From: Pedobacter sp.
GTDB taxonomy: Bacteria; Desulfobacterota; Desulfuromonadia; Desulfuromonadales; Syntrophotaleaceae
DNA length: 64,000 bases
Direction: 5' to 3'
Assembly (NCBI GenBank): GCA_050253415.1
Contig: JBFWJC010000002.1
Location: 224,001-288,000 of the forward strand
The translations under genes were made by a program, and so were the position numbers. Under the pieces are notes generated by a model. It had not been told where the DNA came from and did not search any database. It saw nothing but the letters and a program-made list of their open reading frames with translations. Shown here in pieces: positions 1 through 64,000 of the stretch (within the stretch, counting starts at the first letter, position 1; each line of letters starts with the position of its first letter).

Positions 1-536
1 TCGATAACCATATCGTGCTGTTGGCCGATCCCGGCGAAGCCATGTTTGCCGCCGCCGATCTGACCATCCGCCACCCGTCCGCCTTTCTCTCCCCGGCTTA
101 CTACACCTCCATGGGGTTTGCGGTGCCCGGCGCCATCGGCGCCCAGCTTGCCCGCCCTGATCTGCGCCCCCTGGTACTGGTCGGCGACGGCGCTTTTCAG
201 ATGACCGGCATGGAAATCTCCACCGCCGCCCGTTTTGGCCTGTCGCCGATCGTGGTGGTGCTCAACAACGGCGGCTACGGCACCGAACGGCCCATGACCG
301 ATGGCGGGTTCAACGATATCCCCGCATGGCGCTACAGTCGATTGCCGGAGGTGATCGGAGCAGGCCAGGGTTTCGAGGTGTTTACCGAACAGGATTTCGA
401 CCACGCCCTCCAGTCCGCCATGGAGCGTACCGACACACCGACTATCCTTGATGTGCATCTTGACCCCAACGATCAGTCGCCGGCGTTGAAACGTCTTACC
501 GACGCTCTGGGCAAGAAGGTGAGGGGGGAAGCCTGA
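1..536 (+). CDS. TPP-dependent 2-oxoacid (indolepyruvate/phenylpyruvate-type) decarboxylase, C-terminal part (runs off the 5' edge)
   Basis: TPP-binding motif GDGAFQMTGME...LNNGGY, preceded by SMGFAVPGAIGA. Confidence 0.85.
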   Translation, partial: DNHIVLLADPGEAMFAAADLTIRHPSAFLSPAYYTSMGFAVPGAIGAQLARPDLRPLVLVGDGAFQMTGMEISTAARFGLSPIVVVLNNGGYGTERPMTDGGFNDIPAWRYSRLPEVIGAGQGFEVFTEQDFDHALQSAMERTDTPTILDVHLDPNDQSPALKRLTDALGKKVRGEA

Positions 537-573
537 ACAGGGAGCGGTTAGCTGGTAGTTTCCTGGGGAGTAT

Positions 574-1170
574 ATGCAATATCTGATCGAACACTACGGA
601 TACCTGGGGATACTGATCGGTACTTTTCTGGAGGGCGAAACCATCCTTATCCTGGGCGGGTTTGCGGCGCATCAGGGGTACCTGGGCTTGCCGGGAGTGG
701 TTTTTTGCGCCTTCGCCGGATCCCTTTGCAGCGATCAGCTGTTGTTTTTTTTGGGACGGAGGCACAGCCAGTGGCTGTTGCGCAGACGCCCGAACTGGGA
801 GCCTCGGATTGTCAGAGTGAAAAATCTTATCGTTCGCTATCGGATTGCTATTATTCTGACTTTCCGTTTTTGGTACGGACTGCGTATCGTCACGCCTTTT
901 TCCCTGGGCATGAGCAAGGTTCGATGGCCGGAATTTATTATCTTCGACATTTTCAGTTCAGTACTGTGGGCGACTGTGATCGGTTACGCCGGCTATCTTT
1001 TCGGTCATGCCCTTAAAATTGTTCTGGGAGATGTCATGCAATACGAAGCGTTGGTTATACTGGGGCTTGCCCTGGTCGGATTGTTCCTCTGGGGAGGACA
1101 CTTGTTGCGAAAAAGACGGCATCCTGGTTCCGTCTCCGAAAATCTGCAGGATCCCCGTGATGACGAGTAA
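574..1170 (+). CDS. DedA family membrane protein
   Basis: YGYLGILIGTFLEGET and FRFWYGLR motifs; several TM segments; GGGGAG RBS. Confidence 0.9.
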   Translation: MQYLIEHYGYLGILIGTFLEGETILILGGFAAHQGYLGLPGVVFCAFAGSLCSDQLLFFLGRRHSQWLLRRRPNWEPRIVRVKNLIVRYRIAIILTFRFWYGLRIVTPFSLGMSKVRWPEFIIFDIFSSVLWATVIGYAGYLFGHALKIVLGDVMQYEALVILGLALVGLFLWGGHLLRKRRHPGSVSENLQDPRDDE

Positions 1171-1351
1171 GAATTTAGTGGATCCACACATGATTTTGCT
1201 TCCACAAGAAAGATTGGATTACGTTCAAAAAGAAATTTTGATATGCTGGGCACACGTTTCCGCTCAACAGGTAAGCTGCAGGAATTATACATAAATCGCC
1301 TGCATGGGATCTATTCTGTATCAATACCCAACGGATAGGGAGAGGAAGATC

Positions 1352-2446
1352 ATGGCGCAAAAACAGGGACTCAGATTCATTGTTATTGCCGTTTTGTTGC
1401 TTCTCGGGGTCTGGTGGTCACTGGCCTTGGCGGACAAGGGGGCAGGGCAGTTCGGCTATCCGGGGGGCAGGTTTATGGCAACAGCCGCCTGGCTCAGCCA
1501 GCACCAAAACGATACCAACCTTATTATCGTGGATGTCCGCGAGGGCAAGGATTTTGACGGCAAACTGATCCCGGGTGCGATCCACATGCCCTGGTCTGAA
1601 TTTCGCTATACCGATACGGCCCGCGGGATCGGCGGCGCTTTTGTCGGTCCGGTTCGGGCCCAGGAGATTCTCGGTGCCCATGGTATTACCCGCGCCGACG
1701 AGGTGATACTGTACGATTCGGTCAAAAAAGATGGCGGCGCCACGGCCTCCTATGTGTTCTGGGTGCTCGATCTGCTCGGTCATCAGAAGATGCGCATTCT
1801 GGATCGTGGGATCGATGCCTGGGTGGTGGCCGGGAACCAGCTCGCCACCGAAGCGCGGCAGCTAGAGCCTCTGCTCTACCAGGCGCCGACCGCCGAGATC
1901 GATCTGCGTCGGCAGGTCGACGGGGGTTTTATCTATGACCGTCTCGGCGATGCCTACTACCAGATACTGGACGTGCGCTCCCAGGAGGAGTACCTGGGTG
2001 AAAAACCGAACCCCGCTCTGGACGGCTCGGAATTGAAGCTTGGACATATCCCTACCGCCGTCAACCGGGAATACCGAAGCAACTGGGTCGACCCGGAAAC
2101 CAAAGCGGTCAAATCCTATGCGGATCTGCAGGAGCATTACCGCGGACTCAACCCGAATACGGCGGTGATCACTTACTGCCACTCCGCCCGCAGAGGGTCT
2201 TACGGTTACTACATCCTGCGCCTGATGGGCCTGCAGGACGTGCGGCTCTACGACAACTCCTGGTACGAGTGGGGCAACCCGCAGCTGTACTTCCCCACCG
2301 AAACCCAGCCGCGCGAATTTGCCGGTCAGGCTCTGCCGGCAGGCGATATGACCAGCGTCACCGGCACCACTGTCGCGCCGGCCGGCGCAGCCAAGGCCGG
2401 GGACGCCAAGCAGCCCAAGGGCGGCTACATCTCCTGTGGAGGGTGA
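1352..2446 (+). CDS. Exported tandem-domain rhodanese/sulfurtransferase
   Basis: Signal peptide; two rhodanese domains (IVDVR..IPGA, ILDVRS..GHIPTA); active-site YCHSARRG; LYDNSWYEW. Confidence 0.9.
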   Translation: MAQKQGLRFIVIAVLLLLGVWWSLALADKGAGQFGYPGGRFMATAAWLSQHQNDTNLIIVDVREGKDFDGKLIPGAIHMPWSEFRYTDTARGIGGAFVGPVRAQEILGAHGITRADEVILYDSVKKDGGATASYVFWVLDLLGHQKMRILDRGIDAWVVAGNQLATEARQLEPLLYQAPTAEIDLRRQVDGGFIYDRLGDAYYQILDVRSQEEYLGEKPNPALDGSELKLGHIPTAVNREYRSNWVDPETKAVKSYADLQEHYRGLNPNTAVITYCHSARRGSYGYYILRLMGLQDVRLYDNSWYEWGNPQLYFPTETQPREFAGQALPAGDMTSVTGTTVAPAGAAKAGDAKQPKGGYISCGG

Positions 2447-2450
2447 CGGT

Positions 2451-2978
2451 ATGAAACAAGATAATAATTCCCCCTACTGGAGCGTGATGCCCGCCGCCAT
2501 GGCGCTGGCCGGCATCATCGTATTCATCTTCGCCACCTTCGGCCCACCGGCCTCATCCAGCGGTTTCATTACCTTGCTTAAAGGGGTATTGGCCCCTCTG
2601 GCGCCCGGTTACATCGCCACCAAGCAGCATTACCTGATGATGCCCGGACCCGGCTCATGGCTCATGGCCTTCGTCCTGGGGATGGCTATCGGCGGCTTCA
2701 TCGCCGGCCGGACCTTTGCGGTGCCGGTACGCGATGTGCCGGAGCTGTGGGAAAAACGTTTCGGCACGAGTCGCGTAAAACGTTTTCTGGCTGCGTTCAT
2801 TGGCGGGTTTCTGATTCTGTTCGGTGCGCGGCTGGCCGGTGGCTGTACGTTGGGTCTGTTCATCTCCGGCTCCACCCAACTGGCCATAAGCGGCCTCTAC
2901 TTCGGTGTCGTCATCTTTGCCGTGGCCATGCTTACCGCGCGCCTGGTGTATGGAAGAACAGGAAAGGAGAAGTCATGA
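2451..2978 (+). CDS. YeeE/YedE sulfur-compound transporter, half 1
   Basis: GGFLILFGARLAGGCT motif; multiple TM helices. Confidence 0.85.
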   Translation: MKQDNNSPYWSVMPAAMALAGIIVFIFATFGPPASSSGFITLLKGVLAPLAPGYIATKQHYLMMPGPGSWLMAFVLGMAIGGFIAGRTFAVPVRDVPELWEKRFGTSRVKRFLAAFIGGFLILFGARLAGGCTLGLFISGSTQLAISGLYFGVVIFAVAMLTARLVYGRTGKEKS

Positions 2979-3511
2979 CGCTAATTTTGCTTGGACTCTT
3001 TTCCGGGATCGCTTTCGGATTCGTCATTCAGCGGGTCGGGGCCACCAATGCCAACAAGATGGCCTTGGCGCATCTGATGCGCGAAGCGCAAATCCCCCAA
3101 TTCATGCTGCTGGCGGTGGCCTTTTCCGCCATCGGCCTGTTCGGTCTGCAGGCGGTCGGCGTGGGGCGCACCATGGTTTTGCCGACCAGTATCGTCGCCA
3201 CCGGCCTGGCCGCCGTCATTTTCGGTGTGGGTTGGGGTATTTCGGGCTATTGCCCGGGCACTTGCTGGGCAGCCGCCGGCGAGGGGCGCATGGACGCTGT
3301 GTTTGCGCTGCTGGGAGGCTTGGCGGGTGCGGCAACTTTTGCCCAGTTTCACGAAACCCTGATTCCGGCCCTGTATCTGCCCACCAGCCAGGGGCCCATC
3401 ACCCTGAGTGACTGGCTGGGCAGCAGCTGGCTGGCTGTGGTCGCGTTGGTTGCAGCCATGAGTGGCGCCACTTGGCTGGTCGGAAAGTTGTGGGGCCGTG
3501 ATAGCGCTTAG
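2975..3511 (+). CDS. YeeE/YedE sulfur-compound transporter, half 2
   Basis: GIAFGFVIQR and IFGVGWGISGYCPGT motifs; ATGA overlap with upstream gene. Confidence 0.85.
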   Translation: MTLILLGLFSGIAFGFVIQRVGATNANKMALAHLMREAQIPQFMLLAVAFSAIGLFGLQAVGVGRTMVLPTSIVATGLAAVIFGVGWGISGYCPGTCWAAAGEGRMDAVFALLGGLAGAATFAQFHETLIPALYLPTSQGPITLSDWLGSSWLAVVALVAAMSGATWLVGKLWGRDSA

Positions 3512-4124
3512 CCGCTGGGGGATTTTACTGCTGGCGGTCCTGTTGCTGCTCACCGCTTGCCGGGAGGGGGCACCGCCCGCAGCGGAGTTGGTCATACCCC
3601 GCGGTTACGTTGCGACTCTGGAGGTTGAGGTCGACGGCCAGCGTTACGGTTTCGGGCCGTTTGTAGGCTATTATTTTCGGCCCCTCGATCCGGCCGATCT
3701 GAGCCGCGTTGCGTTCATCTGTTTCAACGAGCGGCGTTTTTATACCCTCGATCTGCCGGAAAACAGCCGGCTGTTCGAAGGGGAAGGGGTGTTGGTGCGG
3801 CTGCCCGACAAGGGTTACCCGCTGCCTGCCGTCGGCGGGCGCATCCGGCCGGTCTTGTTCGACCAGGCTCCAGCAGCCTGGCTGGCAACCCGGCCTGCGC
3901 CGCAGGATGAATACGTCCATTTCCATTCCCTGTACAATGCCGCCGGCCCGGTTCTGCGCGGTTACTGGCTGCGCCATCGGGCGACTGCCTCGTTCCTCTA
4001 CGATATGGGGGGACGGGTCGGACCGGAAGGGCCGCTCTACCACCAGGTCGTGCCGGGAGTTGACCGCAGCTTCGCGCACCTCATCGAGTTTGACTGGGGA
4101 CCGATGTATGCAAGCATGCAGTGA
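3498..4124 (+). CDS. Hypothetical lipoprotein
   Basis: Hydrophobic leader ending in lipobox LTAC; overlaps the upstream stop, so likely co-transcribed. Confidence 0.65.
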   Translation: MIALSRWGILLLAVLLLLTACREGAPPAAELVIPRGYVATLEVEVDGQRYGFGPFVGYYFRPLDPADLSRVAFICFNERRFYTLDLPENSRLFEGEGVLVRLPDKGYPLPAVGGRIRPVLFDQAPAAWLATRPAPQDEYVHFHSLYNAAGPVLRGYWLRHRATASFLYDMGGRVGPEGPLYHQVVPGVDRSFAHLIEFDWGPMYASMQ

Positions 4125-4201
4125 GAGGCTCCCGGATGAGGTACCAGGGTTGGAAGAACAGCATCCGCGAGAGTCCCTCAGCAGTGCAGCAAACGACAAA
4201 A

Positions 4202-4771
4202 TTATCCCTGTAATCCGGAGGGAATCGGGCAGACGCTGGAATAATGATCTTTTTTGTCTCCGAGCAGACCCTGCCAACCCTGAATGATGGCCGAACAGGG
4301 CGGAGGGGTCTCGCCCTTGTGCCCCCCAAGGGATGCGACCATGGCCGGAGGAACCAGTTCGCGTCGACAGACAAAAGCGGCCCGCGCCAGGGATACGGCA
4401 TGCAATGTGCCGGCTGTCTCGAAGCGTTGTTCGAGGTAAAAATATTTATCGTCCCAGGTTACAATGCGGGTAGTGATGTCGAATTTGCGCAACGGCGGCA
4501 ACGGACGGATGAAGGTGATCTCGGTGGCGTTGAGTACCGGTAGCCAGCGCCGTCGCAACAGCGGTCCCAGCAGTTTCATGCGTGCCAGGTGTTCGATGCG
4601 GGCCACATCGAGCAGGCTGAAATAGCGACCGTTGGTCAGGTGTAAGTTGAAGTCGCAGTCGCTTGGCAACACCCGGAAGGATCTGCGGAAAACGTCCGTC
4701 AGTTCCGTTCCCGATCTCTGGCGTCTCAGCAGTCTCAACAGCATCCACAGCATGCGAAAATAGAGATTCAT
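4202..4771 (-). CDS. Hot-dog fold acyl-CoA thioesterase
   Basis: FRVLPSDCDFNLHLTNGRYFSLLDVAR motif. Confidence 0.85.
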   Translation of the reverse strand: MNLYFRMLWMLLRLLRRQRSGTELTDVFRRSFRVLPSDCDFNLHLTNGRYFSLLDVARIEHLARMKLLGPLLRRRWLPVLNATEITFIRPLPPLRKFDITTRIVTWDDKYFYLEQRFETAGTLHAVSLARAAFVCRRELVPPAMVASLGGHKGETPPPCSAIIQGWQGLLGDKKDHYSSVCPIPSGLQG

Positions 4772-5066
4772 CGTTGGATCCCCTATAAATAATTAGTATC
4801 CATAAGCTACTCCGCCGTTGCCTGCGGAGGCAAGCGCAATATTACGTATTTATACCTGTTTTCTGTTTCCCGGATAACTCCTTTCTCGATCCTGCCCGGT
4901 CTGCCTTACCTGTTTGACAACCATGTAAATAGCGTAACAATTAAATAAAAGAACATAATGAATGGGATGATCGACCAGCTTCGGTTTCATTGCGCACTGG
5001 ATTCCGGGCAGAGTGGAAACCGAACCATGTCCGGACGTTTTCATCCCGTGGTCAGGAGGAATTTCA

Positions 5067-6896
5067 ATGAAACATGCCCCTCACGACGAAAAACACGCAC
5101 TTGAGGCGGCCGAATCGGCTCGCGAAACAATTTGGCGGCAGCCGAGTTTCATCGGTGAACTGTTCCTCGGTCGGTTGCGTAGCGAACTGGTGCTGCCCTT
5201 TCCCGTTCAGGATGACGCCGACCGCCAGGCCGGTGATGAAGTCCTGGTTCGCCTGAAAGCGTTTCTGATCGAAAAGGTCGATGCCGACCGCATCGATCGG
5301 GAAAAGCAGATCCCTGCTGAAGTTATCGACGGCCTTCGAGAATTAGGATTGTTCGGCATCAAGATACCGAAGGAATACGGAGGGCTGGGACTCTCTCAGA
5401 TCAACTACAACCGCATCATTCAGATGGTGGCCAGTCATTGCGCCTCTACCGCGGTACTGATATCGGCACATCAGAGTATCGGCGTTCCCCAACCGCTGAA
5501 GCAGTTTGGCAGTGACGAGCAGAAACGCCAATACCTGCCGCGTCTGGCGGCGGGCGCGGTCAGTGCTTTCGCTCTGACCGAACCGGAGGTTGGTTCGGAT
5601 CCCTCACGAATGGCAACCCTCGCAATCCCGGTTGAAAATGGCGACGCCTATCTTATCAGCGGACAGAAACTGTGGACCACCAACGGCCCCATTGCCGACT
5701 TGCTTATCGTTATGGCTCGCACCAACGATCCGGCGGAGGATCGGCCGGAAATCACCGCTTTCATCGTCGAGGGTGATAGTCCGGGTTTGACGACACGGCA
5801 CCGGTGCGATTTCATGGGTCTGAAGGGTATTCAGAACGGCCTGCTCAACTTCGACCGGGTTCGTGTACCGAAGGAAAATATTCTGCAGGGTATCGGTCGG
5901 GGCCTGGCCCTGGCCCTGCGCACCCTCAACACCGGGCGTTTGACTCTGCCGGCGGCCTGTGGCGGGGCGATGAAACAGGTCCTGGCTATGTCCCGCAACT
6001 GGGCCAATGAACGTGTCCAGTGGGGGGTGCCGGTAGGGCGCCACGAAGCGGTGGCCGCCAAATTGGCAGCCATGGCCACCGATTTGTATGCGGTGGAAAG
6101 CTTGACCTGGCTGACCTCGTCCCTGGCAGACAAGGCCGCGACGGATATTCGCCTGGAAGCGGCCATGGCCAAGATGTTTTGCAGCGAAGCTCTGTGGCGC
6201 ACGGTCGACGCCGGAATGCAGATCCGTGGCGGACGTGGGTACGAAACCGCCGATTCGTTGCGTGCCCGGGGCGAAAAACCGATGCCGATGGAGCGCCTGC
6301 TGCGTGACGCGCGGATCAACATGATCATCGAAGGCACCAGTGAAATCATGCGCTTGTTCATCGCCCGGGAAGCCCTTGATCCGCATATGAAGGTCGCCGG
6401 GGTTTCGCCGACTTCGCAGCGCATCGACATGCTCGGTGCGGCGAAATTTTATGCCGGCTGGTATCCACGGCTGTGGGTGCCTTCATTCGGCACCCCGGGG
6501 GATGCGGCGGTTGCCGCCCCGCTGCGCCGGCATCTGCGCTTTGTGCAGCGCGCTGCCAGGCGTTTGGCCCGCGACCTGTTCCACATGCTGGTTTTGCACC
6601 GTCAGGGGCTGCAAAGAAAACAAATGGTACTGGGACGGCTGGTCGATAGCGGCGCCGAGCTGTTTGCCATGACCGCGGTGATCTCCCGGGCCTCGGCACC
6701 GGACGCAACACAAGGCGTGGAACTGGCCGGGCTTTTCTGCCGCATGGCACGGCGCCGGCTGCGCCAGCTGCATCGAGGTCTCTACAGCAACGACGACAGC
6801 CGACTGCGTCCACTGACAAAAAAAATTCTGGCAGGGGAGCTGGACTGGCTGGAGGATAACATCGTGAGTGGTTGGAAAGGGGAGGGATCATGCTGA
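5067..6896 (+). CDS. Acyl-CoA dehydrogenase (long, VLCAD-like)
   Basis: AFALTEPEVGSD, KLWTTNG, QIRGGRGY, IIEGTSEI; AGGAGG RBS. Confidence 0.95.
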   Translation: MKHAPHDEKHALEAAESARETIWRQPSFIGELFLGRLRSELVLPFPVQDDADRQAGDEVLVRLKAFLIEKVDADRIDREKQIPAEVIDGLRELGLFGIKIPKEYGGLGLSQINYNRIIQMVASHCASTAVLISAHQSIGVPQPLKQFGSDEQKRQYLPRLAAGAVSAFALTEPEVGSDPSRMATLAIPVENGDAYLISGQKLWTTNGPIADLLIVMARTNDPAEDRPEITAFIVEGDSPGLTTRHRCDFMGLKGIQNGLLNFDRVRVPKENILQGIGRGLALALRTLNTGRLTLPAACGGAMKQVLAMSRNWANERVQWGVPVGRHEAVAAKLAAMATDLYAVESLTWLTSSLADKAATDIRLEAAMAKMFCSEALWRTVDAGMQIRGGRGYETADSLRARGEKPMPMERLLRDARINMIIEGTSEIMRLFIAREALDPHMKVAGVSPTSQRIDMLGAAKFYAGWYPRLWVPSFGTPGDAAVAAPLRRHLRFVQRAARRLARDLFHMLVLHRQGLQRKQMVLGRLVDSGAELFAMTAVISRASAPDATQGVELAGLFCRMARRRLRQLHRGLYSNDDSRLRPLTKKILAGELDWLEDNIVSGWKGEGSC

Positions 6897-9265
6897 ATAT
6901 CCGTCGAACCGCGGTGATCGGAGCCGGAATCATGGGCTCCGCCATCGCCGCTCATTTGGCAAATGCCGGTCTTGAGGTGCTGCTGCTGGACCGGGTACCG
7001 GAAACCCTGACCGATGAAGAACAGCACCAGGGCCTTACTCTGGAAAGTCCCGCGGTGCGCAACCGGTTGGCTCGACAAGGCCTGGAGCGGGCCATGGACG
7101 CCAAACCTGCGGCATTTTTCACACCCCAGACGGCACGCCGGGTGATTACTGGCAACGTGACCGATGATCTGCCCCGGCTGGCCGATTGCGATTGGGTGAT
7201 CGAAGCCATCGTCGAACATCCCAAGGCCAAACAAGAGCTCTTCTCCCTGGTGGCGCCTCATCTGGCAGCCGGGGCTATCCTGTCAACCAATACCAGCGGT
7301 TTGTCGGTCAGTTCTTTGGCCGAACATCTGCCCAAGCCGCTCAGACCGCGTTTTCTGGGGAGTCATTTTTTTAACCCGCCGCGCTATATGGTTCTGCTGG
7401 AACTGATTCCCACCCCCTTTACCGATTCGCAGCTGGTCGCCGAACTCGGAGCGTTCGGCCGGCGGCGGCTTGGCAAGGGCATCGTGGTCGGCAAGGATAC
7501 CCCCAATTTTGTCGCCAACCGCCTCGGTGTGTTTGTCATGTTCAATGCCATGCGCCATGCGCAGGAACTCGGTCTGTCCTTTGCCGAGGTCGATGCTATC
7601 GCCGGACCGGCCATGGGGCGGCCCAAGACCGCAGTATTCCGCACCGCCGACCTGGTGGGGCTCGATACCTTGGCGCAGGTGGCGCGCCACTCCTATCAGT
7701 TGCTTAGCGGAGACGAAGAGCGCGAGGCCTACCGGATTCCCGATTTTCTGGCGCAGATGGTTGAAAACGGACGACTCGGCGACAAGACCGGCGGTGGATT
7801 TTATCGCCGGGACAAACAGGGCAAGCGCATGGTTTATAATCCGGACGCCGGCGACTATCTGCCTCTTGAGAAGCCGGTTTTCGCCAGCCTGGCCAAGGTG
7901 AAGGGGATCGCCGACCCCGGCCGGCGCCTGGCGGCGTTGATCGCTGAAGATGATCCGGCCGCACGTTTCGCCTGGTGCCACTTGCGTGACATCCTGCTTT
8001 ATGCGTTGCGGCGGGTGCCGGAAGTTACCGACCACATCGAGGATATGGATCGGGCCATGTGTTGGGGTTACAACTGGGAAATCGGTCCCTTCGCCATACT
8101 CGATGCCATCGGTGTGGAAACCTTCATCCGGCGGCTCGAACGAGATGGGGTCGCGGTGCCGGAAGCCCTGCTGCAGGTGCCGGCTTTCTACAAACTCGAG
8201 GCCGATCGAAAATCTGTCTGGGATACGGTTGCAAATAACTACCGGGCGGTTTCCCCGGAAAAGGGAGTGCTTTCTCTCGATCTGATCCGGGCCAGCGGCG
8301 GGGTCATGGAACAGGTTGCCGATGGTTCGCTACTCGATCTCGGCGATGGAGTGTTGTGCCTGGAATTTCATGGCAAGAAAAACACCATCGGTCCCGAGTT
8401 GCTGGACCTGACTCGTCGTGCGGTACAACGTGCCGAGGACGAGGGGGTGGCGCTGGTGATCGGCAACCAGGGTGAGCTGTTCTCCGCCGGAGCCAACCTG
8501 GCCTTATTGACTGAGGCCATGCAGCAGCAGCGTTACGACGCTATCGACGAGATGCTACAGAATTTCCAGAGTGCCACCATGGCCCTTAAATATGCCCGGA
8601 TCCCAGTGGTGGCTGCGCCGTTCCAACTTACTCTGGGCGGCGGTTGCGAATATGTGCTGCACGCCAGCGCGGTCACCGCGCATGCCGAAACCTATATGGG
8701 GCTGGTAGAGGTCGGAGTCGGACTACTGCCGGCCGGAGGCGGCACCAAGGAGCTGGCCTTGCGCGCCCTGGCCCTGGCCGAACGGTATCAGACCGATCCT
8801 TCGCCGTATCTGTTCAAGGCTTTTGAACAGATCGGTATGGCCAGCGTCTCCAAATCGGCAGATGAACTGTTCGCCCTTGGTTATCTGCGTCCCGGCGACG
8901 CAGTGAGCATGAACCGCGACTGCCTGCTCGGTGACGCCAAGCGTCAGGCATTGGGGCTGGCTGCTACTTTCCGACCGCTGATGGCCGGCGGCAATTGGCC
9001 GGCCCCGGGCCGCAGTATAGCGGCGACCATGAAAAGCCGCCTTTGGAATCTGCGCATGGGGAAATTCATCAGTGAATACGACGAGCTCATTGGCGGACTC
9101 ATCGCCGATGTGCTGTGCGGCGGAGACCTGGCGGCAGGTACCCCGATCACCGAGGATTACCTGCTGGAACTGGAACGGGAAAATTTTCTGCGGTTGTGCG
9201 GGGAAGCTCGTACCCATGAACGCATCAAGCACATGCTTGTCACTGGCAAGCCGTTGCGTAATTGA
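6890..9265 (+). CDS. 3-hydroxyacyl-CoA dehydrogenase/enoyl-CoA hydratase (FadN-type)
   Basis: GAGIMG Rossmann motif, NTSGL, HFFNPP, KDTPNFVANR; C-terminal crotonase LGGGCE; ends GKPLRN. Confidence 0.95.
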   Translation: MLNIRRTAVIGAGIMGSAIAAHLANAGLEVLLLDRVPETLTDEEQHQGLTLESPAVRNRLARQGLERAMDAKPAAFFTPQTARRVITGNVTDDLPRLADCDWVIEAIVEHPKAKQELFSLVAPHLAAGAILSTNTSGLSVSSLAEHLPKPLRPRFLGSHFFNPPRYMVLLELIPTPFTDSQLVAELGAFGRRRLGKGIVVGKDTPNFVANRLGVFVMFNAMRHAQELGLSFAEVDAIAGPAMGRPKTAVFRTADLVGLDTLAQVARHSYQLLSGDEEREAYRIPDFLAQMVENGRLGDKTGGGFYRRDKQGKRMVYNPDAGDYLPLEKPVFASLAKVKGIADPGRRLAALIAEDDPAARFAWCHLRDILLYALRRVPEVTDHIEDMDRAMCWGYNWEIGPFAILDAIGVETFIRRLERDGVAVPEALLQVPAFYKLEADRKSVWDTVANNYRAVSPEKGVLSLDLIRASGGVMEQVADGSLLDLGDGVLCLEFHGKKNTIGPELLDLTRRAVQRAEDEGVALVIGNQGELFSAGANLALLTEAMQQQRYDAIDEMLQNFQSATMALKYARIPVVAAPFQLTLGGGCEYVLHASAVTAHAETYMGLVEVGVGLLPAGGGTKELALRALALAERYQTDPSPYLFKAFEQIGMASVSKSADELFALGYLRPGDAVSMNRDCLLGDAKRQALGLAATFRPLMAGGNWPAPGRSIAATMKSRLWNLRMGKFISEYDELIGGLIADVLCGGDLAAGTPITEDYLLELERENFLRLCGEARTHERIKHMLVTGKPLRN

Positions 9266-9292
9266 GGTTCAGGTAAAGAGAAAAGGCTTATG

Positions 9293-9392
9293 TCACCACG
9301 AAGAGTGACTAAGTCCAGGGAAAAAATTTCAAGGTAAAAGGGGGCTGTCCAAATAGCTTTTCTTCATGTTCTTCTTGTCCTTCGTGGTGTGA
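9293..9392. repeat. Intergenic hairpin element (CACCACGAAG...CTTCGTGGTG family)
   Basis: Arms at 9294-9303 and 9380-9389 are perfect reverse complements; same arm at 26025. Confidence 0.65.
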
Positions 9393-9425
9393 AGATAAGC
9401 GAATACATAAAAATTGGAGGGCATC

Positions 9426-10598
9426 ATGAAAGCTGCCTATATACTCAGCGCGCTGCGTACCCCGGGGGGCAAGGCTCCGCGCGGCCAGTTTCACCAGATG
9501 CGCCCGGACGATTTGGCTGCGACGGTCATTCGGGGCGTACTTGCAAACACCGGTATTGATCCGGCGAGAATCGAGGACGTGATCCTCGGTTGTGCTTTTC
9601 CCGAGGGTGAACAGGGGATGAACGTGGCGCGCATCGCAGCCTTGCGGGCTGGATTGCCGGTGGCGGTGCCGGCCATGACTATCAACCGTTTCTGTTCCTC
9701 AGGGTTGCAGGCCATCGCCCTGGCGGCCGAACGGGTCATGGCTGGCAATGCCGACTGCATTATCGCCGGCGGTACCGAATCGATGTCCATGGTCCCGATG
9801 GGTGGCAACAAGTACAGTGCCAACCCGCACCTGGTGGATGACTGGCCGGAGGCCTATGCGGCCATGGGCATCACAGCGGAGCTGGTGGTTGAGCGGCAGC
9901 ATATCTCCCGCGAAGACCAGGACGCCTTCGCTTGTGCCAGCCATCACAAGGCGGCGCGGGCCCAAGCCGAGGGTCGCTTCAAGGATGAGATCATACCGGT
10001 GGAAGTCAAAACCTCCCGCCTGGTGGACGGTCACCCCGAATTCCAGGTTATGACCACCAGCGAGGACGAGGGCATCCGCCCCGAAACCAGCCTTCAGGCC
10101 CTGGCCCGGCTCAAGCCGGTATTTAAACGTGACGGGACGGTCACAGCGGGCAATACATCCCAGATGACCGATGGTGCCGCAGCGACACTGGTGGTTTCCG
10201 AAGAATTTCTGAAAAGCACCGGATTGCAGCCCCAGGCCCGCTTTGCCGGTTTTGCCGTGCGTGGGGTGGCCCCGGAACTCATGGGCCTCGGCCCGGTGGA
10301 AGCGGTTCCCGTGGTCCTTAAACGGGCTGGCCTGAGTCTTGGGGACATGGGGCTTGTCGAACTCAACGAAGCCTTTGCCGGTCAGGCCCTGGCGGTGATT
10401 CGGGCGCTGGAATTTGATGAACAGCGGGTCAACGTCAACGGCGGCGCTATTGCTCTGGGGCATCCCTTGGGTTGCACCGGGGCCAAGCTGACCGCCACCC
10501 TGCTGGCGGAAATGGCTCGTAGCCAGACCCGCTACGGTCTCGTGACCATGTGTATCGGCGGTGGCATGGGCGCCGCCGGTGTTTTTGAAAGAATTTAG
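9426..10598 (+). CDS. fadA: Acetyl-CoA C-acyltransferase (thiolase)
   Basis: [25 protein letters not shown]. Confidence 0.95.
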
Positions 10599-10674
10599 GA
10601 GCCTGTCCGACAGCCTCCTGGAGCCTCGCAGTTCTGGCGGGGCGGCCCGTAACAGAAATGGAGGTTTCCGCGCC

Positions 10675-12543
10675 ATGCCTGAGCCAACAACGACAAACGA
10701 AACCTTGCCACTCATGATTATCAAGCAGGCCAAACTTAGTCCGTCGCGCCCCGCGTTACGGCATAAGGTTCAAGGCACCTATCTGGATATTTCCTGGGGA
10801 CTGATGGCCACACAGATCCGCCGCTACGCATCGGCCCTGCTGGCCCTCGACCTGAAACCGGGCGAGCGGGTTGCCATCATGGCACCCAACTGTGCGCGCT
10901 GGGTGTATGCCGATCTAGGAATCATGGCTGCCGGCGGGGTGACTGTGCCTCTCTACCAGACCGAGAGTCTGGAGAATATTCTGCATATCCTGCGTGATTC
11001 CGGCAGCCGTTTCCTGTTCCTTTTTTCCCTGGTGGCCGCTCAGGATCTGGCAGAACGCCTGGACGAACTGCCGCAACTGGAGAAGGTGGTGCTTTTGGAG
11101 GGGCATCTGGAACATCGGCAGTTTGAGGACGTCACAATTTTTCTCTCCCGGGCCCGCGACAGCCACGACAAAAAACTTCAAAAAATCCTGGACAAGGGGC
11201 AGGGATCGGATATCGCCACCCTGATCTACACCTCGGGCACTACTGGGCCGTCTAAAGGAGTGATCCTCACTCATAACAATATCTTTGCCGCCATCCGGGG
11301 GGGAGTGTCGGCTTTCGATATCGGCCCCAATGACGTCTGTCTGTCCTTTCTTCCCCTGTCCCATGTCTTCGAGCGGGTCGACGGCTATTATTTGATGTTG
11401 CTCAGGCGTGCGGTTATCGCCTACGCCGAGAGCATCGACACCGTGCCTCTTAATCTGCGTGAAGCCTGTCCGACCCTGGTCATCGGCGTGCCGCGCCTGT
11501 TCGAAAAGATGCATGCCCGTATCATGGAGCAGGTCATGTCCGGCTCCTGGCTGAAAAGACAGGTGTTTTTCGGCGCCCTCAAGATCGGCCGGACCTTCGC
11601 CGCATCCAGGCAGAATGGTGCAAAGCCGGCCTTCTGGTTGCGGTGCGGAATGGCTCTGGCCCGCACGGTAGTGTTTGATCGGTTGCGCCAGCGCCTCGGA
11701 GGCCGCCTGGGCTTTTTCGTCTCGGGGGGCGCTCCCCTGATGCGCAACGTCGCCGAGTTTTTTCTCGCTGCCGGTATCCCGGTATATGAAGGTTACGGTC
11801 TTACTGAAACCGCTGGCGGAATCGCCGTCAACACCGTCGAGCACTTGCGGGTCGGTACCGTTGGCAAGCTGATGCCCGATACCCGTATTCGTATCGCCGA
11901 GGACAAAGAAATTCTGCTGCATGGCCCGAGCGTATTCCAGGGCTACTGGAACAATCCGGATGCGACTGCCGCAGCTTTGCAGGATGGTTGGCTAAAGACC
12001 GGCGACATAGGCGAACTTGACAAGGATGGCTATTTAAAAATCACTGATCGGAAAAAAGATATCATCGTCACCGCCGGCGGTAAAAATATCGCCCCGCAAA
12101 ACCTGGAAAATCGTTTCAAAAGTGACAGCCTGCTGACCGACGCCCTGGTCTACGGGGATGGCAAGCCGTATCTCACCGCCCTTCTGGTGCCTGACTTCGA
12201 AATTCTGGAGAGCTTCGCCAGGCGCAACAAGATCGATTTCCTCAACCATTGCGACCTGGTCACCCATCCGAGAATTCTCGATCTGGTGCGGGAACATATC
12301 GACACCCTGCAGGAAGACCTCCCTTCTTATAGCCGCATCAAGCGCTTCATCCTTATCTCGCGTGAATTTTCCAGCGAGGGTAACGAAATCACCCCGACCC
12401 TTAAGCTCAAACGCCATATTATCGCCAGCAACTTCCATCGTGTGCTTGAAGGCCTGTATCTGGCCGAGGATCACGGCATTCACGACAGCGGTTTCTGCAT
12501 TGTCGGCGAGCCGGATGAACCGCCACCGAACAAAGATGCCTGA
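10675..12543 (+). CDS. fadD: Long-chain fatty acid-CoA ligase
   Basis: IYTSGTTGPSKG, GYGLTE, GWLKTGD, DRKKD. Confidence 0.9.
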   Translation: MPEPTTTNETLPLMIIKQAKLSPSRPALRHKVQGTYLDISWGLMATQIRRYASALLALDLKPGERVAIMAPNCARWVYADLGIMAAGGVTVPLYQTESLENILHILRDSGSRFLFLFSLVAAQDLAERLDELPQLEKVVLLEGHLEHRQFEDVTIFLSRARDSHDKKLQKILDKGQGSDIATLIYTSGTTGPSKGVILTHNNIFAAIRGGVSAFDIGPNDVCLSFLPLSHVFERVDGYYLMLLRRAVIAYAESIDTVPLNLREACPTLVIGVPRLFEKMHARIMEQVMSGSWLKRQVFFGALKIGRTFAASRQNGAKPAFWLRCGMALARTVVFDRLRQRLGGRLGFFVSGGAPLMRNVAEFFLAAGIPVYEGYGLTETAGGIAVNTVEHLRVGTVGKLMPDTRIRIAEDKEILLHGPSVFQGYWNNPDATAAALQDGWLKTGDIGELDKDGYLKITDRKKDIIVTAGGKNIAPQNLENRFKSDSLLTDALVYGDGKPYLTALLVPDFEILESFARRNKIDFLNHCDLVTHPRILDLVREHIDTLQEDLPSYSRIKRFILISREFSSEGNEITPTLKLKRHIIASNFHRVLEGLYLAEDHGIHDSGFCIVGEPDEPPPNKDA

Positions 12544-12735
12544 AAATGATTTTTCTCTTTAGTTGTTTATCAGGTTTACACTATCATAAAACCTTCCCTT
12601 TAACCGGTTTTAGCGAAAGATTGCCCTATACCTCGCGCGGTTCTGTTCCTTATGAATCGGGCCGGTGAAAACTGTCATTCCGTTTGTTTGGTCAAACAGC
12701 ACCGTTTTGCCCTTCCCCGGGGCGTGGAGTCGCGT

Positions 12736-15489
12736 GTGACCCAGTCCAAAGACCCAAAAGACGCCATGGAAAATGTTTTCCAGCCGGAAACCTCCTCCGC
12801 CTGCAATGGTTCATCAACCGCCGCCGGGCTGTTCGATGAAATGGTCCACCTGATACCGGATCCGGTATTTTTTAAAAATATGGACGGTACGTACCGGCGT
12901 TGCAATGCCGCGTTTGAACGATTCCTTGGCAAGGAGTGCGCGGAAATCGTCGGTAAAACCGACCATAATCTATTTTTGCCTTCTATTGCTCATGTCAATC
13001 GCCATAACGATGCCCGTCTTTTGCAGGAAAATCTCCCTGTTCATAGGTACGATACCAGCATTGTCAGCGGGAACGGCAGACGGCGTGATGTCATTATCCA
13101 GATTGCACCCTTAACCATCAAAGGCGGGCCGACGGGGATCTTCGGTATCATCAAGGACATTACCGAACGCAGGCGTGCCGAAACCGCCCTGCGGGAGAGA
13201 AAGGATCTGCTGCACCGCATAACCGATAACATGCTTGATCTGGTAAGCGAAGCCGACGAGCATGGATTCTTCCGTTATCTGTCACCCAGCCACGAATCGG
13301 TTCTGGGGTTCGTTCCGGAAATGTTGGTCGGTACATGGCTGTACGATCTGATGCATCCGGACGACCTGGAGCGCATGCGGATTACTTTTCAAGTAACCCT
13401 GCCGGCGTTGAAAAGCGTACGGGCGGAGTTTCGTTATCGGCATGCCGACGGGCATTACATCTGGCTCGAAACCATAGCCAAATGCACTACGGACAAGCTC
13501 AACCGCATTAACGGCGCGGTGTTTGCCAGTCGCGATGTCACGGAGCGTATCCGTACCGAAAAAGCCCTGCGCAACAGCGAAGAGCATTTGCGGCGCATTA
13601 CCGACAATATGCCTGCCCTGGTCAGCACCGCCGATACAAAAGGTATTTTCACCTATCTCAGCCCTTCGCACCGGGGAATTCTGGGTTTTGATCCCGAGGC
13701 GCTGGTTGGTACCTGTCTCTGGAACTGGATGCACCCCGAAGATATGGAACGCATGCGGGAGGCTTTTCAGGTCACGTTGCCCGCCCAGAAAAAGGTGCGG
13801 GCCGAATTTCGCTACCGCCATGTCGATGGCCACTATATCTGGCTGGAAACGGTGGCCAAATGCACCACTGAGGGGTTGCGCGTCACCGGTTCGATCTTCG
13901 CCAGCCGCGACATCACCGAGCGCCGCCGTGCCGAGATTGCTTTGCGTGAGGTCAACCAGACCTTGCAGGCTACTTTTCACGCATCTCCCCTGGCCATTTT
14001 CGTCCTTGATCGGGAAGGGTGCATTCAGCTATGGAATCCGGCCTCGCAACACATGTTCGGCTGGACGGAAGAAGAGGTGCTGGGTAAATTCTACCCCCTT
14101 GCACCGGAGCATCGGGAGAATGAATTCAGGCAAAATTTGATCCGTATGAACCGGGGGGAGGAATTTCACGGCAAGGAGACCAAACGCTGTCGCAAGGACG
14201 GGACGCTGCTTGACATCAGTTTTTCCACCGCACCTTTATATGATCAGCATGGTGCAATTATCGGCACTGTCGGTATCCTGGCCGACATCAGTGAGCGTAA
14301 GCGTACGGAAGTCGCCCTGCGGGAGAGTGAAGAGCTTTTCAGGCAGATTTTCGAACAGAATGAAGATCCGTCCTTTCTACTCGATCCGGATACCCTGGCG
14401 ATCCTCGATGCCAATGCCGTGGCTGTCCGATTGTACGGTCACAGTAAAGAGACGCTGCGTGCCTGCGGGCTTGAGCTGCTCATGAGACCGCCGGTACTGG
14501 CAACTTTTTCCCAGCAGGTGGTCCAGGAACAGAGCATCCTGGCTGATGATGCGACCTGGAGCCACGTGTCGCCTCTCAGTACCATCGACAGTGTCGGCAA
14601 CGTCGTGATGGCCTCGTTTCGCGGGCGGTTACTGCGCTCCAGAGGTCAGATGTATCTTTACGGAATCTTCCGTGATATCACAGAAAAGCTGCGTATCCGC
14701 AAGGAGCGCAGCGAATTGCAGGCCAAATTGATTCAGGCCAACAAGATGACCGCCATCGGCACCCTGGCTTCGGGGATCGCGCATGAGATCAATAACCCGA
14801 ACAACTATCTGCTCGCAAACGCGCAGTATCTTGAAGGCGCCTGGCCCGATATACGCCATACCCTGCAGGACCATGCCGACCGCAATCCCGACCTGACCAT
14901 CGGCGGTCTGCCTGTTCAGGAAGCATTCAGGGATATCCCGCAGTTGCTGCAAAGCCTCATCGAGGGCTCCAGGCGCATCAAAAGTATCGTTACAAGTCTC
15001 AAGGACTTTTCCCGCCAGGACGATGAATCGATGCGCCGGCCTTTCGATATCAACCGGGTCATCAATGCCGCGCTGATCATCCTGGCCAATAAGATCAAGA
15101 AAAGCACGGACCATTTCAGCTGCAACCTGGCGGCAAATCTGCCGCAGATCGTAGGGCATTACCAGAAGATCGAACAGGTCATCATCAACTTGCTCATCAA
15201 CGCTCTGCAGTCCCTGCCGGATCGCCAGTCGGGGGTTTTCCTCAGCACGGCTCTGCAGGATTCGCCACGCAGCGTGGTCATCAAAATCCGCGACCAGGGC
15301 GTCGGTATTCCCGAGGACATCCGAAGTCGCATTCTCGATCCCTTTTTCACCACCAAACACAAAACCGGCGGCACCGGTCTCGGTTTGTCGATCTGCTACG
15401 CCATCCTCAACGATCATCAGGGCAGCATTGATTTCGATTCCGAAATCGGTGCCGGCACGACGGTCACCGTGACTCTGCCGGCCCTCTGA
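12736..15489 (+). CDS. Cytoplasmic multi-PAS sensor histidine kinase (NtrB-like); start uncertain (12652/12736/12766)
   Basis: Five PAS/PAC-like repeats; IAHEINNP H-box; N, G1 (DQGVG), F (PFFTTK) and G2 (GTGLGL) boxes; no TM. Confidence 0.92.
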   Translation: MTQSKDPKDAMENVFQPETSSACNGSSTAAGLFDEMVHLIPDPVFFKNMDGTYRRCNAAFERFLGKECAEIVGKTDHNLFLPSIAHVNRHNDARLLQENLPVHRYDTSIVSGNGRRRDVIIQIAPLTIKGGPTGIFGIIKDITERRRAETALRERKDLLHRITDNMLDLVSEADEHGFFRYLSPSHESVLGFVPEMLVGTWLYDLMHPDDLERMRITFQVTLPALKSVRAEFRYRHADGHYIWLETIAKCTTDKLNRINGAVFASRDVTERIRTEKALRNSEEHLRRITDNMPALVSTADTKGIFTYLSPSHRGILGFDPEALVGTCLWNWMHPEDMERMREAFQVTLPAQKKVRAEFRYRHVDGHYIWLETVAKCTTEGLRVTGSIFASRDITERRRAEIALREVNQTLQATFHASPLAIFVLDREGCIQLWNPASQHMFGWTEEEVLGKFYPLAPEHRENEFRQNLIRMNRGEEFHGKETKRCRKDGTLLDISFSTAPLYDQHGAIIGTVGILADISERKRTEVALRESEELFRQIFEQNEDPSFLLDPDTLAILDANAVAVRLYGHSKETLRACGLELLMRPPVLATFSQQVVQEQSILADDATWSHVSPLSTIDSVGNVVMASFRGRLLRSRGQMYLYGIFRDITEKLRIRKERSELQAKLIQANKMTAIGTLASGIAHEINNPNNYLLANAQYLEGAWPDIRHTLQDHADRNPDLTIGGLPVQEAFRDIPQLLQSLIEGSRRIKSIVTSLKDFSRQDDESMRRPFDINRVINAALIILANKIKKSTDHFSCNLAANLPQIVGHYQKIEQVIINLLINALQSLPDRQSGVFLSTALQDSPRSVVIKIRDQGVGIPEDIRSRILDPFFTTKHKTGGTGLGLSICYAILNDHQGSIDFDSEIGAGTTVTVTLPAL

Positions 15490-15511
15490 CATATTTCCGG
15501 AGACCGGGCAT

Positions 15512-15553
15512 TAAAAAATCCGGGAGGGGACTAGGAGGGTACCCCACCCGGAT
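15512..15553 (-). terminator. Intrinsic terminator of aor
   Basis: ATCCGGG-GGGG...CCCC-CCCGGAT stem followed by a T-run on the minus strand. Confidence 0.6.
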
Positions 15554-15650
15554 GCACAGGGTTTATCGCAGAAATCAACCCCGCTTCTTACAATGCATCG
15601 CAATGCCGTCTCTACCGGGGACATGCATCCGGTCTGTCTTTCGTCTTGGA

Positions 15651-17381
15651 TCAAAAATCCCAGAAGGCATCGATCTCTTCGGGCGTGAAATCCCATACCA
15701 CGTTGTGAGGCGGCAGGGGATCGTACTCGAAGAATTCGGGTAGGCGGTCGTCGGCGTTGCTGAATCCGGCTGCCAGATTGAAGGCGTGCTCAAGCTTGAG
15801 CACTGCTTTGCCCATCTCGATAAAGCCACCCGGGTCGATCTCGACTCCGAAGCGGGCGCTGAGCATATCGGTAAGGGCGGGAAAAGCTTCTTGCAGATCC
15901 AGAATCGGAAAGGCCACGAAGATGCACATGCCGGTGCTGTCCATGGCCGTGGTGGCGATCTGCAGGTTGCGGGAGAGTTCCACCTGACCGTCTTTCCGCA
16001 GCGGATCGACGAAACCGCCGCATTTAAGGATATTGGTGGCCACCGCGTAACCTGCCGTGTGGTCGGCACCCATGGTCGAGGTGGCGTAGGTGATACCGAT
16101 CCCCTTGACCGCACGGGGGTCGTAAGCCGGGATACTCTGATTCTTGACCACCGGTACCCGTGTCAGCCCGTAGGCTTCTCCGACCGACCCGGCGCCGTTG
16201 CCGACGATGTGGCCCAGGGCGGTGCCCCGGCCGACTTCTTCGCGCAGCAGGCGAATGGCCCCTTCGCCGTTGCCCCAGGGGATAACGCCGGCCTCCATGG
16301 CTACCCCTATGGTGACGACCCCCTCGATGGAATCGATGCCGATGTCGTCCATGATGTTGTCGCACTCGGCGATCTGGTCCAGATTATCGATCAGACAGTG
16401 CGCCCCCAGTCCCCAGATGGTTTCATATTCAAACCCCGAGGTCAGATAATTTTCCTCGGCATCGTTGTAGACCTGCGAGCACTGGATGATGCAACCGGCA
16501 TGGCAACCGTGCTTGGGGTGTCCGTTGCGGGAAACGATGATATCGTGCATGGTTTCGCCGGAGATCATGTCGTGTTTCTCGTATTGTCCGTAGCGGAAGT
16601 TTTTGGTCGGCAGGCCACCGGCCTCATTGAGGACATTGACCAGTACGTTGGTGCCGTAAGTGGGCAGACCCTGCCCCGTCACCGGATGATCCAGCACCGC
16701 TTTGGCGAAAGCGCGCGCCCCCTGTTTGAATTTGTCGTTATCGACGATCGGGACCTTGCCGGCGCCCTGACTGTCGACGGTGATGCACTTGATGCGCTTG
16801 GCACCCATAACCGCCCCCAGACCGCCGCGTCCATGGCTGCGAATCTTGTGATCCGGGTCCTTGACCGAAATATTGGCGGCGCGCATCCGTTTTTCGCCGG
16901 GCACGCCGATGGACATAACCCCGACCTTGTCGCCGTAACGTTTTTCCATGGCTTCGATAACGGCGAAATTCTGCATGCCGACGGTCTCGGTTTCTTCTTG
17001 GATCGTCACTCCATCCATGGTGACGTGCAGGTGATACCACTTATCCTGCTTGGGATGTCCTTCGATAATCATGGCCTTGATCCCCATGCGCGCGAATTGC
17101 TGGGCGGTGGTGCCTCCGGAATTCGATTCCTTGATGCCGTTGGTCAACGGACTTTTGCTGCCCAGCGACATGCGTCCCGAGTTGGCCGCCGGGGTGCCGG
17201 ACAACATCCCGGGGGCGAATACCAGCTTATTGTTCGGCCCCAGGGGATGACAGGTCGGCGGTACCTCGGCGGCCACCACGGTACTGGTCAATGCCCGCCC
17301 GCCTAAAGTCACCCACTCAGCCGGAACCGCCTCGGTTGTCACCGTCAGTTCCGTCATGTTCACCCGAATAATTTTATCCAT
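15651..17381 (-). CDS. aor: Tungsten-dependent aldehyde:ferredoxin oxidoreductase
   Basis: KSPLTNGIKESNSGG, GRGGLGAVMG, CHAGCIIQC, EYET, DRLPEFF; GGAGGG RBS. Confidence 0.93.
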   Translation of the reverse strand: MDKIIRVNMTELTVTTEAVPAEWVTLGGRALTSTVVAAEVPPTCHPLGPNNKLVFAPGMLSGTPAANSGRMSLGSKSPLTNGIKESNSGGTTAQQFARMGIKAMIIEGHPKQDKWYHLHVTMDGVTIQEETETVGMQNFAVIEAMEKRYGDKVGVMSIGVPGEKRMRAANISVKDPDHKIRSHGRGGLGAVMGAKRIKCITVDSQGAGKVPIVDNDKFKQGARAFAKAVLDHPVTGQGLPTYGTNVLVNVLNEAGGLPTKNFRYGQYEKHDMISGETMHDIIVSRNGHPKHGCHAGCIIQCSQVYNDAEENYLTSGFEYETIWGLGAHCLIDNLDQIAECDNIMDDIGIDSIEGVVTIGVAMEAGVIPWGNGEGAIRLLREEVGRGTALGHIVGNGAGSVGEAYGLTRVPVVKNQSIPAYDPRAVKGIGITYATSTMGADHTAGYAVATNILKCGGFVDPLRKDGQVELSRNLQIATTAMDSTGMCIFVAFPILDLQEAFPALTDMLSARFGVEIDPGGFIEMGKAVLKLEHAFNLAAGFSNADDRLPEFFEYDPLPPHNVVWDFTPEEIDAFWDF

Positions 17382-17468
17382 TTCAATTCTCTCCCTCCGT
17401 GTTGTGAGATTTTCGGGACCGGCGGCCTCCCCGACCATCCGCGTAACCCAAGTGCGGGCAGCAACTTG

Positions 17469-17484
17469 AGCAGGGTCTGTGCCA
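17469..17484 (-). promoter_or_regulatory. Sigma54 promoter of aor
   Basis: TGGCAC-AGACC-CTGCT on the minus strand; IHF-like site at 17514-17526. Confidence 0.7.
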
Positions 17485-17811
17485 GCAGGATGAGGGCAAG
17501 AAAAGTCGAATAAGTTCAATGTCTTGGGTGGGTTTTTGTGCGGTAGCGCTACGGGGTGGGGCTGCAATGTTACACGCGTGGCTTAACCCGGGTGCGAGGC
17601 GCCCCGCCTGCCTTGCCATCGACTCCAGGACTCTCCACGACATCGCTGCGTGCGGTAAGATCGTTGTCCGTTTCCCATTAAAATTCAAAGGCTTGGCGGA
17701 AGGGTGCAAGGGCAGACTCCTTGTGCAGGAAAAAGCAACGCATATTGCAGCCGCAGGCTGCCGCAAAAAAACCGCCCGCCTGTACCTTCCATCCCCGGTG
17801 TCGCCGGTCCC

Positions 17812-17827
17812 TGCAAGGTTTGTTGCA
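17812..17827. promoter_or_regulatory. Putative enhancer (UAS) TGCAA-N6-TTGCA
   Basis: Palindrome repeated at 23034 and 26624, upstream of other sigma54 promoters. Confidence 0.6.
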
Positions 17828-17996
17828 TTTGCAAGACCTCTTTACCCGCCTTTGCAACCTTGATCCCACCGCCTTCCCGCTTAAATCACTCCCCGCGTGA
17901 AGCCGTAGCACCGTTGCACCCCCACAGTCGCGAAAAACTTCTCGCAAACGATATAATTAATTGAAAATACGGTTACTTAGGCAGCGTATACGAGAC

Positions 17997-18012
17997 TGGC
18001 ACTTGGCTTGCT
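17997..18012 (+). promoter_or_regulatory. Sigma54 promoter of the buk operon
   Basis: TGGCAC-TTGGC-TTGCT, a consensus match; IHF-like TAATTAATTGAAA at 17954-17966. Confidence 0.85.
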
Positions 18013-18097
18013 CATAGAAGGTTTCCAACTTCCGGAAAATCCGGATGAGGGCTTGCCGAGTCGGGGCTCATTTCAACCAGCTGCAAAGGATAAAACC

Positions 18098-19183
18098 ATG
18101 TCAACACCAGGCAACTATCGGATTCTGGCCATCAACCCGGGGTCTACCTCGACCAAGGTGGCACTGTTTGAGAACAACACATTGCTGTTGCAGGACACCC
18201 TGCGTTACGACACCGACGAACTGGCCGCCTTCGCCCATGTGCCCGACCAGTATTCCTTCCGGCGCGACACGGTGCTGCGTTGGCTTGAAAACCACGGCAT
18301 CGGTATCGCCAGTCTGGACGCCGTGGTTGGGCGGGGCGGCCTTTTCAATCCCCTGGAAAGCGGTACCTATGCCGTCAATCAGGCGATGCTGGAGGAAATG
18401 CGTGCCATCGGCCCTCGGGAACATGCTTCGAACCTCGGTGTGCTGATTGCCGACGAAATCGCGGATCTCGCAGGTGTGACGGCCTATACCGTTGATCCGG
18501 TGACGGTCGACGAACTGGACGACCTCGCCCGGTATTCCGGCCTTGCCGAAATTGAACGGCACAGCATCGCCCATGCCCTGAATATTAAGGCGGTGGCACG
18601 TCGGGCCGCCGCCGAGCATTTTTCCGAGTATGGGGATCTCAATCTGATCATTGCGCATCTCGGCGGAGGCGTCTCCGTCACCGCCCATCGGCACGGTCGC
18701 ATGGTCGATGTCAGCGGCGCCCTCGACGCCGGACCTTTTTCTCCGGAGCGCAGCGGCACCTTGCCCCTGTTGGATGTGGTCGAACTCTGCTTCGGGGGTA
18801 CCTTCACCAAGGCGCAAATCAAGAAAAAGCTGATCGGGCAGGGGGGGCTGGTTTCCTACCTGGGAACCAATTCAGCTATCGAGGTCGGCCGGCGTATCGC
18901 CGGGGGGGATGCCAAAGCCCTGGCGGTGGCCCGGGCCATGGCTTACCAGATCGCCAAGGAAATCGGCGCCATGGCCACCGTGCTGAATGGCGAGGTGGAT
19001 GCCATCGTCCTGACCGGCGGGGTGGCGTACTGGAGCGAACTGGTCGAATGGATCCGCGAACGGGTCGGATTTATCGCCACGGTATGGACCTATCCCGGCG
19101 AGGACGAAATGCTCGCTCTTGCCGAGGGCGCCTTGCGCGTGCTGCGGGGAGAAGAGGCCGCCCGGCAGTACATCCCCCGCTGA
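18098..19183 (+). CDS. buk: Butyrate kinase
   Basis: ILAINPGSTSTK, VGRGG, HASNLG, HALNIK, GPFSPERSG, PGEDEM. Confidence 0.95.
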   Translation: MSTPGNYRILAINPGSTSTKVALFENNTLLLQDTLRYDTDELAAFAHVPDQYSFRRDTVLRWLENHGIGIASLDAVVGRGGLFNPLESGTYAVNQAMLEEMRAIGPREHASNLGVLIADEIADLAGVTAYTVDPVTVDELDDLARYSGLAEIERHSIAHALNIKAVARRAAAEHFSEYGDLNLIIAHLGGGVSVTAHRHGRMVDVSGALDAGPFSPERSGTLPLLDVVELCFGGTFTKAQIKKKLIGQGGLVSYLGTNSAIEVGRRIAGGDAKALAVARAMAYQIAKEIGAMATVLNGEVDAIVLTGGVAYWSELVEWIRERVGFIATVWTYPGEDEMLALAEGALRVLRGEEAARQYIPR

Positions 19184-19279
19184 AATTCCCGGCGCATCCC
19201 TGCCCGAGGGGATCTGTGATGAATCATTTCAGGTGAGTCAGTCAAACAATTCGGAGTGAAACAACAGGAGGGTTACATC

Positions 19280-19915
19280 ATGAAAACCGTACAAGCCATG
19301 CACATCGTCGATCCGCCAACCGCCGCGCCGATGGAGGTCCGCTGCGCCATCCCCGATGCGACGGGCAATCCCGCGCCCTTGGGCCTGTTCGGCTTCGGCC
19401 TGACCACCGTATTGGTCAATCTGCACATCGCAGGGCTGTTCCCTACCGACAGCATGATCCTGGCCATGGGGATCTTTTACGGCGGGCTCGCCCAGATCCT
19501 CGCCGGCATCATGGAATGGAAAAAGAACAACACCTTCGCCACCACGGTGTTTACCTCTTACGGCCTGTTCTGGCTGAGCTTCATCGGCCTGATGACATTC
19601 CCGCGGCTCGGTCTCGGCGAGGCTCCCGGGATGCCTTCCCTGGTAGCTTACCTGGTGGTATGGGGATCATTCACCCTTGCCATGTTCGTAGGCACGTTCC
19701 GGCTTAACCGGGCCCTGCAGCTCACCTTTGCCCTTGCTGTGGTGTTGTTTTTCGGACTGGCCATCGGCGATGCCTTGGGTAGTCACGCCATCAAGGTCGC
19801 CATCGGTTTTGAAGGGATCCTCTGCGGCCTGTGTGCCGCCTACACGGGACTGGCCCAGGTACTCAACGAGCTTTACGGCCGCATCATCCTGCCTCTCGGT
19901 CCCGTGCGCCGATAA
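19280..19915 (+). CDS. satP: Acetate uptake transporter (SatP/GPR1/FUN34/YaaH family)
   Basis: NPAPLGLFGFGLTT signature, YGGLAQ, SYGLFW. Confidence 0.93.
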   Translation: MKTVQAMHIVDPPTAAPMEVRCAIPDATGNPAPLGLFGFGLTTVLVNLHIAGLFPTDSMILAMGIFYGGLAQILAGIMEWKKNNTFATTVFTSYGLFWLSFIGLMTFPRLGLGEAPGMPSLVAYLVVWGSFTLAMFVGTFRLNRALQLTFALAVVLFFGLAIGDALGSHAIKVAIGFEGILCGLCAAYTGLAQVLNELYGRIILPLGPVRR

Positions 19916-19966
19916 GTTCGGGGTTCCATGCAGCCGGGGCATGTTCCAGAGAGGGCAAAACAGGTA

Positions 19967-20182
19967 ATGAACTTCTGCCGATTTTTCGATTCGAAGACCA
20001 AGACCATTATTGTCCTGGAAGGCTTGGCCGGAAGGCCCATTCAGGAAATTTGTCAGGAGTACAACATCCGGGAAGAGGAATACCGATGGTGGAGGAAGGT
20101 TTTTCTGCAGAACTCCCCCAAGGTATTCGACTGGGATTTTGAAGACCGCTGTATTGATGGTGGGATGCAGTCCAGGGGTTGA
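19967..20182 (+). CDS. Small HTH protein resembling IS3-family OrfA
   Basis: K..IVLEGL.G..I.EIC.EY.I......WR..F pattern; no OrfB or IRs. Confidence 0.55.
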   Translation: MNFCRFFDSKTKTIIVLEGLAGRPIQEICQEYNIREEEYRWWRKVFLQNSPKVFDWDFEDRCIDGGMQSRG

Positions 20183-20251
20183 CCTGGCCGCATCCATCTC
20201 CGCCATCCGGAGAGCGGACTTCCATGCGATCAAACACACAGGAGGAGAAAC

Positions 20252-21595
20252 ATGGCAAAAACGATCGACCAGATGGTCCGGGCCGCACAGTCAGCCCTGA
20301 AAACATTCAGCACTTTCAACCAGGAACAGGTGGATAAAATCACCGAGGCCATGTGTCAGGCCGGGGTGGCGGCCTCTACCATATTGGCCGAAATGGCTGT
20401 AGCGGAAACCGGGCTGGGCAAAGTGGAGGACAAAATCGTCAAGAACCACTTCGGCAGCCAGGTCGTCTACGACAACATGAAGGGCAAGAAATCCGTCGGC
20501 ATCCTGCAGGACGAGGGCGGCATCGTGGAAATCGCCGAGCCATTCGGCATCATTGCGGGCGTCACCCCGACCACCAACCCGACCGCCACCACCATGTTCA
20601 AATGCCTCTCCGCCATCAAAGGGCGCAATGTCATCATCCTCGCGTTTCACCCGCGGGCCCAGCAATGCAGCGCCGAAGCCGCCCGTGCCTTGCTGGAGGC
20701 GGCGGTGGACGCTGGCGCGCCGGCCGACTGCATCCAGTGGATCGAGGAACCGTCCGTCGAGGCGACCAACGCCCTGATGACCCATCCGGACATCAGCATG
20801 GTCATCGCCACCGGCGGCGGCGCCATGGTCAAGGCCGCCTACAGTTCCGGGCATCCGGCCCTCGGTGTCGGACCCGGCAACGTGCCGGTATATATCGAAA
20901 AAACCGCCAATCTGAACATGGCGGTCGGCGACATCATCGCTTCCAAGACCTTCGACTACGGCACCTTGTGTCTCACGGAACAGTCGGTGATTTTCGACGA
21001 TGCGGCAGTCGCCGCCCGGGCCCTGGCTTTGTTCGTGGAGAAGGGCGCCTATTTATGCTCCGTGGAGGAAAAAGCCCTGCTGGAAGAGATCATGTTCGAT
21101 AAGGCACGGGGCGTGGTCGCCGCCGCCGTGGTCGGCCAGTCGCCGCAGAAGATCGCCCAATTGGCCGGTTTCAGCGTGCCCGACGCAGTGAACCTGCTGT
21201 TGGTGCCGTTGACCGCCATCGGTTCGGAGGACTGGATGAGTCACGAAAAGCTATCCCCGGTGCTCGGCTGGTATATCGCGGATGGCAAGGACGACGCCAT
21301 CGACGCCGCAGTCCGGCAGCTCGAATTCGGCGGCGCCGGGCATACGGCGGTGGTCTTTTCCAACAACGAAGAGGTCCTCAGCGAATATGCCGTCAAGGTG
21401 CCGGCCGGCCGGGTGATCTTCAATCAGCCCTCCATGCACGGCGTGGTCGGCCTGTACAGCGCCATGACCCCGTCCTTTACCCTCGGTTGCGGAGCCCGTG
21501 GCGGCAACATCACCGCCGAGAACATTACCTTCAAGCACCTGCTGAATATCAAGCGGGCCGCCAGGCGTCTGGAACCGGAGCCAGCAGACCTGTAG
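20252..21595 (+). CDS. CoA-acylating aldehyde dehydrogenase (stand-alone AdhE N-domain type)
   Basis: PTTNPT, ATGG, GVGPGN, catalytic FDYGTLC, HEKLSP, SFTLGCG. Confidence 0.93.
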   Translation: MAKTIDQMVRAAQSALKTFSTFNQEQVDKITEAMCQAGVAASTILAEMAVAETGLGKVEDKIVKNHFGSQVVYDNMKGKKSVGILQDEGGIVEIAEPFGIIAGVTPTTNPTATTMFKCLSAIKGRNVIILAFHPRAQQCSAEAARALLEAAVDAGAPADCIQWIEEPSVEATNALMTHPDISMVIATGGGAMVKAAYSSGHPALGVGPGNVPVYIEKTANLNMAVGDIIASKTFDYGTLCLTEQSVIFDDAAVAARALALFVEKGAYLCSVEEKALLEEIMFDKARGVVAAAVVGQSPQKIAQLAGFSVPDAVNLLLVPLTAIGSEDWMSHEKLSPVLGWYIADGKDDAIDAAVRQLEFGGAGHTAVVFSNNEEVLSEYAVKVPAGRVIFNQPSMHGVVGLYSAMTPSFTLGCGARGGNITAENITFKHLLNIKRAARRLEPEPADL

Positions 21596-21618
21596 AACCT
21601 ACGGCAATCGCTATCTGC

Positions 21619-21655
21619 AAGCCCCCGGTTCATCAGGCATGAACCGGGGGTTTTT
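21619..21655 (+). terminator. Intrinsic terminator-like hairpin
   Basis: CCCCCGGTTCAT...ATGAACCGGGGG followed by TTTTT. Confidence 0.7.
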
Positions 21656-21691
21656 GCATGAACGTTTCCGACCACAGAAGGAGGAGTCAAT

Positions 21692-23029
21692 ATGTCCCTT
21701 GCTAAACAATACCGTAGCAAACTGACCTCGGCCTCAGAGGCGGTCAAGGTCGTCAAATCCGGCGACTGGGTCGATTACGGCTGGTGCCTCGGCCATCCGG
21801 TGGTTACCGACCGGGCGTTGGCCGCTCGCGCCGCGGAACTTGCTGATGTCAAGGTTCGCGGCGGCGTGACCATGTGGATGCCGGAGATCTGCGCCATCCC
21901 GGATCCGGCCAAGCATTTCACCTGGAATTCCTGGCACTGCTCCGGTGTCGATCGCAAGATCATCGCAGCCGGTTGTGGCTACTATGGGCCCATGCGTTAT
22001 TCCGAGTTGCCCCGTTTTTATCGGGACAGCGTTGATCCCGTCGATGTCGCCATGTTCCAGGTCGCTCCCATGGACGACCACGGCTATTTCAATTTCGGCC
22101 CCCAGGCCTCTCATCTGATGGCGGTTTGCGAGCGCGCCAAGGTCATCATCGTGGAGGTCAACCGCAACATGCCCCGTTGCCTGGGCGGCAACGAAGAGGC
22201 CATCCATATCTCCCGGGTGACCCATGTCGTCGAGGGGGAAGACAGTCCGCTGGCCCAGTTGCCTTCGGCGCCCCTTACCGACATCGACAACCGGGTCGCG
22301 CAACGGATCGTCGAAGAGATCCCTGACGGGGCCTGCCTGCAACTCGGTATCGGCGGGATGCCCAATGCCGTCGGCATGCTCATCGCCGAATCCGACCTCA
22401 AAGACCTGGGGGTGCATACGGAGATGTATGTCGATGCTTTCGTCGATATGTCCCTGCGAGGCAAAATCAACGGTTCGCGCAAGACCATCGATCGGTTCCG
22501 CCAGGTATTCGCCTTCGCCGCCGGTACCCCGAAGCTGTACGAGTTTTTGCATAACAACCCGCAGATCATGAGTGCCCCCGTCGATTACTGCAACGATGTG
22601 CGCAACGTCGCCATGATCGACAACTTCGTTTCAATCAACAATGCCGTGGAGGTCGACCTGTTCGGCCAGGTTTCCTCCGAATCGGCCGGGGTCCGTCAGA
22701 TCAGCGGCACCGGCGGCCAGCTCGACTTCGTTATGGGAGCCTATCTGTCCAAAGGAGGCAAAAGCTTCATCTGCCTGTCTTCGATCTATGGCAAGGGCGA
22801 CCAGGTCAAATCGCGGATTGTGCCGACGCTGGCCCCCGGCAGCATCGTGACCGACAGCCGCTCCTGCGTACAGTGGGTGGTAACGGAACACGGCAAGGTC
22901 AACCTGAAAGGCATGAATACCTGGCAGCGGGCGGAGGCTCTCATCTCCATTGCCCATCCCGATTTTCAGGAGGAGCTTATGGCCGCAGCGGACGACATGG
23001 GGATCTGGCGCCGCAAAAACTGCCGCTGA
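21692..23029 (+). CDS. Butyryl-CoA:acetate CoA-transferase (acetyl-CoA hydrolase/transferase family)
   Basis: [36 protein letters not shown]. Confidence 0.9.
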
Positions 23030-23033
23030 CCGG

Positions 23034-23049
23034 TGCAATATTTGTTGCA
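23034..23049. promoter_or_regulatory. Putative enhancer (UAS) TGCAA-N6-TTGCA
   Basis: TGCAATATTTGTTGCA. Confidence 0.6.
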
Positions 23050-23143
23050 GGAGACAGGTATGTTGCATCCCCTTGAAACAATGAAAACAGAAGATGCAAA
23101 TGAAAGTCATTGAAATAATGGTGATTTTTTGAATAACTCAGGG

Positions 23144-23159
23144 TGGTATGGTCGCTGCA
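23144..23159 (+). promoter_or_regulatory. Sigma54 promoter of pta
   Basis: TGGTAT-GGTCG-CTGCA (GG-N10-GC); IHF-like site at 23103-23115. Confidence 0.6.
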
Positions 23160-23387
23160 ATCTGTATTTACCGTGACGCTGCCATCCAGGCATCCAGCGG
23201 CTTCGGCTGCGTGTAGCCATGTATGACAGGTAGTGCTGATGTTGCCGGGTAGAGGCGGCGCTCCCCCTTATCCTCCCAGATGATGAAATACATAGGGGAG
23301 GCGTCGCCTCTTAAATCAGGTTTGTTCGCAACACCAGCAGAGCGTGAAGTTACCGTTACCGATTAAAGAATCCATCGAGGGGAAGAC

Positions 23388-24389
23388 ATGGACCTGATTG
23401 CGAAGATCAAGCAAAATGCCCGCCGCCAGCCGCAAACCATCGTGTTGCCGGAAAGTTACGATGATCGCATGCTGCTGGCCGCCGATCAAATAACCTCCGA
23501 GGGGCTGGCCCGCATTGTGCTGCTCGGTGACCCGGAGTCCCTCAGGGACAGGGCGGTGGCGATCGGCGCCGACCTGGGCGGGGTTACCTTGCTGGCGCCC
23601 GCCGCCAGTCCCAGGCTGCAGGACTATGTCGATGAACTGGTGGCCCTGCGTAAGCACAAGGGACTTACCGCTGACGAGGCATGCAAACATCTGCTGGCGT
23701 TGGACCAGTTGTATTTTGCGGCCATGATGGTGCGCAAAGGGGATGCCGACGGCGCTGTGGCCGGGGCTTTCAACAGTACCGGCGATGTGCTGCGGGCGGC
23801 GCTGCAGGTGGTGGGGACCGCTGACGGCATCCGTACCGTATCCTCGGTTATGCTGATGGTGACCCCCAATCAGACGTTGGGAGAAAACGGCACCCTGCTG
23901 TTCGCCGACTGCGTGGTCAATCCCAGACCCGATGCGCAGGCCCTGGCCGAAATCGCCGTGACCACCGCCAGAAGCTGCCGAAGTCTGCTCGGGGTGGAGG
24001 CGCGGGTGGCGCTGCTGTCTTTTTCCACTATGGGTAGTGCCAGCCACGAGGAGGTGGACAGGGTGCGTCAGGCCCTGGACATCGCTCGTCGCCTTGCACC
24101 GGATGTGCTTATCGACGGGGAAATGCAGTTGGATGCCGCTATCGTGCCTCATGTCGCCGGCCAGAAAGCGCCGGATTCGCCGGTCGCCGGGCGTGCCAAT
24201 ACCCTGATCTTTCCCGATCTCAATGCCGGAAATATCGGTTACAAACTGACCGAGCGAATCGCCGGGGCAAAGGTTGCCGGTTTGATGGTGCAGGGGCTGG
24301 CCAAGCCGGTCAACGACATGTCCCGCGGCTGTTCGGTGGAGGATATCGTCAGTACCGTGGCCATGACCGCCGTGCAGGCCCAGGGATGA
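23388..24389 (+). CDS. pta: Phosphate acetyltransferase
   Basis: IVLPES, FADC, LSFST, DGEMQLDAA, FPDLNAGNIGYK, PVNDMSRG. Confidence 0.95.
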   Translation: MDLIAKIKQNARRQPQTIVLPESYDDRMLLAADQITSEGLARIVLLGDPESLRDRAVAIGADLGGVTLLAPAASPRLQDYVDELVALRKHKGLTADEACKHLLALDQLYFAAMMVRKGDADGAVAGAFNSTGDVLRAALQVVGTADGIRTVSSVMLMVTPNQTLGENGTLLFADCVVNPRPDAQALAEIAVTTARSCRSLLGVEARVALLSFSTMGSASHEEVDRVRQALDIARRLAPDVLIDGEMQLDAAIVPHVAGQKAPDSPVAGRANTLIFPDLNAGNIGYKLTERIAGAKVAGLMVQGLAKPVNDMSRGCSVEDIVSTVAMTAVQAQG

Positions 24390-24538
24390 ACGCTGCATGA
24401 GCCTTTGATCAGCACTTTTCTGGTAAAAAGAGGCAATGGCAGGTAAAATGCTTTTGTCCCCGGGCAATAATCCCGCATACATGAAGCAGGTGGGCAGCTG
24501 ACCCTGCCCATCATTCCCATCTGAAAGACGAGGAAAAC

Positions 24539-25963
24539 ATGGCGCCTGTCTGTGACAACCTGCCCGTTCTGCTGGTCGATGATGAGCCCAATATACTTTT
24601 CAGCTCCCGCACCATTCTGCGTAGTGCCGGTATCCGCGAGGTAGAAACCTGCGATGACAGCCGCATGGTTATGTCGTTGCTGGCCAAGCGCAACTTCGGG
24701 GTCGTCGTCCTTGACCTGTTCATGCCCCATGTCTCCGGCCAGGAACTGCTGGTCGATATCTGTCGTAAATACCCGCATATCCCGGTACTCATCATGACCG
24801 CCAGCGACGAGCTGGACCTGGCGGTGCAGTGCATGAAGACGGGGGCTCACGATTACCTGGTGAAACCGGTAGATAAAACCCGCTTTGTGACCAGTGTGCA
24901 ACGCACCCTGGAATTGTGCAACCTGCGCAACGAGGTTCACCTGCTCAAGGAACAACTCCTTTCGGATCAGCTCGAACATCCGGAAGTATTCGCGCCCATC
25001 ATCACCTGCAGCAAGAAGATGACCGGCATTTTCCGGTATATGGAGGTCATCGCCTGTTCCCGCCAGCCGATTCTCATTACCGGCGAAACCGGCGTCGGCA
25101 AGGAGCTGTTTGCCACCGCCATTCATCAACTCAGCGGCCTGTCCGGCAAGCTGGTGTGCGTCAATGTCGCAGGGCTGGATGATAACCTGTTTTCCGATAC
25201 CCTGTTCGGCCACGAGCGCGGCGCCTTTACCGGTGCCGACAGGCCGCGGGCCGGCCTGATCTCCCAGGCGGCCGGAGGCACCCTGTTCCTTGACGAAATC
25301 GGCGATCTCAAGGAAGCTTCCCAGGTCAAACTACTGCGTCTTTTGCAGGAGGGTGAGTATTATCCCATCGGCTCCGATGTCCCCCGCAAGAGCGATGCCC
25401 GGGTGGTGGTCGCCACCAACAAGAACCTGCAGCAGATGATGGTCAAAGAGCAGTTTCGCAGCGACCTGTATTATCGGCTCTGCGCGCACCATGTCCATAT
25501 TCCGCCCCTTCGCGAGCGGATCGAAGATATACCCTTCCTGCTCGACTATTTTGTCAGCAGGGCGGCCCGGGAATTTCATAAAAAAACACCGACCTCCAAT
25601 CCGGAAATGTCTCGCCTGCTCGGAACCTATGCCTTCCCCGGGAATGTGCGGGAGTTGCAGGCCATGGTTTACGATGCCGTCGCCCGACATCAGACCGGTG
25701 TGCTCTCCATGGACAGCTTCAAAAATATCATCTGTCGCGAGCAGGTCGAACTGTCTCCCCCTCTGAATGCAGAGGGGCCCGATGCGGAGCGACTGCGCAG
25801 TCTGTTCGGCCGGTTTCCCACCCTCAAAGAGATGACCGGTCTGCTGGTCACCTCTGCCATGGACCTGGCCAAGGGCAACCAGGGCGTCGCCAGCACGTTG
25901 CTGGGTATTTCCCGACAGGCCCTCAATCAGCGCCTCAAACGGCAGGAGCAGGCCGACGATTGA
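24539..25963 (+). CDS. Sigma54-dependent response regulator (NtrC family)
   Basis: Receiver domain, GETGVGKE, GAFTGA, FLDEIG, FPGNVREL, C-terminal Fis-type HTH. Confidence 0.95.
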   Translation: MAPVCDNLPVLLVDDEPNILFSSRTILRSAGIREVETCDDSRMVMSLLAKRNFGVVVLDLFMPHVSGQELLVDICRKYPHIPVLIMTASDELDLAVQCMKTGAHDYLVKPVDKTRFVTSVQRTLELCNLRNEVHLLKEQLLSDQLEHPEVFAPIITCSKKMTGIFRYMEVIACSRQPILITGETGVGKELFATAIHQLSGLSGKLVCVNVAGLDDNLFSDTLFGHERGAFTGADRPRAGLISQAAGGTLFLDEIGDLKEASQVKLLRLLQEGEYYPIGSDVPRKSDARVVVATNKNLQQMMVKEQFRSDLYYRLCAHHVHIPPLRERIEDIPFLLDYFVSRAAREFHKKTPTSNPEMSRLLGTYAFPGNVRELQAMVYDAVARHQTGVLSMDSFKNIICREQVELSPPLNAEGPDAERLRSLFGRFPTLKEMTGLLVTSAMDLAKGNQGVASTLLGISRQALNQRLKRQEQADD

Positions 25964-26024
25964 TATCCGTCATCATGGGTTAATCCTGAGCATACTGCCT
26001 CACGAAAATCTTAAAAACAAAGCA

Positions 26025-26338
26025 TTCACCACGAAGATCACGAAGGACACGAAGAAGTTCCGATAACGACAGAGCCATTAGGAACAGGGATATTCAGGAT
26101 AGACAGGATGAAAACCAGAGGCCTTGGGTTTAGGGCTTTATCCTGATCATCCTGCATATCCCTGTAAAATCAAGATTGCCCCGGACAACGATCATCACAA
26201 ATAGGACCACAGAGGACACGAAGAAGTTCAAGTATTCTCAAAGCCCTCAACAAACAGGGATAATCAGGATGTACAGGATAAATTCTTAGAGTCCATTCCT
26301 TTGGTTTTAATCCTGCGGATCCTGTATATCCCTGTTAA
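26025..26338. repeat. Cluster of 9/10-nt-periodic hairpin repeats (CACGAAGNN arms; two AACAGGGAT...ATCCCTGT hairpins)
   Basis: Hairpins at 26083-26166 and 26252-26337; 26206-26338 recurs inverted at 30434-30568. Confidence 0.8.
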
Positions 26339-26623
26339 ATGCAGTTTTGGTTGCCAACTCTCCTCATGTTTCTCTTTTTTGTTTATCTGAGTACATCCAT
26401 CTTTACCACCCTTCGTCGTAGGACTTTTTTGCAATTTTTTTTCCGGATAAGGCCGTCATTCCGTGGATTGGATGATTCCTCTCCGGATTAGGCCGACGCC
26501 TCAACCTATCTTGCTCATTCATCAACTTTTCTTGCATCTCCGCTTTGCCCCTTGTACATGTCTCGCTTGACTCCCGGTTACCCGCATAACCGACTCTCCA
26601 TGTAGGGATCTCCCCTGTGCCCA

Positions 26624-26639
26624 TGCAGGAGATGTTGCA
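26624..26639. promoter_or_regulatory. Putative enhancer (UAS) TGCAG-N6-TTGCA
   Basis: TGCAGGAGATGTTGCA. Confidence 0.55.
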
Positions 26640-26716
26640 CCCCCGACGTTGTTCCCGTCATCCATTTATATCTACAAGTATCTGAAAATACATATTGTTT
26701 TCGCGTTTACGGGTTT

Positions 26717-26732
26717 TGGTACATTCTCTGCT
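26717..26732 (+). promoter_or_regulatory. Sigma54 promoter of adh
   Basis: TGGTAC-ATTCT-CTGCT; IHF-like site at 26675-26687. Confidence 0.65.
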
Positions 26733-26857
26733 CTTGTTTCAGGCGTACCACAAATGATTACCAGGAGGAGGACGCATCTGCGGTCCGCTGTTATGTGGCA
26801 TGTCGGAACGATCTGCATGCTTTTTTAAACCCGAAAACAAGAGAAGGAGAATGCATC

Positions 26858-28027
26858 ATGGGAGCAATGGCAGAACAGGTATATGGCTTTTTCATGCCCA
26901 CCACTTCGCTGCTCGGTAACGGCGCAGTCAAGGAAATCGGCAATCAGGCCAAGGTTCTCGGCGGCACCAAGGCCCTGATCGTTACCGACATCGGTCTGGT
27001 CAAACTTGGCATGGTCGATCAGGTTAAAGGCTATCTTGAGGCGGCCGGCATCCAGGTTGCGGTGTTTGACGGTGTAGAACCCAATCCTACCGACATCAAT
27101 GTGCGCGATTGTCTGAAAGCCTGGCAGGAAAATAACTGTGATCTGCTCATTACCTTCGGCGGCGGTAGTTCACACGACTGCGGCAAGGGCATGGGTATTA
27201 TGGCTACCAGCGGCGGCGATATTCGCGACTGGGCCGGTATCGATACCCTGGCGAGCGCCCTGCCGCCCTATATCTCCATCAACACCACCGCCGGTACCGC
27301 CAGCGAAATGACCCGTTTTGCGGTCGTCACCAATACCGATACCCACGTCAAAATGATCTATGCCGACGCGCGGCTGACCGCCGACGTGGCCATCAACGAC
27401 CCTTCCCTGATGGTCGGTTTGCCCCCCTCACTGACCGCCGCTACCGGCATGGACGCCCTGACCCATGCTGTTGAAGCCTACGTCACCACCCTGATGTCCA
27501 ACCCCATCACCGATGCTTGTGCTATCCAGGCCATTACCCTTATCGGTAAATGGCTGCGCAAGGCGGTGGCAAACGGCACAGACATGGAAGCCCGCGACGC
27601 CATGGCCTACGCCGAATATCTCGCCGGCATGGCTTTCAACAGCGCCGGCCTCGGCATCGTTCATTCCATGGCCCATCAGCCCGGCAGTCTGCTCGGCAAG
27701 CCTCATGGCGTGTGCAACGCCATCTGCCTGCCGGTGGTGTGTGAATTCAACCTCATGGCCAATGCCGAAAAATACGCCCATGTGGCCCAATTGCTGGGCG
27801 AAGATATCTCCGGACTGAACACCATGGACGCCGCCGAAAAAGCCCTGACCGCTATTCGCCGCCTGTCCAAAGATGTCGGTATCCCCTCGGGTCTGGCTGA
27901 AATCGGCGTGACCGAAAAGGATATTCCCTTCATGGCCGAAAATGCCCTGAAGGATGTCTGTACCCTGTTCAATCCCCGTACCGTCAAGCTGAACGACCTG
28001 ATCGACCTGTACAAAAAGGCTCTGTAA
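26858..28027 (+). CDS. Iron-containing alcohol dehydrogenase
   Basis: GGGSSHDCGK, TTAGTASE, GMDALTHAVE, HSMAH, HGVCNA; AAGGAG RBS. Confidence 0.95.
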   Translation: MGAMAEQVYGFFMPTTSLLGNGAVKEIGNQAKVLGGTKALIVTDIGLVKLGMVDQVKGYLEAAGIQVAVFDGVEPNPTDINVRDCLKAWQENNCDLLITFGGGSSHDCGKGMGIMATSGGDIRDWAGIDTLASALPPYISINTTAGTASEMTRFAVVTNTDTHVKMIYADARLTADVAINDPSLMVGLPPSLTAATGMDALTHAVEAYVTTLMSNPITDACAIQAITLIGKWLRKAVANGTDMEARDAMAYAEYLAGMAFNSAGLGIVHSMAHQPGSLLGKPHGVCNAICLPVVCEFNLMANAEKYAHVAQLLGEDISGLNTMDAAEKALTAIRRLSKDVGIPSGLAEIGVTEKDIPFMAENALKDVCTLFNPRTVKLNDLIDLYKKAL

Positions 28028-28129
28028 TATCCGGCGGGGCGTCGTATGCAGACGGCGCCCCGCTTCGCTTTCACCCGGTTTTTAATGCACGTATTTTGGT
28101 CCCGCCAGGGGCACTGTGGAGGCAGGAAT

Positions 28130-28996
28130 ATGAAAAGGTCCCTTCTCGTCAGCATTCTTTTGTGCACCATTTTCTGGCCCGACCTGGCCAAGGCTACGGA
28201 TCCCAGAGATTACATCCCGCTGGCAGCCGGTTCCATGCTGTTCTGCACCTATTTGCAACACACCACCGGCCACCGGATGAAGGTCGATGACGAGGTCGTT
28301 TCCAGCGACTTCAACCTCAGCCAGAACCTCGTCATCTTCCGACCGGTGTATTACACCAACCTCGGCCCCTTCGTGGTTGACCCGCAGGCATTGATTATCG
28401 CCGGCGAAGCCAGTCTCGACGGCGATCTGGTCAGCGACACCTCCAGTTCCGGCATCGCCGATCCGGTGTTGCTCATGACCACCTGGTTCGTCAACAATCC
28501 GGAAAAACAGCTGTGGTTCGGCTGGACACCTTACTTCACTGTTCCCATCGGCGAATACAGCAAAAAACGCCCCCTTAACCTGGGCACCAATCGTTGGGCG
28601 CTTAAAAACGAGTTGGGTCTGGTCAAAGGGTTCGGTCCTTTCTATGTTGACCTGGTCGGACATGTCACGGTGTTTGGCGACAATGATGACTTCTGGAGTG
28701 GTACCGATACGGTGACCAAAAAACAAGATGCGCTCTACGGCGCCGAAGTGCACATGAGCTACGATATCACCAAACGCTGGTGGCTCGGTTTGAGTTACTT
28801 TTACAGCGGTGGCGGTGAAACGGAAATCGACGGCATCGATCAGCAGGACGATCAGGATAACCATGCTCTGATGTTCACCTCGGCCTTTGGTATCGGCGAC
28901 AACTATCAGCTGCTATTGCAATATCGTGATGACTTTTCGGTAAAAAGCGGTATCGAAACAAAATCGATACAGGCCCGGTTCGCTTTCTTCTACTGA
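28130..28996 (+). CDS. Outer-membrane beta-barrel transporter (QbdB/MetA-pathway phenol degradation-like)
   Basis: Signal peptide, SGIADP, P.GEY....LNLGTNRW, amphipathic strands, aromatic C-terminus. Confidence 0.8.
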   Translation: MKRSLLVSILLCTIFWPDLAKATDPRDYIPLAAGSMLFCTYLQHTTGHRMKVDDEVVSSDFNLSQNLVIFRPVYYTNLGPFVVDPQALIIAGEASLDGDLVSDTSSSGIADPVLLMTTWFVNNPEKQLWFGWTPYFTVPIGEYSKKRPLNLGTNRWALKNELGLVKGFGPFYVDLVGHVTVFGDNDDFWSGTDTVTKKQDALYGAEVHMSYDITKRWWLGLSYFYSGGGETEIDGIDQQDDQDNHALMFTSAFGIGDNYQLLLQYRDDFSVKSGIETKSIQARFAFFY

Positions 28997-29022
28997 TGGT
29001 TGGCCGATGAAAGGAGAGTTTT

Positions 29023-29187
29023 ATGAAAAAGTTGACGCGTTATCTGGTGCCGGCACTGTTGCTCTCTGCTCTTTTGTGGGCGGCATGCAGCAACCTGCGG
29101 CCTTTGCAAAAGGGTGAATCCGTTACCTGTCCATCCTGCGGCGCTTCTTTCACCATCGAGGAGGGGATGAAGCAAAGCAAGCTTTGA
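29023..29187 (+). CDS. 54-aa lipoprotein with CxxC (below the ORF-track cutoff)
   Basis: AAGGAG RBS; MKKLTRYLVPALLLSALLWAAC lipoprotein leader, then VTCPSCG; followed by a terminator. Confidence 0.7.
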   Translation: MKKLTRYLVPALLLSALLWAACSNLRPLQKGESVTCPSCGASFTIEEGMKQSKL

Positions 29188-29221
29188 ACTCACAACTTTT
29201 AATACGTTGATTTCTGCGAGA

Positions 29222-29252
29222 TTTTCCCCTCTTGGGCGGAGGGGATTTTTTT
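29222..29252 (+). terminator. Intrinsic terminator of the adh operon
   Basis: TCCCCTC...GAGGGGA followed by a T-run. Confidence 0.65.
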
Positions 29253-29350
29253 TGCCTGCCAGAGGGGGCGGCCATCCTCATATCTTGCCAATCGGTCGGC
29301 ATTCTGGCAGACTCCAGGACAATTGAATCCCGTATTCCCGGAGCCCGTCC

Positions 29351-30226
29351 ATGTCCAAATCAGGCGCGCAGTCTGCCCAAATCGGTGAGTCGGTCCGTTT
29401 CATCCATCAGGGCCGCGAACAGACCGGCATCGTTGCGCGCGTCGATCGACACCAGTTGTTTATCCTGGGGGATGATCGCCGCAGCTACCAGGTCCCCCGC
29501 GACCAGCTGTTGCCCGTATTCCAGGCACCTCCTCGCGTGCCGCCACCGACCGTCGAGCTGCCGACTAGCGGCGCCGGCGCCTTGCAGTTCAATGTTGACG
29601 ACCGGGTTTGTTTCCGCTACCGGGAGCAGACCGTCATCGGTCGCATTGCGCGTCTCAATCCCCGCCGGGCCCTGGTGGTAAGCGACTCCAACGACGAATA
29701 CCGCGTGCCTTATGAACTGCTGACGCGCGAAACCACCGGGGCGGCAGGCCCTGTCGTCGTGGCGGACGATGCTTTGCTGCTGGCTGCCATCAAAGAGCAG
29801 GCGAGTGCGTTGCTCAAACGTCACGGACTCAAGGATTGGCGCTTCGCCTTCGATGATGCCACGCGCCGTGCCGGTAGCTGCCAGTTCACCCGTCGTACCA
29901 TCACCCTGTCCCGGCACCTGGCGCGCAACGCGCCCGAGGCCGAGATCCTCGACACCCTTCTGCATGAAATCGCCCACGCCCTGGTCGGTCCCCGTCACAA
30001 CCACGATGCCGTTTGGCGCGCCAAGGCCGTGGCGCTCGGCAGCAGCGGCGAGCGCTGTCACAATCTGCGTTTCGCGCCGCCGCGTTATATCGTCAGCTGC
30101 CGGAACGGCTGCTGGAGCGCCACCGCCGAGCGCCGCCGGCGCAATGTGGTGTGCCGTACATGCAAGGGGGAGATTGTCTACCAGACCTATACGCGTGAGC
30201 GTTGGGCCGAACAAAATCCGGACTGA
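29351..30226 (+). CDS. SprT-like zinc metalloprotease with duplicated N-terminal SH3/KOW-like domains
   Basis: RRAGSC, LLHEIAH, HNHDAVW, C-terminal C..C/CRTC zinc ribbon. Confidence 0.85.
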   Translation: MSKSGAQSAQIGESVRFIHQGREQTGIVARVDRHQLFILGDDRRSYQVPRDQLLPVFQAPPRVPPPTVELPTSGAGALQFNVDDRVCFRYREQTVIGRIARLNPRRALVVSDSNDEYRVPYELLTRETTGAAGPVVVADDALLLAAIKEQASALLKRHGLKDWRFAFDDATRRAGSCQFTRRTITLSRHLARNAPEAEILDTLLHEIAHALVGPRHNHDAVWRAKAVALGSSGERCHNLRFAPPRYIVSCRNGCWSATAERRRRNVVCRTCKGEIVYQTYTRERWAEQNPD

Positions 30227-30320
30227 TCGACGCAAAATGTCAAACACCGGCCCTGCCTTTGCATACATCCAAGTGACACAATCGTTTCCAACGGATTTTT
30301 GTTAGAAACAACGATCTTAT

Positions 30321-30602
30321 TCCCACCTCGCGCCCGCTTCTTTCAGTCGCTCAAGACACAAAGGCACGGAGGAAAACGGTTTTATCTTCCTTTGTGATCT
30401 TATGTGTTGCCTAGCGCGCCATTTAAGGCAGGTATTAACAGGGATATACAGGATACGCAGGATTAAAACCAAAGGATTGGCACTTGAGATTTTATCTTGA
30501 ACATCCTGATTATCTCTGTTTGTTGTGGGATTTTAAGAGTGTAAGATTTTCTTCGTGATCCCTGTGGCTTGAGTGAGCGAAGTGAACGAGTGCGAGAATG
30601 GG
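30321..30602. repeat. Nested hairpin element: ~50-bp imperfect outer inverted repeat enclosing an AACAGGGAT hairpin
   Basis: Outer arms ~30321-30372 and ~30551-30602; inner hairpin 30437-30520. Confidence 0.7.
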
Positions 30603-30660
30603 TTTGCTTTGAAATGTTCACCTGATTATTTGTAAGTTCAATTCATTTAAGGATATCTTT

Positions 30661-31287
30661 ATGGCCGGACATAAAACCCACTCCGCTGCCGGCGTCGCGA
30701 TTGCTGCTGTGCTGGCCGGCACCACCACCCTTGTGGGCAGCATTCCGCCGGCCCAGCAACCCTTGCTGCTGGCTTGCGGCATGGCTGCCGGGCTGGCTCC
30801 CGATCTTGACAGCGATACCAGCAGGCCGCTGATGATCCTTAAAAGCGCCGTCGGGGTGGCCGTTGTCGGCGCGGTGCTGGTTGATTCTCTCAGCCAGGGC
30901 TTGCCGACGCCCGATGTCGTTGCGCGTACCGGGCTGGCCCTCGGTCTGGTGACGCTGCTGTTTGTGGTGTTTACCCGACTGACCGTGCATCGGGGCATCA
31001 TGCATAGCGTACCGTTTGTCTGTCTGTGGGCTCTGCTCACCATGCAGGCCACTCACACTTTCGGTGGGGCTTTGTCTTTGGCGGCCGGTTTGGTGGCCCT
31101 GATCGCGGGTCTGGGGCATCTGGTGCTCGACGAGCTCTGGTCCATCGAACTCAGGGGCGGCCTGGTTCCAAGGCTCAAACCGACGTTTGGCACGGCCTTC
31201 AAATTCTGGTCCGGATCTGTGCTCGCTACTTTGGTTTGCTATGCCGGTCTGGCCGGGATGTTGTGGCTGCAGGTTTCGCGGACCTGA
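30661..31287 (+). CDS. Membrane metal-dependent hydrolase (YdjM-like)
   Basis: HKTH, PDLD, HRGIMHS and HLVLD motifs with TM segments. Confidence 0.85.
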   Translation: MAGHKTHSAAGVAIAAVLAGTTTLVGSIPPAQQPLLLACGMAAGLAPDLDSDTSRPLMILKSAVGVAVVGAVLVDSLSQGLPTPDVVARTGLALGLVTLLFVVFTRLTVHRGIMHSVPFVCLWALLTMQATHTFGGALSLAAGLVALIAGLGHLVLDELWSIELRGGLVPRLKPTFGTAFKFWSGSVLATLVCYAGLAGMLWLQVSRT

Positions 31288-31396
31288 ACTGTCACCGTTG
31301 TCGGTCCATGGCGACGGATCAAGCCGTGGCAGCGGCACCGGCCTCATTCTTCTCACCCTCTATGATGTTTTACACTCAATACTCGGAACTTCAAGA

Positions 31397-31913
31397 CCGC
31401 GGGGTCGCGCCCCCGCCCGGCGCCGTACTTTTTGTCCAAGCCAACAAAAAGTAAGCAAAAAATGGCTTCCCCTGCGGGGGGCGATGTGGTCGCGAAGAGT
31501 GGAGGATTCCACCACGGCGGCGCCAATCGGTCATGCCGCTGGTTTTTTGGAGCTGTCCCTCATGCGTGAGGGATTGCTGGAGATGACCGATGTTCCTCTT
31601 GCACGGTGGGCGTCAAGGTGCTGTTGGGTAAAAACCTCAAGCAATATCAATAGCAAAAATCCATAGTAATACCGGGTTTCGGTGTGCCCTTACTCGCAGC
31701 GACGGTGTTGAAAAGATCCTCCTTCCTGCGGCGGCGAACCGCCTCCGGTGGCAATTGGAGCGCCCGAAGATACGTCGTTCCACATTCGCAGCAACGTCAC
31801 GCAAAGCCATTTCCTCCTCGCGCCAGTGTGTAGGCGCACGCCAGGCCATTTCTTTGGATACTTTCTTTGGGGCCTTGCAAAGAAAGTATCCCGGCTGCTG
31901 GCCGGGACCGGCG
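31397..31913. repeat. ~520-bp non-coding element with ~70-bp imperfect terminal inverted repeats (MITE/REP-like)
   Basis: TACTTTTTG..CAAAAAGTAAGCAAAAAATGGC versus GCCATTTCTTTGGATACTTTCTTTG..CAAAGAAAGTA; each arm has an internal hairpin. Confidence 0.65.
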
Positions 31914-32020
31914 AACTTGAAGTTAAGATGATAATGTTTTGTTGGTACTCGAGGTAAACCTTTTATGCTCAATGTCGTCTGAACTCACAAATAGCCGATG
32001 TGCATATAAGCTGCCGCCGA

Positions 32021-32036
32021 TGGCATGGATCATGCT
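32021..32036 (+). promoter_or_regulatory. Sigma54 promoter candidate
   Basis: TGGCAT-GGATC-ATGCT, 50 bp before the start codon. Confidence 0.6.
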
Positions 32037-32086
32037 TTTTACAAAGGGTTGTTTATTCTCTCTGCATTGCTTAAGGAGTATCAGAC

Positions 32087-32560
32087 ATGAAGCGAATTCT
32101 TCTTCTCTTGCTGGCCGCCGCGCTGATGGGCGCACCCTCTGTTCAGGCCTCCGATGTCGATTTCGGTATCGACTTGCACATCGGCAGTCACTCCAATGCA
32201 CCGATCGTTGTACACGAACGACCGATGTTTCTAGCTCCGGCAGAGCTCGGTTTTCATGTCGCCGTGGGAGTGCCCTACGACATGTTCTTTGTCAGTGGCG
32301 CCTATTATGTTTGCAGGGATAATCACTGGTACCGTGGCCCGAGCTACAATGGCCCCTGGCAGGGTGTCGGTCCCAAGCATCTGCCGCCCGGACTGGCCAA
32401 AAAACGCTACCGCGAAATCATCAGCGCGAGGGATGCTGAGTATTCCCGCTACAAAAAAGACAAGCGGCATTACAAGGGCAAGCCCTATTATCCCGAGGAA
32501 GACCGCGGTCGGGATTACGACGATCACGGGCATGGCAACGGCAAGAAAAACAAGCACTAA
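32087..32560 (+). CDS. Secreted hypothetical protein (PPGLAKK motif, basic/His-rich tail)
   Basis: AAGGAG RBS, signal peptide, WYRGPSYNGPW, LPPGLAKK. Confidence 0.8.
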   Translation: MKRILLLLLAAALMGAPSVQASDVDFGIDLHIGSHSNAPIVVHERPMFLAPAELGFHVAVGVPYDMFFVSGAYYVCRDNHWYRGPSYNGPWQGVGPKHLPPGLAKKRYREIISARDAEYSRYKKDKRHYKGKPYYPEEDRGRDYDDHGHGNGKKNKH

Positions 32561-32571
32561 AGTTGATACAC

Positions 32572-32605
32572 AAACGGGGAAGGGCGGCAACGCTCTTCCC
32601 CGTTT
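32572..32605. terminator. Bidirectional terminator
   Basis: AAACGGGGAAGGGCG..CGCTCTTCCCCGTTT between convergent genes. Confidence 0.7.
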
Positions 32606-32660
32606 ATTATTGTGCCTGCCGCAGGATTCTAAAGGCTTCGTCAGAGTTTCTTTTTACAGA

Positions 32661-33044
32661 TCACTCCCCACATTTTTCCTTCTTGGCGAAGGTCTTCATC
32701 TTTTTCAAAAGACTGATGCCGTGCTCGCAGGCCGCGAAAGCATCGGCACTGTTGGGTGACGATACCGCAATCAGGGAGATAATCTCACCGGTCTTCAGGC
32801 ACCCCAAGCGCCGGATAAGCAATGCATCTTCTATGATCCAGCGGCTTTTGAGATGTTCGATAATTCCGGCCATCTCACCTTCCATGTCGCCATTGCGGCA
32901 ATACTCCACCCCTTTGGTTCCGGCCTCGTTATAAGGCGTTTCCTTAACCACGGCATAGTGCAGCAACACCGAACCGGCGGTGTTTTTGGTGAGCTTTTCG
33001 TACATTTCCTCGGGGCGAATCGGTTCCGTGACGACATAGACCAT
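32661..33044 (-). CDS. MoaE-like protein (molybdopterin synthase large subunit family, atypical)
   Basis: RRLGCLKTGEIISLIAVSS...AF.AC...I..LK...KKE; AAGGAG RBS. Confidence 0.75.
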   Translation of the reverse strand: MVYVVTEPIRPEEMYEKLTKNTAGSVLLHYAVVKETPYNEAGTKGVEYCRNGDMEGEMAGIIEHLKSRWIIEDALLIRRLGCLKTGEIISLIAVSSPNSADAFAACEHGISLLKKMKTFAKKEKCGE

Positions 33045-33211
33045 GAGATCTGTCTCCTTTTGGGAAAATATTGAATAGCAGAAGGGCAGAATAATCTATT
33101 TTTCGTTATAACACCATGGGGATGACGAAGGGCTGCCCCGATCCGGTTGGTCGTAACCGTTGACTTGCCTTTAGGGTGGATCTATGTTGGAGAGAAGGTT
33201 TTAATTCTGTC

Positions 33212-33366
33212 TCACGCGAAGCCGCGAAGAACGCGAAGAAAGGCTATGCATAACCTGAAAGAATTGCCGATGACGCCTCTTGGTTATTGCCGCCATAAAC
33301 AGCTTGCTCCAGAACTGTTGAATTTGTTTTTGAATTAAAACTTCGCGCCTTCGCGTCTTCGCGTGA
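33212..33366. repeat. Hairpin element (CGCGAAG)x3...(CTTCGCG)x3
   Basis: TCACGCGAAGCCGCGAAGAACGCGAAG is the inverted counterpart of CTTCGCGCCTTCGCGTCTTCGCGTGA. Confidence 0.8.
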
Positions 33367-33430
33367 ACCAAGGTTGTGAATGGATTGAACAAGGGGGACT
33401 ATGCCCCATTTTATAGGGGAGATACCGCCA

Positions 33431-34216
33431 ATGCTAAAAATCCAAACAGTTGAACCGGCGCGTTGCGCCGAGTTGATCCGTCAGGCGCGCTCCGTGGTTG
33501 CACTTACCGGTGCAGGGATTTCCACGGCGGCAGGTATTCCCGATTTCCGGGGGCCGCAGGGTTTATACGTGACCCGGCGTTACGATCCCGAAAAGGTGTT
33601 CGATATCGGCTGGTTTCAATGTCACCCGCAGTATTTTTACGAATTCTCGCAGGATTTTGTCAGCACGGTCAAGGAGATCCAACCGACCTTTACCCATCGG
33701 TTTCTGGCTTCGTTGGAGAAGGTCGGGCGCCTGGCCGGGGTGATTACCCAGAATATCGACATCCTGCACCAATTGGCCGGCAGCCAAAAGGTTATCGAGC
33801 TGCACGGCTCCTACCGTTCAGGAACTTGTACCGTTTGCGGTAAACGGGATGAAGACCTCACTTATGCCTGGTGGGAGCAGGTCATGGCCACCAGCCCCAC
33901 GCCTCCGGTAGCGCTGTGTCCTGACTGCAATGGGGTACTCAAGCCAGACATCGTGTTTTTCGGCGAGATGGTCGACCATTTTGAGTCGGCGGAGCGGCTG
34001 GTAGGGCAGAGCGACCTGCTGCTGGTGCTCGGCTCCTCCCTCAAGGTCACTCCGGCATCGTTCCTTCCCTATCAGACCCAAGCGCCAACCGTGGTTGTCA
34101 ACCGTGGGAAGGTTGGCCTGCCGCCGACCTCCAACCGCTACTTCGTCGACGGCGATCTCGACGACTATTTCCGTCAGGTGGCGCACTGTCTGGGGCAGGG
34201 GGTAGAAGAAAAGTAG
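33431..34216 (+). CDS. cobB: NAD-dependent protein deacylase (sirtuin)
   Basis: TGAGISTAAGIPDFRG, TQNID, ELHGS, CxxC...CxxC, KPDIVFFGE, GSSL. Confidence 0.93.
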   Translation: MLKIQTVEPARCAELIRQARSVVALTGAGISTAAGIPDFRGPQGLYVTRRYDPEKVFDIGWFQCHPQYFYEFSQDFVSTVKEIQPTFTHRFLASLEKVGRLAGVITQNIDILHQLAGSQKVIELHGSYRSGTCTVCGKRDEDLTYAWWEQVMATSPTPPVALCPDCNGVLKPDIVFFGEMVDHFESAERLVGQSDLLLVLGSSLKVTPASFLPYQTQAPTVVVNRGKVGLPPTSNRYFVDGDLDDYFRQVAHCLGQGVEEK

Positions 34217-34249
34217 CTTGTCGATCCTTTGCCTTGCGGATTTATACCC

Positions 34250-34410
34250 TTGACGGAAACCTCACCAGGTAGTAGCGTAGAACATTGTTATGAAAATAAT
34301 TTTTTGTTTTCAAGATTCCATTCAGGTGGGGTAATGAATCGACAGCATGGCAGAAACAAGCGGTGCAACCACTCGGTGCTTTAACGGCGCGGGTGGTTTT
34401 TGTTTTTTTG
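34250..34410 (+). promoter_or_regulatory. Sigma70 promoter + short leader ORF + terminator hairpin (attenuator-like leader 1)
   Basis: TTGACG-17-TAGCGT; ATG at 34290 (MKIIFCFQDSIQVG*); ACCACTCG...CGGGTGGT followed by a T-run. Confidence 0.55.
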
Positions 34411-34550
34411 GTACTCCCCATGCGCGTAAATTCAACAACCCGGCTATCCGTATTTGGCCGGGGCGATGCCTGTGTTTGGGTTGTAGATCCGAAAAGGTCC
34501 GGTTGCTCGGCGGGCACTAAACGTACGGGCAAGCAGGAAAGGTTAGTAGA

Positions 34551-37500
34551 ATGACACTGGTTCTCGAAGGAAGCGGGCACGATCAGGAGGCGCTGCAGCA
34601 GCTGCTGCAGGATCACGGGTACAGGGTTTCGCTGAGATGCGGCGATATCCCGGATGCGGCGGCCTTGCCCGAAACAGCCGAGGAGGATCTGCCGCTGGCC
34701 TTTATGCAACATTTCATCGACGGCGTCCTCATCGTGGATGTCGAAACCGTGGGGGTCAAATACGCCAATAACGCGTTTGCCGAAATGCTTGGCTACAGCC
34801 TGGAAGAAGTGCACCGGCAGAAGGTCTGGGACTGGGATGCCGTCTGGTCGCGGGAAGAAATCGAACGGATGTACGCGACACGAAACTGGATTGGGGAGCG
34901 TTTCGAGACCCGTCTTCGGCGCAAGGACGGCCAGCTGCTGGATGTGGACGTCAGCCATAAGCCGATCTCCTGGAGGGGCATGGAGGTTATCTTATGCGTG
35001 ATCAAGGATATCAGTGAACGCAAGAAAACCGAGCGCGTGCTGCATCTTACGCAATTCACCGTGGAAAAAGCCGATGTTCAGGCCCATTGGATGACTCCCG
35101 AAGGACGGTTTTTCTACGTCAACGAGGCGGCGTGCACCGCCCTGGGTTACAGCCGTGAAGAACTTGTAGGCATGCCGGTATGGGAAATTGATCCGAATAT
35201 TACCCGGGAAAACGCCATTGACTATTGGTGGCAACTGAAAGAAAAGGGTTCGATGCATTTTGAAAGCCTGCACCGGGCCAAAGATGGGCGCATCTACCCG
35301 GTGGAGGTTCGTGGCAATTACATCAATTTTGACGGTAAGGAATACAGTTGTGTTTTTGTCACGGATCTCAGCGCATGCAAGCAGGCGGAACAGCAATTGC
35401 GCCAGGCCAGCCTGGTGCTGGAAAACAGTCCTGCGGTCGTGTTTCGCTGGGGGGGGGCTGATGACTGGCCGGTGGAGATGGTTTCCCGAAACGTTACACA
35501 GTTCGGCTATACCCCGGAAGAACTTTTGTCCGGGGCCGTTCCTTTTGCTCAACTGGTTCATCCAGAGGACTTCGGTCGGATTACCGCCGAGGTGACAGAG
35601 CATGTCAGCCAGGGAAGAGACCGTTTCCAGCTGGAATACCGGGTTGTCACCAACAGGGGGGATATTCGCTGGGTTGACGACCGTACCGTTGTGGAGCGGG
35701 ATGACCAAGGGAGGGTAACCCACTATCAGGGCATCATCCTGGATATCACCGACCGCAAGCGGACCGAGCTCGTCATGGCGGCGCGCATGCGCCTGCTCCA
35801 GTTCGCTATTTCGCACACCCTGGCCGAACAGCTCGAAGCAACCCTGGACGAGGCGGAAAAGCTGACCGATAGCCAGATCGGCTTCTTTGTTTTTCTCGAT
35901 GCCGATCAGAAAACCCTCTCTCTGCAGAATTGGTCGACCCGAACCAAGCGGGAATTCTGTACGGCCCAAGGGAAGGGGTTGCACTATCCGGTGTCGCAGG
36001 CCGGGGTATGGGCCGACTGTCTTCACCAGCGTCGGCCAGTCATTCACAACGACTACGCCTCGCTCCCCCACCGCAAAGGCCTGCCGCCGGGGCATTCTCC
36101 GCTGATAAGGGAGCTGGTGGTGCCGGTTTTCCGCGGCGAGAACATCGTGGCCATCGTCGCGGTGGGCAACAAACCGCAGGACTACACCCAGCAGGACGTG
36201 GAAGCGGTTTCTCTTCTGGCCGATCTCGCCTGGGAGATCGCCGAGCGCAAGCATGCCGAAGAAGCGCTCCGCAAGTCGGAGTGCAAGTATCGATCGATTG
36301 TCGAACATGCCCCCTTCGGCATCACCCGCTCTACCCGGGAGGGCAAGCTGCTCAGCGTCAATCCGGCGCTCGCTTCTATCCTTAAGTTCGATTCGGAGCA
36401 GGAGTTGATGGAGACCGTCAACCTCTCCAGCATTCAGGATGAGTTTTTCCCAAAACCTGACGAGCGGGCTTCCCTGGTGGAAAAAATCCTCGCGCAGGAT
36501 TCCTGGTATGTTTTCAACAATCGTTTGCGCTGCAAGGACGGCAGTACGGTCACCTGCCGGGTCCATTCCCGGCGGATAGCGGATGAAAACGGTCAGGCCA
36601 GCGAATTCGAAAGTTTTCAGGAGAACATCACCGAACAGCTGGCAGCGGAGCAGGCTCTGCGGGAGAGCGAGGAGAAGTTCCGTGTGTTGGCGGAGACCTC
36701 GCCGGTGGCGATCTGCCTCTACCAGGAGGATCGACATATCTATGCCAATCCCGCCATGGAGCGGCTGTTCGGTTTCGACACCGACGAGTTCTGCCACATG
36801 AAAATCTGGGACATGGTCCATGGGGATTACAAGGACCTGGTTCGGGAACGGGGGCTTGCCCGCCTGGCGGGACAAAGCGTGCCCAGTCAATATGAATTCA
36901 AGTACTTGACCAAGGCCGGCGAGGAGCGCCATGTGCTGATTTCGGCCGGGACGATGGAATATCAGGGGCGCTCTACCGGGGTGGCGTCGTTTCTCGATAT
37001 CACAGAGCGCAAACGAACCGAGGAGCTGATTAGGGACTCGCTGGCGGAGAAGGAAGTGCTGCTCAAGGAGATTCACCATCGGGTGAAGAACAACCTGCAA
37101 GTGGTGTCGAGCCTGCTGTTCCTGCAGTCGCAGAAGTTCAACGATCCGGAGTTGCAGACCTGCTTCCTCGAAAGCCAGAGCCGCATCTGCTCCATGGCCC
37201 TGGCCCACGAGCAGCTTTATCAGTCGAAGAATCTGGCCGAAATCAGTATCAAGAGCTATGTGGAAAATCTGGTCGGTCAGCTGCAAGAGATCTTTCCTTC
37301 CCCAGACCAGGCGATCGACTGCCAGTTGACGGTGGAGGATCTTGAGCTCGATATCGCCAAAGTGGTTCCCTGCGGCCTGCTGATCACCGAGCTGCTGTCC
37401 AACGCTTACAAGCACGCCTTTGTAGATGGCCGCAGCGGGCAGGTAACGATTTCGATGAAGAACAGCGCCGGACAGATCGATCTGGCGGTGGCCGATAACG

Positions 37501-37646
37501 GGGTGGGGTGTCCAGCGGGATTCGATTATCGTCGGGCAAAAACCCTCGGCCTGCAGCTGGTGACGGCGCTGACCAACCAGCTCAATGGCACCCTGGAATT
37601 GGAGCGAGACAGCGGCACCCGCTTTCGGGTGTGCTTCGCTGGATAG
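34551..37646 (+). CDS. Multi-PAS/GAF sensor histidine kinase (HisKA_2/HWE-type)
   Basis: PAS repeats, GAF (GNKPQDY), EIHHRVKNNLQ, ELLSNAYKHAF, DNGVG, LGLQLV. Confidence 0.93.
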   Translation: MTLVLEGSGHDQEALQQLLQDHGYRVSLRCGDIPDAAALPETAEEDLPLAFMQHFIDGVLIVDVETVGVKYANNAFAEMLGYSLEEVHRQKVWDWDAVWSREEIERMYATRNWIGERFETRLRRKDGQLLDVDVSHKPISWRGMEVILCVIKDISERKKTERVLHLTQFTVEKADVQAHWMTPEGRFFYVNEAACTALGYSREELVGMPVWEIDPNITRENAIDYWWQLKEKGSMHFESLHRAKDGRIYPVEVRGNYINFDGKEYSCVFVTDLSACKQAEQQLRQASLVLENSPAVVFRWGGADDWPVEMVSRNVTQFGYTPEELLSGAVPFAQLVHPEDFGRITAEVTEHVSQGRDRFQLEYRVVTNRGDIRWVDDRTVVERDDQGRVTHYQGIILDITDRKRTELVMAARMRLLQFAISHTLAEQLEATLDEAEKLTDSQIGFFVFLDADQKTLSLQNWSTRTKREFCTAQGKGLHYPVSQAGVWADCLHQRRPVIHNDYASLPHRKGLPPGHSPLIRELVVPVFRGENIVAIVAVGNKPQDYTQQDVEAVSLLADLAWEIAERKHAEEALRKSECKYRSIVEHAPFGITRSTREGKLLSVNPALASILKFDSEQELMETVNLSSIQDEFFPKPDERASLVEKILAQDSWYVFNNRLRCKDGSTVTCRVHSRRIADENGQASEFESFQENITEQLAAEQALRESEEKFRVLAETSPVAICLYQEDRHIYANPAMERLFGFDTDEFCHMKIWDMVHGDYKDLVRERGLARLAGQSVPSQYEFKYLTKAGEERHVLISAGTMEYQGRSTGVASFLDITERKRTEELIRDSLAEKEVLLKEIHHRVKNNLQVVSSLLFLQSQKFNDPELQTCFLESQSRICSMALAHEQLYQSKNLAEISIKSYVENLVGQLQEIFPSPDQAIDCQLTVEDLELDIAKVVPCGLLITELLSNAYKHAFVDGRSGQVTISMKNSAGQIDLAVADNGVGCPAGFDYRRAKTLGLQLVTALTNQLNGTLELERDSGTRFRVCFAG

Positions 37647-37869
37647 ACGGTGGGTGGGCCGATGTATTAATCAAAAAAGAAAAGACGTCGAAGCTTTACG
37701 CCTTCAAGCACTCCTGGCGTTTTATTCGCTGGGGGTGAACTTCCGTGCCCTCGTTCTTCCTCCTCACATCCTGCCGCAAGGGCGCAAGGGACCAAGGTTG
37801 AATGTTTAGAACCCTGAACCACTGACAAATGACCAGTCACCAGTCACTGCCCTTATATCATTAGAAATC

Positions 37870-38030
37870 TTGACGAAATGGAGCTCTGACGTTAGTTTAG
37901 TGCGCGCTTATGAAATTGTATTACCTCGGGTATTTCTGATGTTCAGAGGATGGGGTGATTGTGCGAGGACTAAACGATTAACTTTAAAAGACCGCTCGAT
38001 GCCTGTGAGGCGTGGGTGGTCTTTTTGTTT
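37870..38030 (+). promoter_or_regulatory. Sigma70 promoter + short leader ORF + terminator hairpin (attenuator-like leader 2)
   Basis: TTGACG-17-TAGTTT; ATG at 37910 (MKLYYLGYF*); GACCGCTCG...GGGTGGTC followed by a T-run. Confidence 0.55.
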
Positions 38031-38041
38031 ATGGGGAAGAC

Positions 38042-38812
38042 ATGAGTTATCTACTTGTTTTAGGGGTTATATTCGTAGCCTTTGCGTTTATGGCGGCGCG
38101 CTTGAAGAAGCACTCTGCAAGTTCGTCGGAAGGTGTGCCCTATGAACCCCGGCAGGAATTATTCAGTCCGGCGGAGCGCTCCTTCTTCGGAGTTTTGGAG
38201 CAGGCGGTTGCCGGCCAGTTTCGCGTTATGGGCAAAATCCGCCTGGGGGATCTGATCCAGCCGGCCAAAGGTTTCTCGCACAGTCAACGCACCGGCGCCT
38301 GGAACCGCATTCACCAGAAACACGTCGACTTTGTCCTCTGTCAAACGGATACCCTGTCCGTAGCGGGGGTGGTGGAGCTGGACGATGCCTCCCATCAGCG
38401 TAAGGATCGAAGCGAACGGGATGCGTTTGTCGACAAAGTATTAAGCACCGCCGGTATTCCCATCGTGCATTTTACGGCACGCAAGGGCTATTCGATGCAG
38501 GAGGTTACGGCAAAGTTGAATGAGGTGCTTTCTCTACGTTTGGAGGCATGCGAACCGTTGGTTTTGTCGGTTGTCGCTCAAGAGGAGCAGGCATTGGTGG
38601 AAGAAGTTGCAGAGGCGGTGGTTGAGATTGTCGCTGAAAAGGAGTCTATTGAAATATCGCTTGATCAAGCAATGGAGCAGGGAGTTCCAATGTGTCCTGC
38701 CTGTAGTTCACCAATGCTTAAACGGCAGGCCAAAAAAGGGCCGAATGCCGGAAAATATTTTTGGGCGTGTTCGGCATTTCCGAAGTGTCGGAAGATTCAA
38801 GTTCTTGGGTAA
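38042..38812 (+). CDS. Membrane-anchored DUF2726 protein with C-terminal topoisomerase-type C4 zinc ribbon
   Basis: N-terminal TM, SPAERSF, KHVDFVLC, VELDDASH, CPACSSPM...FWACSAFPKC. Confidence 0.88.
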   Translation: MSYLLVLGVIFVAFAFMAARLKKHSASSSEGVPYEPRQELFSPAERSFFGVLEQAVAGQFRVMGKIRLGDLIQPAKGFSHSQRTGAWNRIHQKHVDFVLCQTDTLSVAGVVELDDASHQRKDRSERDAFVDKVLSTAGIPIVHFTARKGYSMQEVTAKLNEVLSLRLEACEPLVLSVVAQEEQALVEEVAEAVVEIVAEKESIEISLDQAMEQGVPMCPACSSPMLKRQAKKGPNAGKYFWACSAFPKCRKIQVLG

Positions 38813-39025
38813 GCAGGTTTATTTCTGAGATTTGGTTGCGAAATTGGCCTTTTAAAGCACTAAAGCAAGAACGATATATTGTATTTCAATGAGAGGTTAA
38901 AGCCCCGGAAACCCATAATTCACGCAAAATTTGTGATCTGTTCTTTTTTTATATATGCACTGGTCCTACTTTACTTAAGTCTCTATGAACCGACTCAGAA
39001 GAAACTCAAAAAACAGGAGTGGGAA

Positions 39026-39514
39026 ATGAGTGATATGATCAAAAATGTTTTCATAAGCCATCACCATAAAGATGATTCTAGTGTTGATGGTCTTACTGGT
39101 ATGCTTTCTGGCAAGGGATATCTTTTGAGGAATAGCTCTATTAGAGTTAAACCCAACAACCAAGTCCGACTTGATCAAAAAAAAGTTAGCGACCGCACAA
39201 TAGAGCGCCTTCTCAGGATGAAAATGAAGTGGGCTGGTCAATTAATTGTTGTTATTGGCAAAGAGACGCATAAAAGACCATGGGTGGATTGGGAAATTAA
39301 AGTTGCCCATCGACTTGGAAAGCCAATTATTGGTGTTTACGAAAACGGGCTAAAAGACGAGGTAGAAATTCCTGAAAATTTAAAGAATTATGCAACCTCA
39401 ATCGTTGGTTGGAGGTCTGAATCTATAATAAGTGCACTAAATGGTGAGGGTCAATTCCTAAACCCTGATGGGTCACCCTGTCAGAAAAAGGACGGGGGCT
39501 ATGTAACATGTTGA
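39026..39514 (+). CDS. TIR-domain protein (ThsB/MTH538-like)
   Basis: NVFISH, LIVVIGKETHKRPWVDWEI with catalytic Glu, KPIIGV; AGGAG RBS. Confidence 0.88.
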   Translation: MSDMIKNVFISHHHKDDSSVDGLTGMLSGKGYLLRNSSIRVKPNNQVRLDQKKVSDRTIERLLRMKMKWAGQLIVVIGKETHKRPWVDWEIKVAHRLGKPIIGVYENGLKDEVEIPENLKNYATSIVGWRSESIISALNGEGQFLNPDGSPCQKKDGGYVTC

Positions 39515-40170
39515 TTGAACAAGACTCTTATTTGTATGCATATTCAATAACTAGAGACTTTGGCTTTGCGCCAAATCCGTTTCATGGCATCTGTACGCTG
39601 GCTACGTGTAAACCAGGTATCCGTAAAAGTGCTAATGTCGGGGACTGGGTCTTGGGTGTTGGAGGCAGCAAAATGCGGGACGCATCAAGGAAGTGTATAC
39701 TTCTTATGAAAATTACAAAGAAAATAAGCTTCCAAGAATATTGGGAAGATCCCAGTTACTCAATTAAAAAGTCTCTGCGCAACGGCAGTCGGGTTCGAAT
39801 GCTAGGCGACAACATTTACCACAAAGAGAGTAACGCGAATTGGGTTCAAGAAGACTCTCATCATAGTTGTCCGGATGGGACCATAAACCATGTAAATTTG
39901 GCTCGAGATACTAAGTCTGATAACGTTTTAATTTCAAATTATTTCCTGTATTTCGGTGATGCCGCAATCCCGCTTGATTTGCACTCAATTGGATATCATC
40001 GTATACGGGACTTCAAAAAGATCAAACTAACTTTAGGCAACAAGGGTAGAAACTTAATTGAGTCAGTTGTAAATGCACATCGCGGAAAGTTGAATATGGT
40101 AATTTCAGACCCCTGTCAGTTCAAGGATTCCCATAAACGAGTTGACCAAGCTACCGGAAAAATTTCATAG
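39508..40170 (+). CDS. Nmad2 (nucleotide-modification-associated domain 2) protein
   Basis: Y.I.RDFGFAPNPFHGICTLATCKPGIR, GDWV.G, GDNIY, VLIS..F.YFG. Confidence 0.82.
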   Translation: MLIEQDSYLYAYSITRDFGFAPNPFHGICTLATCKPGIRKSANVGDWVLGVGGSKMRDASRKCILLMKITKKISFQEYWEDPSYSIKKSLRNGSRVRMLGDNIYHKESNANWVQEDSHHSCPDGTINHVNLARDTKSDNVLISNYFLYFGDAAIPLDLHSIGYHRIRDFKKIKLTLGNKGRNLIESVVNAHRGKLNMVISDPCQFKDSHKRVDQATGKIS

Positions 40171-40181
40171 GAGGTAAAGAT

Positions 40182-40735
40182 TTGTCAACCGTTCTCAGAA
40201 AATTTTCATTTCACACTTTAAAGATGATGGTGATGAAGTCGAAGCATTTACCAACTACTTCGCCAACACGCATTCCGTCTTTATTCCAAAGGTCTTGGAG
40301 GTGAATGACAATGATGATTTCATAAACAGAGACGACAAAGACTACGTCATGAGTCGCATCCGTGAGAAGTACTTGCAGGACAGCACAGAGACTATCGTCC
40401 TTTTAGGTAGTTGTACCCACAGCAGACGTTATGTTGACTTGGAGGTCAAAAGTTCACTCAGGGTCGGCCATTTCATTCCCAATGGCCTCATGGGGATTGC
40501 TCTTCCAAGTCGAAACAATCTTGCCCATTTGTCGCCAAGGCTTAAGGCTAATTGGAACTCTGACCATCACAACTGCTATTCTAGGTATTTGTCTTATCCA
40601 GGCTCTCCTGTTGAACTTGTAAGTTGGATCGAGGACGCCTATCTTGCGAGGACATCGTGTGCGCATTTGATTGCAAACACAAAAGATATGATGAGAAACA
40701 AAGGTAAGTGTAAAATTTGCGGGGTGACACACTAA
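40182..40735 (+). pseudogene. Second ThsB-like TIR gene with a -1 frameshift near codon 7
   Basis: AGGAGGT RBS + TTG at 40182 reads MSTVLRK; KIFISH...IREKYLQDS..TIVLLG..T.SRRYVDLE continues in the -1 frame from the A-run at 40199-40202. Confidence 0.75.
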
Positions 40736-42783
40736 TGCTTGCTCGATATCAACCACCACTGGCTGTTCACTTTGTTTGGCATCCATCAGACAAGGATTCA
40801 GTTGACCCAATTCTTGGGAGTGTCTTCAAGTATTTTTCGAGAGATGTTGATCGGCCGTTTTCACGGAACCTGAATATCCCCTTGTTTCTGTATAGCTCCA
40901 ACTACCCGACAATTGGGCCGAGCGATTTCCCCCAGGAGCTCGCAACGCGAAATGTCCTATTCATTTTTACTAGCATTAATACAAGAGGGTATGACTCATG
41001 GAACGACTACATTCGGAAGCTTCCGTGTTCAGACCTGTTGAGGGTTGTCCCGGTGGCCTTAAGCCATGAAGGGCTTCGGCATGGGGGGGAGGGAATTCTC
41101 AAGGGTCTCAATTTTATCCGGGCATTTGAATGGCCCGAGAAGTCTATGCCACAACATGCATTCCTCGCCATGGCGCATGAGGTTTACCGCCATGGATTTG
41201 TTGAAATCGAAGAGGGTGACAAAGGCAAGTCGTCATCCATTAAAATTTTCCTTAGCCATGCAAAAAACGGGGACACTGGTCGCCTTCATGCAGAATCCAT
41301 CAAGCGCTTTATTGAGAACACGAACATCTCTCACTTTTTTGACGCGACAGAGATATCGCCGGGGTTCAAGTTTGATGATGAGATAATTGAGCACATCAAA
41401 GAGTCAACGGTTGTGGCAATTAGTAGCGATGCCTATTCCTCTCGATATTGGTGTCAGAGAGAAATCTTGTGCGCCAAAGAGTTTCACAAGCCAATGATAG
41501 CTGTTGACTGCTTGGAGGATTATGAAGACAGGATTTTTCCAGCCGGGTCAAATGTGCCATGCGTTCATGTGTCGCCGGAATCACCAATCAGCGAATCTGA
41601 CATCTTAAGAGTTCTCACCGCTGCAATTTTGGAAACTATTCGACATCACCATGCTCTTAAGTCGCTTGAGCACTATCAGTCCAGAGGGTGGATTGGTAAT
41701 GATTGCGTCCTTGTCTCTCGGCCTCCAGAAATTCGCCAAATTCTCGCGCTGAAGGAGGGGGGGGGTAGCCAGATTTGCTACCCAGAGCCCCCGATATATT
41801 CTGAGGAAGCAGATTGGCATCGTCAGCTTGAAATTGATACTTTCACTCCGCTTTGGAGTAGGGCTGAAAATCTCTCTTTTAGAGGCTTGCGAGTCGGCAT
41901 TTCCATATCAGATGTTACTAGTGAGGGATTTAGTGATAATCATCTTCCTGCAAGTCAATCAACAAGACTGGCTCAAGATCTTGCACGACATCTTCTTGCC
42001 AGATCTGCCACGCTGATATATGGGGGTGACTTGCGCAAGAATGGGTTCACCGAATTCATTTTTGACGAAGCGATTGCGCTTAAAAGTCGTCTTGACACAG
42101 ATGGTGTTTATGTTGAGAACCACCTGGCTTGGCCGATTCACAAAGCTGATAGGGAAATGACTGCTTGGCGAGCGGATTATAGAGAGGTCATGAAAACCGT
42201 AGAGAATAGCATCCCTAGCGATATCTCTAGCAATGTCGACAAAGAAAATTATCTTTCCCCGTCAACGCCTCGGAACAAGTATTTCTGGTCTCGCTGCCTT
42301 ACGGAGATGCGGCTAAATTCTATTGATTCCTCGCATGCACGTATCTGTGTAGGTGGAAAACTATTCGGATACAACGGAAAAATGCCAGGTGTCTTGGAGG
42401 AAATTCTCATCGCAATTAGTAAGAAGAAGCCCATCTACTTGTTGGGAGCTTTTGGTGGAGTTGTTGGCGAGGTTTGCAAGGTGCTTCGTAATGAACCATA
42501 CCCAGATTCGCTAACTGAGGCATGGCAGGTCACTCATAATGCCGGCTACGTTGATCTTCAAGCGATTGCACGAGAACATGGTATGCACGCAGATTATGAA
42601 CAGGGAAAGGTAGCCCTTTCAGGTATAGAAATCCACATGCTGTCGGAAAATGCAGGTCTAGAAGAAGATACTTATTTGCGGCTGATGGAAACTCCTTTTG
42701 TAGATGAATGTATTCATCTGGTCATGCAAGGCTTGAAGAAGATCTCGTCAAAGATGAACAGAAAGGAGGGGATTGAAGCGTGA
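40735..42783 (+). CDS. TIR + SLOG (cluster-2/LD-type) fusion protein
   Basis: Central TIR IFLSHAK..FFD..YSSRYWCQRE; C-terminal SLOG VGISIS, IYGGDLR, LTEMR, ARICVGGK, MPGVLEE, KPIYLLGAFGG; TAATG coupling to the upstream gene. Confidence 0.85.
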   Translation: MLARYQPPLAVHFVWHPSDKDSVDPILGSVFKYFSRDVDRPFSRNLNIPLFLYSSNYPTIGPSDFPQELATRNVLFIFTSINTRGYDSWNDYIRKLPCSDLLRVVPVALSHEGLRHGGEGILKGLNFIRAFEWPEKSMPQHAFLAMAHEVYRHGFVEIEEGDKGKSSSIKIFLSHAKNGDTGRLHAESIKRFIENTNISHFFDATEISPGFKFDDEIIEHIKESTVVAISSDAYSSRYWCQREILCAKEFHKPMIAVDCLEDYEDRIFPAGSNVPCVHVSPESPISESDILRVLTAAILETIRHHHALKSLEHYQSRGWIGNDCVLVSRPPEIRQILALKEGGGSQICYPEPPIYSEEADWHRQLEIDTFTPLWSRAENLSFRGLRVGISISDVTSEGFSDNHLPASQSTRLAQDLARHLLARSATLIYGGDLRKNGFTEFIFDEAIALKSRLDTDGVYVENHLAWPIHKADREMTAWRADYREVMKTVENSIPSDISSNVDKENYLSPSTPRNKYFWSRCLTEMRLNSIDSSHARICVGGKLFGYNGKMPGVLEEILIAISKKKPIYLLGAFGGVVGEVCKVLRNEPYPDSLTEAWQVTHNAGYVDLQAIAREHGMHADYEQGKVALSGIEIHMLSENAGLEEDTYLRLMETPFVDECIHLVMQGLKKISSKMNRKEGIEA

Positions 42784-43130
42784 TTCCTAATGCACTGAAA
42801 GTTGGCCGGAAGAGGGGTAAATTTGGCGAGGTTATGAAAAATGCGAACTTGGCACTACGGGTCGCCCACAAAATCAAACAATTCTCAAAATGCTACATTG
42901 TAAATGATTCTGTGTAAACTGCCTGCCGATCAAAGTATCGGTATTCGATCTTTAAAAATGATCCCAATTTGATCCCGGGATGATTTCTATTTACAGATCG
43001 GCATAGTCCCTTTTTCAAGATGTTCAGCTAAAGGAAATTGTCTGTATGGCATCTGCGTTAAAATTTAGTTATCGAAGGACCAAAGGAGAGTGTGGGGGAC
43101 TGATAGCTCACATAAAGAAGGAAATTGCAG

Positions 43131-44828
43131 ATGCAAAAGAATAACGAGGGAATTTTAACGGGGAAATTATTTGTATTTGAAGGGCCAGATGGTGTTGGTA
43201 AAAGCACTTTAGTTGAGTATGTTTGCAGGGCTTTGAAGACTGATGGTGTGCAAGTTTTAACCTTGAGTTTTCCGGGCCGTTCTCGGGGATCATTAGGCGA
43301 ATTGGTTTACCGACTTCATCATGACTCTGGTCAGTTTTGTATTGATAAAATCAATAAATCAAGCCTCCAAGTGCTACATGTCGCAGCCCATATTGACTGT
43401 ATTGAAAGAGTGATTTTACCTGCTTTAAAAAGGGGGATGACTGTAGTTCTTGACAGATTTTGGTGGTCAACTGTTGTTTATGGCACAGCAACTGGAGTAC
43501 CGAAAGAAATATTAGACGCCCTTGTGCGCCTGGAGGAGGTTGCATGGGGCGGGCGTAAACCCGATATGGCTTTTTTGGTCTCAAGAGATAAGCCATTTAG
43601 GGAAGAATTATCGTTGAAAAAGTGGGAGGTAGTTTGTGATCAATATAAGAATTTGTTCGATACTCAAAAAGATATTCATCCTGCCGAGATAATTGAAAAT
43701 AATTCCTCAATTGAAAATATTTCTAACCGAATTTATGAAAAAATGATTGGTAGTAGCAAACAACATTCTTTTGATTACGGAGATATACCGAAATATATCA
43801 ATGATAGAAAAACTTCATATTTAAACTTAACTCGCAACGTAACCTGGTTGCCAACTAAGACTACAGAGGTCTTCGATACATACTGGCGCTTTGCGGCTGA
43901 GAGGCAAGACATTTTTTTCCGCAGGGTAGAAAATACAATCGGTCCTTTTACAAACGACCCAATACTTAGGATTCATAAGTTCACAAACGCTTATAGGGCC
44001 TCAGATAGGGTAAGTCAATATCTAATTAAAAATGTAATTTATAATGGAGACCAGGATCCAAAAGAAGTATTCTTTAGAACAATACTGTTTAAGTTTTTTA
44101 ATAAAATAGAGACATGGGAAAAGTTAACGAATAAAATAGGAGACATTTGCTATAAAGACTTCAATTTTAAAATGTATGATGAAGTATTAACAAAGGAAAA
44201 GATGGTAAACAGTATATACTCTGCAGCTTATATCATGTCTTCAAGTGGGAAAAATATGCCTTTCAATGTAAAGCATAGAAACCATCTAAAGCTAATTGAA
44301 AGGATGATGGCTGAGGACTTACCTCTTAAAATTTGCGACGCAAAATCTTTACAACAAGTTTTCTATTTGCTGAGAGAATATCCAATGATTGGTGATTTTT
44401 TAGCGTTTCAATACGCAATTGATCTCAATTACAGCGCAATGATTAACTTTAGTGAAATGTCTTTTGTCGTTCCTGGACCTGGTGCTAAAGATGGTATGAG
44501 GAAATGTTTTTTAGATTATGGAGGGCGATCAGAGGTTGATTTGATAAAGTGCATGGCGGACCGTCAAGAGCAAGAGTTTGAACGCTTAGGTCTTTCTTTT
44601 AAAAGCTTATGGGGACGGCCGCTTCAACTTATTGATTGTCAAAATTTGTTTTGTGAGGTTGATAAGTACGCTCGAATTGCTCACCCTGACGTTTGCGGCC
44701 TTACTGGGAGGAAAAAGATTAAACAGAAATTCAGACCGATATATAAGCCTATTGAATATTTTTTCCCCCCTAAGTGGAATATTAATGAGGCAGTTAAAAA
44801 AAGTATTAAAATATCTAAAAAAGTTTAG
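43131..44828 (+). CDS. Fusion of thymidylate kinase-like domain and aGPT-Pplase1 (5-hmdU DNA kinase-like) domain
   Basis: N: FEGPDGVGKST, LDRFWWS; C: YWRFAAERQ.IF.RR, DPIL..HKFTNAYRASDRVSQY, GDFLAFQY.IDLNY, GPGA.DG, QNLFCEVDKY. Confidence 0.88.
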   Translation: MQKNNEGILTGKLFVFEGPDGVGKSTLVEYVCRALKTDGVQVLTLSFPGRSRGSLGELVYRLHHDSGQFCIDKINKSSLQVLHVAAHIDCIERVILPALKRGMTVVLDRFWWSTVVYGTATGVPKEILDALVRLEEVAWGGRKPDMAFLVSRDKPFREELSLKKWEVVCDQYKNLFDTQKDIHPAEIIENNSSIENISNRIYEKMIGSSKQHSFDYGDIPKYINDRKTSYLNLTRNVTWLPTKTTEVFDTYWRFAAERQDIFFRRVENTIGPFTNDPILRIHKFTNAYRASDRVSQYLIKNVIYNGDQDPKEVFFRTILFKFFNKIETWEKLTNKIGDICYKDFNFKMYDEVLTKEKMVNSIYSAAYIMSSSGKNMPFNVKHRNHLKLIERMMAEDLPLKICDAKSLQQVFYLLREYPMIGDFLAFQYAIDLNYSAMINFSEMSFVVPGPGAKDGMRKCFLDYGGRSEVDLIKCMADRQEQEFERLGLSFKSLWGRPLQLIDCQNLFCEVDKYARIAHPDVCGLTGRKKIKQKFRPIYKPIEYFFPPKWNINEAVKKSIKISKKV

Positions 44829-44846
44829 GGTGAGAAAAGAGGCGAA

Positions 44847-45872
44847 ATGGAATACCACCGACCACCGTACTTTTTAAGGGAATTAAAGCTAGAAGTAACC
44901 CACGATTGCAGGTTAGACTGCATTCATTGTTCTAGCATGGCACAGAGAATAACTCACAGAGAAATTCCCCTTGAGAGGTGTAAAGAGATTCTACGTGAGG
45001 CATCAACCCTCGGTGTCGTTGATGTAGCGTTTTCTGGTGGTGAGCCGTTGTTGTGGCAGGGGCTAACCGATGTGGTATCTCTCTCCTCCCATTTAGGGAT
45101 GAATGTTTCTTTGTATACCACTGGTAATGTTGACAGTAATGAATTAATTTTTTCAAGCTTAAAGTCAGCGGGGCTTGGTCGAGTCATGTTCAGTCTTTTT
45201 GGTGAGAATGCCAAGCTGCATGAGACAGTAACAAGGGTGAAAGGAAGTTATGAAGTTACTCTGGCAGCGATCAAGAAATGTATCGATTTTGACTTTGAGG
45301 TTGAACTTCATTTTGTACCGCTATCGGATAATTATTTAAGTTTAAGGAAAATTGCAGAGTTAGGAAAAGTGCTTGGTGTGAGTCGTTTGAGTGTTCTTAG
45401 GTTAGTTCCGCAAGGGCGTTGTGAGCTAAATGGCGTCAAGGCTTTAACAAAATCTCAAAACCTTGATTTGCGGAGATTGATAATTGGGCTTCGAGATCAG
45501 GGTTACGAGATCCGCACTGGCTCCCCCTTTAATGCCTTGATGTTGAGGGAAAAGCCACAATGCTGTTCAGGGATAGACAGATTGACAGTGTCTCCAGATT
45601 TAAAAATTTCCCCATGCGACGCCTTTAAACAAGTATCCTGTCAGTCGTTGGGTGTTGGAGATGAATACTCCTCATTGAATGGCAACACGCTCACAGAGTG
45701 TTGGGAAAAATCTCCATACCTTCAGCTTATTCGTAATTATTTGACAACACCCTTTGCAAATATATGTGCTGTTTGCCCCTCATTGGAAAACTGCCTTTCT
45801 GGATGTGTTGCCCAAAAATTTCATGCTTATGGAAATTTAGCTAAATGTCCAGATCCAATGTGTTTAATGTAA
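44847..45872 (+). CDS. Radical SAM/SPASM domain protein
   Basis: CRLDCIHC, SGGEP, SPASM Cys cluster (CCSG..PC..CAVC....NCLSGC..C...C). Confidence 0.9.
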   Translation: MEYHRPPYFLRELKLEVTHDCRLDCIHCSSMAQRITHREIPLERCKEILREASTLGVVDVAFSGGEPLLWQGLTDVVSLSSHLGMNVSLYTTGNVDSNELIFSSLKSAGLGRVMFSLFGENAKLHETVTRVKGSYEVTLAAIKKCIDFDFEVELHFVPLSDNYLSLRKIAELGKVLGVSRLSVLRLVPQGRCELNGVKALTKSQNLDLRRLIIGLRDQGYEIRTGSPFNALMLREKPQCCSGIDRLTVSPDLKISPCDAFKQVSCQSLGVGDEYSSLNGNTLTECWEKSPYLQLIRNYLTTPFANICAVCPSLENCLSGCVAQKFHAYGNLAKCPDPMCLM

Positions 45873-46030
45873 TTCGCTCTTGCCTATCAACAACGGGCAC
45901 CAAGTTAAACAATCCGTTTATTCAATGAGGGGATCGGGGCCGGATCTTTTCGCGAACAATCTCAAGGATATCCATTATAAGTAAAGAAAAGCCGGAAGAC
46001 AGTCTTCCTGATTGGCTAGCTGATTAGCTA

Positions 46031-46152
46031 GGGTCGGACCAAGGTAAGCAACTGATATTCCACAGAAATCATTGAAAAACACCGCCAAAAACAGGCTTAT
46101 AAGCCCCTTTTTGGGGTCAAAATGCGCCGGTTTAAGATATTTGGGGGCAATG
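46031..46152 (+). repeat. ~120-bp direct repeat, copy 1
   Basis: Near-identical to 47347-47469. Confidence 0.9.
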
Positions 46153-46200
46153 ACGTCAGTCATTGCCCCTTTTCGACAATGAAAATATACTTTTCTTGGC

Positions 46201-46387
46201 TCAATGTCCCAAATGCGAGGAATACTTGACCAGTTTTCGAATGGATTTCAGTACGGACATTCCTTCACCAAGATCGTGCTGCAAATCCTTGCTTGCGGCA
46301 GTATGTTTTTCGATATACGGGTGGCCGGAACCATAGATTGCCTGAACCAGATCTTTGACCGCATCGCAAAACAGGGCAATGTCCCGG
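46201..46387 (-). pseudogene. 3' half of a small hypothetical gene split by the pduL insertion
   Basis: Reads RDIALFCDAVKDLVQAIYGSGHPY...LGH*; joins in frame with 47463-47639. Confidence 0.6.
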
Positions 46388-46547
46388 TTTTCCGTGCTAG
46401 GGGAGCGGCGGGGACGTTGCTCAGTTGTTGACTAAGTCTGAACGTATCCTGGATGGAATCGTCTTGCAGGAGACGGAATTGCGATAAATTTGCCCCAAAA
46501 TTCAGCAATTACCGTCGATTTGGGCCACCCTTCGTCGCACTTGACGC

Positions 46548-47159
46548 TCAATCGTTAGGATCGGGGGCGATCTCGGTGGGGCCTTTGATCAACACGCCCC
46601 ACGCTCCAGGGCTGAGATCCGCCGCGTTGGCTTCATCGGTGTCGACGTGCATATCCAGCACGTAGCTCTCTTTGACACGTACGAGCACGTCATCAAAAAT
46701 GATCCCCCGCTTGCCGCCCACACGCACCATGACCCATTGCCTATCTTTGACACCCAAGCGCTCTGCATCGGCCGGGGTCATATGGATATGTCGTGCCGCC
46801 TGGATCACACCTTTTTCAAGCACGACGACGCCTTGAGGGCCTTCGAGACGAATGCCAGGTGTATCCTCGAGCTTGCCCGAAGCGCGGATCGGTGCGTCGA
46901 CACCGAGCTTGAACTCGTCGGTGCGCGATATTTCAAGCTGCGTCTCCTGGCGCTCGGGGCCAAGGACGCGTACGCGCTCGATGCAACCTTTGGGGCCGCA
47001 GATGGTGACCGTCTCTTCGCAGGCGAATTGTCCTGGCTGACTTAATGCCTTGGCGGGCGTAAGCTGATGGCCGGAGCCAAAAAGTGCCTCGACATGTTGG
47101 CGGCAGAGATGAACGTGGCGCATGCTGGCGCTGATGGGGATGCGGAGTTCTTCACTCAT
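46548..47159 (-). CDS. pduL: Phosphate propanoyltransferase (PduL-type phosphotransacylase)
   Basis: S.RHVHL, LSQPGQFAC, RVLGPER, RHIHM, MHVDTDEANAA. Confidence 0.93.
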   Translation of the reverse strand: MSEELRIPISASMRHVHLCRQHVEALFGSGHQLTPAKALSQPGQFACEETVTICGPKGCIERVRVLGPERQETQLEISRTDEFKLGVDAPIRASGKLEDTPGIRLEGPQGVVVLEKGVIQAARHIHMTPADAERLGVKDRQWVMVRVGGKRGIIFDDVLVRVKESYVLDMHVDTDEANAADLSPGAWGVLIKGPTEIAPDPND

Positions 47160-47346
47160 CGATGGACTTTTCTCCAAGATTCGCAAAAGGTGGGGTGTTG
47201 ACTGGAAATAGCTTTGCAGGCGCCTGAAGCGGGCGGTGATCAGCGCCGACGTCTGTGCCTTCGAACTTACCATCCCCTCATTCGGCCGGTCAACAAAGAA
47301 TCCCCCGCGTATGGCTTGGACTAAGGCCAGCAAGGAAGGGGTGATT

Positions 47347-47469
47347 GGGTCTGACCAAGGTAAACAACTGATATTTCTCCGAAATTATTGAAAAACACCG
47401 CCAAAAACAGGCTTGTAAGCCCCATTTCGGGGTCAAAATGCGCCGGTTTAAGATATTTGGGTGGCAATG
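47347..47469 (+). repeat. ~120-bp direct repeat, copy 2
   Basis: Near-identical to 46031-46152. Confidence 0.9.
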
Positions 47470-47639
47470 TCCCGGCCCGCATTTCTTCCCGGGCTTTCAC
47501 AAACCATGTTGCTCTGGTCAATGAGCAAGTCGATTTTTTGAAGCATTTTGCTACCATCTATAATTGCCTCTGCACCTGTTGCAGAAAATTCGTGGCGCAG
47601 ACAACAGCAGCGATCTATTGAAAATACAGTCATTTGCAT
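47463..47639 (-). pseudogene. 5' half of the split hypothetical gene
   Basis: GGAAGGG RBS; MQMTVF...MLQKIDLLIDQ...GRDIA, ending at the 13-bp duplication. Confidence 0.55.
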
Positions 47640-47812
47640 CGTTTCCCTTCCATTGTTTTCATTTCGGTTATGCTTGCAGACTAGACCTGCTGCACCTTGG
47701 ATAGCAAATATCCCCACCATTTGACTCATTGTAAAAAAATCATTTACAATTGCCGCCTTAATGCCTACAGGTTTGGTTCACTATTTTGAACTCAATGCAC
47801 GAAATGGGGACA

Positions 47813-49276
47813 ATGAATATCTATACGATCCAGTTTGGGCTGTATCTCGTGCTGATGCTCGGTATCGGCTATTATTCCATGAAAAAGACCAGCAACAACG
47901 AGGACTTCCTTATCGGAGGGCGTACTCTCGGGCCTGTCACTACCGCCATCAGCGCCGGCGCTTCCGATATGTCCAGTTGGCTTTTGCTCGGTTTGCCTGG
48001 AGCGGTCTTTGCCAAGGGGCTTGTCGCAGGGGTATGGATATCTGCCGGCCTGGTTATCGGAGCCTATTTCAACTGGCTCATCGTCGCCGGCCGACTCAGA
48101 GCTCTGACTGAGCGACTGGATGCCGTGACCCTGCCGACCTACATCTCAAACAGATTCAATGATACATCGGGACTTTTGAAATACGTCTCCACCCTTGTCA
48201 TTCTCTTTTTCTTCACCCTGTACGTTGCCTCCGGTCTCAAAGGCGGCACTTTGCTTTTTGCTCATGCTTTCGGAGCGACAGAACAGACAGCCTTGTTAGT
48301 CACCACACTCGTGGTCGTGTCTTATACTTTCCTGGGCGGTTACATGGCAGTCTGCTGGACCGACCTGATCCAAGGCCTTCTCATGCTTATCGCGCTTGCT
48401 TTCTGTGCCGTCCTGGGATATATCGCGATATCCGGCACAGGTACCGATATCGCTGCGGTAAATCCCAAGGCATTTTCCTACACAACCTCATGGATCACAG
48501 GCGCATCACTTATGGCCTGGGGCTTCGGCTACTTCGGCCAGCCTCACATTCTGGCCAGGTTCATTGGCATCAGTTCGGTGAAAGAGGTGCCCCGTGCCCG
48601 CCGTGTGGGCATTTCCTGGATGATCATCTGCCTTCTTCTCTCAACTCTGATCGGCTTAATCGGAATCGGTTACCATCATGTTTCGCCTCTTGCAGGCATG
48701 ACAGGTCCTGGTGCCGATAAAGAGAGGATTTTTCTGGCCCTGACTACCGCCCTGTTCAACCCGGTATTCGGTGGTTTTGTTCTCGCGGCAGTGCTTGCAG
48801 CCGTCATGTCGACGGCGGATTCCCAGCTGCTTGTCCTCACATCCTCGCTGACGGAAGACCTGCCGTTTTTCCAGAGGTTGAATGATAAAACAAAAGCGTG
48901 GATCAGCAGGTTCGGCGTCGTGGGTTTTGCCCTGATCTCCTTTTTGATCGCCCTCAATGATTCCGGAACCATTCTCGCCATGGTCGGGTACGCTTGGGGA
49001 GGTTTCGGTGCCGCCTTCGGTCCCCTGATAATCCTTTCCCTTATATGGCGCGGCACAACCAAATATGGCGCCCTGGCCGGTATGATCGTGGGTGCGACCA
49101 CGATTTTTATCGTAAAGAATTATTTCAATATCGAAGGCGAATATTTCTACGAACTCCTGCCGGGTTTCATTCTGGCCTTTACCACTATTATTGTGGTCAG
49201 CCTGATAACCACGAAACCGGACGAACATACCCTGAAAAAATTCGATGAAGCCAGGCAGCTCGTCATAAACAGGTAA
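47813..49276 (+). CDS. putP: Sodium/proline symporter
   Basis: SAGASDMSSWLLLGLPG, WTDLIQG, GYFGQPHILARF, MSTADSQL, YELLPGF. Confidence 0.93.
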   Translation: MNIYTIQFGLYLVLMLGIGYYSMKKTSNNEDFLIGGRTLGPVTTAISAGASDMSSWLLLGLPGAVFAKGLVAGVWISAGLVIGAYFNWLIVAGRLRALTERLDAVTLPTYISNRFNDTSGLLKYVSTLVILFFFTLYVASGLKGGTLLFAHAFGATEQTALLVTTLVVVSYTFLGGYMAVCWTDLIQGLLMLIALAFCAVLGYIAISGTGTDIAAVNPKAFSYTTSWITGASLMAWGFGYFGQPHILARFIGISSVKEVPRARRVGISWMIICLLLSTLIGLIGIGYHHVSPLAGMTGPGADKERIFLALTTALFNPVFGGFVLAAVLAAVMSTADSQLLVLTSSLTEDLPFFQRLNDKTKAWISRFGVVGFALISFLIALNDSGTILAMVGYAWGGFGAAFGPLIILSLIWRGTTKYGALAGMIVGATTIFIVKNYFNIEGEYFYELLPGFILAFTTIIVVSLITTKPDEHTLKKFDEARQLVINR

Positions 49277-49301
49277 AAATTGGGGGCGGGGATGCCCTGA
49301 C
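49185..49301 (+). repeat. Direct repeat copy 1 (putP 3' end plus downstream bases)
   Basis: Repeated at 54553-54668 with few mismatches. Confidence 0.92.
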
Positions 49302-49603
49302 CGACCGATTATTGGACAGCAAGACCGTGGCCTGGGGAAAGATTGATATAAATCCCACGATTGTCCATACATTTGCTCAAAGTTTTCATCTGAAAACAGG
49401 CATGAAGGCCTATGTGATATTCAACGTTGATGTATATGGGATTTCATCTGCAGGTATTTGACAAAAAGTCTTCGCGTATTTTGGGACAAACGGCCATGCT
49501 GTGGGTATGCGCAAATCATGGCATCCGCTGGCTTTGTCACCGGCGGCGGAATGAACTGATTTTTTGAGATGTTGGAGCAAATTAGTGCGAAGCGTTGGAA
49601 ACC

Positions 49604-50794
49604 TCAGCGGTCACTGAGGTAGCGAACGCCTTTTTCCAGTCCATCCAGGTTTAACTCGAACATGGGAATAATCTCCCGGATTATGCTGATGGTTTCTCCA
49701 TAATCCCACAAAGATGAGGAGATGGGATTGAACCATGCGGCATGGCGGAATGTTGCACTCAACGTCTTCAGCCGTTCGATGCTCGGCTTTTTCTGCCGAT
49801 ATGCCAGTTCGATGGATCCGTTTACCGCCAGCAACTCTTCGGGGGCCATGCTGGCATCGCCTACGAAAATCAGGCGCGTTTCAGGGTCGCGTCGCAGCAG
49901 CTCTTCTATGGGTTCAGGGCTGTGGCGGCGTTGGGGATCGATCCAGACCCGGTCGGTGACTATGTTGTGGAAATAGCGGATGGCAAGGTCCTTGAATTGG
50001 GAGCGGGAGTGATGGAACAGGGCCTGGACCGTCTCCACGTACGGTTCCATGGACCAGCCACCGTTGTCGATAAGCAGCAGGACTTTGAGCCGGTCCAACA
50101 GCCGCCGGTCAAAAACGATTTCGATTTCCCCGGCATTGCGCATGGTCTGGTATATGGTTTTGTCCACGTTCAGCTCATCCATCGGGCCGACCGGCTTGAG
50201 ATGGCGAAGGCGTTTCAAGGCTTCCCCCATCTGGCTGCGCGTCAAGGGGGCGCTGCGGGAATAGTCCCGGTAACGTCGCTCCAACGCCACTTTGCTGGCG
50301 GAATGGGCGCGGGATCGGCCACCGATGCGCAGGCCGCCGGGTCGCGTGCCCGAGTGGCCTACGGGTGACACGCCGCCCGTACCGATCCACTTGCTGCCGC
50401 CGTAATGCACCGCTTTTTGATCCTGCAGACGGTCCAGAAGATATTGCTCCAGCTCTTCGGCGCTGAGCCGGCGCAACTCCTTCTCGGTCAGGCCCAAAGC
50501 TTTGGCGAGATCCTCGGGGATGTTCAGCCAATCCTCCAGAAGCTGACGGGCCACTTCATCCAAGAAAAGTTCTTCCACTGGCACCGCTTCAACCCCGGCG
50601 AACAACTCGGCAAACACCTGATCGTAGGTATCGAAATCCCGCTCGCTCTTCACCAGGATCGCCCGTGCTACGATGTAGAAATCGTGCAGCGAAGCCACCA
50701 GGCCGAGACTCAAGGCTTTTTGCAGTCGCAGAAAGGCCGTGGGCGTTACCGACACCCCCCGTTTGCGCAGGGTATAAAAGAAGGACACGAACAT
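49604..50794 (-). CDS. vWA-domain (CoxE-like) partner of MoxR
   Basis: H.GGSKWIGTGG.SP.G, LLIDNGGWSM, YFHN, FVGDASMAP.EL. Confidence 0.85.
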   Translation of the reverse strand: MFVSFFYTLRKRGVSVTPTAFLRLQKALSLGLVASLHDFYIVARAILVKSERDFDTYDQVFAELFAGVEAVPVEELFLDEVARQLLEDWLNIPEDLAKALGLTEKELRRLSAEELEQYLLDRLQDQKAVHYGGSKWIGTGGVSPVGHSGTRPGGLRIGGRSRAHSASKVALERRYRDYSRSAPLTRSQMGEALKRLRHLKPVGPMDELNVDKTIYQTMRNAGEIEIVFDRRLLDRLKVLLLIDNGGWSMEPYVETVQALFHHSRSQFKDLAIRYFHNIVTDRVWIDPQRRHSPEPIEELLRRDPETRLIFVGDASMAPEELLAVNGSIELAYRQKKPSIERLKTLSATFRHAAWFNPISSSLWDYGETISIIREIIPMFELNLDGLEKGVRYLSDR

Positions 50795-50799
50795 CGATC

Positions 50800-51654
50800 T
50801 TACTCCTGTTCGTTGCTGAAAAGCTTTTCCGAAGATGCTTTTTGCAAGTCGTTGCTCTTTTTGAACAGGACTCCGAGATACGGAAGCACTCCATCTCTCA
50901 AAGTTTCGATCCGGAACTCCGGATCGGCCTTAAGCGCGCGTATCCAGTTGAGCAGTTCACGGGTGGCCGGTTTTTTCTCAACTCCTTGTATCTGCCGCAA
51001 CCGGTAAAACGACGTGATGGCGGCATCGGCAAGATCGTTGGTCAGATCCGGAAAATGAACGGTAATAATGCGGCGCATGACCTCCGGTTGCGGAAAGGCG
51101 ATGTGGTGAAAATTGCAGCGCCCCAAAAACGGATCGGAGAGATCCTTCTTGGCGTTGGAGGTAATGACCACCACCGGGCGGAAGCGGGCCGTCACCGTAC
51201 GGTCAATCTCCAGGATATCGAACTGCATCTGGTCAAGCACGTCCAGCATATCGTCCTGAAAATCAGTATCTGCTTTGTCGATTTCATCGATGAGCAACAC
51301 GGTCCTCTGTTCGGCCGTAAAAGCCTGACCAATCTTGCCCATGCGGATGTATTGGGAAATGTCGCTCACATCGCGGCTCGAATCGGCGAAGCGGCTGTCG
51401 TTGAGACGCGTGAGGGTATCGTACTGATAAAGCGCCTCAACCAGCCTCATGCTTGATTTAACGTTCAGGACCACAAGCGGCATCTCGAGGCTCTCGGCGA
51501 TGGCGTGCGCAAGCATGGTCTTGCCGGTGCCCGGCTCCCCCTTGAGGAGCAGCGGCATCTCCAAAGCCATGGAGACATTGACAATCTTGGCCAGTTCGTC
51601 GTCGAGAATGTAGCGGCTGGCTCCTGCAAAACGATGAAAATCCTGTTCTGACAT
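50800..51654 (-). CDS. MoxR family AAA+ ATPase
   Basis: GEPGTGKT, LLIDEIDKA, ITSN, FLGRC, KKPATREL. Confidence 0.92.
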   Translation of the reverse strand: MSEQDFHRFAGASRYILDDELAKIVNVSMALEMPLLLKGEPGTGKTMLAHAIAESLEMPLVVLNVKSSMRLVEALYQYDTLTRLNDSRFADSSRDVSDISQYIRMGKIGQAFTAEQRTVLLIDEIDKADTDFQDDMLDVLDQMQFDILEIDRTVTARFRPVVVITSNAKKDLSDPFLGRCNFHHIAFPQPEVMRRIITVHFPDLTNDLADAAITSFYRLRQIQGVEKKPATRELLNWIRALKADPEFRIETLRDGVLPYLGVLFKKSNDLQKASSEKLFSNEQE

Positions 51655-51990
51655 GGCATCGGCTCCTTATCGGTGGGGCCAACTCAAGGCTGTTGATCAA
51701 GTGTTGCACTCATGGCTGGCCGCCCCGGAGTTTTTTGCCCCATAAAGTCCGCTCCCCTTGGCTCAGGCTAGCCGCGGGGGCGTTCAGCCAGAGTCAATGA
51801 GCCGGAAACCGGCAGGTAGGACTTATGGAAGTACGATAATTTATTCTAGCAGGAGTTGAGGATAAAAAGACAGGTGGCCATGGCGATGGGGGGAGTTGAA
51901 CAAACAGGCGCTGGTCTTCATGCGGGTGGTCTTTTCGAAGAAAAGAGCCATGAGAGTGGTAAAACTCAGCCACACAGCCTTGACTTCGTT

Positions 51991-53157
51991 TCATTTCATT
52001 TCCACGAAGACTTTGATCTGGGAAGGCTGGATTTCGGTCACCTCGAGGTCCCGTGGCACTAAAATCGAGGACGGGGTAAGAGAAAAGGTTTGCCTTCCGA
52101 ACCGTGTGAGGGTCGCATCGACGGGGATGGTCAGTTTTTCCGGGTCGAAGAGAAACAGATTCCGCCTGGGCCCCGATAGCGTAACCACGACCTCGGCGGG
52201 CACCACCTCGACCAGAGTGAAATCGGCCGGGACGTTTTCTACTGTGACCGGAACCCGACGGACAAGAATGTCAATCTCCGATCCGGGAACCAGGAACAGC
52301 CAGAGGATCACGGCCAGGAACACGGCCAGTAGCCCTTCAAGAGACCCCTTGCCCAAAAATTTAGCCGAGGTCGGCTTTGGCGTCCAGGAATTCCCATGTG
52401 CCTCAAAAAACCCTGCAACCGTCTCTTCCAGGTCCTTTAAGCGGAGGAGCGTGCGCAATATTCCGTTCCGGGCTGCCGATACTTTTCCGGTTTCCTCCGA
52501 TACCACCAGGATCAGGGCATCGGTTTTTTCTGCCAATCCGAGGGCCGCGGCATGACGTGTGCCGCGACCTTGCAACTGGTCTGCATTCTGCGAAAGAGGC
52601 AGATGCACGCCGAAGCGTTTAACCCGGGAACCCTCCACGATGAGGGCTCCATCGTGTCCCGGGGAATTAGGGTCGAAGATACTCAACAGCAAAGGCAGCG
52701 TTAACTGCCCGTTCAGGGGAACGCCTTCAGTGGTGAACCAATCCAGGGAGTCTCCGGCCGGCAGCATTATCAGCGCTCCCCGGCGCTCTTTTGACAAGAT
52801 ACTGAGCCCTTCGCAGAGGATCTCGGGGATGGCCCGGGAGAGTGGGGGCGTTCGCTTGCCGCCCAACCTTCCGGGGAGTCGCTCCAGAAACATGCGGATT
52901 TCGCTTTGGAACACGACGATTACGATGAGAACGATAAGGGCCGCCAGCCCTTGAAGGATCCATTCTGTCAACTTCATCTCAAGTTGCTTAGCAACCAGAA
53001 ACAGGACGCCGAACGCCAGCAGGGCCAGACCGGCGGTCCGCATCCGGCTCCGGCGCAGGGCGTCGATCCCCAGCCATAGCAGGGCGGAGGCCAAGGCAAT
53101 ATCCAGGACATCCTTCCATCCGATTCCTTGCAGCAGACCTAAAAAATGCCAGAACAT
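51991..53157 (-). CDS. Diadenylate cyclase (CdaA-type) fused to TM + YbbR/CdaR domain
   Basis: Three N-terminal TMs, VFQSEIR, SPGHDGA, GTRHAAALG, VSEETG, then a fourth TM and a beta-rich YbbR-like domain. Confidence 0.88.
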   Translation of the reverse strand: MFWHFLGLLQGIGWKDVLDIALASALLWLGIDALRRSRMRTAGLALLAFGVLFLVAKQLEMKLTEWILQGLAALIVLIVIVVFQSEIRMFLERLPGRLGGKRTPPLSRAIPEILCEGLSILSKERRGALIMLPAGDSLDWFTTEGVPLNGQLTLPLLLSIFDPNSPGHDGALIVEGSRVKRFGVHLPLSQNADQLQGRGTRHAAALGLAEKTDALILVVSEETGKVSAARNGILRTLLRLKDLEETVAGFFEAHGNSWTPKPTSAKFLGKGSLEGLLAVFLAVILWLFLVPGSEIDILVRRVPVTVENVPADFTLVEVVPAEVVVTLSGPRRNLFLFDPEKLTIPVDATLTRFGRQTFSLTPSSILVPRDLEVTEIQPSQIKVFVEMK

Positions 53158-53460
53158 CTTATTTTCCTCTCTTGCGTAAAGCCAATTCAACGGGAGGCAT
53201 ATTCGGCAAATCCTCTTGGGAAATCATAGCACGGATTATTCAGCCGCGGATGGTCAAGGGGCGGGCCAAATGAGGCCTCTGAACTTCCGGAGAAACCTTG
53301 ATAAAGGGTGCCCTGCCGTTCTCAATATTCCGATCCTGTCCGAGGGGGTTGCTTCCGGGACCGCGTTTTGAGTCTGCCCGGTGCGTCGGGAAGCAATGGT
53401 GGGCGCGGAGCGATATATCTGGTATTCTATGGGCAAAACTCCCTTGCCCAGGATGATGCG

Positions 53461-54390
53461 ATGACTCCAGTTTCACTACGTCCGATCCCTGTTCGCGCAT
53501 TTCTGCCGGCCGGGGCCGTTTTCATGTTCTTTTCGCTTCTGCCGCTGGGCGTTTTAACTGCCGGTCCGGTATCGTTAGGCGGCGCGATGGTTGCGCGCTT
53601 TCTTATCCCTGCTTCTGCCCTGATTTTCATCGCTATTCTCTCGCTGGCCTGTGCCGTCTTCACCTTGTACCAGGAACCAATGTTCCTTCGTTTTCCCGGC
53701 ATTCGGCGGATCATGGTGCTGGGATCCCTGAGCCTGGGGGCCGGCCTCTTTCTGCTTCTGCGTCATACGGAAATGTATCGGGATGTGTTTTTTATCCTGG
53801 CTTCGGCCAACCTGGTCCTTTTTGCCTTGCTCCTTGGCAACTTCCTGGTTGCCGGGCTCAGCAGGCCTTCAGAACTTGTCCCGGTGTGCATCGTGATGTC
53901 GGTAACGGATCTGCTGAGCGTTTTGGCAGGCCCAAGCAAACAGATGATCGAAGGGATAGACGTTTTTTATCGTAATGGACGAAAGGGTCCCGTGCCCTTG
54001 GCCGATTTTCTGCTGGTCAAAATTGCGGTGCCCGGCGTCGACCATCTTTTGCCGGTTTTTGGGGTGGCTGACGTCGTTATTCTGGCTTTTTTGATCGCCG
54101 CGGCCCATAAATTCCAACTTGACGATAATCTTCTGGGGCGCGGATTTTGGGAAAAAAAAGGTTGTCGACGCCTGCCATTGTGGTTCCCGGCGGCGGGGGC
54201 GGGGCTTGCTTTTGCCCTGCTTGCGGCGCATGGTTTAGGCATATTCCTTCCTGCGCTGCCGTTGGTAGCCGTGTTCTTCCTCGGCTACACCCTTCCTCGC
54301 CATCCGAAGATGCGGCTGCTCCGGAGGACCGAATGGGCGGTAGTACTTATCAGCCTCGCGTTCCTGTCCGGCTGGGCGATTTGGGCATGA
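53461..54390 (+). CDS. Polytopic membrane protein, presenilin/signal-peptide-peptidase-like
   Basis: ~9 TMs; TDLLSVLAGP, FGVAD, LPALPL. Confidence 0.6.
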   Translation: MTPVSLRPIPVRAFLPAGAVFMFFSLLPLGVLTAGPVSLGGAMVARFLIPASALIFIAILSLACAVFTLYQEPMFLRFPGIRRIMVLGSLSLGAGLFLLLRHTEMYRDVFFILASANLVLFALLLGNFLVAGLSRPSELVPVCIVMSVTDLLSVLAGPSKQMIEGIDVFYRNGRKGPVPLADFLLVKIAVPGVDHLLPVFGVADVVILAFLIAAAHKFQLDDNLLGRGFWEKKGCRRLPLWFPAAGAGLAFALLAAHGLGIFLPALPLVAVFFLGYTLPRHPKMRLLRRTEWAVVLISLAFLSGWAIWA

Positions 54391-54493
54391 CGGGATTGCA
54401 CAGGGCCTCTGTGAAACTCTTCTGTTGTGTCAGATTGTCTGATTTATACTTATTATTAAAAAAATGAACTGTATCAAATTTAGTCCGAAGGAG

Positions 54494-54546
54494 GAGGCGC
54501 GTCTACGCTTTCTACAAAATGAATTGTGCAGACGCGACCCCTTTTT
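54494..54546. repeat. REP-like hairpin (GCGTCT...AGACGCGACCC + T-run)
   Basis: Related to 56420-56474. Confidence 0.55.
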
Positions 54547-54552
54547 ATCTCT

Positions 54553-54668
54553 CTATTATTGTGGTCAGCCTGATAACCACTAAACCGGATGAACATACCC
54601 TGAAAAAATTCGATGAAGCCAGGCAGCTCGTCATAAACAGGTAAAAATTGGGGCGGGCATGCCCTGAC
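54553..54668 (+). repeat. Direct repeat copy 2 (orphan putP 3' end)
   Basis: Encodes IIVVSLITTKPDEHTLKKFDEARQLVINR*, the same as the PutP C-terminus. Confidence 0.92.
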
Positions 54669-55468
54669 TAACCCTTGCGTTGCCGCGCATACTTTCCGGG
54701 TGGTGCTCCCATAATCCGGCGGAACATTCCGACAAAGGCACTCAGGCTCTGGTAACCCAGGTCGTAGGCGATGCGGGTGACCTGCTGTCCCTGGTCAAGT
54801 CGTTTGATCGCCTCCTGCAAAAGCAATCGCTTGCGCCATGCGCCGAAAGTCAGACCGGTTTCGGTTACGAAAAGTCGCGCCAGGGTCCGTCCGCTGGCTC
54901 CGGCAACAACTCCCCACTGCTCAAGATCACGTTTATCCGCCGGGTTCTCCAGTAAAGCTTCCATGACCCGCAGCAGCCTCCGGTCCTGTGCCATCGGCAG
55001 ATGAAGCGGAGTGACAGGCGCCTGTCGCAGTTCATCCAGAACGACCTGCATGAGGCGCCATCCCGCACTTTCCGGTTCGTAGTCCTCCCCGACCCCCACG
55101 GCCTTCAAGATCAATTCCCGCAGCAGGGGGGATACTTTCAGCACGGCGCATTGTTGCGGCATGCCTACGGTTGCCGTTGGATCGACAAACAGGTTGCGCA
55201 GTGCCACCTCGCCGGGAAAATACACTTCATGGGCCTGATGCGGCGGAAGCCAGACCGCCTGGGAAGGGGGAACCACCCAGATATCCCCTGCACAGATCAC
55301 CCGCATCACGCCGCTGCTGGCGTAGACCAGCTGCCCGCGCGGATGGGCGTGGGAGGCGGCACAGCCGGCTTCGCGCACCTGCATGGCCAAGGGAATGATC
55401 GGCAGATTGGTGTCCAGGCGGTAGCCCAGTTCCACGGGCGGCAGTTTTGTCAGTTTTGAGATATCCAT
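54668..55468 (-). CDS. AraC family transcriptional regulator (cupin + HTH)
   Basis: HAHPRGQL, RTLARLF..ETG.TF..WR, LGYQSLSAF. Confidence 0.92.
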   Translation of the reverse strand: MDISKLTKLPPVELGYRLDTNLPIIPLAMQVREAGCAASHAHPRGQLVYASSGVMRVICAGDIWVVPPSQAVWLPPHQAHEVYFPGEVALRNLFVDPTATVGMPQQCAVLKVSPLLRELILKAVGVGEDYEPESAGWRLMQVVLDELRQAPVTPLHLPMAQDRRLLRVMEALLENPADKRDLEQWGVVAGASGRTLARLFVTETGLTFGAWRKRLLLQEAIKRLDQGQQVTRIAYDLGYQSLSAFVGMFRRIMGAPPGKYARQRKG

Positions 55469-55560
55469 TGTCTTACTATAGGAAGATTGCCACGCTTGGA
55501 CAAGTTATAGTTGGCTTCATTTAGACTTGGTACGGTGAGTTGGAGTAAAGGAGTGACGCT

Positions 55561-56325
55561 ATGAGTAACGACCATCGGGCAGGAATCATTGACCAGTTTT
55601 CCAGGCAGGCAATCCCTTTTACCCGGGTGCCGGGACATCTCGATGCTATTGGGTTGTTGATGGAGATGGCACAGGTGACCGGCACCGACAGCGTGCTGGA
55701 TGTTGCCTGCGGCCCGGGCCTGGTGGCCTGCGAGTTCGCCAAGCAGGCCGATCATGTCACCGGTATCGACATTACCCCGGCCATGATCGAGCAGGCCCGT
55801 AACCTGCAACGAGAAAAGAGCCTTGCCAACCTGACCTGGACCGTTGGCGATGCCTTGCCGCTGCCTTGGCCAGACAACAGCTTTTCCTTGGTCATCACCC
55901 GCTACAGCTTTCACCATTTTTTGCAGCCGGCAGCGGTTATCGCGGAGATGGTCCGGGTCTGTATGCCGGGGGGCAGGGTGCTGGTTGCCGATGTGGCGGT
56001 GGAAGCCGACAAGTCGGAGGCCTATGACCGGATGGAGCGTATGCGCGATCCTTCCCATACCCATGCCCTCACCGAGGAGGAGTTTGACGCGCTGTTTCAG
56101 CAGGCGGGACTGCGGGATTGCCGCCGAACCTCGTATGGCGTTGAGATCGAGCTGGAGTCCCAGTTGCGGGCCTCCTTTCCTCGATCGGGCGACAAACAGA
56201 ACCTGCGCCGGATGATCACTGCAGATATCGGTTTGAACAGGCTGGGAATAAAGCCGTGCAGGGAGAACGGCATGGTGGTCTATACCGTACCGATAGCGGT
56301 TTTGGTGGGCACAAAGGAAGATTAG
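55561..56325 (+). CDS. Class I SAM-dependent methyltransferase
   Basis: VLDVACGPG, GDA..LPW.D..F; divergent from the AraC gene. Confidence 0.9.
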   Translation: MSNDHRAGIIDQFSRQAIPFTRVPGHLDAIGLLMEMAQVTGTDSVLDVACGPGLVACEFAKQADHVTGIDITPAMIEQARNLQREKSLANLTWTVGDALPLPWPDNSFSLVITRYSFHHFLQPAAVIAEMVRVCMPGGRVLVADVAVEADKSEAYDRMERMRDPSHTHALTEEEFDALFQQAGLRDCRRTSYGVEIELESQLRASFPRSGDKQNLRRMITADIGLNRLGIKPCRENGMVVYTVPIAVLVGTKED

Positions 56326-56419
56326 TGCGTTTAGGTAATGCGATGGATGCAAACAATGTTCGGAATTCCAGAGAGACCTTACGCATTGCCCAAAAGAAAG
56401 TAGCATCTATCAGCTTCTT

Positions 56420-56474
56420 GGGTCCGCGCCTCAACTTCTGACAAGGTTAAAGTTGAGACGCGGACCCTTTTTTT
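56420..56474. repeat. REP-like hairpin/terminator
   Basis: GGGTCCGCGCCTCAACTT...AAGTTGAGACGCGGACCC + T-run. Confidence 0.65.
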
Positions 56475-56524
56475 ACTCATGGTAAAATAGGTTGTAACCG
56501 CACTATCGGAAAGGAGTGGCAGGG

Positions 56525-56782
56525 ATGCAACCGGTTCAGGATCTGCTCCATCGCATTCAATGGGACAAGGTTTTTGCCGATGCGGTTTTCGAGATCGGGT
56601 ATTACGACCGTATCGAAGACCGGATTATTCTGGTCCCCTTTTCGGCGCTTCACTTCCCCAAGGACGATCATTTTGCTTTTGAATTCTACGATAGCAGCGG
56701 TGGCGTTCGTAGCGTGCCGTTCCATAGGGTTCGGGAGGTTTATCGGGATGGGCAGTGTATCTGGAGGCGGGTTCACAATTAG
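56525..56782 (+). CDS. DUF504 domain protein
   Basis: LLHRIQWD, IGYYDR, VPFHRVREV..DG..IW.R. Confidence 0.85.
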   Translation: MQPVQDLLHRIQWDKVFADAVFEIGYYDRIEDRIILVPFSALHFPKDDHFAFEFYDSSGGVRSVPFHRVREVYRDGQCIWRRVHN

Positions 56783-56856
56783 ATAAAGCGAGTCATGTTG
56801 CCCTCTGGCAGCTTGGTTTCCTTGCGTATTTCCGAGATTAAATATTGCATGGCAAG

Positions 56857-56886
56857 AGCGGCCCTCCCCGATCGGGGAGGGCCGCT
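56857..56886. terminator. Terminator hairpin between convergent genes
   Basis: AGCGGCCCTCCCCG-AT-CGGGGAGGGCCGCT perfect palindrome. Confidence 0.65.
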
Positions 56887-56901
56887 TGTGATCAGGCCGC
56901 A

Positions 56902-58380
56902 TCAGGTCCCGCAGAAGGTTTTATAGGGTTGATCGGAAGGAGCGGGCGGCTGGCGATACTCCGCATATTCGGGTTGGTCGTCGTAGGGCCGGGACAGGAC
57001 CTCAAGCAGCCGCTCCAGCACTGAGAAATCGTCTCGCTCCTGCGCGGCGGCCAACGCCTCTTCGACCCGATGGTTGCGCGGGATAAAAGCCGGGTTGTGG
57101 GCGCGCATGCGTTCGCGGGAGGTTTCCACGGATTCCTCCTGCCGTGTCAGGCGGGCCTGCCAGCGTTGGTGCCATGCGGTGAAGTTCGGATCGCGGAAGA
57201 CCGGTGTGTCCGGCAGGGTTTCCAGCGTCAGGTCGCGCAGGGTGTTGGTGTAGTCCGCTTGATTCTGTAAAATGCAGGTCAACAGATCCTGCATCAAAGA
57301 CATGTCATCGTCTTCTTCGCTGAAGAGTCCGAGTTTGGCCCGCATGCCGGTCAGTCTGAAGTGCCGGAATACATCGGGGAACGTACTCAGGCTCTGGTTG
57401 GCCAATTCAACGGCTTTTTCCTCTTCATCGTGCAGCAGCGGCAGCAGGGTTTCGGCGAGACGGGTCAGGTTCCACTGCACCATGGAAGGTTGTCTGCCAA
57501 AGGCATAACGACCTCCCTGGTCGATGGAGCTGAATACGGTGGCCGGATCGTAGCTGTCCATGAACGCGCAAGGGCCGTAATCGATGCTTTCACCGCACAG
57601 GGCCATGTTGTCGGTGTTCATCACGCCGTGGATAAAACCGACATGCAGCCACTGGACGACCAGCGACACCTGCCGCTCCAGCACCGCCTGCAAGAGGGCC
57701 AGAAAAGGATTGTCGGCTTGCAGCAGCTCAGGAAAATGGCGGCGGATAGTGTACTCGGCCAGTGTTCGGATCCCCTCCAGGTTTCTTTGGGCCGCGAGGT
57801 ATTCGAAGGTGCCGACGCGGATGTGGCTGGCTGCCACCCGCGTGAGGATTGCGCCGGGCAGCGGTGTTTCGCGGTACACCGGTTCGCCGCTGGTCACCAC
57901 CGCGAGGCTGCGGGTGGTAGGAATGCCCAGCGCATGCATCGCTTCGCTGATGATGTACTCCCGCAGCATGGGGCCGAGGACTGCGCGTCCGTCGCCTCCA
58001 CGGGAAAACGGCGTCTGACCGGAGCCTTTAAGCTGGATGTCAAACCGTTCACCCGTCGGCGTGAGGTGCTCGCCCAGCAGGTGGGCCCGGCCATCGCCGA
58101 GCATGGTGAAATGCCCGAACTGATGCCCTGCATAGGCCTGGCAGATCGGTTGCGCACCTTCGGGGATACGGTTGCCTGAGAAGATAGCCACGCCCGCGTC
58201 TCCTGCCAGAGCGTTGCTGTTTAAACCCAGAGTCTCGGCGAGGGAACGGTTGAAAATCGCCATCCGTGGCGCACGCACCGGGGTGGGATCCAGACGGGAG
58301 TACAGGTAATCCGGCAGGCGGGCATAACTGTTATCAAAATTCCAGCCCAGGCTGGTTGTATTATTGTCAGTGGTTGTCAT
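56902..58380 (-). CDS. selO: Protein adenylyltransferase SelO (YdiU)
   Basis: [42 protein letters not shown], ends TFCGT. Confidence 0.95.
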
Positions 58381-58688
58381 AGGCCTCCTGAAGGGTAAGG
58401 GGAGGTGTTCCCGTTCCTGTTTTCCAGCTTGGCCCGGAGTTGTCAGGGCGGCGGATGTGGCGGCTGGAAGTCGAATTTCGTTGCGGGTAAGCACGTTTCA
58501 TTGTTTATGGATAAAGTCTATAGTATGGGATCGGATTTAGGCAAGTTCTGCAGGGAGCATGCGGACCTTGGCATTGCCGGGATGGGAACTTTGTCTCTGC
58601 GACACTCTGATGTTGTGCTCTCTGGCCGGATTTGCTACCATCGTCCCGAACCATTAATTACGTCAAATACATTGATACGGAGGGATTC

Positions 58689-59393
58689 ATGTTGGAAGAT
58701 CAAGCGGTTCACGCCAGAGAGTCTGTCGCCGTTGCGCAGACGGATGCTTTTTTCCCCAAGGTTTACAACTGGATGACAGCAGGGCTCGGGCTATCGGCCG
58801 TGGTTGCGCTGCTGACCGTTTCGAGTCAGGCCATGATGCAGTTGGTTTTCGGCAACCGGCTGGTATTTTTCGGGCTGATCATCGCCGAACTGCTGCTGGT
58901 GGTGACTCTCTCCGGGGCCATTCAGCGTCTCAGCGCAGCGGCCGCAACCGGCTTTTTCCTTGCCTACTCCGCACTCAGCGGGGTGACGCTGGCAGCCATC
59001 TTTGTTCTTTACACGCAGAGCTCCATCGCCAGCACCTTCTTTGTGACGGCCGGAACGTTTGGCGCCATGAGCGTCTACGGGCATGTCACGCGCCGGGATC
59101 TGACCTCCTGGGGCAGTTTCCTGTTCATGGGGCTGATCGGTTTTCTGCTGGCGTCGGTGGTCAACATGTTTCTGCATAGCGAGATGATCTACTGGATCAG
59201 TACCTATTGCGGCATTCTGATCTTTGTCGGGTTGACCGCCTACGACACCCAGAAACTCAAGGTTCTGGCCATGGGCGGATTTGCCAACAGCGAAGATCGT
59301 CACAAAGCGGCCATCCTCGGCGCGCTGCGTCTTTACCTCGATTTCATTAATCTTTTTCTGTTGCTGCTGCGGGTGCTCGGACGGCGTCGGTAA
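58689..59393 (+). CDS. Bax inhibitor-1/YccA family membrane protein
   Basis: KVYNWM..GL, TAYDTQKLK, ALRLYLDFINLF. Confidence 0.93.
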   Translation: MLEDQAVHARESVAVAQTDAFFPKVYNWMTAGLGLSAVVALLTVSSQAMMQLVFGNRLVFFGLIIAELLLVVTLSGAIQRLSAAAATGFFLAYSALSGVTLAAIFVLYTQSSIASTFFVTAGTFGAMSVYGHVTRRDLTSWGSFLFMGLIGFLLASVVNMFLHSEMIYWISTYCGILIFVGLTAYDTQKLKVLAMGGFANSEDRHKAAILGALRLYLDFINLFLLLLRVLGRRR

Positions 59394-59426
59394 GCGGGCG
59401 GCAGGGATCCTTCTGCCGGTTGATAC

Positions 59427-59462
59427 AAAAGGGGCGGCCACGGTGTGGTCGCCCCTTTTTTT
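59427..59462. terminator. Bidirectional terminator
   Basis: AAAAGGGGCGGCCAC..GTGGTCGCCCCTTTT. Confidence 0.7.
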
Positions 59463-59553
59463 AGTGCAGGGTGGTGGGGCTGTGCTGGTTCGCTGCGGGT
59501 AACTCTGCACGGATACCCTTGAGCATGATTGAGCAAAGCCTCTGTGGAGAATC

Positions 59554-60597
59554 TTACTGTGCCGGGGTTTTCACCAGCGCAAGGCGGGCCTTTACAGGTA
59601 AATGATCCGAACCGCAGGACTCTTTCAAGGTTTCGGCGCTGACGGCGGAAAAGTCCCGGTTATAGAAAATATGGTCGATGCGCACCAGGGGCCAGGCCGG
59701 GAGGAATTCATCCCAGGCGTGTGCGTAGGCCGGATAGGAAAGACCGAACCCACGGCCGGCCTCCCAGTGGGCGTTGTGCAGATGCCGGGAGAGCATTTTA
59801 TAGGTCTGGCTTTTATCGGTTGTATTGAAATCCCCACCGAGGATGACCGGCCCTGGTGTGGTCAGTACATGTTCCTGCAGCAGGGTTGCCAACTGCCGGT
59901 GGCGGGCTTTCCAATTGCCGCGAAGAGGGTGCACATTGAACACGGTCACGGCGCCGGCGGGGGTGGCAACTTGCACCTTTTGCACTTTGGCCAACTTTCC
60001 ATCGGTCATCTGTTGCGTCACCGCATAGGGACTGATTACCGCCTGCAGCAGCCTTGGTGTATAGGCGACATGCCATTTCCCGGGGGCTCCGGTAGAGGAT
60101 TCTTCCAGAGCAAGAGTCAGTTCCTGTAACTGGTTCGGCATGATTTCCTGCAACAGCAGGATGTCAGGATGGTGTTCCCGGATAAGTTTCGCGGTTGGCA
60201 GCAGGGACTGGTTTTCCGACCAGACGTTAAAGCTCATGACTTCGAGGAATGCCAGCTTGCCAGGGGGCGGGGCATGACTGGGTAGAAACAGGGGCAGGTA
60301 GCTGAAGCCTATCGCAAGAGCCGGTGCGGCCAGTGCTATCGACAGCCAGATGCGTCGGAACAGGATTGCCGGTATCAGACCGGCCAGCAGGGAAAAAAGC
60401 ACCCATGGCAACAGGTAGCGGGTCAACCGCACCAGTAATAGTCTATCCCCCGTGGTCCAGGCCAGAACCAGGCAGGTGGATATCGTCAGGGCGAACACCC
60501 AGAGACTTGTCCAAAACCACATGCACAGGATCTGCATCGTCCATCGCAGAGTTCGGGACAGGGGCAAAGCAAACTTCTGAAAAATACTTGAAACCAT
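59554..60597 (-). CDS. Membrane-anchored endonuclease/exonuclease/phosphatase family protein
   Basis: N-terminal TMs, SFNV, LQE, GGDFN, RIDHI, SDHLP. Confidence 0.9.
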   Translation of the reverse strand: MVSSIFQKFALPLSRTLRWTMQILCMWFWTSLWVFALTISTCLVLAWTTGDRLLLVRLTRYLLPWVLFSLLAGLIPAILFRRIWLSIALAAPALAIGFSYLPLFLPSHAPPPGKLAFLEVMSFNVWSENQSLLPTAKLIREHHPDILLLQEIMPNQLQELTLALEESSTGAPGKWHVAYTPRLLQAVISPYAVTQQMTDGKLAKVQKVQVATPAGAVTVFNVHPLRGNWKARHRQLATLLQEHVLTTPGPVILGGDFNTTDKSQTYKMLSRHLHNAHWEAGRGFGLSYPAYAHAWDEFLPAWPLVRIDHIFYNRDFSAVSAETLKESCGSDHLPVKARLALVKTPAQ

Positions 60598-60693
60598 GGA
60601 GATCTCAGGGTCATAAAATGTTTATGGACTGGCAGGATGGGGCGAGGTACGAGCCCCATATTCTGCGCGCTATGGATGGATGCAACTCTCGCA

Positions 60694-61716
60694 TCACCCT
60701 TTGCCGGACATCCCGACCCCACCCACAATCTCACCGCAGTCCGGACATTTTCCGCCCGGCTTGATAGCGTTCTCGACGATGCTGAAGCCGAGGCGGCGGA
60801 TCAATATCCGGTCGCAGCCGGGGCAGGTGGTGTCGGTCTCTTCCGCCACGTTGCCCAGGTAGATGTGCCGCAAACCTGCCTCACGGCCGAGTTCTTCGGC
60901 CCAGTGCAACGTTGTAACCGGAGTGGGGGGCACGTGGTGCATGAGGTAATGAGGGAAAAAGCGGCTGATATGCCAGGGGGTGTCGGGTCCCAGTTCCCGG
61001 TATACGAATTCCACCAGTTCCTTGAGCTCTGTCGGGTCGTCGTTGAGGCCGGGGATGATCAAGGTGGTTACTTCCAGCCAGATACCCTGGGCCTTTATCT
61101 TTATGAGGCTGTCGAGTACCGGCTGCAGCCGGGCCCCGATATGACGGCGGTAGGTTTTGTCACGAAAAGCCTTGAGGTCGACGTTGGCGGCATCCAGCCA
61201 GGGGTGGGCGGTGTCAAGCATCTCGGGTGTCATGTAGCCGTTGGTGACGTAGATGTTGGCCAGTCCGGCGTCTCGGGCCAGGCGGGCGGTGTCGTGCGAG
61301 TATTCGAAAAAGATGGTCGGCTCGGTATAGGTGTAGGCGATAGAGCGGCAGCCGGCGAGTTGCGCCTCGGATACGATCTGCTCCGGAGTAGCCGGATAGC
61401 CGCTGATCAGATGCTGGTCGCGCGGCATCTGGGAAATTTCCGAGTTCTGGCACCATTCGCAGCGGAAGTTGCAACCCGGCGTGGCGATGGAATAGGACAG
61501 GGAGCCGGGGTGAAAGTGGAACAGCGGTTTTTTCTCGATCGGATCGACGGCCTGGCTGATGGTGCGGCCGTAGACCAGGGTGTAGAGTGTTCCCCCGCGG
61601 TTTTCCCGTACCTGGCAGAGCCCCTTATGTCCGTCGGCTATGGTGCAGCGGTGGGCGCACAGTCGGCAGCGAACCCGGCTGTCGGAAAGTTTGTCGTAGA
61701 GCATCGCTTCTTTCAT
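60694..61716 (-). CDS. amrS: AmmeMemoRadiSam system radical SAM enzyme
   Basis: DPIEKKPLFHF.PG, GCNFRCEWCQN, AYTYTEP, SRFFP. Confidence 0.9.
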   Translation of the reverse strand: MKEAMLYDKLSDSRVRCRLCAHRCTIADGHKGLCQVRENRGGTLYTLVYGRTISQAVDPIEKKPLFHFHPGSLSYSIATPGCNFRCEWCQNSEISQMPRDQHLISGYPATPEQIVSEAQLAGCRSIAYTYTEPTIFFEYSHDTARLARDAGLANIYVTNGYMTPEMLDTAHPWLDAANVDLKAFRDKTYRRHIGARLQPVLDSLIKIKAQGIWLEVTTLIIPGLNDDPTELKELVEFVYRELGPDTPWHISRFFPHYLMHHVPPTPVTTLHWAEELGREAGLRHIYLGNVAEETDTTCPGCDRILIRRLGFSIVENAIKPGGKCPDCGEIVGGVGMSGKG

Positions 61717-61880
61717 CGGTGGTCCTCCCTTTTTTATCGGATCAGATTTCCAGTTTATCAGCTCCTGCTGAATTTTCGGGATCGGATCGGGTAAAACTGT
61801 CGGTCGGACGGAGGAGTGGGTGAGGCCGGTTCTCCGGTGAACGCAGAGAACTCTGGATAAACACCTTGAACCCCAATACA

Positions 61881-61964
61881 AACAAGGATGGTTCGGATAT
61901 TCAGGATAAATGCCCGAGATCCGAAACTTTGACTTTCATCCTGAGTATCCTGTATATCCTTGTT
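61881..61964. repeat. AACAAGGAT...ATCCTTGTT hairpin (same family as 26083/26252/30437)
   Basis: Three GGAT-containing units mirrored by three ATCC units. Confidence 0.75.
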
Positions 61965-62068
61965 AATTTTTGTCCTTGTCTTGATTGACGTACTATGGAA
62001 CCTATTGCAAAGAGCCAAAACCTGCTACTTTATGGTATACGTTTGTTACGCAGATACAGGAGAAAACC

Positions 62069-62518
62069 ATGCAACCGAAAGCCAGAGCCATCATCATCGA
62101 TGATGATGCCTCGTGTAGGGCCTTGTTGGAAGTGCTGCTTAAACAAAGAGGCTACGAAGTAATCAGCCTTTCCGACCCGACGGCCTGCCCACTCTATGCC
62201 AACTCGCAATGCACCTGCCCTCAGGATCACGCCTGCGGTGACTTTTTACTGACCGACAACCGGATGCCGCGCATGACCGGTATAGAGTTTGTGGAGCGCC
62301 AGTCGCAAAGGGGCTGCAAAGGGATCGTCAGCAATAAGGCAATTCTGTCCGGAACCTGGGATGATGAGGAATTGGCCCATGCCGAGCGGCTCGGTTGCCA
62401 GGTGTTCGACAAACCCTATAATTTCACAGAAATCATGGACTGGCTGGATGAGCGGGAAAAGCAGATCCTGCCGGGGCGCAAACTGGTGGTTTTCGACAGT
62501 GACCATTACGCTCACTGA
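62069..62518 (+). CDS. Single-domain response regulator with Cys-rich insert
   Basis: IIDDD, LLTDNRMP.MTG, FDKP; insert CPLYANSQCTCPQDHAC. Confidence 0.85.
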   Translation: MQPKARAIIIDDDASCRALLEVLLKQRGYEVISLSDPTACPLYANSQCTCPQDHACGDFLLTDNRMPRMTGIEFVERQSQRGCKGIVSNKAILSGTWDDEELAHAERLGCQVFDKPYNFTEIMDWLDEREKQILPGRKLVVFDSDHYAH

Positions 62519-62579
62519 GCCAGAATCCTATAGGTTTTTGGCTGATTCATAAACACAAACAACGACGCAGGAGTCTCCG

Positions 62580-63398
62580 ATGGCGCAAACGGTATCCGTG
62601 GAAATCTTCATTATCGGTAATGAAATCCTCAATGGCGAAATCCAGGATACCAATACCCACTGGTTATGCCGGGAAATCACCCAACTTGGTGGCAAGGTGG
62701 TGCGTGGTACGGTCCTTGGCGACGATCTTGACGTCGTGACCGCGGCCCTGCAGGCGGCACTGGCGCGGCACACGCGGGTGATCGTGACAGCCGGCGGCCT
62801 CGGTCCGACGGCCGACGATCTGACCCTGGCGGCGGTGGCCAAGGGGGCCGGGGTGCCGCTGCGGCTGCATGAGCAGGCACGGCAGATGATCCGGCAGAGC
62901 TACGATAGGCTTCATGAGCGGGGCGTGCTGGAGGTCGGGGGGCTGACCCCGGCGCGGGAAAAGATGGCGTGGCTGCCCGAGGGTGCCCGCACCCTGGTGA
63001 ATCCGGTCGGTACCGCGCCCGGCGTGCTGCTGCAGGTCGGCGAGACGACCATCATCAGCCTGCCCGGGGTGCCGCCGGAACTGAAGGGGATTTTCAGCAG
63101 TTCCATGCAGCCGTTTTTACACGAAACCTTTGAGGGCGGGCTCTCCGTTCTGCATACCTTGACGGTGCAATGCAACGACGAATCGCTGCTCGAGCCGGTG
63201 CTCAGTCGTGTGGTGCCGGCGCATCCCGACGTGTACATCAAATCGCTGGCTACCCGGCCGGGTGAGATGGCCGAGCTGGATATCTTTGTCACCGCCACCG
63301 GATCCGATCTGGCTACGGTGCAGGCGCTCATCGATGCGGCTGTTAGCGATCTCAAGCTGGGGATTACCGGTTTGGGCTTTTCCCTTCAGGACAAATAA
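62580..63398 (+). CDS. CinA-like molybdopterin-binding domain protein (no PncC domain)
   Basis: IGNEILNG..QDTN, GGLGPTADD, NPVGTAPG, LPGVP.E. Confidence 0.88.
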   Translation: MAQTVSVEIFIIGNEILNGEIQDTNTHWLCREITQLGGKVVRGTVLGDDLDVVTAALQAALARHTRVIVTAGGLGPTADDLTLAAVAKGAGVPLRLHEQARQMIRQSYDRLHERGVLEVGGLTPAREKMAWLPEGARTLVNPVGTAPGVLLQVGETTIISLPGVPPELKGIFSSSMQPFLHETFEGGLSVLHTLTVQCNDESLLEPVLSRVVPAHPDVYIKSLATRPGEMAELDIFVTATGSDLATVQALIDAAVSDLKLGITGLGFSLQDK

Positions 63399-63582
63399 AC
63401 GCCTTAGATGGGGTAACTTCTGCCGCTGCGGCTATTTTTCCGCAGCCGCGGAATCCATTCCGCCATCGCTGTTTTTTCCAGCCACTCCTTTCTAATCCTT
63501 GTTAAGCATTCTCTTTTTCGCAAGGGGATAATGCCCGGCAGCTTGCCTTCCTGTACAATGAATGGATAAAGGAGGTGACGCC

Positions 63583-64000
63583 ATGATCCCCAAACGTGTA
63601 CTCGGTAAAACCGGCGCGGAAGTGACCTGCATGGGCCTGGGCGGCGAGGGTGTGTTGCGCAGTTTCGGTCGCGCGAAGGAAGCCAGGGATCTGATAGCGC
63701 GGGCCCTCGATCGGGGCATCACCTACATGGAATCGGCACGGGCTTATTCCGGCAGCGAGGCTTATTACGGACAGGCGTTAGGCGAGCGGCGCAAGGAGAT
63801 CTTTCTGGCCAGCAAGGCCCATGACCGGACCGCCGGCGGAGCCTGGACGCAGCTGCATGAAACCCTGGAAAACATGCGTACCGAGTGGCTCGATCTTTGG
63901 CAGGTGCACGATGTGCGCACGCAACGGGATCTGGAGGATATCTTCGGCCCGGGTGGGGCCATCGAGGCTTTTGAGCGGGCCAAGCGCGAGGGCAAGGTGC
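63583..64000 (+). CDS. Aldo/keto reductase, N-terminal part (runs off the 3' edge)
   Basis: AAGGAGG RBS; MIPKRVLGKTG...GLGGEG...YSGSE...IFLASK...LDLWQVH. Confidence 0.88.
   Translation, partial: MIPKRVLGKTGAEVTCMGLGGEGVLRSFGRAKEARDLIARALDRGITYMESARAYSGSEAYYGQALGERRKEIFLASKAHDRTAGGAWTQLHETLENMRTEWLDLWQVHDVRTQRDLEDIFGPGGAIEAFERAKREGKV

Follow-up and report, generated by a model that had tools for sequence, protein, structure and literature searches.

We propose that an AT-rich island in the analysed stretch of DNA (64,000 nt, hereafter the window) is one horizontally acquired anti-phage locus whose three modules travel together in many phyla, a reading to which we assign a probability of roughly 0.55. 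Module 1 would be the core pair of TIR1, a ThsB-type TIR, and the PUA-like Nmad2, predicted to form a complex. Module 2 would modify nucleotides or DNA and is represented in the window by HMUDK and a radical SAM enzyme (rSAM). Module 3 would be Thoeris-like, with TIR-SLOG as ThsA analogue and its own stand-alone TIR (TIR2) broken in this genome. Judged by its genes, the island most likely provides anti-phage defence, as a DS-4 variant joined to a Thoeris-like NAD-signalling part. Defence itself is on record for DS-4, its E. coli relative, alone, and by analogy we infer this role for the island. New in the present analysis are the three-module linkage, seen in all 16 DS-4 loci of E. coli as well, the PUA-like model of Nmad2, the predicted TIR1-Nmad2 complex and the ThsA-like SLOG.

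Extent and gene content of the island

The island occupies positions 38876..46030 (no strand assigned; borders approximate, from GC content and DNA comparison). GC is 0.32-0.48 at 38.5-46.5 kb versus 0.52-0.61 in both flanks, in agreement with the initial annotation, which had called the genes more AT-rich than their surroundings. DNA matches to 20 relatives, six of them from the same genus, end at about 38875 and restart at about 46031 of the window; none of these relatives carries the island, and the sole match to them inside it is 68 nt long (E 2.5e-4). GC content and the absence from the 20 relatives indicate that the island is foreign and horizontally acquired. A tRNA search of the island found none and an Rfam search gave no match. 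A Logan contig of 12,933 nt (depth 50.6), independently assembled from what is possibly the same sample, is identical to the window over 39000-46000.

All genes of the island are co-oriented, in the order ThsB-type TIR, Nmad2, frameshifted TIR, TIR-SLOG, 347-nt gap, TMK::HMUDK and radical SAM/SPASM. Open reading frames and domains lie where the initial annotation had placed them, and Pfam, PADLOC and NCBIfam profile searches agree. Its statement that a Sir2- or Macro-type ThsA is absent also holds for the seven proteins scanned (six from the island and one from a DUF2726 flank gene). A TS-like gene, which could supply a 5-hmdU substrate, was found neither in the island nor in the rest of the genome.

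The TIR1-Nmad2 pair

TIR1 (39026..39514, + strand), the stand-alone ThsB-type partner of Nmad2, matches Pfam ThsB_TIR (E 5.1e-19) and, across its full length, PADLOC ThsB PDLC00418 (E 5.6e-62). All 28 sequences compared share Glu90 of its WVDWE motif, and none of 18 invariant columns is changed in TIR1. Its 3' end overlaps by 7 nt the start of Nmad2 (39508..40170, + strand; Pfam Nmad2, E 9.4e-61), and the DNA of the two genes is ~70% identical to TIR+Nmad2 of E. coli DS-4. An alignment of 29 Nmad2 sequences holds 45 invariant columns, all of them unchanged in the window.

The AF2 model of Nmad2 (pLDDT 87) predicts a PUA-like (YTH/ASCH/EVE-type) fold. Every one of the best 21 VIA rows is PUA-like (YTH, ASCH, EVE, McrB-N and similar), with 103-142 residues aligned, and the neighbours include the modification-dependent nuclease domains McrB-N, VcaM4I and PD-T4-3. 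Against this reading of the fold count the Z values of 4.2-7.8, all below 8, and the weak Foldseek result (E 0.04), with nothing at E ≤ 0.001. TIR1 and Nmad2 are predicted to form a complex, with a score of 0.88 versus 0.00 for the best of three controls, a mark that 116 of 157 solved complexes attain and 2 of 215 mismatched pairs. At least 70% of the contacts agree between runs, and the pLDDT of the partners is 86-90.

TIR2 and TIR-SLOG

TIR2 (40182..40735, + strand) is a ThsB-like TIR with a frameshift that the initial annotation had noted and that proved to be real; homologue alignment places it within 40197-40206. The TTG start at 40182 is preceded by GGAGG and encodes MSTVLRK, after which a single -1 shift inside the AAAATTTT run leads into the homologue-aligned full-length frame, one base back. 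The rear ThsB_TIR part at 40295-40735 covers profile positions 39-99 (E 4.5e-11). The frameshift sequence is shared by the Logan contig, whose sample is possibly the same. Seven of the 62 columns invariant in 13 homologues are changed, among them a W-to-L change next to the conserved Glu, and TIR2 is probably a decaying pseudogene.

The TIR2 stop and the ATG of TIR-SLOG (40735..42783, + strand) share TAATG; the TIR-SLOG frame also opens at 40717 (688 aa). The protein comprises a Rossmann-like N-terminal domain, a TIR domain (Pfam TIR_2, E 1.6e-8) and a SLOG domain (LD_cluster2, E 2.5e-59). Its family comprises 942 matches of ~673 aa and has 180 invariant columns, including Glu249 of the WCQRE motif (688-aa ORF numbering), of which one is changed in the window. 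The best Foldseek matches of the AF2 model (pLDDT 78) are ThsA chains, including the 3'cADPR-bound SLOG (E 3.5e-6 to 3.5e-4), followed by the SLOG of TRPM2. TIR-SLOG is predicted from this model to be a ThsA-like sensor-effector with a TIR in place of SIR2.

TMK::HMUDK and the radical SAM enzyme

The gap that separates the two compact runs of genes (42784..43130, no strand), given as ~350 bp in the initial annotation, measures 347 nt to the ATG at 43131 or 341 nt to the alternative TTG start at 43125. Within the gap, a promoter/terminator search gave no excess over shuffles, and Rfam gave no match. The following gene (43131..44828, + strand) fuses a TMK-like P-loop kinase (Pfam Thymidylate_kin, E 7.7e-18) to an HMUDK helical domain of the 5-hmdU DNA kinase type (HMUDK_hel, E 2.4e-110). 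Phage relatives align to residues 247-553 only, the helical domain, with at most 34% identity. In a tree, the window HMUDK clusters with those of loci L174 and L121 (SH-aLRT 96).

The radical SAM gene (44847..45872, + strand) starts 18 nt past HMUDK, and its product matches Pfam Radical_SAM (E 1.1e-16) with a CX3CX2C motif at residues 21-28. The best PDB match is PqqE 6c8v (E 2.5e-16), and the nearer solved relatives include BlsE, which acts on a nucleoside. NCBIfam aligns the protein end to end (residues 13-339) to SPASM enzymes such as PqqE at E 1.7e-30, below every family cut-off, whereas the Pfam SPASM model gave no match at E ≤ 0.01. We describe the C-terminal part as a Cys-rich, SPASM-type region.

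Recurrence of the modules in other genomes

The three parts recur together in many bacterial phyla. Across 160 loci that were gathered with TIR-SLOG or Nmad2 as seed, 80 of them with TIR-SLOG, the TIR1+Nmad2 pair almost always adjoins a nucleotide-metabolism module and, where contigs are long, usually also a TIR/SLOG module. TIR1 lies immediately upstream of Nmad2 for 31 of 33 genes in genome loci and for 62 of 75 in metagenome loci, with 7 further cases at contig edges. Among the 80 TIR-SLOG-seeded loci, a nucleotide-metabolism gene is present in 30 of the 31 that have TIR1+Nmad2; in only three is such a gene present while no pair was called. The 64 pairs in Nmad2-seeded loci are accompanied by a nucleotide-module gene in 50 cases and by TIR-SLOG in 21. 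Where at least 5 kb are available on both sides of Nmad2, the nucleotide module is found in 15/15 loci and a SLOG gene in 13/15 (13/13 and 11/13 with two near-duplicates removed). Nmad2, a nucleotide-metabolism gene and a SLOG gene stand in a single tight co-directional run (gaps < 150 nt) in 34 loci, with 15 gene orders. DS-4 occurs in 16 of 5,426 complete E. coli genomes, and the same 16 carry a TIR-TIR-TIR + LD_cluster2 SLOG operon 2-6 kb off. The initial annotation had split the island into two halves and suggested that their co-occurrence across genomes be checked. The halves do recur together, but the dividing line has to be moved: TIR1+Nmad2 go with the nucleotide module, as DS-4 with its five genes illustrates.

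The nucleotide-module position is taken in relatives by TS-like + kinase + HMUDK, by a dCTP-deaminase-like gene, by MazG/MazG_C + UDG or by rSAM + Nmad3. Radical SAM genes directly adjoin TIR1+Nmad2 in L003/L128, L067, L119, L121 and L124, the first three of these being recurrent variants without a TS-like gene. Defence neighbours elsewhere are a type I R-M system beside L086 and a Tn7-like cargo in L084. Linkage need not imply one pathway, since TIR-SLOG or Nmad2 served as seed for every locus and defence genes tend to cluster in any case. The TIR2+TIR-SLOG-type module is separable: 47 of the 80 TIR-SLOG loci are without Nmad2, and TIR-SLOG with a stand-alone TIR but without Nmad2 occurs in 39 loci. 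In 16 of 33 loci TIR1 is the sole stand-alone TIR beside TIR-SLOG.

Discussion

Upon infection, module 2 would make or phosphorylate a 5-substituted deoxyuridine, either in DNA or in the nucleotide pool. Nmad2 would bind that modified base and gate TIR1, which would then produce a NAD-derived signal. Binding of this signal by the SLOG of TIR-SLOG would switch on the TIR NADase, and the infected cell would be stopped. We infer this mechanism; gene content, recurrent linkage, fold resemblances and the predicted TIR1-Nmad2 interface are the direct results.

Several observations count against one system and are consistent with a possible, though less probable, arrangement of two or three independent defence systems side by side, in which HMUDK-rSAM would be a self-contained cassette minus capH/capP, and TIR1-Nmad2 and TIR2/TIR-SLOG would work without it. 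Independent neighbours had already been named as an alternative in the initial annotation and keep real weight. The closest HMUDK-rSAM pairs elsewhere are without TIR or Nmad2: in 4/4 loci examined they stand behind HTH, M78 and X genes. The cassette order in L174 and L176 is HTH/capH - M78/capP - X - HMUDK - rSAM, the kinase being (TMK::)HMUDK and the rSAM orthologues directly after it 55-59% identical to that of the window, with no TIR1/Nmad2 in the flanks seen; L182 and L183 have the same order and sizes. It is with L174, from this type of cassette, that the window HMUDK clusters. When 400 further genomes of the phylum were sampled without seeding, 4 HMUDK loci were found, all of them lacking the TIR1+Nmad2 pair. 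The 347-nt gap splits HMUDK-rSAM from the tight run from TIR1 to TIR-SLOG, the loci without Nmad2 and the missing TS-like gene point the same way, and DS-4 defends, weakly, without SLOG in the cloned unit (PMC13092281, in its tables). On the other hand, a nucleotide module lies beside TIR1+Nmad2 in 30/31 and 50/64 cases and HMUDK-rSAM is the only such module in the window. Moreover, rSAM genes directly adjoin the pair in the loci named above, the three modules are interleaved in 15 gene orders, and neither the regulators nor X, as found in the autonomous cassette, accompany HMUDK-rSAM in the window.

The initial annotation had favoured a system that senses or attacks phages with 5-hmdU or derived thymidines, HMUDK phosphorylating the phage hmdU, Nmad2 reading the product and the TIRs answering. 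This is unlikely, although phage HMUDKs act on hmdU in DNA (PMC5889632, in the part consulted), the Nmad2 model resembles modified-base readers and, with no TS-like gene found in island or genome, an external source would be needed for the only known HMUDK substrate. TS-like, kinase, DCD or MazG genes are present in most relatives themselves, an indication that the system itself produces the modified nucleotide. Lambda DNA contains ordinary T. It is for lambda that the one DS-4 phenotype is recorded (PMC13092281, in its tables), and no challenge with an hmdU phage was found in the accessible literature. More doubtful still is a module 2 that makes a small-molecule signal or toxin and not a DNA mark: kinase and rSAM would build a modified pyrimidine nucleotide or base, which TIR1 would join to ADP-ribose (base exchange) or which would be a poison, and SLOG would read the product. 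TIR, SLOG and DrHyd have been grouped into a single class acting by cleavage or exchange of nucleotide N-glycosidic bonds (PMC9503650, in the part consulted), Thoeris TIRs make conjugates such as His-ADPR (10.64898/2025.12.03.692087, likewise), BlsE acts on a nucleoside, and some module variants hold nucleotide-pool enzymes only (DCD, MazG). However, the UDG-family genes of sister variants argue for DNA and the nearest Nmad2 folds bind bases in nucleic acids. To our knowledge, DNA is the sole HMUDK substrate. Least probable of all is a locus in decay that no longer has a function. The broken TIR2 with its changed columns and the absence of the relatives' TS-like, DCD and regulator genes would fit a remnant, but the other five genes are intact, with 0/18, 0/45 and 1/180 invariant columns changed in TIR1, Nmad2 and TIR-SLOG, and catalytic motifs are retained (TIR Glu, P-loop, CX3CX2C). 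Besides, a second stand-alone TIR is naturally absent in 16/33 loci, and rSAM variants without a TS-like gene recur.

Comparison with known systems

By sequence, the island that we read as one three-module locus is a DS-4 variant, so that its listing in the initial annotation as a candidate undescribed island is not supported. DS-4 (working id NTTI), from the DefensePredictor study of E. coli (Science 2026), is marked defensive with five genes, TS-like, dNMP kinase, HMUDK_hel, TIR (ThsB_Global) and Nmad2, and its validation is given in Tables S6-S8 (PMC13092281; gene list and status in Tables S6 and S8). The single NTTI row in Table S7 reports lambda with a -log EOP of 0.93 and smaller plaques, which is weak defence, and the cloned unit that scored defensive has no SLOG gene (PMC13092281, in these tables). 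Common to both loci are a ThsB-type TIR just upstream of and overlapping Nmad2, an HMUDK_hel protein and a P-loop nucleotide kinase. In DS-4 the kinase is a separate protein of 185 aa and a TS-like gene is present; in the window the kinase is TMK-like and forms a fusion with HMUDK, a TS-like gene is missing and a radical SAM gene is present. TIR/TIR-SLOG lie between TIR1-Nmad2 and the kinase in the window; the E. coli TIR/SLOG operon lies nearby on the opposite strand, outside the cloned unit.

With type I Thoeris (ThsB TIR + ThsA SIR2-SLOG) the island shares stand-alone ThsB-family TIRs that adjoin a SLOG resembling the cADPR-binding SLOG of ThsA, and LD_cluster2 is common to TIR-SLOG and the DefenseFinder profile ThsA_new_grand (Table S5). 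TIR-SLOG differs from type I ThsA in having a TIR effector, not SIR2, and an extra Rossmann-like N-terminal domain, and the PADLOC ThsA models gave no match to it. Type III Thoeris (van den Berg et al. 2024) is described as having several TIR proteins and a SLOG-containing effector, a layout that fits TIR1/TIR2/TIR-SLOG when compared by description only (10.64898/2025.12.03.692087, in the part consulted); its NCBIfam model ThcB4 reached 19.7 bits in the island proteins versus a cut-off of 220. Thymidine hypermodification in the phages ViI, M6, SP10 and PhiW-14 includes an HMUDK homologue, and relatives of the island share its pairing of HMUDK with a TS-like (dUMP hydroxymethylase-type) enzyme (PMC5889632, PMC8989533, in the parts consulted). 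The radical SAM protein of the M6 cluster is described there as spore-photoproduct-lyase-like, whereas that of the window is PqqE/SPASM-like. Compared to the phage pathway, the island is without aGPT-Pplase (glycosylase-fold transferase), PLP enzyme and phage genes. The nearest HMUDK-rSAM pairs are those of the capH/capP-regulated cassettes (HTH + M78 peptidase; PADLOC capH, capP), behind such regulators; in the window, which has no HTH, M78 or X gene, TIR1-Nmad2-TIR2-TIR-SLOG stand upstream instead.

Composition and borders of the island

The island consists of six genes, all on the plus strand, in a part of the window (38.5-46.5 kb) with a GC content of 0.32-0.48 as compared with 0.52-0.61 on either side. 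It begins with TIR1 (39026-39514; ThsB_TIR, E 5.1e-19; PADLOC ThsB PDLC00418 over the full length, E 5.6e-62) and Nmad2 (39508-40170; Nmad2 profile, E 9.4e-61), followed by TIR2 (40182-40735), a second, frameshifted ThsB-like TIR with weaker PADLOC ThsB matches than TIR1, and TIR-SLOG (40735-42783; TIR_2, E 1.6e-8; LD_cluster2, E 2.5e-59). These four genes are tightly packed: TIR1 and Nmad2 overlap by 7 nt, 11 nt separate Nmad2 from TIR2, and TIR2 runs into TIR-SLOG at a shared TAATG. After a gap of 347 nt come TMK::HMUDK (43131-44828; Thymidylate_kin, E 7.7e-18; HMUDK_hel, Pfam PF18723, E 2.4e-110) and, 18 nt further on, the radical SAM enzyme gene rSAM (44847-45872; Radical_SAM, E 1.1e-16), which encodes a CX3CX2C motif and a Cys-rich C-terminus. 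Open reading frames and domain profiles agree in every observed item with the initial annotation, which had described six co-oriented, AT-rich genes with these domains. It had also stated that a Sir2- or Macro-type ThsA is absent, and neither a SIR2 or Macro domain nor a match to the PADLOC ThsA model was found among the 7 proteins scanned. A promoter and terminator scan of the island gave 12 and 6 sites, not above shuffled sequence, and an Rfam scan of 38.5-46.7 kb returned nothing at E ≤ 0.1.

The island is of foreign origin. Its left flank with histidine-kinase and DUF2726 genes and its right flank with a PduL gene have DNA matches in 20 relatives, 6 of them from the same genus; the island DNA itself (~38.9-46.0 kb) was unmatched in the 20 relatives searched, except for one 68-nt match (E 2.5e-4). 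The DUF2726 protein (38012-38812), which carries a C-terminal topoisomerase-type zinc ribbon and lies just left of the island, is assigned to the flank because the relatives possess its gene at 75-93% DNA identity. At the right border, a stretch of ~110 nt (46031-46142) is present more than once in related genomes, as in one contig of the comparison genome G003 with four copies, and contains no tRNA and no Rfam match. A tRNA scan of 37.5-47.5 kb found none, hence none at the island borders. Elsewhere, the components have relatives that are carried by mobile elements or adjoin restriction systems, as in an E. coli ICE, beside Tn7-like genes in the comparison locus L084 and beside a type I R-M system in L086. 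L084:5392-10138 holds TIR1-Nmad2-TIR2-TIR-SLOG, including the closest relative of Nmad2 (75% identity), adjoining Tn7-like TnsC, TnsD/TniQ and TnsE genes; this four-gene block is probably transposon cargo.

In TIR2, a TTG at 40182 stands 7 nt behind GGAGG and reading from there gives MSTVLRK. The frame that aligns over its full length with 14 homologues begins one base back, inside the AAAATTTT run. A Logan contig of 12,933 nt with a depth of 50.6 is identical across 39000-46000, which indicates consistency rather than independence as it possibly stems from the same sample; run X2 covers just parts of the island, the frameshift site not among them, and run X3 covers none of it. No RNA data set containing this sequence was listed. 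An alignment of 13 close homologues has 62 invariant columns, and TIR2 deviates at 7 of these, in one case by a W to L exchange beside the conserved Glu. The respective numbers are 0/18 for TIR1, 0/45 for Nmad2 and 1/180 for TIR-SLOG. Judged by these alignments, TIR2 looks like a decaying gene and the other three look constrained. We also considered a programmed frameshift or an alternative start for TIR2: the sole in-frame candidate is an ATT 27 nt past the Shine-Dalgarno sequence, and decay fits the extra substitutions better.

Recurrent linkage of three modules

The initial annotation had proposed the co-occurrence of its two halves in other genomes as a check, and they do recur together. 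We compared 80 genome loci seeded on TIR-SLOG (10-kb flanks), in which genes were labelled by profiles derived from the window and from the loci themselves, with Pfam agreeing on samples. Nmad2 was present in 33 of the 80, with TIR1 directly upstream in 31, and a nucleotide-metabolism gene was found beside 30 of these 31 called TIR1-Nmad2 pairs. Overall, HMUDK occurred in 14 loci, TS-like genes in 10, DCD in 6, MazG_C in 19, TMK in 7, dNMPk in 1 and rSAM in 3. Only three loci contained a nucleotide gene without a called pair: one is at a contig edge, and the other two are L048 and L069, the latter with an uncalled TIR1 ORF. Since 30/31 pairs hold a nucleotide gene and only three loci without a pair do, these genes go with TIR1-Nmad2 and not with TIR-SLOG as such.

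A second set was seeded on Nmad2 in metagenome contigs, many of them short; at least 598 pattern matches were obtained, 565 of them encoding relatives, and the 80 best of the 565 entered the comparison. Nmad2 was labelled in 75 of these loci, with TIR1 directly upstream in 62 and 7 more at contig edges. The 64 called pairs were accompanied by a nucleotide gene in 50 cases and by TIR-SLOG in 21. Where at least 5 kb were available on both sides of Nmad2, a nucleotide module was present in 15/15 loci and a SLOG gene (TIR-SLOG or a 390-aa TIR with LD_cluster3) in 13/15, or 13/13 and 11/13 after removal of two near-duplicates. Across both sets, Nmad2, a nucleotide gene and a SLOG gene share one co-directional run with all gaps below 150 nt in 34 loci, which represent 15 gene orders with TIR-SLOG in first, middle or last position.

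The commonest arrangement (e.g. L017:8273-13860, L021:730-5819) is TIR1-Nmad2-(TIR2)-TIR-SLOG followed by genes for a MazG_C protein and a UDG-superfamily protein; the exact run occurs in 15 loci, 9 without and 6 with TIR2, and several partial versions exist. From its gene content, this sister variant suggests a chemistry of uracil in DNA. In L119:10786-12769, a radical SAM/SPASM gene and then an Nmad3 gene (E 8.8e-69) directly follow TIR1-Nmad2, and in L121 rSAM is followed by a gene for a TIR-TPR protein. Taken together, the sister variants with DCD, MazG/MazG_C plus UDG, or rSAM plus Nmad3 point to uracil or 5-substituted-uracil chemistry in general, not to one compound.

The HMUDK-rSAM module

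In NCBIfam, the rSAM protein aligns over its full length with PqqE and other SPASM enzymes, below every family cut-off, and in the PDB it is matched best by PqqE (E 2.5e-16). With regard to a viperin reading, the similarity is at core level: matches to PADLOC pVip models (E 4.8e-13, 47 bits) are confined to the shared rSAM core, and SPASM enzymes such as PqqE rank first in NCBIfam and the PDB. Orthologues at E ≤ 1e-60 were found in none of the 400 further genomes searched from the class and in 1 of 239 from the order of the comparison genome G402. The closest ones found (55-59% identity; L174, L176) directly follow (TMK::)HMUDK in a different, five-gene cassette composed of HTH, M78 peptidase, a protein X of 251-274 aa, (TMK::)HMUDK and rSAM (L174:5011-9801, L176:6781-11532, L182:7903-12106, L183:7908-12077). 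Its regulators correspond to PADLOC capH (HTH, E 3.4e-12) and capP (M78, E 1.3e-13). Cassette genes were checked with Pfam and PADLOC for L174, with Pfam for L176, and by order, gene sizes and alignment of X for L182 and L183; in L176, HMUDK is split and rSAM is short (219 aa). A search for the HMUDK_hel family in 400 other genomes of the phylum yielded four loci in 3 genomes, none with TIR1-Nmad2: L182 and L183 share the order and gene sizes of the cassette, with an X that aligns with those of L174 and L176, and two are solitary. No TIR1 or Nmad2 was present in the flanks seen of the L174 and L176 cassettes. HMUDK-rSAM can consequently exist without the TIR1-Nmad2 pair. In a quick tree, the HMUDK of the window groups with that of L174 and that of the pair-bearing L121 (SH-aLRT 96). 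The window's HMUDK-rSAM lacks the cassette regulators and the X gene, and it is the sole nucleotide module available to a pair that is almost never without one.

The capH/capP-HMUDK-rSAM cassette may represent a distinct and undescribed defence cassette controlled by regulators of the DNA-damage type. Protein X (L174:6232-7047 and homologues) has the motifs GFPCLQQ and YGNYLGL. A comparison with the TS-like profile aligned its Pro-Cys motifs in register (hhalign E 8.5e-4, with a probability of just 24%) and a PDB search returned nothing at E ≤ 0.1. As a hint from these motifs, X could be a very divergent thymidylate-synthase-like enzyme.

Predicted TIR1-Nmad2 complex

The Nmad2 model, folded from 29 sequences, has a pLDDT of 87. 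Foldseek found nothing at E ≤ 0.001 (best E 0.04). In VIA, a search independent of Foldseek, all top 21 rows are PUA-like (103-142 residues aligned) with Z scores of 4.2-7.8, which are not decisive as they are below 8. The PUA-like reading is based on the uniformity of this list, not on Z. The list includes YTH, ASCH, EVE/THYN1, McrB N-terminal domains, VcaM4I, the DrmA N-terminus, ASC1 and TRIP4, and the 5hmC-specific PD-T4-3 appears at rank 24. Many PUA-like domains of these kinds bind modified bases in nucleic acids. The 45 invariant columns of Nmad2, among them C29, C34, D46-W47, D101-N102, S117-H118-H119-S120 and D134, would also fit an enzyme.

For TIR1 and Nmad2, the predicted complex scored 0.88 vs 0.00 for the best of three controls. 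This mark was reached by 116/157 solved complexes and 2/215 mismatched pairs, which are rough rates since own alignments were used. The runs share at least 70% of their contacts, with partner pLDDT values of 86-90, and the predicted interface combines Nmad2 loop 90-98, which is disordered in the monomer model, with the C-terminal third of TIR1. The score is unlikely to reflect a remembered complex because PDB searches gave no close solved relative of Nmad2. The modeling supports, but does not show, binding of the two proteins.

TIR-SLOG and its Thoeris-like surroundings

TIR-SLOG was modeled (pLDDT 78) with a Rossmann-like N-terminal domain (~residues 10-165) followed by TIR and SLOG. Foldseek ranks ThsA chains highest (E 3.5e-6 to 3.5e-4), among them BcThsA bound to gcADPR and the SLOG domain alone bound to 3'cADPR; TRPM2 comes next. 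The family is large: 942 matches of ~673 aa were found, the best 120 of which are 56-100% identical and come from many phyla. The conserved Glu of the TIR motifs is present in TIR1 (Glu90) and TIR-SLOG (Glu249, numbered on the 688-aa ORF), for which NAD signalling is putative. Of the 47 TIR-SLOG loci that lack Nmad2, 39 have a stand-alone TIR beside TIR-SLOG. TIR1 is the only stand-alone TIR in 16 of the 33 TIR-SLOG loci with Nmad2, which is also the state in the window as TIR2 is broken. In three Nmad2 loci (L094:9827-15054, L130:8303-10627, L148:10639-13025), TIR-SLOG is replaced by a 390-aa TIR protein (PADLOC ThsB PDLC00434, E 2.6e-119) and a 195-aa SLOG protein of LD_cluster3; L094 additionally encodes a patatin protein with an LD_cluster2 segment.

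Relationship to DS-4

According to the available parts of the DefensePredictor paper (PMC13092281), the five-gene system DS-4 (working id NTTI) has been validated in E. coli and encodes a TS-like protein (361 aa), an adenylate-kinase-like dNMP kinase (185 aa), an HMUDK_hel protein (340 aa), a ThsB_Global TIR (163 aa) and Nmad2 (220 aa). The only NTTI row in its Table S7 is for lambda, with a -log EOP of 0.93 and smaller plaques. 'DS-4' never occurs in the main text, so no mechanism is offered there. The same parts list predicted, unvalidated systems with MazG, MazG-C, dUTPase, aGPT-Pplase and NMAD domains, several of them credited to prediction by Burroughs et al. 2015. In the literature searched, DefensePredictor is the only experimental work on this gene set, and the TIR-SLOG type may figure among the 29 Thoeris types of Yirmiya et al. 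2025 (10.64898/2025.12.03.692087).

The same 16 of 5,426 complete E. coli genomes hold both DS-4 and a TIR/SLOG operon, which lies on the opposite strand at a distance of 2-6 kb; these genomes share an ICE and are not independent. The operon (L083:12503-16433, likewise L082) encodes a 251-aa protein, two ThsB TIRs, a 400-aa TIR protein and a 279-aa LD_cluster2 protein, and by domain content the last two would amount to a split TIR-SLOG. It exists in two sequence variants with differing genes between operon and DS-4. The cloned DS-4 unit did not include it.

Discussion

We consider the locus to be a defence island that is related to DS-4 and has a Thoeris-like part, with a probability of roughly 0.75. 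Protection from phages is established for E. coli DS-4 only, and a defensive role of the island itself is suggested by analogy with this relative. That the three modules, namely the TIR1-Nmad2 pair, the nucleotide module and the TIR/SLOG module, act as one system is a view that we slightly favour. The initial annotation had interpreted the locus as an undescribed anti-phage island coupling TIR/SLOG signalling to base-hypermodification enzymes. The recurrent linkage of the two halves speaks for the coupling; the part formed by TIR1, Nmad2, HMUDK and the kinase is a DS-4 relative, so the locus is not wholly undescribed.

A possible mechanism would start with the kinase/rSAM (or TS-like) module, which would produce or phosphorylate a 5-substituted deoxyuridine and in this way mark DNA replicated during infection. 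Nmad2, as a PUA-like reader bound to TIR1, would bind the modified base and control TIR1, which would then emit an NAD-derived signal. The SLOG domain of TIR-SLOG would sense this signal and its TIR domain would destroy NAD+. Phage HMUDKs are described to phosphorylate 5-hmdU in DNA in the available part of one study (PMC5889632), and, according to the abstract of another, phosphorylating 5hmU/5hmC templates enzymatically shuts off transcription in vitro (PMC6457204). The weak points of this mechanism are where its substrate would come from and what rSAM would contribute; no TS-like gene is present in this variant, and the profile search found none in its genome. This specific chain from a self-made mark to SLOG-triggered NAD+ loss is, in our estimate, rather unlikely to be correct in all its steps. 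If it were, the cloned DS-4 would represent only a portion of a system with three modules, and its weak phenotype could be explained in this way; a real circuit of this kind would represent a bacterial immunity that chemically marks DNA and then reads its own mark. The proposal predicts that the TIR/SLOG operon strengthens DS-4, that Nmad2 binds a modified pyrimidine and that TIR1 and Nmad2 co-purify.

DS-4 is among the few validated defence systems with enzymes otherwise known from phage DNA hypermodification. The island differs from phage 5-hmdU hypermodification clusters in that no aGPT-Pplase, a glycosylase-fold transferase, is present beside HMUDK among the island proteins scanned. With Thoeris types I and II it shares a TIR1 matching the ThsB TIR, and its effector carries a ligand-sensing SLOG domain related to that of ThsA; in contrast to these types, the 7 proteins scanned include neither a SIR2-SLOG ThsA nor a Macro effector. 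The available text of Yirmiya et al. 2025 (10.64898/2025.12.03.692087) distinguishes Thoeris types I-XI and contains no Nmad, kinase or radical SAM terms. Its type III combines several TIRs with a SLOG effector, and the island layout would fit this one-sentence description; the curated type III ThcB4 model scored 19.7 bits vs a cut-off of 220. With DS-4, the island shares the HMUDK_hel protein and a ThsB-type TIR overlapping the downstream Nmad2 gene, with ~70% DNA identity to the E. coli TIR and Nmad2 genes. It differs in that its P-loop dNMP kinase is a TMK-like N-terminal domain fused to HMUDK, whereas that of DS-4 is a separate adenylate-kinase-like protein, and in that no TS-like gene is present among the island proteins; searching the whole genome with a profile made from 12 TS-like proteins of related loci gave no match. 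The main value of the locus is comparative. Together with ~100 relatives it points to a constant core of a TIR and a putative PUA-like protein in a predicted complex, to interchangeable nucleotide enzymes (TS-like, HMUDK, dCTP-deaminase-like, MazG plus UDG, radical SAM) and to a TIR/SLOG module as a frequent third part, which all 16 E. coli DS-4 genomes have and which was omitted when DS-4 was tested. The DS-4-type core has already been described; what is new here is a DS-4-type variant joined to a TIR/SLOG part.
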